A DNA stretch of 59,536 nucleotides, filler included, from Dugesia japonica (Eukaryota): the NCBI GenBank assembly GCA_001938525.1. It is 5 parts of 5 records of this genome, joined end to end, with 100 filler letters (N's around TTAATTAATTAA, not from the genome) between each part and the next. Parts side by side here need not be neighbours in the genome. Positions count along the whole stretch, not along the records: positions 35,957 to 46,565 come from MQRL01630092.1; 4 more parts are not named here. One strand, given 5' to 3'. Every line of letters begins with the position of its first letter. The stretch's first letter is position 1. The notes below the pieces were generated by a model that saw nothing but the letters and a program-made list of their open reading frames with translations, was not told where the DNA came from and made no database searches. This document shows positions 1-59,536 of this stretch, piece by piece. The position numbers and the translations under genes were made by a program.

Positions 1-108
1 AAGTTTTCATAAGTCATCGATTAAATATTGGTTTTAAAGTAAAACTAACAAGAAAACAACTAATAAATTTTCATTTAATATATTTATTAAACTTTTCTTT
101 ACAAAATA

Positions 109-2125
109 CTAGTGATTTGTATTATTTTTTTCTTTTTTAGGTCTCCTAATTTCTCGCTTTTGCACCAGAGGAACATTGGTGCAATCTAGCAAGTTTTCTT
201 TTTTCAATACATTGTAAACATGAGAACATTGTTTTTCTTTTAAAAAAACACAATTGCAAAACACGTCTCTAAACGTTGAAAGGGTTTCCGATGAATAAAC
301 ACAATTATTTTCACTTAAAAACTTAGCAGAATCATCAAAGAACTCTACGGATATTTTAAATAAGTTTATAAAATCCAATTTTTCTAATTGCTCAGTAGTA
401 TTAAAAAAATAATAGGTTTTATACGGTTGATCACTCAAATTTTCTATGCTCCCAATAATGAAATCTTTATCAACCATATTGTTTCTAGCATACATAGTGT
501 TAGATGAATCTGTAACATTCATCTTTGCATTTAAAAATTGAACACTTTTCATTCTAAGATTTATTTANNNNNNNNNNNNNNNNNNNNNNNNNNNNNNNNN
601 NNNNNNNNNNNNNNNNNNNNNNNNNNNNNNNNNNNNNNNNNNNNNNNNNNNNNNNNNNNNNNNNNNNNNNNNNNNNNNNNNNNNNNNNNNNNNNNNNNTT
701 GAAAATAATTCATTTACAAAATTTAATGTTTAACAAAAATATTTTGAATTAAATTTTTGAAAATAATTCATTATACGAATTTTTATAATCAAAAAATATT
801 TTCAATTAAATTTTCTAACATTATTACATGAAGTTAATTTAATTATTTATTAAACTATTTTCGTTAACAACTTCGGTCGAACAATCAAAAAATTTAACTG
901 ACTAAAATCATACACAGATTTTTCTGCAAATATTAGTTTTGAATACTGGACACACATTGAAAAAACTTTTTCTATAATTACATATGACTTGACAACTAAA
1001 CCATTTAAATTAGGCCGTTTTAAAAAAACCATTAAAGGATTCAATAGGTGATTTTGTAGATGGCAGGTGTTGAAAAGATCCTTCATACCAGTTTTTATTC
1101 CTATTAATTCTCAATCTTTCAAAGTTCGCAAAAAAAGTAGCGCAGTGTTTGATTTTTTGATATTTTCTTACAGCGTTTTGTACATAATAAAAAATATTTC
1201 TTCTGTTGGAGNCCTTGGATCAATATCAATGTCATGAAGAATCATACTCAAATAATTTTTTGTTGTAGCAGCGTCCTTTTGAATGGCTCCCTTAGCATGA
1301 AACCAACAATGAAATCTTGTGCTATCTCTAAATTTCTTCTTTATTAGACAATCAAACTGTGGCGAAAAATCCGCTGTAAGAGTTTGTAAATTAAAACAAA
1401 CTTTTTCTAACAAACAAAATAAAGTTATCGAATATATCATTTAAAAGGTCGTAAGTTTTTTCAAACACAAATGACCAATAAATCGGATGAAAATTTCTCT
1501 TGTCATCAGAACATCAAAATACTGTTAGTGGAAAATCGGGGTCCATTATCTTATATGTTACATCTATATGATGATTCTTTGCTATTGACCTTTTCTTAAT
1601 AATTGCTTTTGTGGTTAATAACAAATAAAATTTGCTTTCATTTAGATGATACAATATATTGTCATCATTATCCTTTATATTTAACAAAAACTGTTTAAGG
1701 TCATTAATATACAAGTCTCTATTAACAGTGTCATCGCATTTTCTTAGATATACAAGCCTGTTATATATTTTACCAATGTTAACATCCATATTTCTATGTT
1801 CTAATGTCTTCCTCAGTTGTCGTGGCTGTAAATCTCCAATTTCATATGCCTTACATATTGCATCATTAACCTTCTTCTTTACTATTTTATTATTCGATAA
1901 CGTGCAAGAATGAATTTTGAGCTGAGATTGATAAAAAGCAATGTTATCGTTTTGGTAAATAGTCTTCCTAATTTTGTAATCACAATGCTGTTGTGTACAT
2001 TGGTAAGTAAATACATTACATTTCTTTTGAAATCTCTTTGTCTCCAAAAGCCATTTTAAAGTCACTTTTCTTCATAATCACAGGCTATCCAATTGATTTT
2101 CATTCTCGATATTTTTTCAAACATT
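109..2125 (-). pseudogene. Mutator-like (MULE) DNA transposase remnant with C-terminal SWIM finger
   Basis: Fragmented ORFs in order on the minus strand: HIDVTYK..FP...D...FHP (first catalytic Asp region), TADF...CWFH (MULE CxxH), and CNC-x7-CSH (SWIM) in 109..552. Frameshifts, stops and an N gap are present. Confidence 0.75.
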
Positions 2126-2638
2126 GTCTAAATTTGTTATTAAAATTTCCAATAATTTCTAAATTTTTAATAAAAATCTTACTTTTTTCTATAATTTTTA
2201 AATTATTATCATAAATGGCTATTTATAACATTCAAACGAAAATTTTTAAATTTAGCGAAATTCATTAAAAATTATTGACGTAAAGTTTTATAAATTAGCG
2301 TAAATTTAATTATTATTTCTATTTAAATAAAATCAGATAAAAGTTAAAATTTATATAAAAATAGTTCTTTAAAATAAAATATTTCTTTTCATATCATGTA
2401 ACAAAATTATTTTTTTCCATTCATTTTCATTTAATTTTCTATGCAAGTCTCTCATACATTGAAAACAATCAAAATAATGAACCTATTTTAAGTGAAATAT
2501 GTGCTATAAAAGTAATGTAGCATGAGAATTAATTTTGATTTCATTTTCTTATTTTAGTACAAAATATAACATTAATTAGTACACAAATCAATTTTTTAAT
2601 TGCGGTTGTTAAATTCAATTTATATGAAGCTACCACAA

Positions 2639-3680
2639 TACGAGGGATGTTTGAAAAGTTTTGAAAATGAAAAGAATAAAACCACATTTATTGTTCAAAA
2701 ATCACATTAATTTTCTACAAAATCTCCTTTTAGCTAAACACATTTAGTGCAATATTTTTCTAGCAACTGGATACCTTGGTTGTAATGACTTTCATCAAGG
2801 CTTGCAAAATAGCTGTCTACAGCATCAATTGCTTCTTGATTGTCATGAAAACGCTTTCCAGGTAGGACTTTTTTCAGGTTTGGGAAAAGAAAGAAGTCTG
2901 GTGGAGCCAAATCAGGTGAATAGTGTGGATGATCGAGCAAGTCGTACTTCAATTCATTGAATTGTGTCGTAGTTAAAGTGCTTTTGTGTGCAGGTGCATT
3001 GTCTTGTAGAAAAATGACTTTTTTCTTCTGCAAACCTGCGCGTTTTCCACGAATTTTGACATCCAATTGGTCCAATAGGCTTACATAATACTGGGAGTTG
3101 ATTGCTTTTTCTTTCTCAAGGTAATTTAATGACAAAATTTCTTTTGCATCCCAAAATACAGATGCCATAACCTTCCCTGCTGAAAAAACCATCTTGGCCT
3201 TCTTTGGTGCATTCAAACCAGCTTCCATCCACTGTTTGAATTGTACTTGCGTCTCTGGTTTGTAGTGGTGGATCCAAGTTTTATCCATAGTTACCAGACG
3301 ACCCATAAAATCCGTTTTATTATGATTAAATCTATCCAGACGTGATAGAGAAAATTGCATTCGAATGCGCTTTTCATCGATTGTTAGCAGATGCAGCACC
3401 CATCTTGCCCAAAGCTTTTTCATCTTCACATCTTCATCTGACTCAATATCATCTATTTCTTGAATGATTTGTGGTGTCTTGTTGCTGCTTGGTCGTCCAC
3501 TGCTTGGATAAGCTTCAATCTTCGTATGACCTCGTCAAGACTTTAAAGCCCACCTGTGAACTGTTGAAAAAGAAGGAGCACCTTCTTTTAATACTTTGAC
3601 ATGTTTGTATGGATTTTCTTTGTGGATAATCCTCGCAGGGCAAAGACTTTTATGATCTCTCTATATTCAATTTTTTCCAT
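2639..3680 (-). mobile_element. mariner (D,D34D) transposon, degenerate; one TIR visible
   Basis: VTMDKTWIHHY, FLQDNAPAH and HPHYSPDLAPPDFFLF motifs. N-terminus MEKIEYREII at 3680 is frameshifted. TIR-like TACGAGGGATGTTTGAAAAGTTT at 2639. Confidence 0.93.
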
Positions 3681-3759
3681 TTTAAAATTAATGTCCGCAA
3701 GTCAAATTAAAATAAGTAATTTAAACAAGTGACTTTACATATGGGAATGCTATTATAAA

Positions 3760-6600
3760 TGTAAGAATTAAAAATTGAAAATTGCAATTTAAAGTTTAAA
3801 GAAAACGTTATAAAAGTTTTTAAGAATTTTTAAAAATATATAAGGATTAATTGAAAATCGCAATTTAAAGTTAAGGAAATGTTAAAAAAGATTTCAAGAA
3901 TTTTTTAAAATATTTAAAATGTTTCTTAAATATTCAGCTTTTAAAAACATAGTTTTAGCAAGATTTAAAATTTTGGGTTATAAATAAAAATTTATTGAAT
4001 TTAATGGACTTTTCAGAAAGTTTATCAGTTACTAACATGGTAACCAACGCTTCAATGGATCTCATTCGAGAAGCACTACACCCAGGAATTTACCAGCATG
4101 GTGACGATATTGAACGGTTTATCAATGGTGTCACTAAATACTACGAATGTATTGGTGCAAAGAAAAAGGATAAAAACCTCTTGGTGGTTGGCTTAATTGA
4201 TCGAGAANTAAAAGAAGCATACGAATTCCAAGATGAATTATTAGATTTTGAGGACCGACTGAGAAAAGCGTTCAACAAAAAGAATGCTCTTATACAAGAC
4301 TTAGAGGAAGCTTTAAAATACAAGATTGGATGAACAAAAAAATATCTGTACAAGAAAAAGATTTTAACACTGGTCGAAAAATCTTTGCACACAAACTAGA
4401 CAAAGAAGAGATCACAAAAGAATTATTATTCAATAGTTGTCGCGATAAAAGGATGCAAATAAAGATTAAAGGAGGTAAACTAGCTAACTCGGGAGAGATA
4501 TTTGAAAAAATAAAAGCAAATGATGAACTAAAGGTGGACCTGAAAGAAACAGATAATATAAATACGGTGGAGAGTTACAGCAATGCAGTAAAAAAAGGCA
4601 TGGCAAAAGAACGTTTCTCAAGGGTTGACGGAACTCAAAGTGAAGTTTAAAAAGAAATTATATGTTGGTCATGCCGGAAGATAGGTCATATCAGCAGAAA
4701 TTGTCCGGAAAAGAAAAGAATGTGTTACGCATGCCTATCAGAGAATCATATAAGAAGGAATTGTGACAAAATTAGATGTTCAAGATGTGGAAAAAATGGA
4801 CATCATACAGNNNNNNNNNNNNNNNNNNNNNNNNNNNNNNNNNNNNNNNNNNNNNNNNNNAATGTTGCACTAATTTGGAGAAAATAGGTGTGTGGACTAA
4901 TGATAGAAGACAGCAGAATAATGAACAAAGAAACAAAGCTGCACAATACAACCGAAGAGAGGAATCGAACAGAAGATATGACGATAATAACAGCTTCCCA
5001 AAACCAAGTGAGAAGACATCAGTTAATAATGGATTCAGGAAAAGAGACGACAATAGATATGTAAACGCAATCGTAGAAGAGAATGAGAAGTACATAAAGA
5101 GAAGAGATAATATTTATTATTACGACGAGGAGACAAACAGCTATGGCGAACAGACCCCAAACAGAGAAGCTCCATCCAAAGTCGAGATCACTGGAGCAAA
5201 AATATATATAATACAGATATCAATGTAATGAAAGAAACGAGAAATGGTGATAACAAAATAATGGTATTAGAAGAGAATGAACAAGTAAAAATAAATTATG
5301 ATAGAATTCAAGGTAGGCCAGTAAGGGAGTTAGAATTCAAGGAAGATATATGGACTGCCTTTTGGGTACAGGTGCAAAGATAAACGTGATAAGCCTCAAT
5401 ATTTTTGGAGGTTTGGCAAATATGGAGTTGATAGGAACTGATGATGTGTTAAAATGTGCAAATAATATCAGAATGAACATTGCTACAAGATATATGTAGA
5501 ATTGGAGATTGGAAACAGTACAATTCACCGTAGTGGAAAAAATTGAAATTTCTTGGTCACATAATAGATAAAAAAGAATTCAAACAGATCCAATGAAAAT
5601 CGAAGCTATCAAAAACTTTGAGAAACCCAAATGCGTAAAGATCCTGAGAATCTTCTTCGGAATATGCAATTATAACAGAAGATTCATCAAAAATTTTTCA
5701 AAGAAATCAAAAGCCCTAGAAAAGTTATGTGGAAGCAATAAGCGCGAAGCTAATGTGGTCAGATTGATGTGAGCAAGCTTTCGCAGAAATGAAACAAGCA
5801 CTGATAGAAGCACTTATTTTAGGATTCCCTGATATAAAGAAAACATATATTTTAGATACTGACGCCAGCTTTGACGCAATAGGAGTGGNCCTATCACAAA
5901 ATGATGACGACAGAAGAGAAAGAGGGATTGCTTACGGCTCACATACAATGACATCACATGAGAAGTGTTACTGTATCACACAGAATGAATTATTAGCAAT
6001 CTATTACTTCTGCAATTAATTTAAACATTATTTATATGGAAAAAATTTTTAACGAGGACAGATCACAAAGCCATCGTATTCATGAATAAGACGAACAAAC
6101 CGATAACACCTCAATTCTAGACATGGATGAATTACCTTAGCAACTTAGACATGGAATTAATATATATAAACAAGGCAAAAAACACACAAACGCAGATATG
6201 CTCTCAAGAATGAAATTTGGAACGTGTACTCAATGTCAAATGCAAGATGAAGATCCAAAGATATGGAAGATGAAAACAAGACAGATAAATCAGATGATAA
6301 AGATAGAGAGATGTAAATGGCAAGAGGAAATAGTGGAAATCAAACTTATCAAATGAGATATTCAAGAAGGAAAGAATTTAAAGTCGAAAGTAATATTGTG
6401 AAAACAAGTAGTGGGGAAATTTGGATTCCAAAAGAGAAAAGAATATCAATGATAAAAGAGATACATACATTGTTAATACATGCAGAGACAGAGAAAATGA
6501 TAATCAGCAACTACAACATGGAAGAACTGAAGAAGACAATCACGGAAGTGATAAAATAGTGTGAAGCGTGCCAAAAGAACAAAGTTAATCCGGTGGCTCA
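3760..6600 (+). mobile_element. Ty3/Gypsy LTR retrotransposon relic (gag with CCHC knuckles, protease, RNase H, integrase N-terminus; RT largely deleted)
   Basis: CWSCRKIGHISRNC / CYACLSENHIRRNC / CSRCGKNGH at ~4660-4810; LGTGAKINVI protease remnant; LDTDASFDAIG.LSQ...IAYGS...ELLAI and TDHKA (RNase H); IPKEKR..IKEIH...H (integrase zinc region). Many stops. Confidence 0.9.
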
Positions 6601-6886
6601 AAATTATAATTGAGCCACAAATAAATTGGCAAAGAGCCAAAATTTGCCCGTGTCTGCTATATACAGCGAGCCCTCTCATTATAGTTCATTATTGTTTAAA
6701 AAATTAATGACAGTAATAAGAAAAATAATTTGATTGGAGATCAATAACAGTTTAGGTTGCCAGATAAATTTTGGAAGCTGATTGAAATCAATTACTAAAA
6801 ATAGATGTGATAGTAAATTCGTTTCGTCTAAATTTTAAAGTGCAAATCAAAAATAAGCTGCTTATTATTATTTCATTAAAATATTG

Positions 6887-7085
6887 TAATGGCTTCGATC
6901 AAATTTGAATTTTTATTTTATAGATATTCTAATTTTCGACTATTGCCTTCCTGAAGATGACAAAAGTCGAAAATTAGAATATCTATAAAACAAAAATTTG
7001 AATTTGACGAAGCCATTACTTTATTTTAATTAAATCCCCAAATGTGATCAATAGTTAAGTCCAACAATTGTTCTCGCAATAATTG
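6887..7085. repeat. Long hairpin repeat (~55-bp arms) of a dispersed family; related copies at ~16010-16215 and ~48605-48685
   Basis: gtaatggcttcgatcaaatttgaa...tctaattttcgact is the near reverse complement of agtcgaaaattaga...tttgacgaagccattac. The flank caa(t/a)ggttaa..caacaatt.ttctcgcaataattg is shared by all three copies. Confidence 0.8.
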
Positions 7086-7389
7086 TAATTATATGCTTAT
7101 TAATTATTAAAATTTTTAAAGTACCTTTAAAAAGTAATTATTATAAAATCTNNNNNNNNNNNNNNNNNNNNNNNNNNNNNNNNNNNNNNNNNNNNNNNNN
7201 NNNNNNNNNNNNNNNNNNNNNNNNNNNNNNNNNNNNNNNNNNNNNNGTATAAATTATAACTGTGGCGCTAAACCGAATTTTTTATTCAATATAAATTAAG
7301 TATTTTTCGAAGAATTAATTAGACATTTAAGTACATTGTTTAAATATTTGTTGCTATTTTGATCTGAAAATTTTATGAGAGGCAATTTT

Positions 7390-7923
7390 ATGAAAGATAA
7401 TTTTGAAAGAGATATACATAAGTTTTTTATTTCTTTTAGCGTAAAATCTACTATTTATCAAAAATATTAGGCTAATTCAAGAAAGAAAACGTTGCAATGA
7501 AGAACTTAAACAAGTCGAGGAAGAAACACATCAAGGTATGTTTGCTGTTAAATTATATTTTTAATTTTAAAACAGCATTAATTAATACTGTTAATAAAAT
7601 TGATGAAAGGCTTCATTTGGAAATAACAAAATTGAAAAATATGTGCCAATTTAAAGTAATTACTAATTTTGCTAATTTAATATTAATTAATTAATTATTT
7701 TAAGATTGACGAAATAAATCAGGAGCATGAATCGGAATTGAAATTGTTAGACAAAGAAGCTGCAGTATTTTAGTTTAAAACGAATCTGATAAAACGTAAT
7801 TACAATTTATTTAGGATTATTATAGAGATTATATTGAACATTCTATAAATGAATTAGAGAATAAAAAAAAAGTTTTAGAAAATGAAAAGAATACAATCGA
7901 TATAAATTCGTCTAGTGGAGGAG
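7390..7923 (+). CDS. Host multi-exon gene fragment, Sds3/BRMS1-like (Sin3-HDAC complex) coiled-coil protein
   Basis: Manual splicing of four short GT-AG introns gives MKDNFERDIHKLIQERKRCNEELKQVEEETHQ...QFKIDEINQEHESE...ELENKKKVLENEKNTIDINS, which fits the Sds3/BRMS1 pattern. The 3' part is not found before the contig end. Confidence 0.55.
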
Positions 7924-8227
7924 GTAAGCTCATTATTTATTTCAAATAAACACTACTTATTATTTCATATCGAAAATGTAGAAATGTGTATTTTAATTTT
8001 AAATTAATTTATATTTTTAAGTATTTTGTTTCGGAATTTAAAAGCTAAAAAAATAAACTAAAATTGAATTTTAATTCATAAAATTTTTGGTAATTTCGTA
8101 AAATGCAAAGTTTTTATATTTATTGTTTCCTTAAATTTTCCTAAATAAAATTTTCATTTATTCTTAACTTGTTACGTGGTTGTATTGACTAAATTGTTGT
8201 TCTTGATAAATTATTTGAGAAATGAGG

Positions 8228-8440
8228 GTGTAAGACAAACATACTCTGGGAAAAAAGTCTACGGACAAACAGTCCATGTACAAAAAGTCTCTGGACCAAA
8301 ACTCTCCTTAAAAACTTCCTTATACAAACAGTATATGACAAAGAGTCCAGGACACAAAGTTTTCATAAAATTCCGCGTATAAACAGTCCTTGGCAAAATT
8401 TCCCCGTACAAAAAGATCCTGGATAAGCATGTCCTTGCCA
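8228..8440. repeat. Degenerate ~15-bp tandem repeat (GGACAAAAAGTCC-like)
   Basis: Recurrent acaaa(c/a)agtc / ggacaaa units; probably a transposon subterminal array. Confidence 0.45.
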
Positions 8441-8651
8441 TTTATGCGATAAGTAATGGGAGACATTAATCTTCGTAACGTATTGTGCAAGACGCAATGC
8501 TATGATAGTAGCATCACCATTGTAAATAGATATAAATGTTCTCGTAATACTTCTATTCTTCAACAACTTGATACGTATTTAACCGAAGTATGCATTCCAA
8601 AACTCTCACCTCCAAAAGTTTTAGTTAAAATTCAATAAAATTAAGTAAATT

Positions 8652-8751
8652 NNNNNNNNNNNNNNNNNNNNNNNNNNNNNNNNNNNNNNNNNNNNTTAAT
8701 TAATTAANNNNNNNNNNNNNNNNNNNNNNNNNNNNNNNNNNNNNNNNNNNN
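8652..8751. other. Artificial contig spacer N44-TTAATTAATTAA-N44 (also 19651-19750, ~35857-35956, 46566-46665)
   Basis: The same 12-mer, with stops in all six frames, sits centred in four ~100-nt N runs. Confidence 0.95.
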
Positions 8752-10493
8752 CTACTATCTATTGTATCTACTCTAATCTTCTGGTTGATGATAATGCTAA
8801 TTATCCTAGGTAAAATATTTCCACCAAAATCGTTTCAGATATAATTAGATTAAAAAATCCATAAACGAAATTTTAAAGTCAATTTAATTCTCTACAGTGA
8901 TTTGTATATTTCCATTTAGAATATTGGCTAAATAAATAATATGAAACTATTGCCCGAGTTTATTTATTTCTATTGAAAAATGAACTGACAAAAAGAGTTT
9001 TGTGGAAAAACTGTTAAAATAAGTGTTAGAAAACTTTCGTTTTAAAATTTAATAACTTTTACATAACCGTTAAATAAATAGTTTTAGGATTCAATCAAAC
9101 AAAAATTGTTAAGATATATCCTAATCACTCAAAAAGTGTTCCAATTTCACAAGTGTTATAATTTAAAAGATTATGAAAGTTGGATGAAAATATATAATTT
9201 TTCAATTTTTAAAATCTACTTAGGTGCCTCGGGTTTATCCACCAAAGCGTTAGCTGTTAGGTTTTATAAATACTTTCGTGGATGAAAGAAATAGCTCAGG
9301 CCATACGAAATTTTTCAATTTTATAGAGTATATTTAAATTATTATTGTATATTAAAATTTATTTAATATTTTATTTTGGCATTTCTTCAAATATCAATTT
9401 TGAAATGATGGATTCAAATTATAATTAAAATTATGGAGCATATATTAAAATATATTATGGAAGATTTTAAATATTATAATATTAAATTAGATCTTTTTAA
9501 AATATATATGAAAATGTATTTTGTGTATGTATAAATATTCGAATATCTTGAGGTCTGGGTTATTTTTTAAAAATTTCTTTCATTAAAGTATTAATAAGAG
9601 TTAATTTGTTTGAATATTCATATTTTTTAACTTTCAACAAAACCCAAAATCATTTATGGTTAAATAAATATTTATGAAGATTTGTGATATTGTTAGCCAA
9701 ACTAATATTATTGTATTTTTTTTAATTCAATAAATAAAATTCATTTGCAATGTTCATAATATTCAAGTTATTTGAGTTCGTAAAAGTTTAGGATTGATAC
9801 GCTATTGTAAGAAATTTTTAATTCGTTTTTGTAGGAAGTGAGGCTGCTGTCATTTTAAATGTACAATTGAGAATTTATAGTATTAGATTTGATAAAACAA
9901 ATAGAACAGATCAAATAAATTAACAGACTTTTCTTTAAATTTAGAATAATTCAATTTTAAATAATAATATAAAAATAAACAAAAATATTATTGGTAAAAT
10001 ATTCAAAAAAAATTTTTTTAATTATTATAAAAAAATTGAAAATAATTATAAAGGAACTATTTTAGTCTATTCTCTCGATTTCAGGGGATAAAATTTATTT
10101 TTTGACTTAAAGTGTCCAAATCTTGCAGGTAAAATTATTAAAAGAATAATTGTTGGACGTAACCATGGATCGTTTTTCAGAATACATTGAAATATAAGCT
10201 TCGATAAAATGTTTTTTGTTGTTGATAATAATTCTTATTATTAATTAATTTTTATTATTAATTATTTCTTGTTATTAATTAATTCTTACTATTGATAAAA
10301 ATAATTATTATCAAAAACAAAAAAAATTGATCAAAGCTTATATTTTAATATATACAGTATATATGATTAAAATTATTACATTATTCATTATTAATAATCT
10401 CACAATATAATTATTAAAATATTGTAAATATGAATTCCACTCGACTGATGTCCAGTATACCGAAATTATAAAATATACAAATGTTTTTCTTAC

Positions 10494-11506
10494 TTTAGTA
10501 CGATTTCCTGCAGCATATCCATCAAGAGATATATAATCTAGAGGCAATAGCATATATGCAACAAGATATGTACTCATTTTCACACTAGTCTCGTAAACAT
10601 CACAGAACATTCCATTTTCCAATTTCTCTATTGATTTCTACTTATCATTTCAATAAATAACTATGACAATAAAACAATATGTTTACTAATGGCATATTAA
10701 AAAGCGAATGATGATCTTTGTCTCGAATCATTTTCATACTGAAATTAGCTTTGAAATACGGTTCATCAAAACAAGGAAATGCTTGTCTAGCAAATGTCGG
10801 TTCCATGTGTGTGGTAATAAGAGTTCTATTAATAGTTTTTAAAAACATTTTTGAGTTAAATTAATATTTTTATGAAATGGATATGCAATAATAAATTTAA
10901 TGAAAGTTGATTAAAATGAGTTCAATTGAGATTCAAAAGAAATAATACAAATGTTGTTAAATGAAAAATATTAGTAAATTCATTTTCGAAAAATGAATTC
11001 TGTATATTTTTGTAAAAATAAATTTAGCTCAACTTGACCTAATCGGATTACAATCATTTTAATGCTACTTCTTTCTAATTTAGTCAACAATTTCAGAGAA
11101 TTTTTTTTATTGTTTCATTCTCGTTATTAGATTTTGATTAAATTACAACTACTAAATGATTATTTACATTATTTATTACTAAAACGAAGTTAAATAAAAA
11201 GTTTCAAATCAAGAAAATTTTTTTTAGATCAATTTTTAATAACTAATTAATAATTACTTGACATGATAATAATTGTGAGATAAAATATAATATAATAATA
11301 TAATATTCCTACATTGATCTTTATGTATTTGATGTAGAAAATTGACACAGATATTTAATTATTGGTGAATGTATGATTGTGTGTACGATTGTTGTGTTCA
11401 AACATTATTACATATTCGATTCCTAAAAAATATGCATACTAATTATAGTGTGTCATCTTGTGATTTATAAATATTATGACTAATTCATTTGAAACGTCTA
11501 ACAAAC

Positions 11507-11572
<66 letters not shown>

Positions 11573-11631
11573 NNNNNNNNNNNNNNNNNNNNNNNNNNNN
11601 NNNNNNNNNNNNNNNNNNNNNNNNNNNNNNN

Positions 11632-11679
<48 letters not shown>

Positions 11680-12318
11680 CTCCAAACCAGATTTTGTTTT
11701 GTAGTCGCTTAAATAAAATCCATCTAATCGTTTTTCAAGAGTTCCATTAAATGATAATTTAATACTAATTTTTTCATTGTTCATACAAATGCGCGTAAAT
11801 TTTAAATAATATTGATCTAATTTAGGACAAATTGAAATTGTTGATATTGGAATTATTTGATCTTCTATTTGAATTTGTGGATTATAGACAGTCAAAGACT
11901 TTGCGTGAAGGACTACAAAATCTGTACTCATTTTACATTTACCTTCAATGGTTACATGACCTGTAAAGTTTTTCCACTTAACCTGAGTAATATTTGGATG
12001 AATGTAAATGGAATAATTATTTGGTATGATTGATTTCGGCAATCTTATTTCTTGATAGAAGCATGGACGATTATTTTTGTCTTGATATTGAGGAGGACGA
12101 ATTTGAGAGAATGGGGATCTACCTGATTCAGATTTTGAACATGTTTTAAGTGATGTTATAAGTATAATAACAAATATGAGAATGATAATAAAAACTAATG
12201 TCAAAATAATGAAATTTCTTTTAGTGAAAAATGTCGATCTTTTCCGCTGAATGAATTCCACTGTAGAGATTTCAGTTTGCAAACCAGAAGATTCTGGATC
12301 AGTTAGACGTTTATGGTC
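10494..12318 (-). CDS. M1-family aminopeptidase (aminopeptidase N/ERAP-like type II membrane protein), 5' exons only
   Basis: TM anchor NFIILTLVFIIILIFVIILIT; RLPKSIIPNNYSIYIHP; GFYLSDY; THMEPTFARQAFPCFDEP.FKA.F; KMSTYLVA. Exons ~12318-11677, ~10826-10688, ~10638-10494 with GT-AG boundaries. HEXXH exons not seen. Confidence 0.9.
11506..11676. repeat. (TAA)n microsatellite (also ~13920-14148 and ~35812-35857)
   Basis: Pure AAT triplet runs; they explain the poly-Y/poly-L in the ORF track. Confidence 0.95.
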
Positions 12319-12589
12319 TGAAATGAATACGAATTTTAAAAATTATTATATTATTTAATATAAAAAACGTAAATAAATAATTGATAGTTTCGTTAATTAA
12401 ATCTAGGAAAGATCTATTTGAGAGATTAACAACTCTTATTTTAGAAAATACTCCTTTATAACATAAAAAAAGAATATTAAAGATAAATAAGAAAATAATG
12501 TTTTTAATTTTTAAACTTATAAACTCAAGTAACTCCAAGACAATTAAACTTCACTAAATTATTTTAATTATTATTTAAAAGATATATAC

Positions 12590-13544
12590 TAGAAGGGATG
12601 CGGTCACAAGGGTGGATCTATATTTTTTATGGGCGATTTTATCGGCGTGGACAAACGAGGGGGTCTCGGGACGTCTTAAGCTACCATAGAGGGGTTTGGG
12701 CGGAACCCTAGCCACCAGCGCTTTTGGAGTATTTGAAATAAAAGGCTGCATGTTTTTAGCTACTTGGAAGCGCATTTAGAACGCATTTTACGAATTTTCA
12801 TTTTTAACCAAATTCGGAAATCACTTTTACTATACTACAAAAATAGACAATAGTAGACAAAATGATAACTTTTATTATTCAATTCGTTTGTCCTTTTTTG
12901 AAAAATCTTATATTACTCGATTGTAAAATTCTGTCTGTGAAGATTCTTTTAGAGATGTCAATAATTGTACAATAATAATACACAACAACATTATATTGAA
13001 TTTCTAGCTAGTAATGGTCTGCGTTATAATAAATCTTACTAGTATACCATGGATTCAATTAGAAGACAGCATTTAGTTCCATCCACTTGGGCTACTTTAA
13101 TCTATCTATTATCTTAGCATATGAGCTTAAAATCCGCTATAAAGCTGGAGGCTATCTCTGCTATTTTGGAAGGTCGTGGATGCGTTAAAGAAATCGCTTA
13201 TGATACATTAGTTTGAGTACAGTAGGCATAGAAATTTACCACGTCTGTGCTAAGTCAGTCTTAATGTGCTAATCCGCTAACTGCGCATGCGCGTTTATAT
13301 CGGAAAATTAGAGGCTAGGTTTTTATACTCTGTTTATACAACAAACTATTCGAGACTATGGACCACTAGTAACCACGAAAATGCAAATGCCTTGCCACAA
13401 ATATTATGCCCGTTTAGTTGGATAATATTTGAAAAAATTAATTGTATCTAAAGAAGTGGTGAAAATTTTCATTTAATTTTTTTAAATTGTGAAAAATGTA
13501 AGGGATGCGCCACATCCAACGCATCCATGGACCGCACGCTACTG
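12590..13544. mobile_element. Probable non-autonomous DNA transposon (GC-richer ends)
   Basis: Left end agggatgcggtcacaagggtggat loosely matches the inverted right end catccaacgcatccatggaccgcacgctactg (rc CAGTAGCGTGCGGTCC); AT-rich flanks. Confidence 0.45.
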
Positions 13545-13987
13545 ATATATATATATATATATTTAAAGATATTTATTAATTTCGTGTTTGCTTTAATATT
13601 TAAAAATATTCCGTCATTTCATTCGATGATTTAGAAAAACACCAAAATCGTGTCATTTATCTTTATGAGTACAAACTGGACCACAAAGCTGCAAAGGTAA
13701 GTTGAAATACCAATCGCACATTCAGCCAGGGGATGATAGATTGAAATATATTATCACAATTGTGAAATTTATTATATAATCAGTTGAAAACGAAATGTTG
13801 GAAAACCGGCCAAAAGATAATTTCTTTTATATAAATTTATGGTATCCTTCATCTTTTTATATTAATGACAAAAAATATTTTTTTGTTGAATTTATTTTCT
13901 AATAATTTATCTGCAGTATTATAATAATAATAATTATAATTACAATATATTAATAAAAGTAATAATAATAATAATAACAATAATAAT

Positions 13988-14033
<46 letters not shown>

Positions 14034-14083
14034 NNNNNNNNNNNNNNNNNNNNNNNNNNNNNNNNNNNNNNNNNNNNNNNNNN

Positions 14084-14150
<67 letters not shown>

Positions 14151-14846
14151 GGAATAAGAAGACATTTATAATAGTGGAATATAATTTACCTTTAGATAAA
14201 TTTAATTGAATTTGAGGAAATTGCAAATTTATTGTTTGAAAATAATGTCTGATAAATTGAGAAAATAGTTATTGCATTAGTTGGTTCAGTTTTTACAAAA
14301 TGTTTTTATCATGCTTATTTAAAATCAACTGTTTTATCGTCATTTATAATTATTTATGTAAAAAAATATAACAACAGGAATTAAATTATTAAAAAAACAC
14401 GCAATATGATATAATCGTTAAAGTCACTTTCCGTTGATTTAAAAATCGAAATTAATTTTAGATCTATAATTGCCTATTGATTTTTATAATCTATCAATAA
14501 TATTGTAGAAACATTAATTAAAAAAAGTATTGAAATTTCCACAAATATTCAACATTCAATGATGTAAACTTGAAAAAAAATAAACAAAAGATACCATCCC
14601 ATTTTATGAAGAAAAAAATAGTAAAATTATTTTGATTTTGAAGTTTAAATTTTCATGCTTTTTCTATTAATTTACTGTGACAGAATTCATAGTAAAAATC
14701 AAAAGTCAGAAATATAGTATTAATAGTTAACAGTAATTATTTCTTCGTAAATTTAAATTCACAATTCATCGTTTTAAAGTAATAAATTATTACTAATAAT
14801 CTTTAACATTAATAGAAAGATCGTTTATTATTTCAAAATAACTAAT

Positions 14847-15778
14847 TTCTGATTGGTGGAAAATCGATAACACACATCAATTATTGATGATCAATATGCA
14901 ATATCGAAATTAACAAACAATCACAAATTATTCAAAATCATTTTGAATAACATTGAACATTTTAATTAGCTAAATTTTAGCAACATTGAAATAGATTGAA
15001 AATTTTATTTCAATAGAAACTAATGTTTAACAATGGGTAACTCATTAATAAAATAATTAATTGACAAAAAATAAACATTTTTATTGTACTTTTATTATCA
15101 AAGACATCAAATTTTATTCGGAATTAATTATTTTAATGTNAAATTGCTTCCAGTCAACATTTTACCATTTTCGAAAATGATTTTACATATCTTTTAAATT
15201 ATCGTTTTTTTCCATTAAAAATTTTGTAAACTGGAATCTTTTTTAACACACTGATTATCAATTAAAGTATTTAACTATTAGTTCCCAGAAGAAAATTCAT
15301 ATTAGAGATATTTAATTAAATTGATAATTACTGTAACATTTAATTTAAAGTCTATTAATATTTTTTCAATATTTTTATGTTAAGATATGATAATTTTCAC
15401 TAATAAAACATTAACATTCTAGAAGTGGTTTAAGATATATATTTCTAATTACGATCACAAATTTCTAAACATATTTTTAAATTAATAAAAGTGTTATTGA
15501 TTGATAAAAAAATTAATTTATCTTTAGTAGAAAATTAAGAAAAATACAAAAGTAATGATAATAAATTTATTATGTATTTCAATCTCATTATGATGTCTTA
15601 TTTTATATTAATATGTTTCGATCTAATTGTCAAAAAAACTCTGGTCTGATTGGTTAAAAATTGATAACACGCAATATTGAAATTAATAAACAATCACAAA
15701 ATTTTCGAAATCATTTTTTGTAATATTGAACATTTTAACTAGCTAAGTTTTAGCAACATTGAAATAGACTGAAAATGT
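14847..15778 (+). repeat. ~150-bp direct repeat pair (14847-15003 and ~15645-15778)
   Basis: tctgattgg..aaaat.gataacac...gcaatat.gaaattaa.aaacaatcacaaa...ttttagcaacattgaaataga.tgaaaat occurs twice. Confidence 0.75.
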
Positions 15779-16455
15779 TATTAACGAATATTTTTTAAAA
15801 AATTTATTGCGCTAGTTTTTGCACGACTTTTATATGCAACATATTAACCACTGATTTTCTACTATAAATACTTTATTACAAATGATAAATAATAAAATAA
15901 ATGATGTTTTTATCAATAATTTAAATTATATTATTTTATAAACTTATCAGTCCATAAATTCGTGCGTATTGTATAACATGCTTGATTCTTCACATTATAA
16001 ATATTAATTCATTTAAAATAAAAGCTTCGATCAAAATTTTTGTTTTTTTATTGATATTTGATAACAATTCAAATGTTATCAAAATATTTATCAAATGTTA
16101 TGAATTGTTATCAAATATCAATAAAAAAACAAAAATTTTGATCGAAGCTTTTATTTTAAATGAATTCTGTAAAACTGTCAATGGTTATATTCAACAATTA
16201 TTCTCGCAATAATTGCAATTGTAAAACATATAAATATTAAACTGAATAAAATAAACTTATTTTAATAAATTCAATCCTATTTGTAATCTAGGACCATCAG
16301 GTGGTAAAATTATCACTAAATTTTATAAGCATCAAACGCAAATAAATATTCTTTTATAATGGAAATCGACAATGACAACAAGCGCCATGTTCTTTATGTT
16401 TTGTTTTTGGGTTGCGAAAATGCAATTTCTTCCGCATCCACCTTTTTTCCAGATA

Positions 16456-17538
16456 CAGTGTAACCTGCTTAAACAGAACAAAATTCGGTCCCATTTAATT
16501 GGCTTTACTAAGCTTAGTATTATGATTTGTTCTGTTTAAGCGAATTTGTTTAAACAGAACAATTTTATTTATAATTTTTTCAAATTTTATTTTGCGATTT
16601 GTAAATTTAATAATTTTTTTATTTATAATAATTTTAATTTAAAATCTGCTACAATTTAGTAAAAATTATAAGAGCCACAATGTCAACAAAAAAGAAAAAA
16701 ACTTTTAACTCTGAAAGAAAAATACGAGATTCTATATCAGATTGATACTGGAGTCAAGCAAGCCAATTTAGCACGAAAACATGGAGTCTATCCTTCTGTT
16801 ATTTCTGCTTTGAAAAGCAATCGAGAAAAAGTATTTGATGCTATCTCAACTCGAGCAATAAATACAAAGAAGGTAAAGAACACTCCTGTTGGAATACAAT
16901 GATATTGGACGCTTGGGAACGAGTTTCTATTGAAAAAATTTCCAATTGCTTTCATCACACAATTTTGAATCGGCAATCAAATGTTTCCGAAACTTCAAAN
17001 NNNNNNNNNNNNNNNNNNNNNNNNNNNNNNNNNNNNNNNNNNNNNNNGTTATCTTGATAACTATTTCACAATTGATGATTTGGAAGTGATTAGACTCGAA
17101 GAAGAAACTAAACTAAAACATAGTTCATCTGATATCTCTGAACTGGAACCGTATGAAATGAAGAATATAATTAAAATTAGCGATACTTTGCAAGCTATAA
17201 GAATTATTAATGAGTACTATTTCAAGGAAAATAGCAAAGACTACATCTATACCCATTTACTGAATATTGAGAATGATGTCCGAGACGAATTTCTTAATGA
17301 AAAGACAATACAGAGATAAATTTCTAAATATTTTATTCAAAAAAAAATTATCCAGCCTTTATGTCTTTTAATTTTAAGTTAAAGTTGATTTTATGGTTTT
17401 TAATCTATGCTGTATTATGCAATACTTTTTTTAATTTAGAATTCATTATTTTGCTTATGCCGTTTAAACAGAACTTTCGCTTAAACAGGACCAACTTTTT
17501 TCAGTCCCGATCTTGTTCTGTTTAAGCAGGTTACACTG
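16456..17538 (+). mobile_element. pogo/Tigger-like element, internally deleted, intact TIRs and TA target duplication
   Basis: TA-CAGTGTAACCTGCTTAAACAGAACAA ... TTGTTCTGTTTAAGCAGGTTACACTG-TA. CENP-B HTH remnant LTLKEKYEIL...QANLARKHGV.PSVIS and C-terminal KTIQR*ISKYF; the DDE core is missing. Confidence 0.92.
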
Positions 17539-18367
17539 TATTACACCAAGTAGTTTTCATTTATTTTTGGCAATTCAAAATTTCTTGTTTGGAAAATAAA
17601 TTCATACAAAAGACGAACTCAAAATAGAGGTGTTTGGAAATCTGCTACAAATTCGGTTTCCTTTTATGCAGATAGTATTAAAAAACTTCCTGTAAGATAG
17701 TAGAAAACAATGGAAAATATATGCTTTATTATCGTATATTTATATTTTTACACAAATTTGATAGACTGATCTAATATTTAGAATATTTTTCGGCAATAAG
17801 CTATTTAAACAAAAACATTTAACATTCATATTTTATTACTTATAAAGTGTTTTTTTAATATTAATAATAGTTTTTATTTTTAATCATTTTTTGTAATTTT
17901 AATTTTGTATTTAATGTTAATTAATTGACTTATATCGTCATGAATCCGTAAAAATGATATTCAAATTTGAAATTTTTATTTATTTCTTTTTAATATCTTA
18001 TATATTGACATTTAAAAGATTTTCTTGTGATCAGATATATTTCTAGTAAATGAAACATTCAAAAATTTAGTTTAAGATAAATATCTAAATAATTAGGTCA
18101 TAATTATTGGTATATAAAATATATTGAAAAAATTAGTGTAATGAAGAAGAAATATTTTGCCATGTAGATAAACAATTGCATTTTTCAAAGGTAATCATTA
18201 AATTTTTGAACGATAATATCGAAATCTGTAATAATTACTAATTTTACTTTTAAAAAAAAGCTGATATATTTAATTAATTAATTTCATTAAAATAATTATT
18301 AGGTTGATGCATAATAATCAACTACAATTACTGCTTCCCATTTGCTTGGCAGCAGGTCGATTCCACG

Positions 18368-19650
18368 CAGTGGTGTATTGGGGCCGGAACGACGTTCCGG
18401 TACTTTTTTCAGAACAGGAACGCCGTTCCAATACTTTTTTTCAGTAGGAAATTGTTTTTAATTACAACTGAAAATTATATCATTTGCTTGATCATTATAT
18501 ATATAGTTAAAATAAAGATATAAGTGTTTAAATATTATTGGAGTCAATCATTTTCAAAATTTAATTTAGTTTAATTATATAAGCATAAATATAAGAATAT
18601 ATACAATTAATTCTTGAAATATTATTTCATAAAATCTATAATAAAAATTAATTTGTTATATTTAAGATTATAAATGAGCAAAAAACGTAAACAACCCACT
18701 TTGGACAGTATCTTCGAAAAAAAATTTAAAACGCAACAAAAAGAAGATGTAAAAGTGCTAGAAAACAGGAAAAGTCAAATGGACATCCTATCAACATAAA
18801 CAGAAAATTTTCAAAAAGAAGAAGAACCACTATTAATAAATTGGTCGAGTATTTGGACTACAGATACGATCTTCGAAAAGAAAAAAATATTCTTGGCTAA
18901 AATGCGATTCCGGAAAATTAGGATGTCTGACTTGTTCAGCTATTCAGACTTTAGGACCTTTAAAGACGCAGGAAGTAAGCATCTCAAAAGAATGGAGTGG
19001 CACTAAGGTATCAGCTTATGGAAAAGATAAAGCTTCACAACTATCTTCTTTGCGGATAAAAATATGTGAACATTATAAAAGTTTTTCACATACAACAGCT
19101 TAGAAAATCTTAAAAGAATCAGACAAGCAAAGGATTGAAGTTATGGTAGATAAGATGGATGATTCTGAAATTTGTAGCACCAGTAAGGTTTTTAGAACTG
19201 CGTATTATTGCTAAACATGATCGCCCATATTCTGATCATTTCTATTTATTAAATTTTCAAGAAATAAATGGATCTATTATAGCTCACGGATTACGATCTA
19301 GATTAAGTGCTACAGAAATAATCAATCATANNNNNNNNNNNNNNAAATCCAAAATTTGTCAACAAATATTAAAAATTCAAGGAAATTTATCTATTATCAT
19401 AGATGAATCTACCACTTTAAGTAAGAAGTCTGGACTTATTATTTATTTAAAATGCGAAACAGATAAGATAAAAGATGCTCATTTTGTGTGTCTTGATTTA
19501 ATTGAATTGCGGGATCAAACAGCTAAAACAATAACAGAATGTCTCTTAAAATGTTTGGGAAAAAATGGTTTTGATTATAATTATTTAAAGCACCATTTAA
19601 TATCATTTACAAGCGACGGGGCCAGTGTTATGTTAGGAAGAAAATCCGGA
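18368..19650 (+). mobile_element. hAT transposon 5' part (ZNF862/KIAA1586-type transposase), degenerate and cut by the contig end
   Basis: CAGTGGTG... end with ccggaacgacgttccgg palindrome; LGCLTC...H zinc motif; SIIIDESTT and FTSDGASVMLGRKSG. Confidence 0.88.
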
Positions 19651-20744
19651 NNNNNNNNNNNNNNNNNNNNNNNNNNNNNNNNNNNNNNNNNNNNTTAATT
19701 AATTAANNNNNNNNNNNNNNNNNNNNNNNNNNNNNNNNNNNNNNNNNNNNTACATGTCGAACATTTTACCATTAACCAATCAATAATCTAACACTCTACT
19801 ACTAGATTACTCAATAAAAACTTTTATTGAAGCGAGATAATAAAAATAAAAAATAATGAAAATAAACCAATGGAAATAGTTTACTAACGGTCATATTAAA
19901 CTTAAAGAAACAGCGAGTAAATGAACCCAGTAAACTATTGGAACAATGAGCCAATGATNNNNNNNNNNNNNNNNNNNNNNNNNNNNNNNNNNNNNNNNNN
20001 NNNNNNNNNNNNNNNNNNNNNNNCATAGTAAGATGATTGATGTATTAAGCTGATAGGTACAGTAAATCAATAAACTCAGTACGATATTTTGAAGATTGAT
20101 AAAATTGAAATAGCGACTTATATTATTATCAATCGGGGATTCTCTTATATAAATCACCTTGAGGAACAACCAATAATATCACAAAGGATTGCTTATATCA
20201 TTATCTTTGAGTGTTCGGCTAATTTCATTTCATTGAATCTAATGCAGACGATTGTTTTCATTAGTCCTTTTACTGCGTACTTATTTGTTTACTAAACTTT
20301 GTTTTTTCATTTCGTCAAGAATAAGTTTTGGCGATTTTTAACCATGTTGTTCAGGATCAGCGTAACATTTTCTATCAAATAAGTGCGCTGATTTTAAAAT
20401 TATAAATTTTACCGAAAATGACTTCGAGGATATCCTGTGAAGACTGATATAAAAATTTACATGCTTTGAAAACAAAAATTAGTTTTAAAAATTTTGAAAA
20501 CTTGAATTGGCATTTCTTNGGAATTTTCNCGAAAAAACCAATTAAAAATCATTAATTTCAGTTAATTTAAACAAATATTGATTTCCCAGTCAATCAAGTA
20601 GTTTGTGACGTAAAGATGACGAGAATGAAATTGTTATGTAATATTATATGTATTATTACTCATTTACAATAAACTGTATGTTAATAAGTAAGTAGGAAAT
20701 GCAATTCGCAAGTAGGATATATTTCTGATAATTAAATATTAATT

Positions 20745-20920
20745 TGACCCATATGTAAAATTGTGATTAATATGACCCGTTTGTATGTTGAGATTGATGT
20801 GACTCGTATGTATGTTGAAATTGATCCGACCCGTATGTATGTTGAGATTGATGTGACTCGTATGTATGTTGAGATTGATGTGACCCGTATGTATGTTGAG
20901 ATTGATCCGACCCGTATGTA
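20745..20920. repeat. 24-bp minisatellite (gacccgtatgtatgttgagattgat-type); second array at ~21812-21950
   Basis: About 6-7 near-identical units per array; source of the spurious SHQSQHTYG ORFs. Confidence 0.9.
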
Positions 20921-22159
20921 TTGTTAGATCTTCTGGGGAGAAATAACAATTAATTATTTAATCTGACTCCAAGTAAAATATGAGAATTATATGCGCGTAA
21001 GGTATTATATAAAAATGAAAATAATAATAAATCACTAAGATAACACGTTAAATTTTATAAAAGCTTTATTTTAATATAAAACAAAATTAACAAAAATTAA
21101 AAATAATAAAAACCGATTGATTTTTGGGATTTAGCAATTTACTGCTCTATTTAAATTTTATAGAAAGATAACCGGAACTACAATACCGTCCTGAAAAGTT
21201 CTGAATGGTGGACCTAATATTCCTCACCACACGTGTTAGTTCAAGATGTGTAATTTAGATAATTTTNNNTAACAAATCACAGATAATATATCAGTGCTAG
21301 AACCACTGTATTATTATCTGACAATATCCAAAATTTTTAAAGAAACAAATAATAATCTAAACAGATTTATATTTGTTCTACAAATACAAAAATTATTACC
21401 TTTACTGCTAGTAATTAGCTCCTTTAAATTTTTACTGCTTTTTAGCCGAACTGCTAATTTAGCTAAAATTTATGTCTGAAAAGTACTGATTTTCAATCAG
21501 TATTTATACTAAATTTAAAGAGCATGTGTGTTAATACACATAAGAAAAAATTAAGGAAAAATATTCATTATCACTAAATATAGAAATAATTTATTTCTCG
21601 ATTAAGGAACAAAAATATTGATTAATTTTTTATTATTTGGGTTACTATATTTAGTAATTTATAAAATTCTTTTTATTATATTGAATGACCTTAAAATTTT
21701 TAATAAATTGATAAGTTTAAACTAACAGAAATTTTTGATAAATTAAATAAAAAATTTTGAATAAATTAATAAATTAAATAAATTAATGTAAGCTTAGCTT
21801 ACAACCCTAACAGTATGTTGAGATTGATGTGACCCGTGTGTATGTTGAGATTGATGTGACCCGTATGTATGTTGTGATTGATCCAACCCGTATGTATATT
21901 GAGATTGATGTGACCCGTATGTATGTTGTGATTGATCCAATCCGTATAAACATTGTGAATTATATAATATATTTCTCGAATTAATTATATTCCCCATATA
22001 TATATTCCATATATATATTCCCCATATATTATATTCCCCAATCACTTATATTCCCCATATTTAAGAATGCAATTGGTGTTTAATTGACACTTTTATTATA
22101 ATATAATTTTATTGAATTGAATTTAGTTCTCGAGACTAATACATTAGGAAGAAGCGTAA

Positions 22160-22830
22160 AAAGGAAAAAAGATTTTGGTAGGTTGGATGCAATAACAGAA
22201 AACAAGAGTTCTCCTTGCCGGTTATTGAAGAAATGTTAGATACTTTGAATATAGTAACGTATTTTAGCTCAACAAACANAGGGAGTCAATATTACCAAGT
22301 GAAACTGGAAGTTAATTTATCTGTTAGGTCAATATTGTTTTAAAATGATTCGTTTCAACATAGCGGCAACTCCAGGAACGTTCCAGGAAATTATAATGAA
22401 AGTGATTGATGGATTAGATGAAGCAATAGTATACTTAAGCGATGTATTGATATTTACAAATGGCAAGGAGAAACATTTTGGAGAAATTGAGAATGTATTG
22501 ATAAGGATTTCAGAATCGGGATTTTGAAATAATTTTGAGAAAAGTTCAAAACAAAAGAGATAAAATGTATAGAAGAATTTATCAATTAGGAATGTGTCAA
22601 GATAGGTACAATGAAGATGAATGCGATCAAATCGTTTGAAGAACCTCAATGGTTTAAGATACTTCGTTGTTTTTAGGCACTTTCAGCTGGTACACCGAGC
22701 TTATGAAAGAATGTTCAACGAAGACTAGGGAAATACAGAAGTTACGTTATGTCCAGGAAACACAAATTTGATGTGGTCGGCATAATGGACAGAAATAGTC
22801 GAAGAATTGAAGATGCTCTAATATTTAAAG
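22160..22830 (+). pseudogene. Ty3/Gypsy reverse transcriptase fragment
   Basis: ATPGTFQEIIMKVIDGLDEAIVYLSDVLIFT (decayed YxDD) with stops and frameshifts. Confidence 0.8.
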
Positions 22831-24393
22831 GATTACTTTAACCTTGTGTACCTGTTTGGGTAGTTGGGACAATCAATTAATTAATCAGATAGTTGGAATC
22901 ATTTAATTTCTTATGAATTCTGTGGTAATTATAAAATTGTATTGTTCTATATGCTATTTACCTATTTTTTTATTTTAAGTAACAAAAGTAAAGAAAAAAA
23001 ATAATTTTAATATTAAAATACAATACTATTAGTACTCATATTAATACTAATAGTAATTGTAAATATTGTAGATAGCGATTTTTAAATTTTTTATGTCTTA
23101 TAACGGGAAAGGATAATTATATTATATTCTATTATATTATACACCACTTATATTGTAAACCTATTTAGAAATTAACTTTTATTATTTTGATTAGTTTTTA
23201 TGTTTTTACTAAACTATTTTATATGCCAGAAGAATTTGTAGGCCCAAGACAGTCACCAAAAGAAATGTGTCTGCGTAGGGAAACTTGGGATGTATGTTGT
23301 ATTAAATAGTTAATTTTTAAATACAATACACGGGATACAAATTTGAGAATGGGTGGTAACAAAATTAATAAAACTTTATAAACAAATTTATTTACCGATG
23401 AAACTAAATAAAAAATTTACTGTTTTTTTCTTGAATTGGGAATTATTCCGTAGATATGATTGCTATGATGTTTATGAATTTATTTTTGATAGAATTTAGC
23501 TCAAACAATTAAAATTGTGTATAGGGTTTGCCAACCGATTAAAACTGGGTTTTTCAATGACAGCCATAAACGTAAAACCCGGGTTTTCTAGAAAAATAAC
23601 TGGATAAGTTTTTAAACTGCATTTAAAACGGATTAACTTAAATTTTACACTAGACAAACTACTAATTCTCAATTCTATAATTTTTATTGGAAATTCTAAT
23701 GTAATAAATCAGAAATAGTATTTTTTGCAAAATAAACGCAATCTTGAATAAACATCAGTAGGATATAACATTAAAAAAGTCTATTCACTCAACAGAGAGT
23801 TTTTCTAACATATTCGCCAAAAACGGAAATACTTAATTTTTGTAAGCGGTTATTAGAAAGATTTTTTCAAATACAATCAGAACCAAAAAGTTTGGTGGAC
23901 GTTGAGGATAATGAGAATAACATAACAATTGTGAATAATGAATTGTGTGATTAATACTAATCGCATCGATCCCTTTTTTGTTATAAAGTTAAATAATAAT
24001 TATGATTTAATATATGTAATATGATATAATATAATAATACATAAAACACGTATATTTATATACGCACATATAATAATTTAAAAAAATAATAAAATAAAAG
24101 TACATCACAGTAATCATAACAATAATAAAAATAATAGTAAAGATCAGTTTAAATAAAAATAACTTAAGATAAAATTTAATTTTTTTTATAAATAATTAAT
24201 TTATAAATAAATTAATTATATAAATAATTATTTTTCATGCTTCCGAGCAAATTGGGTTGAACAATGATATAATTTTCCCATTATTATTAGAGCAATATGG
24301 AAATAGTATTTTATTAACAACAAAATTTATTGATTATTTGAAATTATAATTGAAATCAATAAAAATAATAAAAAATAATTCTGCATTTTTATA

Positions 24394-25334
24394 GACTTGA
24401 TGGATTTGAATTAATTGAAAAATTAGGTAAGGGAGCATTTGGCAGTGTGTACAAATACAGAGATAAGGAAAAAAATAAAATATTTGCATTGAAAAAATTT
24501 AATTTGTCTACAGATTCTACTAATAAAGAAACCTTTCAAAGAGAAATTGATTGTTATTTAAGATTAAAATCTCATCCTAGAATTATAAAATATGAAAAAC
24601 ATTTCATTGTAAACCGTAAATCGTTTATTCTTATGGAATATATGGAGAGAGTAATTAATGAAATTAATCAAAATAATTAAATTGATTATGCAGGGCAGTC
24701 TTAGATCATATATGAAAGATAAGGATCCATTTTCTGAACCTAGAATTGCTAGATATGCTCAACAAATATTGGAAGGTCTGGAATATCTTCATTATAATAG
24801 AATATTGCACAGAGATCTGAAAGGTAAATCAATATTATTTGACATAATAATGTTGATATTTGATAGGAGATAACATATTGTTGAATGAGAATGATAATTT
24901 GAAATTGTGTGATTTTGGATTGGCTAAGATTTTGAAAGATCTTTCTAGTGAAGATTTATTAAATGGTGTTGTCCTATCAACAAAAGGCACTCTCAATTGG
25001 ATGAGTCCAGAAATAATCAATGGTGAGCTATGTGGACCTGCTAGTGATATTTGGTCATTTGGTGCTACCATGGTGGAAATAGTAACAAGTATGAAAATAA
25101 TTTGAATCAAACTATTTCTATATGAATAATTAAGGGAAACTTCCTCATGATAAATTATATCATGGTCCAATGGTTTCAAATATTCTAGCAGGAAAGATCA
25201 TATTTGATTATCCAGCAAATAGTAGTGATGATATGAAATCATTCATAAATTCTTGTCTGAAAAGAAATCCGAAAGATAGAGCAGGCATACAAGATTTGTA
25301 TCAAAAGTCTTTTCTGACATTAATCCAGAGCTAA
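24394..25334 (+). CDS. Ser/Thr protein kinase, STE/MAP3K-like (kinase-domain exons; 5' exon unresolved)
   Basis: [48 protein letters not shown] and SDIWSFG across four exons separated by ~43-nt GT-AG introns; stop at 25332-25334. Confidence 0.92.
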
Positions 25335-25519
25335 GTTTGTGAGTTCAGAATGCAATTAATAAATTTATTGGTTTTGAGTTTCTTTTGGTTTGAATGTTTG
25401 GCTACTTTAATTTACTTTTCTGTTTGTTCTTTCGGTCTTCCATCGATTTATTTATTTATTTATTGCCCCGTTAGTAGTTAGATAGGTAGGCGCCTGTACC
25501 CACCACTCTCGCTAACAGA

Positions 25520-25910
25520 TATCAAGTGGCAGCGAAATTTATATGTTTTCGTTACAAATGTAATTTTCGACTTTTCATTAGTCTTACTGTTCAAATTTTG
25601 TACAATCTGGTATCCAAAGGTCTTCTGCATATCAACTTCTCCAATCAGATCTGTCGTCACTTTTTCTGCAACTAAGAAAGTAACCTCTTTGCAAACGTCA
25701 TCAATTGTCAATTGAGTTCTCATTTTCCCAGCAATTTCAAGTGCACTGTCGTTTGAACACCGAGATCCTTCATCGCTCATCCAGATCTCGTAATATATTC
25801 AAACAACTCAAACTCATAACGTTAATTCGAGCTCCTGTGTTTAAAATATATTCAACATTATTTCACTGAATTGATACCTTAACACTTGGTCTGCCTTGCA
25901 ATTTATGGTA
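25520..25910 (-). pseudogene. Ty3/Gypsy aspartic protease fragment
   Basis: LQGRPSVKV...ILNTGARINVMS (decayed LDTGA) followed by FLV..TTDLIG; resembles the relic at ~5300-5420. Confidence 0.65.
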
Positions 25911-26004
25911 CGAAAGTAGAAGGATGCATACGCACTGTCTCAGATAATTGACAAGTCACTTCACACATCAATAAATTTTAATTAACAGCGAACATTAATT
26001 GACA

Positions 26005-26350
26005 ATGAATTAATGAAGCGTGAGCGTCACGAACGGTTGATATCATTAAATTAATGAAGCGCGAATGCCACTGACGAAAAGTAATTATTGAGATAATTAA
26101 TATATGAACCATGAGAGTCACTTCCGGAAATTGTTTTCAAACATTAGATTAATGAAGCGTGAGCATTACTTTATTATTACACAAAAATTTATTTTTCCTA
26201 AATACTTTAATTGACTTTACAAGATATAGATAAAGAATTATTTTAATCAAAATGTCAGACTATTGATACATATAATAACATTTATGAACCATGAGCATCA
26301 CTTCCGGATATTGTATTCAAACATTAAATTAATGAAATATGAACGCCACA
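26005..26350. repeat. Short repeated motifs (attaatgaagcgtgagc; atgaaccatgag..tcacttccgga), probable subterminal array of element A
   Basis: Four or more aattaatgaa(g/a) units, and a ~60-bp block duplicated at ~26103 and ~26283. Confidence 0.55.
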
Positions 26351-26884
26351 CACTATTTGACTTGACAATGATGAGCCTCATTATAATTATTTTATTAATC
26401 AATACTATTTTTCGACAAGTCCTAATTTTTACAGGATAATTATCGTTTAATTTTTTTTTAAGAAATGATTAAAATTAAACAAGCCATACAAATCTTTATT
26501 TACACTTAAAAAATATAACATTTTTTGTTATTAACATTATAATTTATAATCAAATTATTATTATTTTTTAATTATTAAAAAAATAAAAATTATCATGTTA
26601 AAAATACAAATTTTAACTTAACATTAATATATTATAATTATTATTTTTACTTTTAATTATTAAAAATTCTAAGGATAAAATATATAGCAATTTCAACCTA
26701 AAATATCATAAAAATGTATATATGTAATCAACAAAAAGTAAATTAAAAATTTTATTCATAAACACATCACAATATCGTTGTTTATCGTTCACATCATATT
26801 TTTTTTCTTTGTCTCTATCTTCTGCATTTGGTTGCCTATTATAACAATTATTTTATTTTTTTACTTTGGTTAAATGTAATTATT

Positions 26885-29800
26885 TATTTATTTTACAGTG
26901 GCCATAGGCCATACTTGTATTTTTCTCATTTCAAAAACGTTTATCATCTAAACATGATAATGCGCGTTTCCTACTTACAATCGAATATATCTGATGAATA
27001 ATCGACCTGAAACTCGATTAATATATTAGTTGTATATATTAGTTAAATTTAAAATCTCACAAGTCTCCATAAATTGTTTATTGATTATTACAAGTTTTTC
27101 TTAAAAAATAAAAATATGAAATAACAATTCACAAATGTGAAACAAATAATCTGAGAAATCTTAATCTTAAATCTTATTTTTCAAAAATATTGGTTTTTTA
27201 AATTCCAAAATAATTATTTTTAAACATCATTTTAGAAAATAATTTTTTAAAATTTTATAATTTAACACCATGTAAAATTTTAACTTTAATTTAAAATAGC
27301 TTTGTTTTACATATATATTTATTTATTTTTCAACCTTATAATTTTTAAAATTTTATATTTTAAAAATTTCAAAAAAAACCAATCTTAATATTAAATATAA
27401 AAATTAAAAAATCTCAGACATCTGAAATTCATGAATCGATACTCACATTCTCTTCTTTAAACCTTTTCCACATTTCTTTCAATCATATTGCTTTCTGAAC
27501 TTTTCAACAGGTATCGTCTACCATGAATCTATTTTATCATCTCCTAAGGATTTGTGTATCTTTCTTTGTCTTTTGATCGGTTTTCTGCCTTGATTAGCAC
27601 CTCGCCTCTACCTTGAAAATGTCTCTTTGTTGATGTCAATTCTTCCGATTCTTTCTTCTTTTCTCCATTATTGAACCGTCGTTCTCTATGTATTTTTCTA
27701 CCGAATACCAATTTTGCTGGCTTTATGCCAAAAGTCTTCTGGCTTGTTGCATTTAGAGTATATTCAATTTCTGATATTAACTCTGCCCAATTTTTATTCT
27801 TTTTATCTTTTAATGTTGTATTGATGTAATCTCTGATCGTTCTGAATTGGCGTTCTACTATTCCGTTTGTATTATGATGATATGGACTTGAGAAGCAAAT
27901 CGTTATATTCATTGAATCTGTCATTTCTTTGAAGGCTTTCGATTCGAAGATCTTTCCACAATCTACATGTATCTCCTTTGGAGCACCAAATCTAAAGCCG
28001 GAGATTCATTCTTTTTTTCAAATTTTCTACAGTCTTTCCATATAGAGCATTGTTTAAAACCTTGTAAAAATCATTTTCAAATTTTGTCCTTGACGCGGCT
28101 CTTCTTAATGAGTTTGAATTGATGTAATATCCAAATATTTCAGTTTGCTTAAACTCTACTATTCTATTCTGTAGTTACACGAGCCCCCAACAGTTTCTTC
28201 ACTTTCGATCCGTTAAGTATCCGATATCTGAATTGACATCATTGCATAGCATTTCTTGATATTTTTCTTCCACTTGATCTTCTTCTATAAATTTGAAATC
28301 CTTATATAGTAAAGGCTGTGTTAATTCCCAACCATATAAATTATTTATATCAATATAAACCAGTGAGGTATTCTCATCTGCCTGAACATGATGACAATTC
28401 CCAAACTTCATCCCGCCTCGAATACCCAATTCAAATAATCTATGCAATTCCATCAGCCGATCCATTATTTTGAGAGCACTTGACCAACTCAGTCCCGGGA
28501 ATGAAACAAATCGAAGCGGTTCCAATACAAGCTCTTCAAGTGCTTTTTCACGATTTATTTGATATACATCAGCGAGTAAATACATATACAATTTCATATA
28601 ATAAAGCATATATTTCAATAGATTCTTACAGCCAGATTCTGTCCATACCAATTTTGTCATTCCATATTCTTGTTCAGTTATTTCCGGCCATTGTCGCGGT
28701 AATGTTGTTTGATTAATTAACATTTCATATGATGTTGCAAATTTGTTCGGGGAAATACCTTTTCTTTGAGTTTTTTGAGGAAACTCTATTGATGCTATTG
28801 CCCAGCTATCTAAACTTGCAGATAAAGATGATAAAGATCCGCTCAGAAACTGGTATGAGTCAATGAATATAACTGTGACTCCTACAACACTTGCAAATAT
28901 GGCCAAATATTTCTCTGTATTTTGAGCAATTGGATTGATGTCCCAATGTTTAAATTAATAGAGTGCATATTTGACTATTTAATGCAAATCATAACTATTA
29001 AAGTTATGAAACACAACAGGTAACTCTCTTCTGATTTTACGCAATAAGTTACATTGACTGCATACCGCTCCAAGATATTTTCCTGAAAGTGATCATGATC
29101 ACAAACCAACTGGGCTTTCTTGCTTCCACGCATGTAATAATTTGTACTCTTTGTGAACGCTTCTTGTTTCAATGTTGTCAATTTCATATCTGTATGTGTA
29201 TTTGTATTGTACCATGGCCCAACTGAATCTTTTCACAACCGATCAATACACTGCAAAAATTCAACCATACAATTTTCACCAGAATATGAATAGTATTCAC
29301 ATTTTATTGTTTTATCCAATAATGGAATCAGCAAATGTCCATCAGCAATCGGTACATGTTTCACCATTCCACAATCCTCTGGTACTAAGATAGCTTCAAT
29401 ATCTGCATAAATCACAAAAGGTGGTGTAATGATTTTTCCATAATTTTTTAACCTTAATTCCTTTACCTCACGCATTGTATACAAGGTTGTCTTTTCTGTT
29501 ATTTGAGTGCACAAAGCTAAATGACGATCGAATGTAGCCTTTGTCTAGAATCAATGTAGACATTTAGAGCACCACTTTCTTCCAATCTGAATTTTATCTA
29601 TCTAAATTTACCACACCTGTGTAGTGAAATCCTCTATCATTTTCCAAAACAAGTAAAATTTACTATGCGTCCATTAGGGTTTTTGTACGAAAAATTATAT
29701 CCACATGTGGATTTTTATATAAAATGTCATCATCCACATCAATTGCTTCATTGTATTTAATAATGTGATTGATAGATTATTTTTTCTTTCGTTTATGGAA

Positions 29801-30461
29801 TGTCGATGAGCTTCATCGGCATCTTCTGCTCATCATACACTAATCCATTTAAATATGGTTCATATTTTTGTGGTCAATCTCAATTATCCTTGACTATATC
29901 ATATTTTATCACGGCAAGCACATTATATTTAAAACACAAGTTATCTTTATTATGCACATTGACTGTGGGTTTTGATCTATTCAGTGCCATAGGACTCTTA
30001 ATGAATGATCTGCTAGATAAATAGATTACTGGAGAAAATTTAACCAAAATAAATCTGAGCTCTAGTATTGTTTCAATTTTTCATTCACTACTAAGCTCAG
30101 AATATGTAACAATTTATTCATTTTCCTTTGCAGTTATTTTTTCCATGAAATATTCTTAGAATTCCATCGATTTGTAGAATCAAGACCATTGTTTGATTTC
30201 GTCATCTTCTTGATTGCTTTTCTTAAATTCGGCAATGAATCCAAATTGAATTTTACAATTTTCAAATTTATCAACTTATTCTTCCGCTTTTTTATTAATA
30301 TTTTCAGGAATTCGATTGTTCTTCATTTCTATAACATCAATCTTGAACTGGAGACTTACATAAGCTCCATTAAAATCTGATTTCCAAATGCATTCATTAT
30401 GAAAAGTTGTCATTCTTCTCCTCTTATTACTTTGATTTTCAAAAGAAAGTTTTCTTTTCAT
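26885..30461 (-). pseudogene. Protein-primed PolB of Polinton A, broken and interrupted by a Gypsy fragment
   Basis: INVHNKDNLCFKY, PFVIYADIEA (Exo I), CDHDHF (Endo VII), GIRGG, YIDINNLYG (motif A), KVLNNALYGKTVEN (motif B, ~28000-28070) and C-terminal ALSCLDDKR...AYGH at ~26885-27017. The motif C region is deleted. Confidence 0.9.
27420..27995 (-). pseudogene. Ty3/Gypsy integrase fragment replacing part of Polinton A pPolB
   Basis: FGAPKEIHVDCG..F.S...SPYHHNTNGIVERQFRTI (rve core). Confidence 0.9.
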
Positions 30462-30814
30462 ATTTCTTACAAATTTTTGACCATCGTCATATTAATTATA
30501 ATAAGATGACGATGAATCATAGTTTTAATTATTTCCATCATTAATTATTAGTTGTTGTCCATCATCATGGGATGATGATTCAAGCAACCGTTCTATGCTA
30601 AAATTTTTGTTACTCTCGCTATTATTATTATTAGGTTGTTATTCATCACCACATGATGATGATCCAATCAACCTTTCTATACTAAAATTACTTTTTGTAT
30701 TACGCAGATTAGTATGTTTAATAGTTGAACTATTAAACCTTACAAAATTTGGCCTATTATTATTATTTTTTACAGATTTAATATAATCGTTATGACAGAC
30801 TTGTAGATTTGTAT

Positions 30815-31315
30815 TCTGCGCAATCGATTAAACAAGGTTTTTACAAAACAAGGCAGCAAAAAGTAAATACATGTTTTACCTAAAATGATTTACTCATATA
30901 ATTATTCTGAACACCGAAGTATTGAAGGAAAGAAAACAGTTGATGTTATAGATGATGATATCATTTTTAGGCAGTATATCATCAATAATAAGCCAAAACC
31001 AAAATATAAAATTGGTCAACATGTACGAATTTCCCGAATTAGTTCAACGCCACTCATCAAAAACTTTGATAATAATTGGAGTGATGAAGTCTTTCAAATC
31101 TCAGAAATCAACACTAGACAAACACTGTCATTTATGTAATACGTGAAGAAGATGAGGCAAATTTTATGAGCAAGAATTATAAATGTTCCGGAAAAACCAA
31201 GTATATATCGAATTAAATAAATTCTCAAAACCAATGGTCAAGAACAATATAAACAATATCTAGTTGAATGGTAAGGCTATTCAAAGTCTACGTGGATTCA
31301 AGCATCTCAAGCATC
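30815..31315 (+). pseudogene. Polinton c-integrase C-terminal part plus chromodomain
   Basis: YNYSEHRSI, PKYKIGQHVRISR...NWSDEVFQI, FYEQEL, and QYLVEW*GY...WI chromo remnant. Confidence 0.85.
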
Positions 31316-31320
31316 CAATA

Positions 31321-32668
31321 ATGAGTTTTATATGGTTTTGCCAAGCAATAATTGTCCAAGAACTCGACCTGATAATAATGCGAGCAAGTATTTGGTCGAC
31401 TATGAGAATGCCATCAATTTAAAAGATGACCATTGGGAATTTGCCATGACAGAATTAGTTTTCAATTATTGTCCACAGATTATACGGAAAGGTTCAAAAA
31501 TTGAATTTAAAATAAGAGAGGTGATGGAAATTGAAGATAAATTTCAATTAAGTATTGTAAATGGTAGTATTTAACTTAACAATACCGCCCCTACTAATAA
31601 ATATAATTAGTTTATATTTTCCGAAGAAAAGAAAGTAATATTAAAAACAGATTGTCAAGTAGAAATGGAGTTTAAATCGTTATCAGATGCTAAAAATTTT
31701 GGATTCAATTTAACCAATACCAAAATGAGAAGCCATTAGTTTTAGTTATTGAACATGATGAGCACTTGATTCTGAAAAATATTCCATGAATAACTTTAAA
31801 ATTACATTTTAATACTATTGAGGAAGGAAAGGCTAGAATAAGGGAAATTGAGAAATTGTAAATGTTGAGATTAAATAAGGAAAAACTGCTGTTTATGGAG
31901 TTAAAAATAAAACTATTTGCAAAATCACTATTAATCGTTGAAGGAAAATAATTATCAAACCTGATTGCAATATGGAATTGGAGTTTAATTCATTGTTTGA
32001 TGCTCGGTTACTAAGGTTGAATTCGTAAAAGACAAAAAACAAACCGATGGATTCATTTATCGAATCNNNNNNNNNNNNNNNNNNNNNNNNNNNNNNAACT
32101 GATGTTAAATTAAAATTTACTGAAATCAAAACAGAAATAAATTATTTTGAATTTAAAAGTGATTTAATGGTTACGGATCTAAATAATCTGGTTACATCAT
32201 TTATAAAATTATGTCATAAATATTTAAAGAATTTGTTATAGATTCAAAATTTGACTGGTCATGTTTAAATTACTTGATAATGTTTAATATGTATCATTTG
32301 ATGAGAGTCTTTCGCTAATACTCGGTCTTCCTTCTGCAAAATTCTACAAGTCTAAAGAACAAGTAAAGGGTTTGCATAAACCGTTATTACATGGTTGTAT
32401 CAGACAGCTATATATTTACTCATCAATAGTCGATACAATTCTGGTTGGTGATGTACGCGTGCCACTATTAAGGAGTATACGGGTTGATAGTAATAAGAAT
32501 TCATATAGTGATGTTGTATATTTAAAGCTTGAAAATCCAATTTATTTAACTGTATCATCATCATCAATCAATAAAATTGAAGTAAACATACGTGATAATG
32601 CGGGAAGATTGATTGATTTTCCATATGGATCAAAAAAATGTTTAAATTTACATTTTCGACAAGTATGA
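31321..32668 (+). pseudogene. Polinton minor capsid (penton/PX)
   Basis: MSF(Y)MVLPSN..PDN....Y.V.....I.L...WE.AMTE start; LYIYSSIV....VGDVRVPLLR...IEVNIRD..GRLIDF.....LHFR end. Confidence 0.85.
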
Positions 32669-32742
32669 ACAATTTGATTACAATTTGATTCATTATTGAA
32701 ATGGTTGATCTAGCTAATATTAAAATGTAAAGTCGTCCACAA

Positions 32743-33105
32743 ATGAGTGGAGACTTCTCATATTTTATCAGTAGTCAACAACAGCAAGGTAGTGCAAATT
32801 GGATGAATAGAATTGAACGTTTTGCAATTCCAATTTTGCAGAAATTTGGAATTCCAATTTCAAAGTCAGTGGAACGAGCCGCGCTAAAAACTGTTGATGA
32901 TGTTATAAGCAAGAAGAAGTCTTATAAAAGAATCAATCAAAAATCAAGCAATGAATATATGATTGTATGTGAAGGAAAATAAACTTAATGCAAAAAAGAA
33001 AGTTGTTGATGGACAGCATGGAAGTGGAATACGTAAACGAAAAAATAAAATAACATCGCCTATAAACAAAAGACAACGATTAGATAAAACCATCTTTGCA
33101 AATAA
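32743..33105 (+). pseudogene. Polinton PW / pVII-like basic core protein
   Basis: QQQGSA...RFAIPIL.K...AL...DDV; Q(H)GSG followed by basic RKRK...KRQR..IF. Confidence 0.65.
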
Positions 33106-33109
33106 ACAT

Positions 33110-34322
33110 GTATGCTGGAAAAAGTGAATGACCGCAATATTCCACAGGTTGTTGTTGAAAGCTCTACATTTGAATAAATATACCCCAAAGATTCTATAAC
33201 TGGGTATGCTGGACAACAAATTAAGTTCAATAATATTGGTTCAGATAATGATTACTTGGATTTGAATGATACATTGATCGTTATTAAAATGAAGACGGTA
33301 AAGCATAATGGGACGAATCTTGCATAAACTGATACTACCAGCATGATCTCGTCCAACTATTTGCTTCATATTCTATTCAAAGAAGCATCATTAACACTAA
33401 ATAATGTAAAAGTTAAAGATACAAACGATACGTATATGCAAAAGGCAGTAATTGAAGCCGCATTGAATTTTGGATCGGATACGAAAAACACGAAAAGATG
33501 ATGACAAGAGAAAAGGTTGGATTAAAACGTCTTCCAAACTAACACCTAGCGGTGCACTTAATTTGGATTTCTTTCACCAACCAAAATATACTTTGCCGGG
33601 CGTCAATGTGACAATCAAATTGACGAGAAATGTAAGTTTGGTAATTTACAAATATATTTAAGACGATAAACAAACAGTTGAGATGAATTTTCATCCGTGC
33701 ATTATAGAAGCAAAATTAGTAGTGCAATTTGTTTGTGTTGATCAGTCGGTTATTATTGGACATCGTCAACGATTGGAACATCAAAATGCAATTTATTCCT
33801 TCTAGAAAACAAAAATTGTACATTTTACAATACCGAAAGATTCGATATGGAGAATATAAAGATAATCTCTTTTCCGATGACCGATTGCCAAAATTTGTTT
33901 TTATTACTTTCCAATCATCGAAACAAGCAAGTGGTGATTACGGTTCATTTTGTTCGACATTCTCAAATTTCGGTGAAAAGTCAACATGCTTGTCAAGAAA
34001 CGTTGATTATCGAGAAACATATACTACTGACTTTGATACTGATTATACTGAGGCATATGTGCAATCGATTATTCGTAACATGGGTCTGTTAAATGTTGAT
34101 CAAAAAACGGTATTGCAATGAAGGAATTTAAAGATTCGTATACGATTTTCACCTTTGTATTGACTCCCGACTTTGTTGTTGATCAACCGCAACTACAAAA
34201 ACAGGAAATCTCAAGTTGGATGTGCGATTCCATAAATCCGTAACGGAATCTGTGACAATTTATGCATGTGGAGTTTTTGATTCGTTAATTCAAATCACCA
34301 AGAATGGAGTAGGGGTTGTATA
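33110..34322 (+). pseudogene. Polinton major capsid (PY, double jelly-roll/hexon-like)
   Basis: IKF...GS..DYLDL.DT; NYLLHILF....L.LN; Y.QKA.IE..LN; DFFHQPKY.LPGVNV.IKLTRN; RLPKFVFI. Many frameshifts. Confidence 0.85.
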
Positions 34323-34446
34323 AACAATACATACATTTATATGTGTATTGTATAGCGTGAAGTTTGGATTGCTTTTTAAATAGAATTTATTGATTAATAG
34401 TACTTTTCAGATTGAAACAATATTGAAACATAATTTGAACACCAAA

Positions 34447-34722
34447 TGATTCAAAGGAGTGTATTCACTGGAACGATTACCGTATTTCTTACAAAACGGA
34501 TCCTATGTCATTAACACACACACCTCGAATTCGGATAATGAGCACTAAATCGCAATGCATTTCAAATCAAATATTATTCGGGTATTTGATCCAATTGGAG
34601 CGTATGCAACAACGTGTAAAATACAATCAAATCATGTAATACAATCAAATCCATTGACATTTCTATGTGGTCAATATTGTATTGAATGGCTTAAAAGCCA
34701 GTATAAACAATTTTTAATGTGA
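34447..34722 (+). pseudogene. Polinton adenain-type cysteine protease remnant
   Basis: YVINTHTS....EH*IA......FDP.G...IQ......CGQYC. Confidence 0.75.
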
Positions 34723-34747
34723 TTATCAATAAATAGTTGAAATTTCT

Positions 34748-34945
34748 GTGTTTTTTATTGATTATGAAGCCTTTCAGGATAATAATGGTTATTACCTAAT
34801 TAAAGAATTATGTATAATGGATGTGGATAATATTCTTCAGCCGTTTTATTACATGTTTGCCATGACGGAATCAATGGGTAGTTTATCAAACGCGGCTCAA
34901 CAAACTAATGAATATTTACGGCTTTGGCGTCATCATCTCAGGTAG
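34748..34945 (+). pseudogene. Small Polinton accessory ORF, DEDD exonuclease-like remnant
   Basis: FIDYEAF.....IKEL...TN.YL...HH pattern recurrent in Polinton accessory ORFs. Confidence 0.55.
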
Positions 34946-35078
34946 ATTAATAGAGATTACAAATTTGATCCAATTCAAATTCTCAATGACCTACAAGCAA
35001 TTTCTACTTCGCACAAGATGGTTAATAGCTTTGTTTATAAATCCCATACATCAATTGGTTTGTGTTCTAACCTTTTTT

Positions 35079-35353
35079 TGTCAATTTTAATGTTATGCGT
35101 GTGATGCCGCATACATTGGAAAGATTGCCAGTAATCTGTGTACAAGGGTTCAAGGGCATAATCGTTTTGGTGGTGCTAGTAATATTGCTCAGCATAAAAA
35201 TAAAAGTAATTGCAATGCGAATGTTGACATTTCAAATATTAAAATTTTGTCTAAACAATTTAAGAATTACTGTGAAAGAGTGTTGTATGAGGCGTTAATG
35301 ATTAGATTTCATAATCAAAAAATTAATGTAATACAGCTCTTTCGACTAAATTA
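35079..35353 (+). pseudogene. Penelope-like retroelement GIY-YIG endonuclease fragment (not in the ORF track)
   Basis: Manual translation: QF*CYACDAAYIGKIASNLCTRVQGH...IAQH...IKIL...YEALMI....KINV. Confidence 0.8.
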
Positions 35354-35816
35354 ATACAAAAATTTTAAACATTTTTAGACTTAAATAATTTTTCAATTTT
35401 TGAAATCTAATTTTCATATTTTTTATAGGTTTTGTATTTTATTTTTTATAAAATAAATTTCAATTTTTATTATTTCATATATTCTAAAATTAAAACTTTT
35501 AAATATTTTTGAAAAAACATCTTTGATTCTATATATAATATAATAGAAATTTTAATAAAATATTATTAGATAAATTAATTTCTTTGAAAAAAATTGTTAA
35601 AAAATTTGAGAATTAAAAATTAAGAATTATAGCCGTCTTATATTCAGTATAATAGCATACAGACTGAATAAATTCCTTTTTTTAATTTTTTCTGATGATG
35701 ACGGTTGATCCGTCATGTACACAATATGATGGCGGTTGAAAAATATATATAAAATTTGCCTTTGTTTTTTGAATAATTTAATTAATTTATTATTATTAAT
35801 ATAATAATTTAATAAC

Positions 35817-35856
<40 letters not shown>

Positions 35857-36388
35857 NNNNNNNNNNNNNNNNNNNNNNNNNNNNNNNNNNNNNNNNNNNN
35901 TTAATTAATTAANNNNNNNNNNNNNNNNNNNNNNNNNNNNNNNNNNNNNNNNNNNNATTTTGTAGTAATAAGATTGCACAATTTTCTCTAAATTCTTCTA
36001 TTTTAAAAGATTTTAAATTACATCTATTTTTATCACCTTCTTTAAATGAATTATAAAGTTGCATTCTAAATGTATCTGGTTCATTTATTCNNNNNNNNNN
36101 NNNNNNNNNNNNNNNNNNNNNNNNNNNNNNNNNNNNNNNNNNNNNNNNNNNNNNNNNNNNNNNNNNNNNNNNNNNNNNNNNNNNNNNNNNNNNNNNNNNN
36201 NNNNNNNNNNNNNNNNNNNNNNNNNNNNNNNNNNNNNNNNNNNNNNNNNNNNNNNNNNNNNNNNNNNNNNNNNNNNNNNNNNNNNNNNNAAATTTAGGTG
36301 GATCAAATTCATTTAATTCAGGTAATTCTTTAAATGTATTTCTTTCTAAAAATTCTAAATTATCAGGATTTGCAATAACAACTAAATT

Positions 36389-36652
36389 TTATGGTTCGAT
36401 AATGCCAAATTTAGTCAGCGAAGTTTCTTCCCCTTCTTCCTTTAAACTTTCACAATCGGTTCTTTCGGAGGCCAGCGAAGTGCATTCATCTTGATCACTG
36501 TCAGATTGTCCGTAGGCCAGCGAAGTGCATTCATCTTCTGAACTAATTAAATTATCAAGTGTTATTATTAAATCTTTTAATTCTTTTTTTAACTTTTCTC
36601 CATTCTTAATTTTAGGTAAAACATTTTCAATTTTACATATAACATCTTCCAT
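36389..36652 (-). CDS. Small acidic hypothetical protein of element B with DECTSLA repeats
   Basis: ATG preceded by TATATAAGAA; a 23-bp direct repeat encodes DECTSLA twice. Confidence 0.5.
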   Translation of the reverse strand: MEDVICKIENVLPKIKNGEKLKKELKDLIITLDNLISSEDECTSLAYGQSDSDQDECTSLASERTDCESLKEEGEETSLTKFGIIEP

Positions 36653-36859
36653 TTCTTATATAAATAATTTAAATAACACGCAATGCGTGTCGAAACCCAG
36701 TTTCTGGTTTTTAGATTCCAAGTTTAGCACGCATTTCAGAAATAACTTTATTTTGATTTTCAAGTAACAATTTTAAATTATTAGTGTCAGTCGCTTTGCT
36801 TGCATGTTTATGTCCAGATATCAAATCATGAACATCAGAAACCATCTTTTTCGAGATCA

Positions 36860-38332
36860 TCAGTTCATCATCCGTAAGTATTTCATCATTAACTGCTTTC
36901 TGTTGAAATAAAAAAATAAAAAATAAAAAGGTGGATTTACAGAATAAGGTAAATAATTATCAATTAAATGTTTTATTTTTATAATGTTAAATGTTTCAGA
37001 TAAAATATTAAATTTATCAATAAAATATTTATGAAGATAAGGTTTTATCTTTTCAAATTCTTTAGTTAGATCTTCACATTTTTTACTGTTATCTAACATT
37101 TCTCTTATGGCTTTATTATTTAAAACTTTAAATAATAAATCAATATTGTTAATTTGTTTATTATTTAATTTTGGTTTCACTAATTCATATTCTTCTTTTA
37201 ATTGTTCAAATGTTTCCGCTGTTTCACTGATAACACTTAATTTTTCTAACCAGAATGCTTTTGGTAAAATTATTTCAATAAAATTTATTTTTGTTTCATC
37301 TATAATTGCTCTAAAATTTATATAATTTTCTTCCATATCAATTTTAAATCCATGAATGTTTTTTTTATTAACTTTAATGACAAAATAAAAGGTTTTAGAT
37401 ATATAAAAATAACCACTTATATCAACATAAATTCTTTCATTTATCTTTGTGGTTAAATAAATATAAAAATCATTTAAAATATAAAAATGTTGATTTTCCA
37501 TTAAACATTCTTTTCTTTTAAAATCTAAATAGGTAACATATTTATCCATAACAGTAAATTGTGGAAGATCCATAAAGGAAGGAAGATCGCTTTTATTACA
37601 AAAAATTGAAAATATTATTTTTTTAGTATCAAGAAAAACATATGGTAAATAATTATCAATTAAATCTTTTATTTTTTCGAATGAATTAGATTTAAATAAA
37701 ATGTTAAATCTATTAATAAAATTTATATGTAGTTTAGGTTTTATTTTATCATACTCTTTAAATAAAATTAAATGATTTAAATATAAATCAAAAGTTTNCT
37801 TATCCAAATTATCATTTAATTTTTCAATTTCTTTTTTAATTTTAGATGAATCAATAGACAAATCTAATTCTTTTAATTTATTAAGTAGATCACTTTTTTT
37901 ATATGGAAATAGTTCAAGTTTTAATCTTTTAATCTTACTTGTGATATTATCAAATGTTTCTTGGTTACAATTCTTTGTTAATTTTTGAATATCAACATTT
38001 AATTTTTTAACATCAACATTTAAAACTTTTAATTCGTTGATTTTAGATTCTAAATATAATTTGTTAGCTGTAAAACTATCAACTTTTAATAATCTATTGA
38101 AAATTATTTCGTGTCTTTCTAATTTTTCTTCAAGAGATTTTATATATTTTAAATTAACTGCATCTTGTAGATCCTTGGGATCATCTTTTATTTTTAAAGA
38201 TGTTATTGTGTCACCTGTTTCATTTACAAATTTATTTTCATTTTGAGCATCTGAGTTTTTGATTTTAGCATTTACATTTTTCAATATTTCTGTTGAATTA
38301 CCAGAATCAGCTGTAGCACCAAACTTATTCAT
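36860..38332 (-). CDS. Putative fibre/structural protein of element B
   Basis: MNKFG start; FVNETGDTI...DPKDLQDAVNLKYI (DAVN..Y fibre-like motif); coiled coil; three copies of a KE(Y/F)..(I/V)KP.L....I..(F/I).IL repeat. Overlaps the protease stop. Confidence 0.6.
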   Translation of the reverse strand: MNKFGATADSGNSTEILKNVNAKIKNSDAQNENKFVNETGDTITSLKIKDDPKDLQDAVNLKYIKSLEEKLERHEIIFNRLLKVDSFTANKLYLESKINELKVLNVDVKKLNVDIQKLTKNCNQETFDNITSKIKRLKLELFPYKKSDLLNKLKELDLSIDSSKIKKEIEKLNDNLDKXTFDLYLNHLILFKEYDKIKPKLHINFINRFNILFKSNSFEKIKDLIDNYLPYVFLDTKKIIFSIFCNKSDLPSFMDLPQFTVMDKYVTYLDFKRKECLMENQHFYILNDFYIYLTTKINERIYVDISGYFYISKTFYFVIKVNKKNIHGFKIDMEENYINFRAIIDETKINFIEIILPKAFWLEKLSVISETAETFEQLKEEYELVKPKLNNKQINNIDLLFKVLNNKAIREMLDNSKKCEDLTKEFEKIKPYLHKYFIDKFNILSETFNIIKIKHLIDNYLPYSVNPPFYFLFFYFNRKQLMMKYLRMMN

Positions 38333-38780
38333 CTATTTCTTTATATAAAGATTTTTCAACGAGAACATAAAGTGACTTCATTTCAGATATTATATCCTCG
38401 AACTTATCTTCTTGAATTTTATATAAAAAATAAATACATAAAATTCCACATATTTCAGTGTTAAAATGTTGCACTTGAATTTCATTATATTTCGTGACAT
38501 ACTTCGCGATTTCTATTAAAGGTTTTAAACCAAAAGAATCAAAATAATATCCTTTATGATAAAATGTCCAATGTGTTCCATTTTGATTTGAATTTTGATA
38601 ATTAAAAATATAATTCATCGAATTTATCAGTGTAAATTTCTTTCCGTTGGTCAGCGTAGCGCATTCATTTTTCATGTAAATCTCAAGCCGAAGATTAAAA
38701 AAGTCTGATATCGAATATAAATCAAAATTTGTTGTTGTAGAAATGCCAAATGTTTTTAAAAAATCTAATAAACAATACAT
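38325..38780 (-). CDS. Adenain-like (C5) virion maturation cysteine protease
   Basis: N.QNSNQNGTHW, YFDSFG, Q.Q......CG..C: intact His/Asp/Gln/Cys catalytic set. Confidence 0.93.
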   Translation of the reverse strand: MYCLLDFLKTFGISTTTNFDLYSISDFFNLRLEIYMKNECATLTNGKKFTLINSMNYIFNYQNSNQNGTHWTFYHKGYYFDSFGLKPLIEIAKYVTKYNEIQVQHFNTEICGILCIYFLYKIQEDKFEDIISEMKSLYVLVEKSLYKEIDE

Positions 38781-38840
38781 TTATTAAAAGTAAAAAATCG
38801 TCTTCATTTACAACAGTATGATTAAAAAAAATATCTTAAA

Positions 38841-39512
38841 ATGACAAGTTTATTTCCACCTGAAAACATTAAAACTCTTGAAGATATTTATAAATTTGTA
38901 AATTATAAAAATAGTGTTTGTGATATACTAATGTATATTGAAGAAAAAAAAGATGATCTTAATTTTATTGAATATAATGACATTACAAATTTTAAAGATA
39001 TTTATAAATATGTAAATTTAAAAAATAATGTTAATGATATAAAAAAATATATTGATAAAAAAAGATTTGATATTATTTATCTATCTGCTGATATTTTCAA
39101 AGCTCTTGAAGATATTTATGAATATGTAAGTTTAAAAAGTGATGTTTCTGAAATAAAAATGTATATTGAAGAAAAAAGAAATAATCCTATTAATCCATTT
39201 GATAAGCCCAAATATTTAAAAGTTTTAAATAGATATTTTTCCGAAAAAAGAAGAACACCTTTGACGAATGATGAAATAAAAATTTATCAAGAAGCATTTA
39301 AATATTTTATTTTTAGAAGAAAAAATCCTGTTATTTCACGTGAAGAAGTATTTAATTTTATGTGTTTTAAAAATAATGGGGGAAAAAATGAGTTCGTTAC
39401 TGTTAAACCTGAAGGCGCTAACTTATGTGGCTGCGCTAAGGTGGACTACGTACAAACAGATATTTTTGAATGCACTACGGAATCTGATATTTTAAAGTCG
39501 ATATTTTCTTAG
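38841..39512 (+). CDS. Hypothetical protein with three ~39-aa internal repeats (only plus-strand gene of element B)
   Basis: LEDIYKFVNYKNSVCDILMYIEEKK / FKDIYKYVNLKNNVNDIKKYIDKKR / LEDIYEYVSLKSDVSEIKMYIEEKR; open 223-aa ORF. Confidence 0.7.
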   Translation: MTSLFPPENIKTLEDIYKFVNYKNSVCDILMYIEEKKDDLNFIEYNDITNFKDIYKYVNLKNNVNDIKKYIDKKRFDIIYLSADIFKALEDIYEYVSLKSDVSEIKMYIEEKRNNPINPFDKPKYLKVLNRYFSEKRRTPLTNDEIKIYQEAFKYFIFRRKNPVISREEVFNFMCFKNNGGKNEFVTVKPEGANLCGCAKVDYVQTDIFECTTESDILKSIFS

Positions 39513-40205
39513 ATGAGCTAAAATTGTAATTGTTTCTTGGTTAAAATCTATAGTGTTAAAATTTTCATCTACNNNNNNNNNNNNNNNNNNNNNNNNNNNN
39601 NNNNNNNNNNNNNNNNNNNNNNNNNNNNNNGATGGTCTTTCTACTATTTTATATCCAAATGGAACTGTGTTTATTGGAAATGAATATAAAAGATTAATAT
39701 TTTTTGTTTCCTTGTTATTTGTTGCATAATTACCTTTAACAATGTTACATGTCACATTTATCGCGTTAGAATTTATAATGTTAATTTTTTCAGAAGAATA
39801 ATAATTTCCAGGTTCATATTTTCCTGGTTTAAATCCGAGTATTGTATGTAAAAATGATTTGGAATCAAAACTTATTGTGGTTTTAGTTTTGATATTACAT
39901 TTAGATGTTGCAGTGTCAGGTGTAATTTCTAGATATTTTTCTAATCGATTTGACATTTCTTTTACTTCATATGATCCTGGTTCTAGAGTTATGGCTTTGT
40001 CTTCCCCTTCTGCCTTGTTGCCCTTGTGGTTTATTATGGCTTTGTCTGTATGGAATTTATTATTTAAATTGTTGATATTAAAAATAATATTGTAACATGA
40101 AAAATATAACAATCCAAGTTCATATTCTGAATCTAATTTTATCGGATAATCTAAATTTATTTTTAAATCTTGTTCTGTACCAACTACTAAGAATTGATGA
40201 GACAT
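39492..40205 (-). CDS. Minor capsid protein (penton, single jelly-roll)
   Basis: PIKLD..YELGL..F..YN.IFNI...NNKF, I.L.PGSYE, ILGF, I.V.CNIV.G.Y, F....P.GYKI.E.P, VDEN...IDF..E.I....HLR: the Maverick/adintovirus penton pattern. Confidence 0.88.
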   Translation of the reverse strand: MSHQFLVVGTEQDLKINLDYPIKLDSEYELGLLYFSCYNIIFNINNLNNKFHTDKAIINHKGNKAEGEDKAITLEPGSYEVKEMSNRLEKYLEITPDTATSKCNIKTKTTISFDSKSFLHTILGFKPGKYEPGNYYSSEKINIINSNAINVTCNIVKGNYATNNKETKNINLLYSFPINTVPFGYKIVERPXXXXXXXXXXXXXXXXXXXXVDENFNTIDFNQETITILAHLRKYRL

Positions 40206-40209
40206 TTTG

Positions 40210-41151
40210 TTAAGATTTAAAATATTTAGTTTTATATTTTTTATAAATAATATCAGATAATAAACCTTTAGATTTTAAATTTTTACATACATTCTTGATT
40301 TCAGATGCGAGATTATTATGTCCAGATTTTACAGCCGAAATTAGTAATGTTAACTTTTCAAATAATGCAATTGGGTTTTTTACCTTTATGGGTTGTGCCT
40401 TTATGGGTTGTGCCTTTATGGCAGTACCAATTGTACTTTTTGTTGCCCCTATGGTTTTTTTTGCCCTTGTGGTTTTTGTAGGTGGATTTATTATTGCTTG
40501 TAAAAATCTAATATAATCATTAGTAACTGGTGAATTTTTTACTATATCATTTAAATATATTGTAATATAATTTTTCATTTCTTCATCATTTTCTTTTATT
40601 TTTTCTTTATGTCCACAAATTAAATCCATAATTTTATCTGAATATTCATGAATTTTTCCATTGACTGAAAAATGTGGTTTATTTTTAATATCAAAGAAAA
40701 ATATAACCACATTCCCTGAAAATAATATTCTTAAAAATTTCTTACCAATTTCAAATTCCGCATAAGCAGGTAAAGGTTTTATTTTTCCTTTTATTACATT
40801 AGTATTAATTTTTATATCAGGATTAAATGGAGTTGTAGTTTCTTCTGATAATAATTCAGCAAGTGCGCCATCTTTCAAAGTTAATTCTAATTTATATTTA
40901 TTTTTATTATAAGTTTTATATTTTTCTTCTATAGTTTCTGGTTTTATGGGTTTGTCTTCGTGGTTTATTATGGTTCTTTGTTTGTTGTCATCCCTTAGTT
41001 CTAATTTTTCTAATGCAGAGATTGTTGGTAGTTGTAAAGTGGATAAGTTACTTTGTAAAGTATTATAATCAAGAATTTTACTAGAAAAATAATTATTATA
41101 TTGTTCTTGAGATTTAATTAATGCTTTTAATTCTTTAATTCTTTTTTCCAT
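40210..41151 (-). CDS. Conserved invertebrate-Maverick protein of unknown function
   Basis: C-terminal NP..L.EKL.LLI.A.KSGHNN...EI......L...G.. motif recurrent in Mavericks; AQPIK tandem repeat. Confidence 0.7.
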   Translation of the reverse strand: MEKRIKELKALIKSQEQYNNYFSSKILDYNTLQSNLSTLQLPTISALEKLELRDDNKQRTIINHEDKPIKPETIEEKYKTYNKNKYKLELTLKDGALAELLSEETTTPFNPDIKINTNVIKGKIKPLPAYAEFEIGKKFLRILFSGNVVIFFFDIKNKPHFSVNGKIHEYSDKIMDLICGHKEKIKENDEEMKNYITIYLNDIVKNSPVTNDYIRFLQAIINPPTKTTRAKKTIGATKSTIGTAIKAQPIKAQPIKVKNPIALFEKLTLLISAVKSGHNNLASEIKNVCKNLKSKGLLSDIIYKKYKTKYFKS

Positions 41152-41223
41152 TAGCTCTTTTTTCGCGCAGCTCTTTTGTAAAGATTTAATATGTACGTAG
41201 TCCAGCTACATAAAGTTAGCGCC

Positions 41224-41826
41224 TTATTGTTCATCTTCGTCTTCATCATCTTCGGTTTCGGTTTCATCTTCGGTTTCATCTTCAATACCTTTTCCAGATT
41301 TATATGGATTTAAATAAATACCTTTTCCATGTTGAATTATGCGAGTTCCGGATTTAAATTTTTTAGTTAAACTTTTAAATTTAGGATCAATATTTTTTAA
41401 ATATTTATGTATTGCAGTGCCTTGATATGGATTTAGAAAAATACCACGGCCTTTTTCGCCTTTATGGTTTTTAATTCCAGTTCCTGTAGTTGTAACTGTT
41501 GGAGTTTGTTTGTTCGCTTCGCTTAGTTTGTTAGCTTCTACTTGTTTTTGTAAATCAATTAATTCACCTTGTATTTTTTTATTAATGACATCTCTAGAAT
41601 TTGCAACTGTACCTGCAATTCCAGATGCAGCACCAGTTGCAGTTGCTAATGCTGCAATTATTGCTGGTATTGCAGCTAGAAATGCAAAACCGCCTTCTTT
41701 ACTTCGCATTTTTGCTTCATCTTTAACTTTTTTAGAAATATAATAATTTTTACCATTGATCTTTACAGATTTACATTTTCTAGAATTTATAATTTTAATT
41801 AATTCTTCTTCTGTTGCTTCTGACAT
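41224..41826 (-). CDS. pX/mu-like core or membrane-lytic precursor protein
   Basis: KEGG|FAFLAAIPAIIAALATATGAASGIAG resembles adenovirus pX (GG|FLP.LIPIIAAAI.A.PGIA); repeated GxG|I sites; acidic tail. Confidence 0.75.
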   Translation of the reverse strand: MSEATEEELIKIINSRKCKSVKINGKNYYISKKVKDEAKMRSKEGGFAFLAAIPAIIAALATATGAASGIAGTVANSRDVINKKIQGELIDLQKQVEANKLSEANKQTPTVTTTGTGIKNHKGEKGRGIFLNPYQGTAIHKYLKNIDPKFKSLTKKFKSGTRIIQHGKGIYLNPYKSGKGIEDETEDETETEDDEDEDEQ

Positions 41827-41886
41827 TTATTATATTAACATTTTAAACAAGGAGTGCATTTAGTATAACGAGAGCAAGGAGTGCAT

Positions 41887-44800
41887 TTATTGAGAGCAAG
41901 GAGTGCATTTATTGAGTCGATTGATTTTATCTAATCTTAAATGCCATTGTCCACAATTACAGAGATATTGATTTCCATGTGGCCATGTTTTTGTTCCATC
42001 ATCTTCTATGATTCTTTTATCATCAAATGCCATTAGAGCTATTTTCTTTTGTTCTTTTATTTCAATTTCATGATTATCTGATTTTAATGTATAATTTGTT
42101 CCGTAGATTATTTTCTTTGGATCATTTAATACTGAATCAAAATCTGACATNNNNNNNNNNNNNNNNNNNNNNNNNNNNNNNNNNNNNNNNNNNNNNNNNN
42201 TTGATGGGCTTCAGTGTATGAATAAGCATAAGATTTTGCTTTTATAAAATTAGCTTGTGTTATTTCAGAATTAGGTTTTTCATCTTTCATCTGGAAAAGA
42301 TTATCTCCAAGTAGACTTTCTAATTTTAAAAGATTATCTCTTTTTTTAATTTCAACAAAGATTGCATCAGTATTTTTTATTATCAATGGAAATCCACAGT
42401 TAAATGTGCCATCTTGGGTTTCAATGTCGTATACATCTTCTATGTTTTCTCTTAAAAATCTTACAGATTGGACATTAGTAGGAATTTCATCATCTAATTG
42501 TAAAAAACTAAAACAATTATTTTTTAATGGTATAATAATTAAATTCATTCCTAAAGATGTACCTTTATAATAAGCTTTAGATAAAGATATTTTATCTTTA
42601 AATATTTGTCTAGTAAAAGGAAAATCTTTATTATTTGGTTTAAATATTTTTTTATGTAATAATTTAGTTTCATGGGTTAAATCTGTTGGTTTAATATGTT
42701 CACATTTATCATTTAATAATGAGTGATCTTCTGTTACATCAACAATTCCAAGATGAGTTCTTACTCTATAAATCTTTTTATTTGTTGTATGTTTTATTAC
42801 TTTTTTTAATTTAACGAATCCACTTTTAGTCCAAATTTCAAGGTTTTTAGGAAAAGAATAATATTTGTTATCATGATAATTCTTTATATAATTTTGATTT
42901 ATTTCTGAAATCTTTTTAATTATTACTTTATAATTTTTCCTTAGAATCACCGGAGTGTCATGGGTTACACTATCGGTGTAATGAATTTTATAATTATTTT
43001 CAGAAATCAACGGTTGCATTTGTTCATATATAAAATTATACATTACTTGTTTTGCATGTTCGAGGATTGTGAATCCTTTATATGGAAATTTATTATATTT
43101 TAATTTAGCTTTTATCATTTGCATTGCTGCAACTGTGGCTTCATTTGAATCATTTATTGAGAAGATTTTAGATGATTTAAATGTTGGTTTAGCTGCAAGT
43201 CTTTGGTATGCTTTGTCAGTATCAACAATTTCTATGTTACATCGATTTCTAATATTTTCAAGGGTTTTGCCATAGAAAGCATTTAACAATAATTTATAAA
43301 TATAATCTCCGAAGACATCTTTAATTCTTTTAGATTCTTTTCTTAGAGATATTAATTTATGAACATAATCTTTAAACCATGTAGAGGTTTTCATTTTAAT
43401 TTTCTTATGTATTTTTATAAGTTTCATTCCAAGTTTTAAATATAGATCTAAAGTTGATCCGAGACATACATAATTTTTCTTGTCAAATTGATTTAATGTT
43501 AGTTTTATATTATCTTTTGATAGTTTTCTATTAAATGATTTTTGATAAGGACCTAACATATCTTCTGTAATATTTATTCTTTCTGGTGCTAATGGGAAAT
43601 ATTTAGTTTTATCGTGGATCTCTTTTGGATATTCAAGGTCAACTTCATATATAAAATTCATATTATCATCTGAGATTTCATAAGTTAGCTCGTTACATTC
43701 GTGGAGTTCGCCTGTTGGAAGTGGTCTTGTCATGCAACTTGCATATAAAGAGTTTTCATCAATATATTTTATAAATGTTTCTTCTTTCCAATCTACTGGT
43801 GGAATTTTATTTTTTATTAATGAAAATAATATCTCAGAGACTTGTGTTTTATTTAATCGTCTGTTGGTGCCAAATCTAGGATTTGATTGATTATTGACGT
43901 TCATTACTTGACGTTCACCTAGAACACCTGAATAGCCACCCCGGATTCCAGATTCAATTGTTAAGAAAAGATCATAAGTTTCTTGTTTCGCATATTTAAG
44001 TTTTATATTTGCATTTAACATTCCAGTTTCCCATGAATATCCTGGTGCTGAATATGAATAACAAGGATCTAGTTGAAGAAGATTATTTAAACATGAATTT
44101 CTAAAATTTTCTAAGAAGTCAGTTAGAATTAGAACATCAAGTTTCATGTAGTGTAGCATGTAATCCCAGAGATTTTTAAAATCTAAATAATCTATTAAAA
44201 ATTTATCATATTCATCATCAGATATTCCCTTTTGTGTTAGTGTATTAAAGAAATCATTTCTAGTTGGTGTTCGTTTTGATTTTAATAATTTTTCTACTTC
44301 TTGTATAGTGTCGCCTTTTATATATTCATATGGAAATGAGATTTTTTTAGGTCTTAAATTGAAAGATGTTAATATTGGATATTTATTGGAAGATGTTAAT
44401 AAATTACCCATTGTTTCTATAGATGTGAATGGTAATAGTCTTGCTGAATCTAGGAATTTAATATTTTGAAATTGAAATGAAATATAATTATCTGATGTAT
44501 GTGGAATTATCTTTTTTACTTTTCCTGGAAATCTTGTTAGTAGTTCTCTGAAAAATAAATGATTATCATAGCCGGATGCGTTATGAAAATAAAATGGAAT
44601 GAATAGATTTATTACACTAAAATCATATAAATTACATTTTTTATGTGAATAACCACGGAATTCATTTGTGAAATGATTATGATCTATAACTGGATCTTCG
44701 GTTATTATTGGTTTATCACAATAATAACATAATTGATTATTATACTTTGGATATGTGCCTGTGAATTCTTTTATTAATTTATTTTCTTTTATATCTTCTA

Positions 44801-46286
44801 TTTTATTATTAGTGTCATTTAAAAATTCAAAGAATTCTAGATAAATGTTTTCACCTGTGAAACAATAATATTTAGATTCTAAGAGATGTTGATGTTCACT
44901 GTGAAGATAAATTCCTAATGATAATGCTTTTTGTTTTTTCTTTGAATTTGTATATGCTTCAAAATCACCTATTAATATGAAAGGTAATTTATTTTTCTGG
45001 TAAAATTTATTAAAGAAATAATAATCTTTATATTCAAACACAATGTTATTTGGTCTGTGATTAATACATGCTTTTTGATGTTTTATTAAAAGCGGTTCAT
45101 TGGAATAACAAGTCATGCATCGTATGTATGGATATTTTTTATTTTTGTTTCTTGTGAAAAATACATTTAAATCTCGACATAGAACATATTGATCTTTATA
45201 AATTAATAAGTTGCATTTATTTTCTTCTGGTGAAGGTTTTGCTGTATGATGCGAAATGTATAATGGTTCGAGTTTCTTGTTAGCATTCACACCGAAAACA
45301 TTTATTTTATAATTATTTAATTTCTCGAATTTATGTATATCACCGATGTTCATTGGAAAATTAAAATCTGATTTTAATTCTTCTAAATATGGAATGTAAT
45401 TAGAAACACGTGTTGGATTATCAAGAATATGTTTATGTGCTAGAATTGAATATAGAAAACATTTATTATCTTTATTTTCTATGTTAATTACACCTTGTAT
45501 TTTAAATGGTAACTTTTTATATGTTGCACCAGCTTTTGATTGATATTTATTTAAATATAAAGTATAGTCGTTAATATACAACATTGACCAACCTGAACCT
45601 TCAAGATCTTTATCTTCAATATGTTTATTTAAATCATTAAATATTTCATTGACAGCGGTATTAATTTCGGATTTAATTAAAATTGTTTTATTAAATGAAG
45701 ATGAATATAAATCTCTTTCGGTATCTTCTTTTGAATATCTACATTTTACAACCATACTTACAATTGCCTGATTTACACATTTAAAATATTTCATAATAAT
45801 TTGTCTTATTTCATTTTTAAATACATTAATCATTCTAATTTCAAAATCATGTTTTTCATAAACATCATAAAACATTTCAACTTTAGAATTTAAATAATAA
45901 GTTATTTCATGTTTTTTATACATTCTTAATGCATCTCTAATTTCTGGTGAATAATCAATTGCTTCTTCACCTGGAAGTTCATCAAAATTTAATTTAATAA
46001 CTTTTTGTTTGTGACTTAAAGAATTAAAATGTGCTCGAGCGTGATTTTGTTTTTTAAATACTTTATCACAGATTTCACATAATAATAGGAAAATTTCATT
46101 GTTTCCACAATTATATGAATTTAAATGCGCCTTTAAATCACTTTCTCTTTTAAATGATTTATTACATTTATTACATTTTAATGTTGCATCTTTATAACAA
46201 GTTCTAGATGCGAGATGCCCATTTAAACCTGCTTTATTTTTAAATATTTTATTACAATTATCACATTTAAATANTTGTGTTGTCAT
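41887..46286 (-). CDS. polB: Protein-primed family B DNA polymerase with N-terminal zinc fingers, Endo VII-like domain and an intein
   Basis: GSGW, N.DNKCF, GDFEA (Exo I), FHNASGYD (Exo II), YMKLDV (Exo III), GIRGG, YIDENSLY (A), KLLLNAFYGKT (B), YTD-intein-TD (C). C-terminal ALMAFDDKR...T.PHG lies in ORF 41887..42150; the frame change falls in the N gap 42151-42200. Confidence 0.96.
42372..42971 (-). mobile_element. 200-aa mini-intein in pPolB motif C
   Basis: Block A SVTHDTPVIL, block B VRTHLGIVDVTEDHSLL (TxxH), block F VYDIETQDGTF, block G PLIIKN followed by Thr+1. Removing it restores HYTDTDAIF. Confidence 0.93.
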
Positions 46287-46370
46287 CTTTTTTATATAGA
46301 ATTTATTTAATCATAGAGGGTAAAAAAGAGGATATTTTGTAATTTAAGAGGATTTATTATATAATGCCAC

Positions 46371-46548
46371 TGTGACATTTTTGCATTTCACATTTTGCAT
46401 ACGACATTTTTGCATACGACATTTTTGCATTTTGCATTTTACATTTCACATTTTACATAGGAAATTTTTGCATTTCACATTTTGCATACGACATTTTAAA
46501 ATACCCCCTGAATCCAAATCGTGTTATATCTATTACTGATATACTACA
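46371..46548. repeat. Subterminal repeat array and candidate terminus of element B
   Basis: Repeated cattttgcatacga / catttcacatttt units (46371-46497), a C5 block, then ...atactac (rc GTAGTAT, close to the AGTAGT Polinton end). Confidence 0.6.
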
Positions 46549-46665
46549 TTAACTCAAATTCATTTNNNNNNNNNNNNNNNNNNNNNNNNNNNNNNNNNNN
46601 NNNNNNNNNTTAATTAATTAANNNNNNNNNNNNNNNNNNNNNNNNNNNNNNNNNNNNNNNNNNNN

Positions 46666-47765
46666 TGAGTACGCAGATTTTTTTCATGTCCAAAAAAGAA
46701 GACCCCAATCGTGATTTATGGCATGGAGCTCCGTCTTGTGGAAATATATTCTGTGCCTCATATATTGGCAACAATCCTTTCTTTAATACATTTATGTAGT
46801 CATCAGAATTCATCCAATCCAGACACTTTATCAGAACTCTGGTACCATCTTCTTTGATTGCACCCCAAACCATCAAACTCTGACCTCCGAATTTCACCGT
46901 TTTCGTGGTATATTTTGGATTATACCTTGATCCTTAAGGTCTGCGGACATATTCTCTTCTTCTAGAGAATAGTTTTATGCGACTTTCAGCAGTAAGAATC
47001 ACCTCATTCCAAAAAGAAGGAAGCACTTTGCTATAATCTCTGCATCACTTTAAGCGATTCTTGATATGTCTCTCATTTAAATATGGTTTTTTCGCTGCAA
47101 TTCGTTCGAGCAAGCCATACTTTCTCAGAATGCGATTCATAGTGCTAACTGAGGAAGTTTGGCTTAATTTCCAATCGATAAAAAGATCACGTGCTGTTTT
47201 CTGGGATTTTTCGTTGACATCCGAATAAGTGATCCTTTTGATCTTTGTGTATTTTTCGGGTTACGACCACTTTTACTTTGGTTTTTCAATGTTCCATGTT
47301 GTTGCAGCTTCCGTACAATATGTTGAATGCATTCCTTCAAATATTGAGTTCATTTGAAATGTTCCGCCGAGACAAACCCTCTTTCAATTTTTTAATGACT
47401 TAATTCCTAATATCTATTGATATCTTAGCCATATTTGACATAAGAATTTATAAAAGTAAAAAAATATATTACTTAATCATTAGCAAAATGTTGTACTTAT
47501 CAATTTTACTTAAAATTTTAATTTATTCATTAAAATAGTTTATATATGTAAATAACATCAAAATTTAAAAAACGCCTTAACATAACAAATCTATTTTAAT
47601 AATTATAAAATAATTTTTGTAAATAATTATTTTAATGAAGTATAAAGCTAACATCAACATATTTCTAAATTAAAATAGTTAAAATCATAAAACTTTTAAT
47701 ATAATTCGTAATCTACAATTTTTTGCATTTTTAATGGGTGGCCCAAAACATATGGACGGGATTGT
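46666..47765 (-). mobile_element. Tc1-family transposon, degenerate 5' part
   Basis: KFGGQSLMVWG, FPQDGAPCHKS, SGR and KKPYL motifs; end rc TA-CAATCCCGTCCATATGTTTTGGGCCACCC. Confidence 0.88.
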
Positions 47766-48336
47766 ATATATTTGATTTTCATATAATTGAAGTTGACTAC
47801 TGTTTTCAAAATTAAAATTTAGTTTTATAATTAACAATGACTAAAAACTATTTTGTCAATTAACTACTCTATTTTTCAACTTCTATAGTACATTTTAAAC
47901 CCGTTGTAACACCATCTTTCTGATAGAACCAATCATTATTGATTAAAAAATTAACATCTTTACAGCAAAATGTAAACTGTTCTCTCATAGTTATTTCATA
48001 AAAACTTATAGTTTAAATTCCCGTAATAAATTACCAGAGATCAACACACATATCGAGTTTCTCATTTATAGGAACGTTTGTGAACAGATTAATTATTGGA
48101 TTGAATACGTAATAGATTTTATTGGTCAGTATGTAAACACTTTCCTTCTTAATTTACAGCAGTAACTGATAATGGATATAGTTTTGTCCAAAACATGTAT
48201 TACAAATAAAAATTTTAAAATTTTTCGTGTTTTTATTATATATATATATATTTGATTTTCATATAATTGAAGTTGACGACTGTTTTCAAAATTAAAATTT
48301 AGTTTTATAATTAACAATGACTAAAAACTATTTTGT
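47765..48336 (+). repeat. ~90-bp direct repeat pair (47765-47856 and ~48245-48336)
   Basis: tatatatttgattttcatataattgaagttgac.actgttttc...gactaaaaactattttgt is duplicated. Confidence 0.8.
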
Positions 48337-51300
48337 AAACTTTTCACATTTTTGGTTATAAATATTGACTCACTTCCTGTAAAATTACTTCCTGTTTATT
48401 CATTTTTTCTTTAGCGCGTGAATTAATAACCTGAAAGAATATGTCATGAATTTAACAATTCTAAAAATAATATTTTCATTTATTTATTGAATTAAATGTA
48501 AATTGAAAATTTTTAATTAACAACATAAGAAACTTAATACGTTATTTAAATAAATTTAATATTTTAATTGATATTTAGAATTACTATTCCGCTTTATAAT
48601 GAAAATTATTGCGAGAATAATTGTTGAACTTAACCATTGATCACATTTAAAGATTTCATTAAAATAATAATTTCGATCAAAATGTTGTCAATACAATTGA
48701 CTCGTAATTTTTTTGTTTTTTGGGTGAGTATGTTTTGAAGAGCGAGTTGAAATTTTTGTGCTTTGATTGGAAATTATTTTTGTTAAAAATCTTTTATTTA
48801 AAAATTGAAAGTAAATTAAATTAAAGTTTTGGTACAAAAATTGTGTAGATTTTCAGAAACTACAATTTTGTTTTGAAATTTAGAAAATTAAAAATGTTAT
48901 TTTGATTGTTCTGTTAAAAAATTTGGAAAATTAAAAATTATATTTTGAATTAATTAGAAAATAATTTCCAGTTAAAGCATGAGGTTTTAATTTGTTTGAA
49001 TAAACAAACAATGATGTTATAGTTTAGTTTGTGAATAAATTTTACTATGGAATCGAGTTTCGATATTAATGATCCGGTGAGTATTTCACACTCATCTAAC
49101 ATTGGGTTTCTAACTTTGTTTAATCGTTTTCTGAATTTCATATATTTTCAATTAGATAAATTAGGATTGATCTAAGAACATTTTTAACTGTAACTATTGA
49201 TGACGGATATCATAAACATTTTAAATCCATAAAACGTGAAATTTACTTGCCTTCGTATACAAAGAAGTACTAATATGTATTGTGTNNNNNNNNNNNNNNN
49301 AAAAAAATTCTTTTATTTAATTTATTATAATATTTATTTTATATAATACATTAATTCCTTATTTTACAATTATTTACATTTTTACAGAAAATTAAATAAA
49401 TTATTTTAAGAATGAAATTTGTATTTTAAAAAAACATGTATAAAATACATATTAATTATTATAATTTTGTTAATATTGTTGTTATCATTCTTAACAGTTA
49501 TTATATTCTTATTAATTTATTTTTATTATTACAAATATTATTATTCATTGTAACTATCATCGCAAATAAAATATCATTTTACCATTATTATCATCATTGT
49601 AAAGCATTGCGAATATTACTATCATTATTTCTTTATGACATATTAAATTTGACCTGTCCACAATGTTATTAAAGTTATTTTCGTTTGATTAGCAAAAAGC
49701 TTTAATCAAACAATATTCTTTTAATAATTCTCCATTTGTCTTCTATTAATAAGTTCGTTTTTATACTACAAAGTATTTTTCGTACCATATTTTAAAAATA
49801 TCTTACATATAATCTTCAATTGTAACTTAATTTTACTATTCATAATTTCATTTTTATTTTGAATTCATTTCTTTCTATTCATATTGCAAAGAAAATATTT
49901 TTTTTAATTGGATTTAAGAAAACCGGTATTTTCCATAATGAGACTCAACATTATTTTTTAAAATGTTTTTAAATATTAATTTTAATTTTTAACAAACTTG
50001 TATTTACAGCCCCTTAAATTTGGAAAGAAAATAAAAAATAAGGATCAGAAATGAATAATTAAAAATTAGGTCGATTCCGGCAATAATCAGAGAATTAATT
50101 TAATTTTAGTTTGTTTAATTTGTTTTTAAAAACAAATTTATATTTTTTAACTTTGATTTTCTATGAAATTTTGTGGAATCAAAAACTCTTAAATTTAACG
50201 ATGAATGTCCTAGTTAAGGGATGCGTTACCGCTTAGCTAATGATAACCTCATAGTATGAATGATATTTTTTTCTAAAATCAAATGTCCTAAATATTGATA
50301 TTTAATTAAGGGTGAACACGAAGCCATGTAAATAAACATTCAAATATTGTCAACAAACTCTTATAAATAATTTTTTATAAAGTTAGTCAAATAAATAANN
50401 NNNNNNNNNNNNNNAAATAAATGTATAACATTTTCTAAAATATTTTAAACAGTTTATAAATTTATTTACACTTCTAATTTTGAAAAATCTCTTTATATTT
50501 TGTTCTGTAAATCCTAAAAATAATACAATAGTCGGAAAATATAAGGCCTTCCGAAATTAAGAAAAATAAAAAATTTTAAGAATTTTGTTGCTATTTCTAG
50601 ATGTAGGGAATTCCTAAAATAAAATAATTTTAACAAGCAATTGTTTTTGTATGCATTTGCATTTCAAGTTTCGTGTTTAAACAAAGTGTGAATTACAACA
50701 TTTTGTATGTTAAAATGATTAATATACTAGTAAATCTAGTGATAGCAATGATGTATTTATGTTTTACGCACATTTATGTGTTTATTGTCAGAAAGTAACA
50801 ACGAATAAATTTTTGTTATGTATGTAATTTATATATTCATTTTTCATATTTTTAATGTTTATTTATAAATTATTGAGAAGCTTTTTCGTTTTTAAATAAA
50901 CAATAGTGATTTGATTTAAATAATTTGATGTGGATATGCAATCTGTAATATTAAACCTTGTAAGTATGAACATGAAAGTTAATTTTAATTTGCTTTATTG
51001 TATTATTTTCGCTATTTTTAAGTCTGAAGCTGATCCCATGTTTTCATATTAGAGACCTGTAAAGCTTCGAGATTCGATTCAATTATAAATTCAAGTAACC
51101 GATTCAAATAATCAGAACTCGACACAACAATCTTATCAACGAATGATGATAATTTATACAGGCCAAAATTGATTAGGCATTTCATTTGCTATGCCTTCTC
51201 ACATATTTGCCATTGATTTTAATGATTACGTACAAAATATCAAATGAAAAAATGCTGTATTTGTTTAACAATAAATCTTCAATAAAAACGTTTAAGAAAA

Positions 51301-51460
51301 TCAATGCTTATTTTTAATTCTTCAAAAACTTTATTTTCTTTATTCNNNNNNNNNNNNNNNNNNNNNNNNNNNNNNNNNNNNNNNNNNNNNNNNNNNNNNN
51401 NNNNNNNNNNNNNNNNNNNNNNNNNNNNNNNNNNNNNNNNNNNNNNNNNNNNNNNNNNNN

Positions 51461-51949
51461 ATTTTTGCATAACAGTTGGTATTCACACAATAGTATAAAC
51501 GTGCAAGTTATTAAGATATAATTTTTCGTTCCATCCCGGTCAATTTGACCGTAAGTAGCAAGTACGTTATACTTTATTAAGGATAGAAAAGCTTCACATT
51601 GTTGTATAATTTCCCAAAAACCTGTTTGTTTACAATGTTCAAGACATATTTGCAAGGAATGTATTTGAATTTAAGCTTTTTCTAATTTTGCATCTCATAT
51701 GTTTATGCAGATTGGTCAATAAATTATCTAACTTTGAAGACTATGTTTTATTTTATTTTGTCTTATTTTAAGGGTGCAGTTTTGTGTGTTGTAAAACATA
51801 AATATCTATAGAAAACGTTTTGGATATATTTAATCATTAATAATTACTTGTTAAAACGTTGAAAATGAATTATTTTTGTAGCCGTTCAATTTGACATGAT
51901 TGTAGTGTGAGTGTAGCAGCATTGTAGCATTGTAGCAGTTGAGGGTTAA
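51461..51949 (+). mobile_element. piggyBac 3' end remnant; second copy of the 3' non-coding part at ~53128-53379
   Basis: DRKASHCCIISQKPVCLQCSRHICKEC cysteine-rich tail, ending ...GAGGG-TTAA. Confidence 0.7.
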
Positions 51950-52309
51950 AAAAAATTGCCTTACACAAATATAAATTTATTGTTTTAAACGGTCCTTATC
52001 ATTAATTGTTTTTTTAAAAATAAATTTAACGACAAACCTCCACAACTCCTTTACTTTAATTATAAAACAATTTGTTTAGTTGAAAGATATTAAATATATA
52101 ATAAAAACATAAAACGCTTCAATTATCGATCAATACATGAACTCGGTATATCTTCTAATATTTTCTATTCTAATAAATTTGAAAACAAACAAAGTAGGAG
52201 GAAATCTACTTTACAATTGAATGATAATAATATTTACAATTTTACTATTCAAAAAGTTAAAAAATAATGGCAAATTATTTATAAATACTGAAACACGCCA
52301 TTTAAAACA

Positions 52310-52640
52310 ATATTTATTGATAGCTACAAGTTTCGACAGCATATATTTCCTCTTCAGCAAACTGTTTTAAACTATGAATAGAGTATTTACATTAAAATTC
52401 TGTATTCTGCAATCCATTATGTAACAACCCCAATAAAATTCAAATTATATAAAGATATTCAATAAAGATTTAGAAAGACCCGTTTGAACATTAATTTTTG
52501 GATCAATTGATTTAATCATTAATGCTTTGCACATGACTCTCTCCCAATAATCTTTAAAGTTTCTGCACAAAATTTTGAAATTATTAATACTTATAATTGA
52601 TTTACAATGAATATTATGTTCTGCAATATTACTACGAATA
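52310..52640 (-). pseudogene. Penelope-like GIY-YIG C-terminal fragment with downstream degenerate hammerhead-like motif
   Basis: SNIAEH...FKIL......RVMCKALMIKSIDPKINVQ, then on the minus strand CTGAAGA...CGAAAC at ~52328-52359. Confidence 0.7.
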
Positions 52641-55600
52641 TAAATTTTACTATTGATAGTTAATTAAAAATCAGGAATGGCAGAAAAGAATATTGTATTT
52701 AATCCTGGAGATGATTGTGTAATAATCGGTTACTGTATATATACTGTACTATATATCCGTGATAGACACCACCACTGAAATTAATGTTGTATGGTGGGAA
52801 AATACGGTGAGGTACTCATCCGTTTTCTCATTAGTTCCGTAACCCTCAAAGAAGCAAAGCATACTTTGATAGCATTTAGCGTTTAGGTCGACCAATAGAA
52901 GTGACAATGAAGAAAAAGTGGCTGCTATTCGAAATCTGATTAGAATAGATCCGTGGATCCCTTGGAATAAAATGATGGAAAGGTTGAAAATCTCTGAAGA
53001 GCAAATTACGTAATATTTGGCATAAACATCTGGGCACATTGCTGTGTTTAATCGAAATTTCAAGCCATCACATTCGAACAAGTGGAGGTTCACCTGAAAG
53101 GGTGCCAAAAGAACCAGACAAAATTCGAATGTATTTGAATTTTAGCTTTTCTAATTTCGTATCTGATTATATGTTTATGTGGATTTGTCAATAAGTTCTC
53201 TAAGTTTAAAGACTTACTAGTTTTTATTTTATTTTCTTATTTTAAGAGTGCAGTTTTGTGTGTAATCCTTAATAATTACTTGTTAAAACGTGGAAAATGA
53301 ATTATTTTTGTAGCCGGTCAATTTAAACTAATTGTAGTGTGAGCGTATCCATATCATCATTGTAGCTGTTGAAGGTTAAAACACTCAAAATTCGTTGAGA
53401 AAAGAATTGATGAAAGCACTAAAAACGTGTTTGATGAAGTTATTTTAAAATTTATTATGTCGGATGGATGGCCATTCAAGAATTTAAGTTCAATCTTTGT
53501 TTCATTGTTTAGAAAGATTTGTGATGCGCATTGAGAAAATGGAAAAATTTAATTGGAACTTAGAATAGAAGAAGAAATTAGTGTGTAATTCAGCACATAT
53601 TGCAAGAAAATCAGTAAGCAGTCGTGAAAGTAGTCTGTTTTTGTACTGGAAAGAGAAACAAGAGTTTTTTTTCACTTATATCAACAGCTGAACGCAAATT
53701 ACTCTTCATTCAAGCTACAAATGGTTCATCCAAAAGATTGGTGGATAAATTATTACAGGCAAATTCTTACAAGTAGAGACATTGATCTGAGCTCAGAAAA
53801 AAAGGACTTATTTTTCTTATTGGTGTAGTAATGAACAAACAATTAAGCGTTTGAAGTTTTAACTACAATATATAGCAAAATAATTGTCCGATAACATCAA
53901 AATGTACTAAGCAAAATACCTAATTTCTTTTCTCACCAAACATTATATAAATATTTGATTGGCCATTCAATTCAAAATCGAATATTTTGTTCCAATTTGA
54001 TTTGAGATTCGATTCGAACCAAAATTGATTATTCACAAGTCTCTATTTCAAATATGCGGTATCTATTTTTACACGAATTCTTCTGGAAAGTATTTACCGT
54101 GTAAAAACCGAGTTTGGTGCATAACCACTTTTCATTGGGTAGAATTTATAAAGTCTATTTTGATAATCTAACCAAAGAAAATTATATCTAAATTGCAGAC
54201 ATATTAAATGTATTTTTTATCAGTTTTCAGGAATGGCACCCCGTTTTACTTATCAATGTTACAACTAAGTTGTTCATGATTCGTAAGTCACCCCGTGATC
54301 AAAGAATGTGCGTAGAAATAAAATTGCAGAATTTTTATTTGAATTAAATTTTATTAAATGCATTATGATTATATTTTTAGAAAAACAGGTATATAATTAC
54401 TGTCGATGCGGCAAACAAATNNNNNNNNNNNNNNNNNNNNNNNNNNNNNNNNNNCGCCTTTTAGGTACCTCATTTTTGTCTTATTCGTTTGTTTACTCAA
54501 GACTTGTTTAAGAGATCTTATTTTACTCCATATCATTGCCTTTTGTCTGCTCTTTCTTCATAATGTTCAACGGTCCTCGTGTCCACTTTGCTTTTCTCCC
54601 CAACCACCCGCCTTATTTGGCACATCAATTACTTCAGGAAATTGCCTAATCATGTTCACTTTGTATATTGTTGTCTGTTAGCTTTAGTTTAAAATCCAAA
54701 ATATTGAACAAACTTACACCACTGGGTTTTTAATATATTTATAATTAATATGATATTAAACAGAAAATTGAATAATTTTATCATTGTTATATCGAATAAT
54801 AAAAAGATAATTTATATTATAAAACTTTATCGTAAAAGAAATAAAAATGATAGTAAAACATTAATTGTAAATAAAAGTATTATAAAAATAAAAATCATTT
54901 ATTAACCTCAGTAAGTGTTGACCATTTAACATTAACATCGTTCGTTTTAACTAGTGATCCAATATAATTCAAATCACATGTAATTTCATCAGATATATTT
55001 TCCAAACAAGCAAGTGGAGCTGTTTTATCATTAATTAACAATAGTTCATTTTCTAACAGTTCACAACATTGAAGGCCTTCATCGTTTTGTGATGTTCTTA
55101 ACAAATCGGCTTGGTCATTTTTATGTTCTTGATGTGTTTCTTTAAAGTATTTCAAGAAACATGAATTGTTAATTGTCATGGGAAAAATAGCATGCATTGT
55201 TAAATAGTAGTTTACAAATCATTGTTTTCTTTAATAATCACATACATAAGGCTTTTTATTAAATTTAATAATGTAGAAAAAATTATATTAATTAATTATA
55301 TTTTAAATTAAAATAATGAATTATTAAAATAAATTAATTAAATTAAAAATATCTAATGTTTTTTAAATTATAAGCTTCGGTCTTGTAAAACAAGGAAAAT
55401 AATTATTTTGATGAATAATGTGTGGTCAATTTCTTTTTATATCATTAATGTAGAGAATTTTTCTGATTTCTAACTCATGTAATAAAATGATTTTTTTTTA
55501 ATATAATATGTTAAAGAAACTTATCAATAGCAAGATCGCTCCTATAATCGGGCAAAGGAGTCTTTACACCGTGCCCCGTCTTCTAAATAGTTCCACGTAC

Positions 55601-55989
55601 AGTTTGCAATACCGGGATCCCGTGTAATTTACCCATCCTGAAATCCCAGTATTCGTTTGAAAACATCATGGAATCTCGGGATTACTACAAGTTTTCTAAT
55701 CATTAGTAAATAAATATAGAACTACACAAGCGTGTAATTACAAAAAATAAAGTAAGAAATAAGAGGCATTAAAAAGAAAAAGATAAAATACATGGCAACA
55801 ATAACAAAAACATATTTATTATTATTCTCTAGCTTATTTGTGATGAAGGTGTGATATTTTATATTTCATTATTTATAATATTATAAAAGTACATCATTTT
55901 AATATAATATTGAGTACATAGAAATAAAATAATTGTTTTAATAAATTTGTAATTTTATACTGAAATTCAGTGTATTTTTTCATAAGAAT

Positions 55990-56800
55990 ATAAAAATAGT
56001 ATATAATAATATATTAAGGATAGGTTTGCTTTTATTATGACCAATGAAGCAAGTGTAATAATGAAAGTAGGAAAAGTTNTACCAACAAATCAACAATTAT
56101 GTTTTACACATGTCATGCAACTGGCTGTACTTTCGGTTCCATACAAGCCATTCATCCATTCTGGATTTTCTGAATTTAAAAAAAAGCAACAAAAATATAG
56201 AATAGGAAAATGATGAATATTACTTTGCAGTTGATAATAATCGGGATCAGGAATCAAATGAATGGATTGGTCATTAAAAAAGTAAAAAAAAGTAGTTCAT
56301 ATATTTAAAAGATCATCAACAAAAAACGACAATTATTTACAAAAATATATAAAAATTAATTTTGGGATGGTCATTCATTTGAATAAATATTGAAAAAATT
56401 GATGGTGTAGCCTGCTATTTATGCTGAAAGATTTTATTTGTTAAAAAATTGTAAAAAGGCACTGGTTTACTTCAATATTGACGATTCATTAAAAAAAATA
56501 CAAATACGAGTATAAAATTGTTCCAGGTTTAGTTTATTGGTTGATTCCAATTAAATTAACGGTTGATGCAATTTATATACTCGATGCAAAATTATTAACT
56601 GCAGATATTGCATTAAAATAGTTGGGCTTTGAGGTTTTTGATGTTATCATTATTTGTTTTGAACACTTTTTCTTAATGATCTTTCTCATATTGATTTCTT
56701 TCAGATTGATGCCATCTTCATATCTTCTAGAGGTAGATAATTCAGGAGCAATCCAATTCAGGACTTGACAATTCCTGAAGAAGATAAATTCGAAAATTTT
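55990..56800 (-). pseudogene. Probable highly decayed MULE transposase fragment
   Basis: STN...LE.F motif and W.NG....C..H SWIM-like remnant; many stops. Confidence 0.35.
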
Positions 56801-57781
56801 GAAAAAATAAAAAACGTTTTTTGAAAAAGTTTTTGTTATTTTAATAAAAATTTTAAAAAGAAACATTTTTTTGAAACTTTTTTGATGTACGCCTAAGTTT
56901 ATTTTCATAATTTTGCAAATATTTAATTTTTTTATAAATTCTTTATTTCAGTTATTTATTTATATGTAAAATCACTTACACGCGTTTTTAGGTATATTTT
57001 TATGGACTCAGAATTTTTTATAATTATTGTTAGTTCTTACTAACGAAACCTAGCACACACAATCAAGTTATATTCTGTTTCGATGAACCTGAAAAAAAGT
57101 CCAAACAAACTGTGAGAGATGCGTTATCCCCATGTTGACTCTGACGATGACTATGGAACAGTCTTAAATTACTTGTGGTTTCCAGAAGAGATGACTCTAT
57201 CCATCAATCCCTCACACCATGGATGAATGAGTTATTGAATTTTTTTCGTTTTTCATTTTCCAGGTTAAAGTTTTTCTGATTTTCATTGAATATTTTTAAT
57301 TTAAATAATTTTCGGTTACCATTTCGTTAACATTGTAGTACTAACTATTCATTCGCAATACTTTTTATAAATATTCTGTTATAATTTTGTTTTTTTAACG
57401 TTCTGAATTTAGTATTGATTCTCATATACTATTAGTTTAAAAAAATCACAATAATAGAGATGGGACTAATATTTAAGTGAATAATTTCAATTTATTGCAA
57501 CGATTTACTACACGAAGGATGGTTTAATGCTTTTGTATATATGATTAAGTTTAGCAAATTTATAGCATTTAATTTTTTGAAAAAATTCTGAAATTAATAC
57601 TTGCTTGTTGAAAATAATTAATTTAGATTTTTTTAAGATTCTAAACAATGCTATATTTTTGAATTTAAAAAAATTAATTCTATATTTAGAAGTCATTAAA
57701 AAAAATTTCAAAAATAATCTTGTTTAAATAAAACTAATTATAAGAATATAACATTTGAAAAACGTTTTTCTAAAAACTAAC

Positions 57782-59021
57782 ATGGTAGAAGTCGAAGCTA
57801 AAATCATTAAACAAATTGAGGTAAGTTATTTAAAGTTTTTAAAATTTCTAATTTTTTCTTTAGTATTATTTTAGTGACATAAATATAGTGAAAGACAATC
57901 ATCTTAAACAATTAATTGAAAATTCTACAGATGGATGTAAATTCTTCTTGTCATTGTAATTTATTTATTAATATAGGGGTTGCATATGACGAGTTACTGA
58001 AATTTCCGAGATTAAAAAGTATAACTGAAGATAAAGAAGCAATTAAAACCGCCATACAGAATTCTGGATCAGTTATTGTTGAAGCTAATGATGACGGTAT
58101 TCGAAGAAATGTGTCACTAGCTATACCAGAAAATTTGTTAGGAATTACCGAAAAACACCTTGATAAAAGTGTTTATGTTAAAGGATTTTCTCCAAAAGAA
58201 ACTATTGATGCAATTATGGAATATCTTGAAACCCATGGTGGTCCAACCATGAATATCCATATGAGGAGATTGCCAAAAGATAAAACATTTAAAGGAAGTG
58301 TTTTTGCCGTATTCAAAACTGTTGAAGATGCGGAAAAGTTTCTCTCAAATGAAGAATCCTTGAAGTTTAAAGGAAACGATATGGTTAAGACTTGGCAGTA
58401 AGCTGGAAATTTTCACGTTATAAATATTGATAATCTATTAGAAAAGATTATTTAGAAGCTAAAAAAACCGAATACGACGAGAGACATAAAGAAAAGGAGA
58501 TTAGACAAAAGGAATTAATCGCTACTAAAGAAGCTCTACTTCAATCGAAAATGACAGTTGGTGCCTTGATTGAGTTTTCTATGATGAAAAAAGATGAAAA
58601 TTCCGAAGAAAAGGGTGATTTTGATGACGCCAGAGATGAAAAAGCTTCGACGAAAACTTTTAAAAGCTGGCTAACATTGTTGGTTACCGATATCGCTCCA
58701 GTTGCCTGGGTTGAGTTTTTCCCTATATCCAAGAAAATTATTGTCAGATTGGGAAANNNNNNNNNNNNNNNNNNNNNNNNNNNNNNNNNNNNNNNNNNNN
58801 NNNNNNNNNNNGAAGGAAAGGAGGCATTTAACTATCAAATTTATGAATTTACCGGTGTTGTTCTTAAAGACGAAAAAGAAAAGGATTATTGGAGAAATAT
58901 TTTAACTGAACAAGGACAAAAGAGAAAAGTTAATTAATTTAATTAATAATTTTTTTTAAATTTATTTATTCAGAGAAATGACAGAAATGCTGGTCCATAT
59001 AGAAAGAAAATGCGAAGATAA
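57782..59021 (+). CDS. SSB: La autoantigen homologue (La motif + RRM1 + divergent RRM2)
   Basis: Spliced MVEVEAKIIKQIE|YYFSDIN..KD..L...DG|WV...LLKFPRL (La motif); SVYVKGF and FKGSVFAVF (RNP2/RNP1); four ~43-45 nt GT-AG introns; basic C-terminus. Confidence 0.92.
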
Positions 59022-59536
59022 TTAAAAATATTTATTAATGAATAAATAATTATTGATCTATTTTCTTATTATTGATTAATTTTTAATTTCATTGTTTGAA
59101 TGTTTTTTTTTGTTAAAACCAAATCTTGTGATTTGCCTAATTCTCAGTACATGCATCGTCTTTTATGTTATGATACTTTACATTTACACTGCTCTGTTAA
59201 CCAATCATATTCATGCTTTCTAATACCTATCATGCATTTAATATTGGGTAGTATTTTCTCATCACTGGATTTACATTTTTGATTATGAATTTTTTTCAAA
59301 ATGTAAAATTGAAAGTTAGTAATGCAGTTGAGATTTTAATGAATAGTCCTATAATTCGTAAAAGTATGTTAATTTTTTTAATTTATTAGTTAAGAATAAT
59401 TAGGGATCCCAACTGATGCATTTGGTGATATAAGTGAGAAAGGTAAAGAAGAAAGCTACACTAATCAGCAGAATTATGAAGTACTTTTTTCGATTTTCAA
59501 CAAAAAATTAAGAAATACAAAAGATATTTTATAAAA

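Follow-up and report, generated by a model that had tools for sequence, protein, structure and literature searches.

A predicted self-splicing mini-intein within a Dugesia japonica Polinton's DNA polymerase and its likely movement between copies

Polintons (Mavericks) are described as carrying a DNA polymerase B that is protein-primed (pPolB), an adenain-like protease and a pX-like gene, as does, putatively for the last two, the element analysed here, together with an rve integrase, an A32/FtsK ATPase, a double-jelly-roll capsid, PLA2 and inverted termini, as do longer copies colinear with it (PMC8502044). An OTU-like domain was found with HHpred at the N-terminus of adintovirus PolB (PMC8502044). 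HNH/VSR nuclease insertions in Polinton pPolBs place a nuclease within the polymerase, as in our case (PMC10748475, PMC11071308), and were suggested to result from intein invasions (PMC11071308), while polymerase genes are exchanged among Polintons (PMC10748475). Inteins of giant-virus (Nucleocytoviricota) polymerases share with the insert described below the motif-C site, Ser1, a Lys/His-Asn end and Thr+1, and likewise occur with and without LAGLIDADG (PMC5784728, PMC5871332). Fungal and Anaeramoeba nuclear inteins also reside in eukaryotic nuclear DNA, some of them virus-linked, and spread by homing (PMC5784728, PMC10710043). Animal genomes hold the HINT fold in Hedgehog/Hint domains, and the eukaryotic intein survey states that metazoan genomes are without inteins (PMC5784728). 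Within a 59,536-nucleotide stretch of Dugesia japonica DNA (the window), we consider it probable that one contig is the truncated right-hand portion of one copy, likely integrated and in part deleted, of a high-copy Polinton family, and that the polymerase of this copy holds a motif-C mini-intein, predicted to splice and likely spread by endonuclease-driven homing.

The window element and its family

Contig C630092 (G000:C630092; 10,609 bp) makes up the whole of positions 35957..46565, and its colinearity with longer paralogues identifies 35957..46537 (minus strand) as the right-hand 10.6 kb of a likely integrated, adintovirus-like Polinton/Maverick, the left side being cut by the contig end. 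A terminus of the element, reading inward AGTAATAG, lies at 46530..46537 (minus strand); the identical 8-mer with diverging flanks occurs in C612179, C648488 and C608461, as well as at the left end of C615268. Comparison of copies leaves the 28 bases that follow (46538..46565) unshared, and these are likely host DNA. Thus, an initial sequence-only reading was right that the stretch is a whole contig, but the element stops short of filling it. Subterminal tandem repeats with a unit of 14-15 bp (46379..46512; repeat family D2) have counterparts in similar arrays of the paralogues. Terminal inverted repeats with AG...CT ends are a Polinton feature, and the window supplies one terminus; in C615268, the two ends form an 89-bp inverted repeat (96.6%). 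The 6-bp target-site duplication expected of Polintons would need a left end that lies outside the window contig and, in C615268, a right terminus that falls inside a run of N. At the other side, an open frame without match in the paralogues is cut by the contig end and a run of N (35957..36388, minus strand). Since a terminus with an unshared flank is combined with an internal deletion, the window copy is likely an integrated, partly deleted member of a high-copy Polinton family rather than an episomal virus, as had also been proposed.

The pPolB gene, of about 1,460 aa including the intein, runs on the minus strand through 41887..46286 (Pfam DNA_pol_B_2, PF03175, E 1e-19), with both Exo and Pol motifs located. 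Its ORF begins at 46286; the sequence-only reading missed both the 200-aa intein and the extension to 41887: an 87-aa ORF at 41887-42150 is the C-terminus beyond a run of N, and paralogues read through it in a single frame. C2H2 zinc fingers occupy the N-terminus (46008..46268, minus strand; Pfam zf-met E 3e-8, zf-C2H2 E 2e-6), where Pfam detected no OTU-like domain. An Endonuclease VII/HNH-like motif (44628..44741, minus strand) matches Pfam Endonuclease_7 at E 0.005, below the curated cut-off; the same family matches the relative P0004 at E 3e-8.

Downstream on the minus strand lies a pX/core-protein-like ORF of 200 aa with an acidic tail (41224..41826), which matches Pfam Adeno_PX below the cut-off (E 0.012) and is kept in paralogues. 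It is followed by a conserved 313-aa ORF of unassigned function (40210..41151), 36-42% identical to paralogues over long stretches and without a match in the Pfam search, and by a 237-aa ORF (39492..40205), 75-85% identical to paralogues. From its motifs and gene position we take the latter to be the likely penton (minor capsid); searches of Pfam and PDB profiles gave no match, and its model has a pLDDT of 38.8. On the plus strand, a 223-aa accessory ORF with a 38-aa repeat present three times (38841..39512; family D3) belongs to some copies only, with 40 genome matches and none in loci L013-L030. The 151-aa adenain-like cysteine protease (38325..38780, minus strand) has His, Asp, Gln and Cys invariant in 6/6 copies, presumably the adenain catalytic-type motif; Pfam Peptidase_C5 was matched by one paralogue only (E 0.044), and PDB profile searches with this ORF and the penton-like one returned nothing relevant. 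A repeat-containing, possibly fibre-like ORF of 490 aa (36860..38332, minus strand) has had its C-terminus removed by deletion: compared with paralogue L024 the last ~140 aa are gone, followed by readout in another frame. Adjoining it is the 3' remnant of a membrane-protein gene (36711..36899, minus strand), which retains 62 codons of a protein of ~200 aa in paralogues and is 73-90% identical to their C-termini. A small acidic ORF of 87 aa (36389..36652, minus strand) has no match in loci L013-L030. A poxvirus-type late promoter was considered and rejected, TAAATG occurring at 5/75 starts against 7.9% of background ATGs, which is no enrichment. The motif TATAA[AG]ATG stands at 12/75 starts against 0.3% of background, in copies that are not independent.

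The sequence-only reading had described a young, largely intact, multi-copy Polinton/adintovirus amid decayed mobile elements. Its family and copy number are borne out by the colinear paralogues, and mobile pieces elsewhere in the window that give long frames are indeed partial, the longest frame being 266 aa. The eight ORFs are where it placed them and all begin with ATG; runs of N break into the left end and into both the pPolB and the penton-like frames, so that the described absence of internal stops would apply only outside these runs. The two truncated genes show that the copy is not fully intact, and neither youth nor recent activity or a collapse of near-identical copies is borne out by the closest paralogues compared, which are 78-93% identical per kb and in no case above 93% (37 and 40 candidates scored). 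The assembly is very fragmented (648,594 contigs), with pieces similar to each other in thousands.

As had been noted, ORF and Pfam searches of 35957..46565 reveal no capsid, ATPase or integrase. C635298, C615268, C587997 and C643967 have the same gene order and then continue leftwards, as predicted, into an ATPase and a PLA2-integrase, with the major capsid in three of them (Pfam E-values: 1.5e-17 for the DJR capsid, 1e-10 for rve, 2e-8 for PLA2 and 1e-10 for Pox_A32). C643967 holds a mini-intein, ATPase, integrase and major capsid on one contig. These relatives support placing the core genes of the window element beyond the left contig end, their apparent absence being an assembly cut.

The motif C insert

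The insert comprises 200 aa (600 bp; 42372..42971, minus strand) and interrupts polymerase motif C as YTD / intein / TDA. We identified it as a mini-intein by its residues, its fold and the empty sister copies. It has Ser1, TxxH in what we take to be block B, an Asp in what we take to be block F, a C-terminal Lys-Asn and Thr+1. Across copies, Ser/Cys1 (27/27), Thr80 (27/27), His83 (26/27), Asn200 (27/27) and Thr+1 (25/25) are conserved, and the block F Asp is kept in 32/35. The penultimate His, usual but not universal in inteins, is replaced by Lys in 27/27; a Lys-Asn end is also common among giant-virus-type intein relatives. The structural model shows a HINT fold (pLDDT 74.8), and the Foldseek PDB matches listed were all intein or intein-like (best E 3e-6; 20 matches at E<=0.001; TM-scores 0.3-0.5). 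Pfam Intein_splicing matched the window copy weakly (E 0.079). The 631 database proteins that match the insert are mostly PolB, and the parseable sites among them are motif C. An intron was rejected as an explanation on the basis of 200 in-frame open codons, the lack of GT-AG ends and the intein fold. Sequence and model together predict a class 1 intein that splices itself out.

Two LAGLIDADG motifs are present in the sister alleles L062, L065, L066, L070 and L080 and missing from the window copy, where a remnant (42483..42656, minus strand) aligns to the endonuclease end of the full alleles. Under the proposed mechanism, the polymerase would be made as a precursor containing the intein; splicing would proceed through an N-O shift at Ser1, attack by Thr+1 and cyclisation of the terminal Asn, restoring YxDTD. 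LAGLIDADG-bearing copies would cut empty motif-C sites in other Polinton genomes within the same cell, and the cut site would gain the intein when a filled copy serves for its repair. Mini-inteins would travel too, either by acting as templates for such repair (homing in trans) or through recombination.

Distribution and movement of the intein

The motif C site was compared in 117 related contigs, of which 82 are empty, 33 are filled at the same codon and 2 could not be called. Among the filled copies, some hold mini-inteins and others a longer form that includes a LAGLIDADG endonuclease (19 mini and 2 full, where callable), and at least 150 copies occur in the genome. The endonuclease segment is matched by at least 25 contigs at 77-100% (LAGLIDADG_3 E 6e-5). 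Each of the nine full-length alleles seen has a gap, a stop or a frameshift; homing may therefore belong to the past. Most of the compared sites are empty, and an efficient nuclease would not leave so many. Among 22 in-frame sequences of 28 minis, taken in pairs that are not independent, dN/dS was 0.41 and 0.21 for the splicing halves, 1.14 for the endonuclease remnant and 0.31 for the polymerase flank. Judged by these ratios the splicing halves are under purifying selection, which would imply that the host lineage has both spliced these polymerases and put them to use. A form that skips the intein occurs among the contigs of a public DNA run. RNA-seq mapping, which the sequence-only reading had proposed, was confined to 3' pPolB and gave 1, 21 and 4 reads in three runs, one of them matching at >=95%; a search of sequencing runs listed no RNA run as carrying the sequence.

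On a flank tree of 129 copies, in which subfamily B copies were selected by their intein, intein state changes 28 times, with at least 10 changes forced by starred branches. Because shuffled data give 37 changes, inheritance explains part of the pattern. The trees of intein and polymerase conflict (AU p 0.039, 4e-59 and 5e-4, for groups named after the trees were seen), which points to movement of the intein between subfamilies. Inteins are 79.9% identical when compared across subfamilies and 81.1% when compared inside them, against 72.2% and 83.9% for the flanks, and pN across subfamilies is 0.146 for the intein and 0.244 for the flank. The window intein is 91% identical to that of L032, whereas their flanks are 71-75% identical, and at each end of the intein identity falls over no more than a few codons. 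Single intein-flank swaps may be chimeras, given the fragmented assembly and the conserved intein ends; at the C-terminal end, 35-40 bases hardly vary. From these comparisons the intein likely moves between Polinton copies.

Several other explanations were weighed. The intein may be genuine but inherited, with no shuffling beyond what ordinary recombination or gene conversion brings about when Polintons replicate together, and repeatedly lost with precision; its endonuclease would be dead and homing would have ended long ago. The lack, among the alleles seen, of an endonuclease that is intact and gap-free, the excess of minis and the fact that the window-L032 swap concerns a mini-intein, unable to home alone, are all in keeping with this, as is the swapping of polymerase genes among Polintons (PMC10748475). 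Nevertheless, we regard it as unlikely. In full alleles the endonuclease parts are more alike (median 90.6%) than the N-terminal splicing halves (84.0%) and have a dN/dS of 0.41, which fits recent selected spread; the abrupt drop in identity at either intein end and the placement of the nearest outside intein, P0002, in an unrelated polymerase class also speak against this account.

Alternatively, the apparent mobility could be an assembly artefact in which intein and flank haplotypes were misjoined at the conserved intein ends. Fragmentation, thousands of similar pieces and the near-invariant C-terminal bases would favour such misjoining, but chimeras cannot erase the deep split of the flanks from the intein pool, outside clusters also contain filled and empty members, and the intein-skipping form is present in contigs of the DNA run, making this account very improbable. 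We give even less credence to a helper-dependent or episomal virus truly without capsid, ATPase and integrase. These genes are absent from C630092, its left terminus is not seen and its left open frame has no match in paralogues; yet all three genes lie further left in colinear relatives, the contig end falls inside an open frame, and the terminus, unshared flank and deletion indicate an integrated copy. No evidence for helper dependence emerged: the family is an ordinary complete Maverick, the case in which the sequence-only reading itself had dropped that idea.

Beyond endonuclease-driven homing as such, we lean towards a broader reading in which a Polinton-own intein lineage, related to those of giant viruses, homes between distant Polinton classes, with the full cycle (empty, endonuclease-bearing, mini) running among hundreds of copies of a single animal's nuclear genome and minis moving in trans.

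Origin of the intein and comparison with known systems

The closest outside intein is P0002 (support 100/99 and 100/100), and the palm of its host polymerase has no BLASTP match to the window pPolB. Related inteins at the same site occur in giant-virus-type polymerases and in Polinton-type polymerases of other assemblies; in the outside cluster P0020 (n=15), 7 members are filled and 6 empty. Identity to the giant-virus inteins is 42-48% across full-length inteins, and one relative is on a giant-virus MAG contig. Of the candidate stretches, 1/76 from public viral contigs and 3/74 from metagenome contigs proved to be relatives; these four have a large PolB-like ORF in gene-dense surroundings, none of them Polinton-like by ORF listing. 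A single clade of Polinton inteins is recovered with full-length inteins (with a long-branch warning) and by FastTree, but not by the careful splicing-half tree. The Polinton intein lineage likely shares an origin with the motif-C inteins of giant-virus-type polymerases, and such a link would imply a cell once shared by both.

No report of a splicing Polinton intein was found in the literature searched, which left Repbase and subscription journals outside, and the word 'intein' does not occur in the supplements of PMC8502044 and PMC10748475. The presence of an intein here contrasts with the metazoan absence stated in the survey (PMC5784728), and provides a concrete case for the suggested derivation of nuclease inserts in Polinton polymerases from inteins (PMC11071308). 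As every state of the homing cycle coexists in this genome, a single animal could serve for the study of homing and of how the endonuclease is lost or regained.

Compared with described Polintons, the window copy is cut and partly deleted, its pPolB has an intein and N-terminal zinc fingers and lacks a Pfam OTU match, and PLA2 in its family is fused to integrase, not to pX (PMC8502044). The HNH-like motif in its pPolB is a likeness to the HNH-bearing Polinton polymerases; those HNH/VSR inserts, as far as they are described, come without a splicing domain or empty/filled polymorphism, whereas in the present family the catalytic motif is split by a HINT fold with LAGLIDADG (PMC10748475, PMC11071308). 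Fungal and Anaeramoeba inteins interrupt host genes, while the window intein parasitises a multicopy viral element (PMC5784728, PMC10710043). Hint domains cleave one end; the insert has both splice junctions and a +1 nucleophile, as well as endonuclease-bearing and empty alleles (PMC5784728). Unlike the giant-virus inteins, its host is the protein-primed polymerase that an integrating element encodes, likely in an animal genome, and a single assembly holds its empty, mini and full alleles (PMC5784728, PMC5871332).

A truncated copy within a large Polinton family

The interval 35957-46565 comprises one entire contig (G000:C630092) of 10,609 bp, and the eight ORFs that the sequence-only reading had placed there are present. 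Of the gene labels proposed in that reading, polymerase was upheld by Pfam (PF03175, E 1e-19, along with its zinc fingers and, weakly, an endonuclease VII motif), pX rests on a weak match of the 200-aa ORF (E 0.012), and penton and fibre were not confirmed. The 151-aa ORF keeps a His, an Asp, a Gln and a Cys in 6/6 copies, which we take to be the adenain motif. An accessory gene with three 38-aa repeats (38841-39512, plus strand) lies in opposite orientation between the penton and protease ORFs; it found no match in a Pfam search, has 40 matches in the genome and is missing from most long paralogues.

The copy had been described as young and largely intact. It is damaged: some 140 residues are gone from the C-terminus of the 490-aa ORF, and of the neighbouring gene no more than the final 62 codons are left. 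Its youth was not shown, since the closest relatives compared are only 78-93% identical per kb; collapse of near-identical copies in the assembly is possible. At its right end the contig reaches a terminus also found in four other copies, beyond which lie 28 unshared bases, and the family continues leftwards; therefore the copy is most likely integrated and was cut by the assembly.

The element is a member of a large family, for which a DNA search, with 37 of 20,331 candidates scored, returned 115 matches. Longer contigs extend the same gene order leftwards through a membrane protein, variable ORFs, an ATPase, an integrase fusion (zinc-finger/PLA2/rve) and the major capsid protein, which bears out the earlier proposal that the missing core genes lie beyond the left contig end. 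Pfam recognized these genes in the paralogues as Pox_A32 (E 1e-10), rve (E 1e-10), PLA2 (E 2e-8) and DJR capsid (E 1.5e-17). One paralogue contig, C643967, holds a polymerase with an intein as well as the three core genes, and in another, C615268, the two ends form an 89-bp inverted repeat. As written, the earlier finding is that of an ordinary truncated Polinton.

Several features of the family were seen in passing. The complete copy in C615268 is embedded in a 44-bp tandem satellite, which flanks it to the left and right (L030:1-74; L199 beyond ~3090). In the 17-kb copy in C643967, long inverted repeats make up the two ends (L202:1-300 and L203:6575-6995) and take in the 5' portion of the polymerase gene. 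The first ORF beside the left terminus is conserved in paralogue loci (L030:380-1024 and L028:371-1444, both plus strand), has a repeat-rich tail that is acidic or Asn/Lys/Gln, and was without a match in a Pfam search. The string TATAA[AG]ATG, often preceded by TAAAT and a pyrimidine tract, stands at 12/75 gene starts against a background of 0.3% (window 46287-46330; MCP, integrase, pX and ORF1 starts in paralogues) and may be a promoter or start context that the genes share.

Elsewhere in the window, on another of the joined records, 28199-28954 (minus strand) is a decayed fragment of another Polinton-type polymerase. Three further minus-strand fragments resemble a mariner transposase (2734-3534), a retrotransposon integrase (27544-28005) and a Tc1 transposase (46610-46873). 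Host genes are represented by La protein exons (57916-58937, plus strand), one of which matched 2/697 candidates, both trematode proteins, at 48-50%, and by what we assume is likely a membrane aminopeptidase exon (11485-12342, minus strand). The La protein matches make a flatworm host likely.

An insert in polymerase motif C

The window polymerase reads KIHYTD, then 200 residues running from SVTHD to LIIKN (42971-42372), then TDAIF; judging from paralogues with an empty site, removal of the insert would restore motif C. Pfam gave a weak match to the insert (E 0.079), its best PDB sequence match was a split intein (E 0.001), and the AlphaFold model (pLDDT 74.8) matched inteins and intein-like domains exclusively. 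A protein search with the insert found 631 proteins, with RNA-primed PolBs predominating among the matches listed, and wherever the insertion site could be parsed it was the same motif. One of the relatives is encoded on a contig of a giant-virus MAG. A related full intein also occupies this motif in P0199, a prokaryote-like family B polymerase, and relatives of the intein may therefore occur outside giant viruses too. Splicing residues are almost invariant across copies, and rough pairwise estimates of dN/dS, made on the 22 in-frame of 28 mini-inteins (those without an endonuclease), were 0.41 and 0.21 for the splicing halves and 1.14 for the central remnant. The insert is almost certainly an intein, real by every test applied, and it is very probably functional in splicing.

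Allele states and probable movement between copies

In a search with the mini-intein, 150 of 1,450 candidates were scored, and every one of these matched, at 61-100%. Since a query with the intein itself would select for filled sites, we counted allele states using as query the 120 residues that precede the site and examined 117 of 150 matches: 82 had an empty site, 19 a mini-intein and 2 a full one, 12 were filled but ran into a contig end, and 2 were uncallable. Full alleles are ~345 aa long with two LAGLIDADG motifs, and the endonuclease segment occurs on at least 25 contigs; among 9 full alleles seen, none was both gap-free and without stops or frameshifts. Contig C587693 (L070:1438-2741) shows two intein starts 245 bp apart followed by one intein end, which reflects either partial duplication or a join made in assembly.

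Mapped onto a tree built from 129 upstream flanks (two rows left out), intein presence changes 28 times, at least 10 of these forced by the starred branches; shuffled presence gave 37 changes, so that clustering is also present. The window copy and that in C619764 have inteins 91% identical, with flanks at only 71-75%, whereas C366577 shows the opposite pattern (flank 92%, intein 76%). Trees were also built for 34 filled copies: a clade of 8 copies in the flank tree (100/100) was not recovered by the inteins, and the window copy and C619764 were sisters in the intein tree only (99/95). AU tests on 33 rows gave p values of 0.039, 4e-59 and 5e-4, for groups named after the trees had been seen. 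Between subfamilies pN was 0.244 for the flank and 0.146 for the intein; within subfamily A it was 0.096 and 0.143.

The mechanism that we propose starts from the observed insertion site, fold match, conserved residues, three allele states and tree conflict, and takes its splicing and homing steps from established intein chemistry as covered in the consulted part of PMC7765530. Class 1 splicing would restore motif C, the LAGLIDADG nuclease would home into empty sites, and minis would have moved in trans or by recombination. One remnant motif is common to all 22 aligned minis, which suggests a single old loss of the nuclease, with later movement probably proceeding without it. In 7 full alleles, a small sample, the nuclease parts are more alike (90.6%) than the splicing halves (84.0%), suggesting that the nuclease recently spread or was regained. 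Homing is probably the main route by which the intein has moved.

The element is near silent in three RNA samples, taken from individuals other than the assembled one: among 1.6-1.9 billion letters per sample, 1, 21 and 4 reads matched the 3' part of pPolB, and one of these reached ≥95% identity. In a DNA run, 11,516 contigs fell on this part, and one of them contains a junction bypassing the intein.

Relatives outside the genome and known systems

The same intein, with its nuclease, is present in Polinton-type polymerases of other public assemblies (P0002, P0004, P0018, P0020, P0291, P0292, P0295 and P0324) and in fragments (P0211, P0216); of 15 listed members of the P0020 cluster, 7 are filled and 6 empty. 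The P0002 intein is sister to the flatworm inteins (57% over 343 residues). The polymerase palms of P0004 and P0020 match the window family at 31-35% by BLASTP, a search in which the P0002 palm gave no match to the family; from its motifs, we take the P0002 polymerase to be of the other (Alpha/VSR-type) class. A full-length intein tree, unrooted and with a long-branch warning, set 12 Polinton rows apart from 26 others (100/100), and a careful tree of the splicing halves did not recover this branch.

Inteins are known from fungal nuclear, chloroplast and giant-virus genomes, with absence from metazoans stated in the portion of PMC5784728 consulted, and protists and algae were added as hosts in PMC10710043, whose consulted text lacks the words metazoa, animal and Maverick. 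An origin of pPolB nuclease inserts from inteins is offered as a suggestion in the consulted part of PMC11071308. In the searchable text of PMC10748475 and PMC8502044, supplements included, the word "intein" does not occur, and the portions consulted of PMC12220804, PMC3671162, PMC5718144, PMC10991399, PMC6431247 and PMC5871332 describe no Polinton intein. An intein in a Polinton polymerase appears undescribed so far in this literature, with Repbase and most subscription journals outside the search; the combination, of two known kinds of element, is new. In this family, moreover, a zinc finger and a PLA2 domain of the parvovirus type precede the integrase (L030:2665-3909 and L028:3094-4602, plus strand): PLA2 is fused to the integrase, whereas described adintoviruses have it joined to pX.

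What the first reader, a model, noticed from the sequence alone, without database searches (positions are those of the whole stretch)
42372..42971. Giant-virus-type intein in the active site of a Polinton/adintovirus protein-primed DNA polymerase in a probable animal genome
Seen: an in-frame 600-nt/200-aa insert (ORF residues 1106-1305) splits motif C as ...KIHYTD | SVTHDTPVIL...THLGIVDVTEDHSLL...VYDIETQDGTFNCGFPLIIKN | TDAIF. All class-1 splicing residues are present (Ser1, block-B TxxH, block-F Asp, terminal Asn, Thr+1), with Lys replacing the penultimate His. Established: this is the Pol-c site used by archaeal and NCLDV RNA-primed PolB inteins. From memory, the Mimivirus PolB intein also starts SVTGDTP, has THTG.IDVTEDHSLL and ends IVKN. 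Inference: the intein moved between a giant-virus PolB and the distantly related protein-primed PolB of a Polinton-class virus, implying co-infection or a shared host. Replication would then depend on protein splicing. I know of no description of inteins in Maverick pPolB, and cis-splicing inteins are essentially unknown from animal nuclear genomes.
Basis: partly seen in the sequence, partly recalled or inferred. Interest (0 to 1): 0.95.

Follow-up and report, generated by a model that had tools for sequence, protein, structure and literature searches.

The report
Giant-virus-type intein in Polinton polymerase
A 200-residue self-splicing protein insert (a mini-intein) of the family common in giant-virus DNA polymerases sits in the catalytic motif of the protein-primed DNA polymerase of a Polinton/adintovirus-like element, and I found no explicit description of such inteins in that class of polymerase.

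Summary
Window 42372-42971 (- strand) encodes exactly 200 in-frame residues between the D and the T of polymerase motif C (..HYTD | intein | TDAIF..) of a 1386+ aa protein-primed PolB (PF03175). Intein-free relatives read straight through this point. The insert passes NCBIfam's intein N-terminal model. It has 1492 homologues (best E 8.6e-34). Its AlphaFold2 model (pLDDT 95.5) matches only solved inteins in the top 50 PDB hits. Ser1, block-B TxxH, block-F Asp, terminal Asn and Thr+1 are all present. The penultimate Lys is the family's majority state (99 of 190).

Nearly all relatives sit at the same YGD|TDS site of RNA-primed PolBs. These include named giant viruses and giant-virus MAG contigs.

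Three other pPolBs carry the intein at the same site, each with a LAGLIDADG endonuclease that the window lacks. The nearest one (61-67% identity) belongs to a mussel-type Polinton polymerase whose extein barely aligns with the window's. So the intein moved horizontally, and the nearest donor was probably another Polinton rather than a giant virus.

The animal-genome claim cannot be tested, because the piece holds no host DNA. Splicing is inferred, not shown.

I made one procedural slip in my scripts; it is disclosed in the full report.

The parts
41887..46286 (-). [quoted passage not shown] It contains three C2H2 fingers, an HNH-like insert, the exonuclease and polymerase motifs, and the intein.
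   Evidence: PF03175 DNA_pol_B_2 E 1.5e-19. It is 36% identical over 962 aa to the pPolBs of Polinton-type loci L002-L004. Exo I-III, motifs A, B, C and KxY were located. The last ~85 codons (listed as a separate 87-aa ORF) match the C-end of the relatives' PolB. They lie in another frame than the main ORF. That is one change of frame, hidden in masked letters, so it cannot be judged as real or not. There are no in-frame stops elsewhere.
42372..42971 (-). 200-aa mini-intein (Hint domain, no homing endonuclease)
   Evidence: The boundaries are fixed by intein-free relatives.
42972..42983 (-). N-extein side of polymerase motif C (HYTD), ending in the first catalytic Asp
   Evidence: aligned with ..YTD / ..YGD of relatives.
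42357..42371 (-). C-extein side of motif C (TDAIF). Thr+1 is the splice nucleophile, followed by the second catalytic Asp.
   Evidence: T+1 is present in 189 of 190 family members.
42969..42971 (-). Intein Ser1 (block A nucleophile)
   Evidence: S in 99% of the family.
42723..42734 (-). Intein block B, T80-E-D-H83 (TxxH)
   Evidence: T 99%, D 100%, H 100% of 182 sequences; invariant in A1.
42630..42647 (-). Point in the intein (about residues 109-114) where relatives carry a ~150-aa LAGLIDADG endonuclease domain that is absent here
   Evidence: blastp maps window 1-109 to P0002 1-113 and window 114-200 to P0002 265-350. Alignment A4 shows the same. The only pLDDT dip (78) falls at residues 111-120.
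42372..42434 (-). Intein blocks F and G (V180-Y-D182 ... K199-N200)
   Evidence: Y181 99%, D182 99%, N200 99%; K199 54% against H 42%.
44631..44690 (-). HNH / endonuclease-VII-like insert between Exo I and Exo II of the polymerase
   Evidence: PF02945 is weak here (E 0.014) but clear in relatives (P0004 E 3.3e-8; precomputed). The motif was located.
46008..46271 (-). Three C2H2 zinc fingers at the N-terminus of the polymerase
   Evidence: PF12874, PF00096 and PF13894 hits at residues 6-93.
38325..38780 (-). 151-aa ORF, probably the element's cysteine protease
   Evidence: 32-46% identical to a gene of loci L001-L004. Invariant H, D, Q, C in that order. No Pfam or PDB sequence hit. The single-sequence model was unusable (pLDDT 38).
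39492..40205 (-). 237-aa ORF shared with Polinton-type relatives (possible minor capsid protein)
   Evidence: 28-30% identical to genes in L001 and L002/L003. In L002 that gene lies next to the A32-like ATPase. The function is inferred only.
46374..46504 (.). Array of 14/15-nt repeats in the non-coding end beyond the polymerase start (possible terminal or origin repeats)
   Evidence: the repeat finder family D2; sequence read.

Best explanation
The insert is a genuine class-1 mini-intein of the 'pol-c allele' family that abounds in giant-virus (Nucleocytoviricota) RNA-primed PolBs. Here it resides in the protein-primed PolB of a Polinton/adintovirus-like element.

Proposed mechanism. The polymerase is translated as a precursor in which the two Asp of motif C are 200 residues apart. 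Ser1 makes the N-O acyl shift, helped by block-B Thr/His. Thr+1 takes over the N-extein by transesterification. Asn200 cyclises and releases the intein. An O-N shift then restores ..YTD-TDA.. and with it the catalytic site. The element's own DNA synthesis therefore depends on protein splicing.

The intein has no homing endonuclease, so it is now a fixed passenger. It reached this polymerase by horizontal transfer. Its nearest known relative sits in a very different, mussel-type Polinton pPolB, and the deeper reservoir is giant-virus PolBs.

Shown: homology, fold, exact site, conserved residues, absence of the endonuclease, and intein/extein incongruence. Inferred: that splicing actually happens, the direction and route of transfer, and the host.
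For: Identity as an intein:
- TIGR01445 at 38 bits against a cut-off of 24.5.
- 1492 homologues.
- AF2 pLDDT 95.5.
- All 50 best PDB matches are inteins or Hint domains, for example TFIIB, RadA and Aes123 PolB1 inteins.

Site:
- Intein-free relatives are contiguous at D|T.
- 63 of the 67 relatives with both ends mapped by phmmer sit at YGD|TDS.
- This equals the pol-c site of Ogata 2005.

Competence:
- The window carries the family's majority residue at each of the 20 positions listed that are conserved at >=90%, plus T+1 (189/190).
- Lys199 is the majority state in a family that lives in essential viral polymerases.
- The polymerase keeps Exo I-III, motifs A, B and KxY.
- The piece is 89% coding with intact ORFs despite 24.7% GC.

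Giant-virus link:
- BFVD top hits are NCLDV PolBs.
- 72 of the 80 best IMG/VR loci are rPolB, many on GVMAG contigs.
- The L005 neighbourhood is gene-dense, with PCNA, PIF1, SNF2 and YqaJ.

Horizontal transfer:
- Window and P0002 inteins are 61% (N piece) and 67% (C piece) identical, while their N-exteins are 21% identical over 408 aa, E 0.03.
- They are sisters with 88% NJ bootstrap on whole inteins.
- 0 of 119 relatives of P0002's extein carry the intein.
- In the P0019 cluster, intein-plus (1537 aa) and intein-minus (1186-1193 aa) alleles differ by 2-3% in the extein.

Endonuclease loss.

Element type: relatives L001-L004, L007 and L088 carry a DJR capsid gene and an rve integrase beside the pPolB; L002, L003 and L007 also show an A32-like ATPase. 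The window shares two further genes with L001-L004.
Against: - No experiment or peptide shows splicing.
- Pfam's own intein model misses significance (E 0.079).
- The block-F His found in about 40% of the family is absent (G-T here).
- The polymerase's last part is in another frame across a masked run, so the intactness of the gene cannot be fully asserted.
- The piece lacks the capsid, ATPase and integrase genes, so 'Polinton' rests on the polymerase type and two shared genes.
- The direction rPolB to pPolB rests on numbers only (4 against hundreds) in an unrooted NJ tree. Monophyly of the four pPolB inteins has only 55% bootstrap.
- Sampling was by similarity to the window.
Confidence: 0.85

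Rival explanations
1. One reading: the intein jumped directly from a giant-virus PolB into this element's pPolB during co-infection of one cell.
For: Same site and same family as NCLDV PolB inteins. The family also occupies NCLDV-like topoisomerase II, which shows relaxed target choice. The DNA core GAT|ACWGAT is shared across rPolB and pPolB sites.
Against: The two nearest inteins are both in pPolBs: P0002 at 61-67% and P0004 at 41-55% identity piece by piece, both nearest by distance on whole inteins. The best rPolB inteins reach 36-41% over the whole intein. Those pPolB relatives still carry the LAGLIDADG domain, so spread among Polintons is the simpler last step. Site DNA is only 13-19 of 30 identical. 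The intein's GC3 (11.5%) is as low as the extein's (14.2%), so nothing marks a recent arrival.
Confidence: 0.15
2. A decayed, non-splicing Hint remnant in a dead copy of the element. Motif C would stay split and the polymerase would be inactive.
For: No homing endonuclease. Penultimate His and block-F His are absent. There is a possible frame change in the gene's last part. Many genomic Polinton copies are known to be decaying (general knowledge).
Against: All residues conserved at >=90% in the family are kept. K199 and G188 are the family's commonest states. The model is very confident. 94 of 190 family members are endonuclease-free mini-inteins, most of them in viral PolBs. All polymerase motifs and eight neighbouring ORFs are open in AT-rich DNA, where stops arise easily.
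Confidence: 0.1
3. The piece is not part of an animal chromosome. It comes from a free or episomal adintovirus-like virus, or from a non-animal organism in the sample.
For: There is no host flank in 35957-46565. The polymerase is the last gene before a repeat-rich end, as in linear genomes. The ORFs are intact. None of its proteins are in the collections. The nearest extein relatives (36%) are from untyped metagenome assemblies. P0002 is on a 5.3-kb contig that ends 107 nt before the gene.
Against: Relatives are integrated and multi-copy: L002-L004 are AT-rich elements in 35-44% GC flanks at three places. The P0019 family has 136 members on contigs up to 1 Mb, and the one flank examined (L088) holds LTR-retrotransposon debris including BEL/Pao-like domains. 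Named relatives are from Mytilus, Leptopilina, Metopolophium, Diabrotica and Lytechinus.
Confidence: 0.4
4. An assembly chimera joining a giant-virus intein fragment into an unrelated polymerase gene.
For: None beyond the general possibility in short-read assemblies.
Against: The join is exact to the codon on both sides and in frame. The same architecture occurs in three independent pPolBs from other samples. Composition is uniform across the junctions.
Confidence: 0.01

Closest known systems
Mimivirus / NCLDV PolB inteins of the 'pol-c allele' (Ogata et al. 2005, PMC549080; Green et al. 2018, PMC5784728, list 67 viral DNA-polymerase inteins)
   Same: Same insertion point between the D and T of motif C, with Ser1, terminal Asn and Thr+1. 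The window's model superposes on PolBs of Pithovirus LCPAC302, Marseillevirus LCMAC201 and Megavirus courdo11 (TM 0.87-0.88, 27-30% identity). Whole-intein identities to rPolB members are 33-41%.
   Different: The host is a protein-primed PolB (PF03175) of a Polinton-class element, not an RNA-primed, Pol-delta-like PolB. There is no LAGLIDADG domain, although half of the family also lacks it.
Archaeal pol-c inteins and the split Nanoarchaeum equitans polymerase intein (NEQ068/NEQ528)
   Same: Same site. NEQ068 is the window's best PDB sequence hit (E 1.3e-3).
   Different: Only distant sequence similarity. The hosts are thermophilic archaea, and the N. equitans intein is trans-splicing.
Unpublished database pPolBs with an intein at the same site: P0002 (mussel-type pPolB), P0004, and the P0019 family (136 members)
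   Same: Same site, and the nearest intein sequences by distance on whole inteins (P0002 and P0004); piece by piece P0002 is 61-67%, P0004 41-55% and P0019 35-47% identical. The P0019 elements are Polinton-type, with rve integrase and a DJR capsid gene.
   Different: All three keep a ~150-aa LAGLIDADG endonuclease. Their exteins are 21-31% identical to the window's.
HNH and VSR nuclease insertions in Polinton pPolB2 (Jeong et al. 2023, doi 10.1101/2023.08.22.554363; called 'intein invasions' in PMC11161782)
   Same: These are mobile-element-derived insertions inside Polinton pPolBs. The window's polymerase also has an HNH-like insert.
   Different: They are nuclease domains with no Hint splicing domain, they lie at other positions, and they stay in the mature protein.
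Virus-like DNA polymerases with inteins on nuclear scaffolds of Klebsormidium, Tetrabaena and Hondaea (Gallot-Lavallee et al. 2023, PMC10710043)
   Same: Intein-bearing viral polymerase genes lodged in eukaryotic chromosomes, with viruses proposed as intein vectors.
   Different: The paper calls those genes viral-like DNA polymerases in algae and a labyrinthulomycete; the text I read does not name their virus type. It does not mention Polinton, Maverick or protein-primed polymerases.

Membership tests
Class-1 intein (Hint superfamily) | Hint (horseshoe beta) fold | tested here: met
   AF2 pLDDT 95.5. All 50 best Foldseek PDB matches are inteins or Hint domains, best E 1.8e-7.
Class-1 intein (Hint superfamily) | Ser/Cys at position 1, block-B TxxH, C-terminal Asn, Ser/Thr/Cys at +1 | tested here: met
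   S1, T80..H83, N200 and T+1 are read. Each is the >=99% state of the family.
Class-1 intein (Hint superfamily) | Penultimate His (block G) | tested here: not met
   Lys199. K is found in 99 and H in 83 of 190 relatives, so this feature does not define this family.
Class-1 intein (Hint superfamily) | In-frame insert at a conserved site that is contiguous in intein-free homologues | tested here: met
Class-1 intein (Hint superfamily) | Autocatalytic protein splicing | not testable with these tools
   Inferred from residues and from the family's presence in essential viral polymerases.
pol-c allele of PolB inteins | Insertion between D and T of motif C (YxD|TDx) | tested here: met
   HYTD|TDA. 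63 of 67 mapped relatives sit at YGD|TDS. The definition is taken from PMC549080.
pol-c allele of PolB inteins | Closer in sequence to inteins at that site than to inteins elsewhere | tested here: met
   Of 207 hit proteins with a mapped intein start, 159 were classed as rPolB and most unclassed fragments also show ..YGD before the intein; where both ends were mapped, 63 of 67 are at YGD|TDS. About a dozen sit in topoisomerase II instead.
Homing (endonuclease-bearing) intein | LAGLIDADG or other homing endonuclease domain inside the intein | tested here: not met
   The domain present in P0002, P0004 and P0019 (PF14528, PF05204) is cleanly absent here.
Polinton / Maverick / adintovirus-class element | Protein-primed family-B polymerase | tested here: met
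   PF03175 E 1.5e-19. The nearest relatives lie in elements with a DJR capsid gene and an rve integrase, some also with an A32-like ATPase.
Polinton / Maverick / adintovirus-class element | rve-type integrase, DJR major capsid protein and A32-type packaging ATPase | tested here: inconclusive
   None has a Pfam hit in 35957-46565. The piece is cut about 10 kb from the polymerase end, so these genes may lie beyond it.
Polinton / Maverick / adintovirus-class element | Adenain-like cysteine protease | tested here: inconclusive
   The 151-aa ORF has invariant H, D, Q, C and a homologue in L001-L004. There is no profile or fold confirmation.
Polinton / Maverick / adintovirus-class element | Terminal inverted repeats and target-site duplication in host DNA | not testable with these tools
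   Only one end is in the piece, and no inverted-repeat pair was found.

The most novel reading that the evidence does not exclude
Splicing-competent pol-c inteins circulate among animal-associated Polintons/adintoviruses. They would have been seeded from giant-virus polymerases and passed between polymerases as different as the mussel-type pPolB and the HNH-bearing type. Through integrated copies they would put true inteins into metazoan nuclear genomes, which reviews state to be intein-free (PMC5784728).
Probability: 0.35. Interest if true: 0.8.

Novelty: new variant of a known kind. Interest (0 to 1): 0.6.

Why it matters
Inteins at the pol-c site are textbook for archaeal and giant-virus RNA-primed PolBs. 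Finding the same intein family in protein-primed PolBs of Polinton-class elements matters in three ways.

- It extends the known reach of one intein allele across the deepest split within family-B polymerases.
- It gives a molecular trace of contact between giant viruses and Polinton/adintovirus-like elements.

The relatives also offer natural intein-plus and intein-minus alleles of one Polinton family (97-98% identical exteins). These are ready material for studying homing among repeated elements of a eukaryotic genome by sequence comparison alone.

Tried and rejected
Searches that gave nothing useful:
- Pfam Intein_splicing on the insert was not significant (E 0.079). NCBIfam and the large searches carried the case instead.
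- PHROGs on eight neighbouring ORFs found nothing.
- Exact look-ups of the window's proteins to find the source contig or host found nothing.
- Cluster names for rPolB hosts showed no organism names.
- Profile searches of the protease-like and penton-like ORFs against PDB found nothing.
- Pfam on the flanks of L002-L004 found nothing informative.
- Rfam and tRNA scans of the piece found nothing.

Structure prediction:
- The single-sequence model of the 151-aa ORF was unusable (pLDDT 38), so the third fold search was not spent on it.

Literature: Kapitonov & Jurka 2006, its PMC copy, and Krupovic & Koonin 2015 are not held.

Ideas rejected:
- That the 24.7% GC points to an AT-rich host. In L002-L004 the element itself is 23-28% GC inside 35-44% GC flanks.
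- That Lys199 is a defect.

Weak result: an NJ tree of the short C-terminal piece alone is saturated and uninformative.
Full report
THE PIECE. Only 35957-46565 was used. It is 24.7% GC and 89% coding. It holds eight open reading frames without internal stops. Five stretches are masked (one of 199 nt, one of 58, one of 50, and two single N). These were left as they are, and no other copy was consulted for them. Nothing in the piece or in the fetched loci looked human.

The largest ORF, 42126..46286 on the minus strand (1386 aa), has three N-terminal C2H2 fingers, a weak endonuclease-VII/HNH hit, and the protein-primed polymerase family PF03175 at E 1.5e-19. Exo I, II, III, motifs A and B, and KxY are all readable. 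The 87-aa ORF just downstream matches the C-terminal end of the relatives' polymerases. The gene therefore runs 41887-46286. Its last part is in a different frame. That is one change of frame, lying in masked letters, so it cannot be judged.

THE OBSERVATION. reads ..KIHYTD | SVTHDTPVIL ... The insert is 200 codons, 42372-42971. Aligned with relatives, seven intein-free pPolBs are contiguous at this point (..xD|TDS..). One of them is a protein of the wasp Leptopilina boulardi. The insert is therefore an addition between the two Asp-bearing halves of motif C.

IS IT AN INTEIN?
- Pfam's model is not significant (E 0.079).
- NCBIfam TIGR01445 is significant (E 2.5e-9, 38 bits against a cut-off of 24.5).
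- The best PDB sequence hit is NEQ068, the N-half of the split Nanoarchaeum polymerase intein.
- phmmer against 1.84 billion cluster representatives gives 1492 hits at E<=1e-3 and 696 at E<=1e-10, best 8.6e-34. Almost all are internal stretches of 1000-2300-aa proteins.
- With a 38-row alignment (A1), AlphaFold2 gives pLDDT 95.5 and pTM 0.90.
- The 50 best Foldseek matches in the PDB are all inteins or Hint domains: TFIIB, RadA, Aes123 PolB1, VMA, DnaB, DnaE and others.

The refutation test 'no Hint-fold match' is therefore failed by the data. The insert is an intein by sequence and by fold.

CATALYTIC RESIDUES. In 182-190 mapped family members, the window's residue is the dominant one at every strongly conserved position:
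- S1 99%, T6 98%, P7 98%, H61 100%.
- T80 99%, D82 100%, H83 100%.
- Y181 99%, D182 99%, N200 99% (pieces aligned apart).
- T+1 in 189 of 190.

The block-F His is also optional: H in about 40%, G-T in the window.

THE FAMILY AND ITS HOSTS. Of 67 relatives with both ends mapped by phmmer, 63 lie at YGD|TDS. Of 207 hit proteins with a mapped intein start, 159 were classed as RNA-primed-type PolBs, two as pPolBs and 46 as unclassed. P0002 among the unclassed is a pPolB by Pfam, about a dozen are type II topoisomerases with the intein in the Toprim motif, and the rest are mostly fragments.

The giant-virus label is supported by tools in three ways:
- The BFVD top hits are PolBs of Pithovirus LCPAC302, Marseillevirus LCMAC201, Megavirus courdo11, a phycodnavirus, Klosneuvirus KNV1, Heterosigma akashiwo virus 01 and Pandoravirus hades.
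- In IMG/VR, 159 loci encode a relative. Of the 80 best, 72 are in rPolB, none in pPolB, and many contigs are named GVMAG.
- The contig of one close rPolB host (L005) is gene-dense, with PCNA, PIF1, SNF2 helicases and YqaJ.

Ogata et al. 2005 describe the Mimivirus intein at YGD|TDS as the 'pol-c allele' shared with archaeal PolI and with the NEQ068/NEQ528 split.

OTHER pPolBs WITH THIS INTEIN. Three database proteins carry it at the same site: P0002 (350 aa), P0004 (337 aa) and P0019 (346 aa). All three contain a LAGLIDADG / Hom_end domain. The window's intein aligns to their residues on both sides of that domain. It lacks the ~150 residues between its positions ~109 and ~114, which is where the model's only confidence dip lies. 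About half of the whole family is likewise endonuclease-free (94 of 190 are <=260 aa).

P0019 belongs to a Polinton-type element with an rve integrase and a DJR capsid gene. It is present in 136 near-identical cluster members on contigs up to 1 Mb. Within that cluster, 1537-aa intein-plus and 1186-1193-aa intein-minus alleles have 97-98% identical exteins. The intein is missing to the residue, and the few residues beside the site differ between the two classes. The flank of one copy holds LTR-retrotransposon debris: RT_RNaseH, a gag aspartyl protease, zf-CCHC, DUF1759 and a weak Pao-type peptidase. That is a hint of an animal genome, no more.

INTEIN AND EXTEIN DISAGREE. The window's intein is closest to P0002's: 61% over the first 108 residues and 67% over the last 52, compared apart. 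The two N-exteins align at only 21% over 408 aa (E 0.03).

P0002's extein is 71-79% identical to intein-free pPolBs, including proteins of Mytilus edulis and M. galloprovincialis. It is about 37% identical to proteins of Cacopsylla, Diabrotica, Psylliodes and Lytechinus. None of its 119 listed relatives has the intein.

The window's own extein is nearest (36%) to intein-free pPolBs of Polinton-type loci that are integrated at several places in about 40% GC DNA. It is 27-30% identical to wasp and aphid proteins.

On whole inteins as they stand, NJ bootstrap support is:
- 88% for window+P0002;
- 52% for adding P0004;
- 55% for all four pPolB inteins together.

I therefore conclude that the intein moved horizontally between very different pPolBs. 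I treat 'one entry into pPolBs from the giant-virus pool' as likely but unresolved. The DNA around the site shares little beyond GAT|ACWGAT (13-19 of 30 positions). The intein's GC3 matches the extein's (11.5 against 14.2%), so nothing marks a recent arrival.

MECHANISM (INFERRED). In family-B polymerases the two Asp of motif C bind the catalytic metals (established knowledge). Here they are 200 residues apart until splicing joins ..YTD to TDA... The steps are the canonical class-1 pathway, listed under Best explanation. Without an endonuclease the intein cannot home. It persists because imprecise loss would destroy motif C.

HOST. This cannot be told for the window. The piece has no flank, and its proteins are in no collection. 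The AT-richness belongs to the element, not the host. Relatives point to animals, but the nearest are from untyped metagenome assemblies. Giant-virus-type inteins do not require a protist host. Green et al. 2018 list Iridoviridae among viruses with polymerase inteins and cite work on invertebrate iridoviruses.

LITERATURE.
- Green et al. [quoted passage not shown]
- Gallot-Lavallee et al. 2023 report intein-bearing virus-like DNA polymerases on nuclear scaffolds of algae and a labyrinthulomycete, with no mention of Polintons.
- The adintovirus paper has no 'intein'.
- Jeong et al. 2023 describe HNH and VSR inserts in pPolB2.
- PNAS 2024 reads those inserts as 'intein invasions'.
- Full-text searches for intein with Polinton, Maverick or pPolB found nothing more specific.
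- The founding Polinton papers are not held. I have a vague, unverified memory that an intein in a protist Polinton polymerase was mentioned early on. If so, the novelty drops to 'new member'.

SLIP, DISCLOSED. In some searches my scripts joined two stretches of each intein (first 108 and last 52 residues, the window's included) into one string, in order to align splicing domains. I stopped, deleted nothing (the files spl.fa and spl.aln remain in /scratch), and re-derived the results in two ways: with the pieces kept apart and with whole inteins as they stand. The joined-string figures are not relied on; they were 94.5% bootstrap and the identity ranking. Searches report identity outside the intein columns of whole-protein alignments.

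VERDICT. It is too specific about a direct giant-virus donor, and it is untestable on the animal host. Novelty: new variant of a known kind. Interest: 0.6.

Noticed in passing
window 46008-46271 (-): The polymerase starts with three C2H2 zinc fingers. One relative (P0274) also has PF00096. This is unusual decoration for a pPolB terminal-protein region.
   Followed up: no
window 44631-44690 (-): There is an HNH / endonuclease-VII-like insert between Exo I and Exo II. It is shared with most relatives of this pPolB clade (PF02945). It recalls the HNH insert reported for nematode and oomycete pPolB2.
   Followed up: partly
window 38860-39189 (+): Three tandem 114-nt (38-codon) repeats, 76-78% identical, lie inside the 223-aa ORF 38841-39512 (repeat finder D1 and D3).
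   Followed up: no
window 46374-46504: Five overlapping copies of a 14/15-nt unit (GACATTTTTGCAT-like) lie in the non-coding end beyond the polymerase start. This is possibly a terminal or origin repeat.
   Followed up: no
window 41843-41913: Two perfect tandem copies of a 22-nt unit, plus a diverged third, lie at the 3' end of the polymerase gene region (repeat finder D4). Their effect was not assessed.
   Followed up: no
window 41224-41826 (-): A 200-aa ORF has a Gly/Ala-rich hydrophobic stretch, an acidic tail, and a weak hit to adenovirus protein X/mu (PF05829, E 0.012, below cut-off).
   Followed up: no
window 36860-38332 (-): A 490-aa ORF has an internal duplication: a 37-nt direct repeat 696 nt apart (D8), and repeated 'IDNYLPY' segments in the translation. 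It has no family hit.
   Followed up: no
proteins P0156, P0173, P0193 and about 9 others: The same intein family also sits in the Toprim motif (..TDQD|S..) of type II topoisomerases. This is a second, non-allelic target that again follows an acidic metal-binding motif.
   Followed up: partly
cluster of P0019; loci L001 and L088: One Polinton family has 136 near-identical polymerase genes on contigs of 0.1-1 Mb. It includes both intein-plus (1537 aa) and intein-minus (1186-1193 aa) alleles. Residues next to the site differ between the two classes, which resembles co-conversion tracts.
   Followed up: partly
L002, L003, L004 (element from about position 9500 onward): The window's nearest extein relatives are 23-28% GC elements embedded in 35-44% GC DNA at three different places of one assembly. 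AT-richness is therefore a property of this element lineage.
   Followed up: partly
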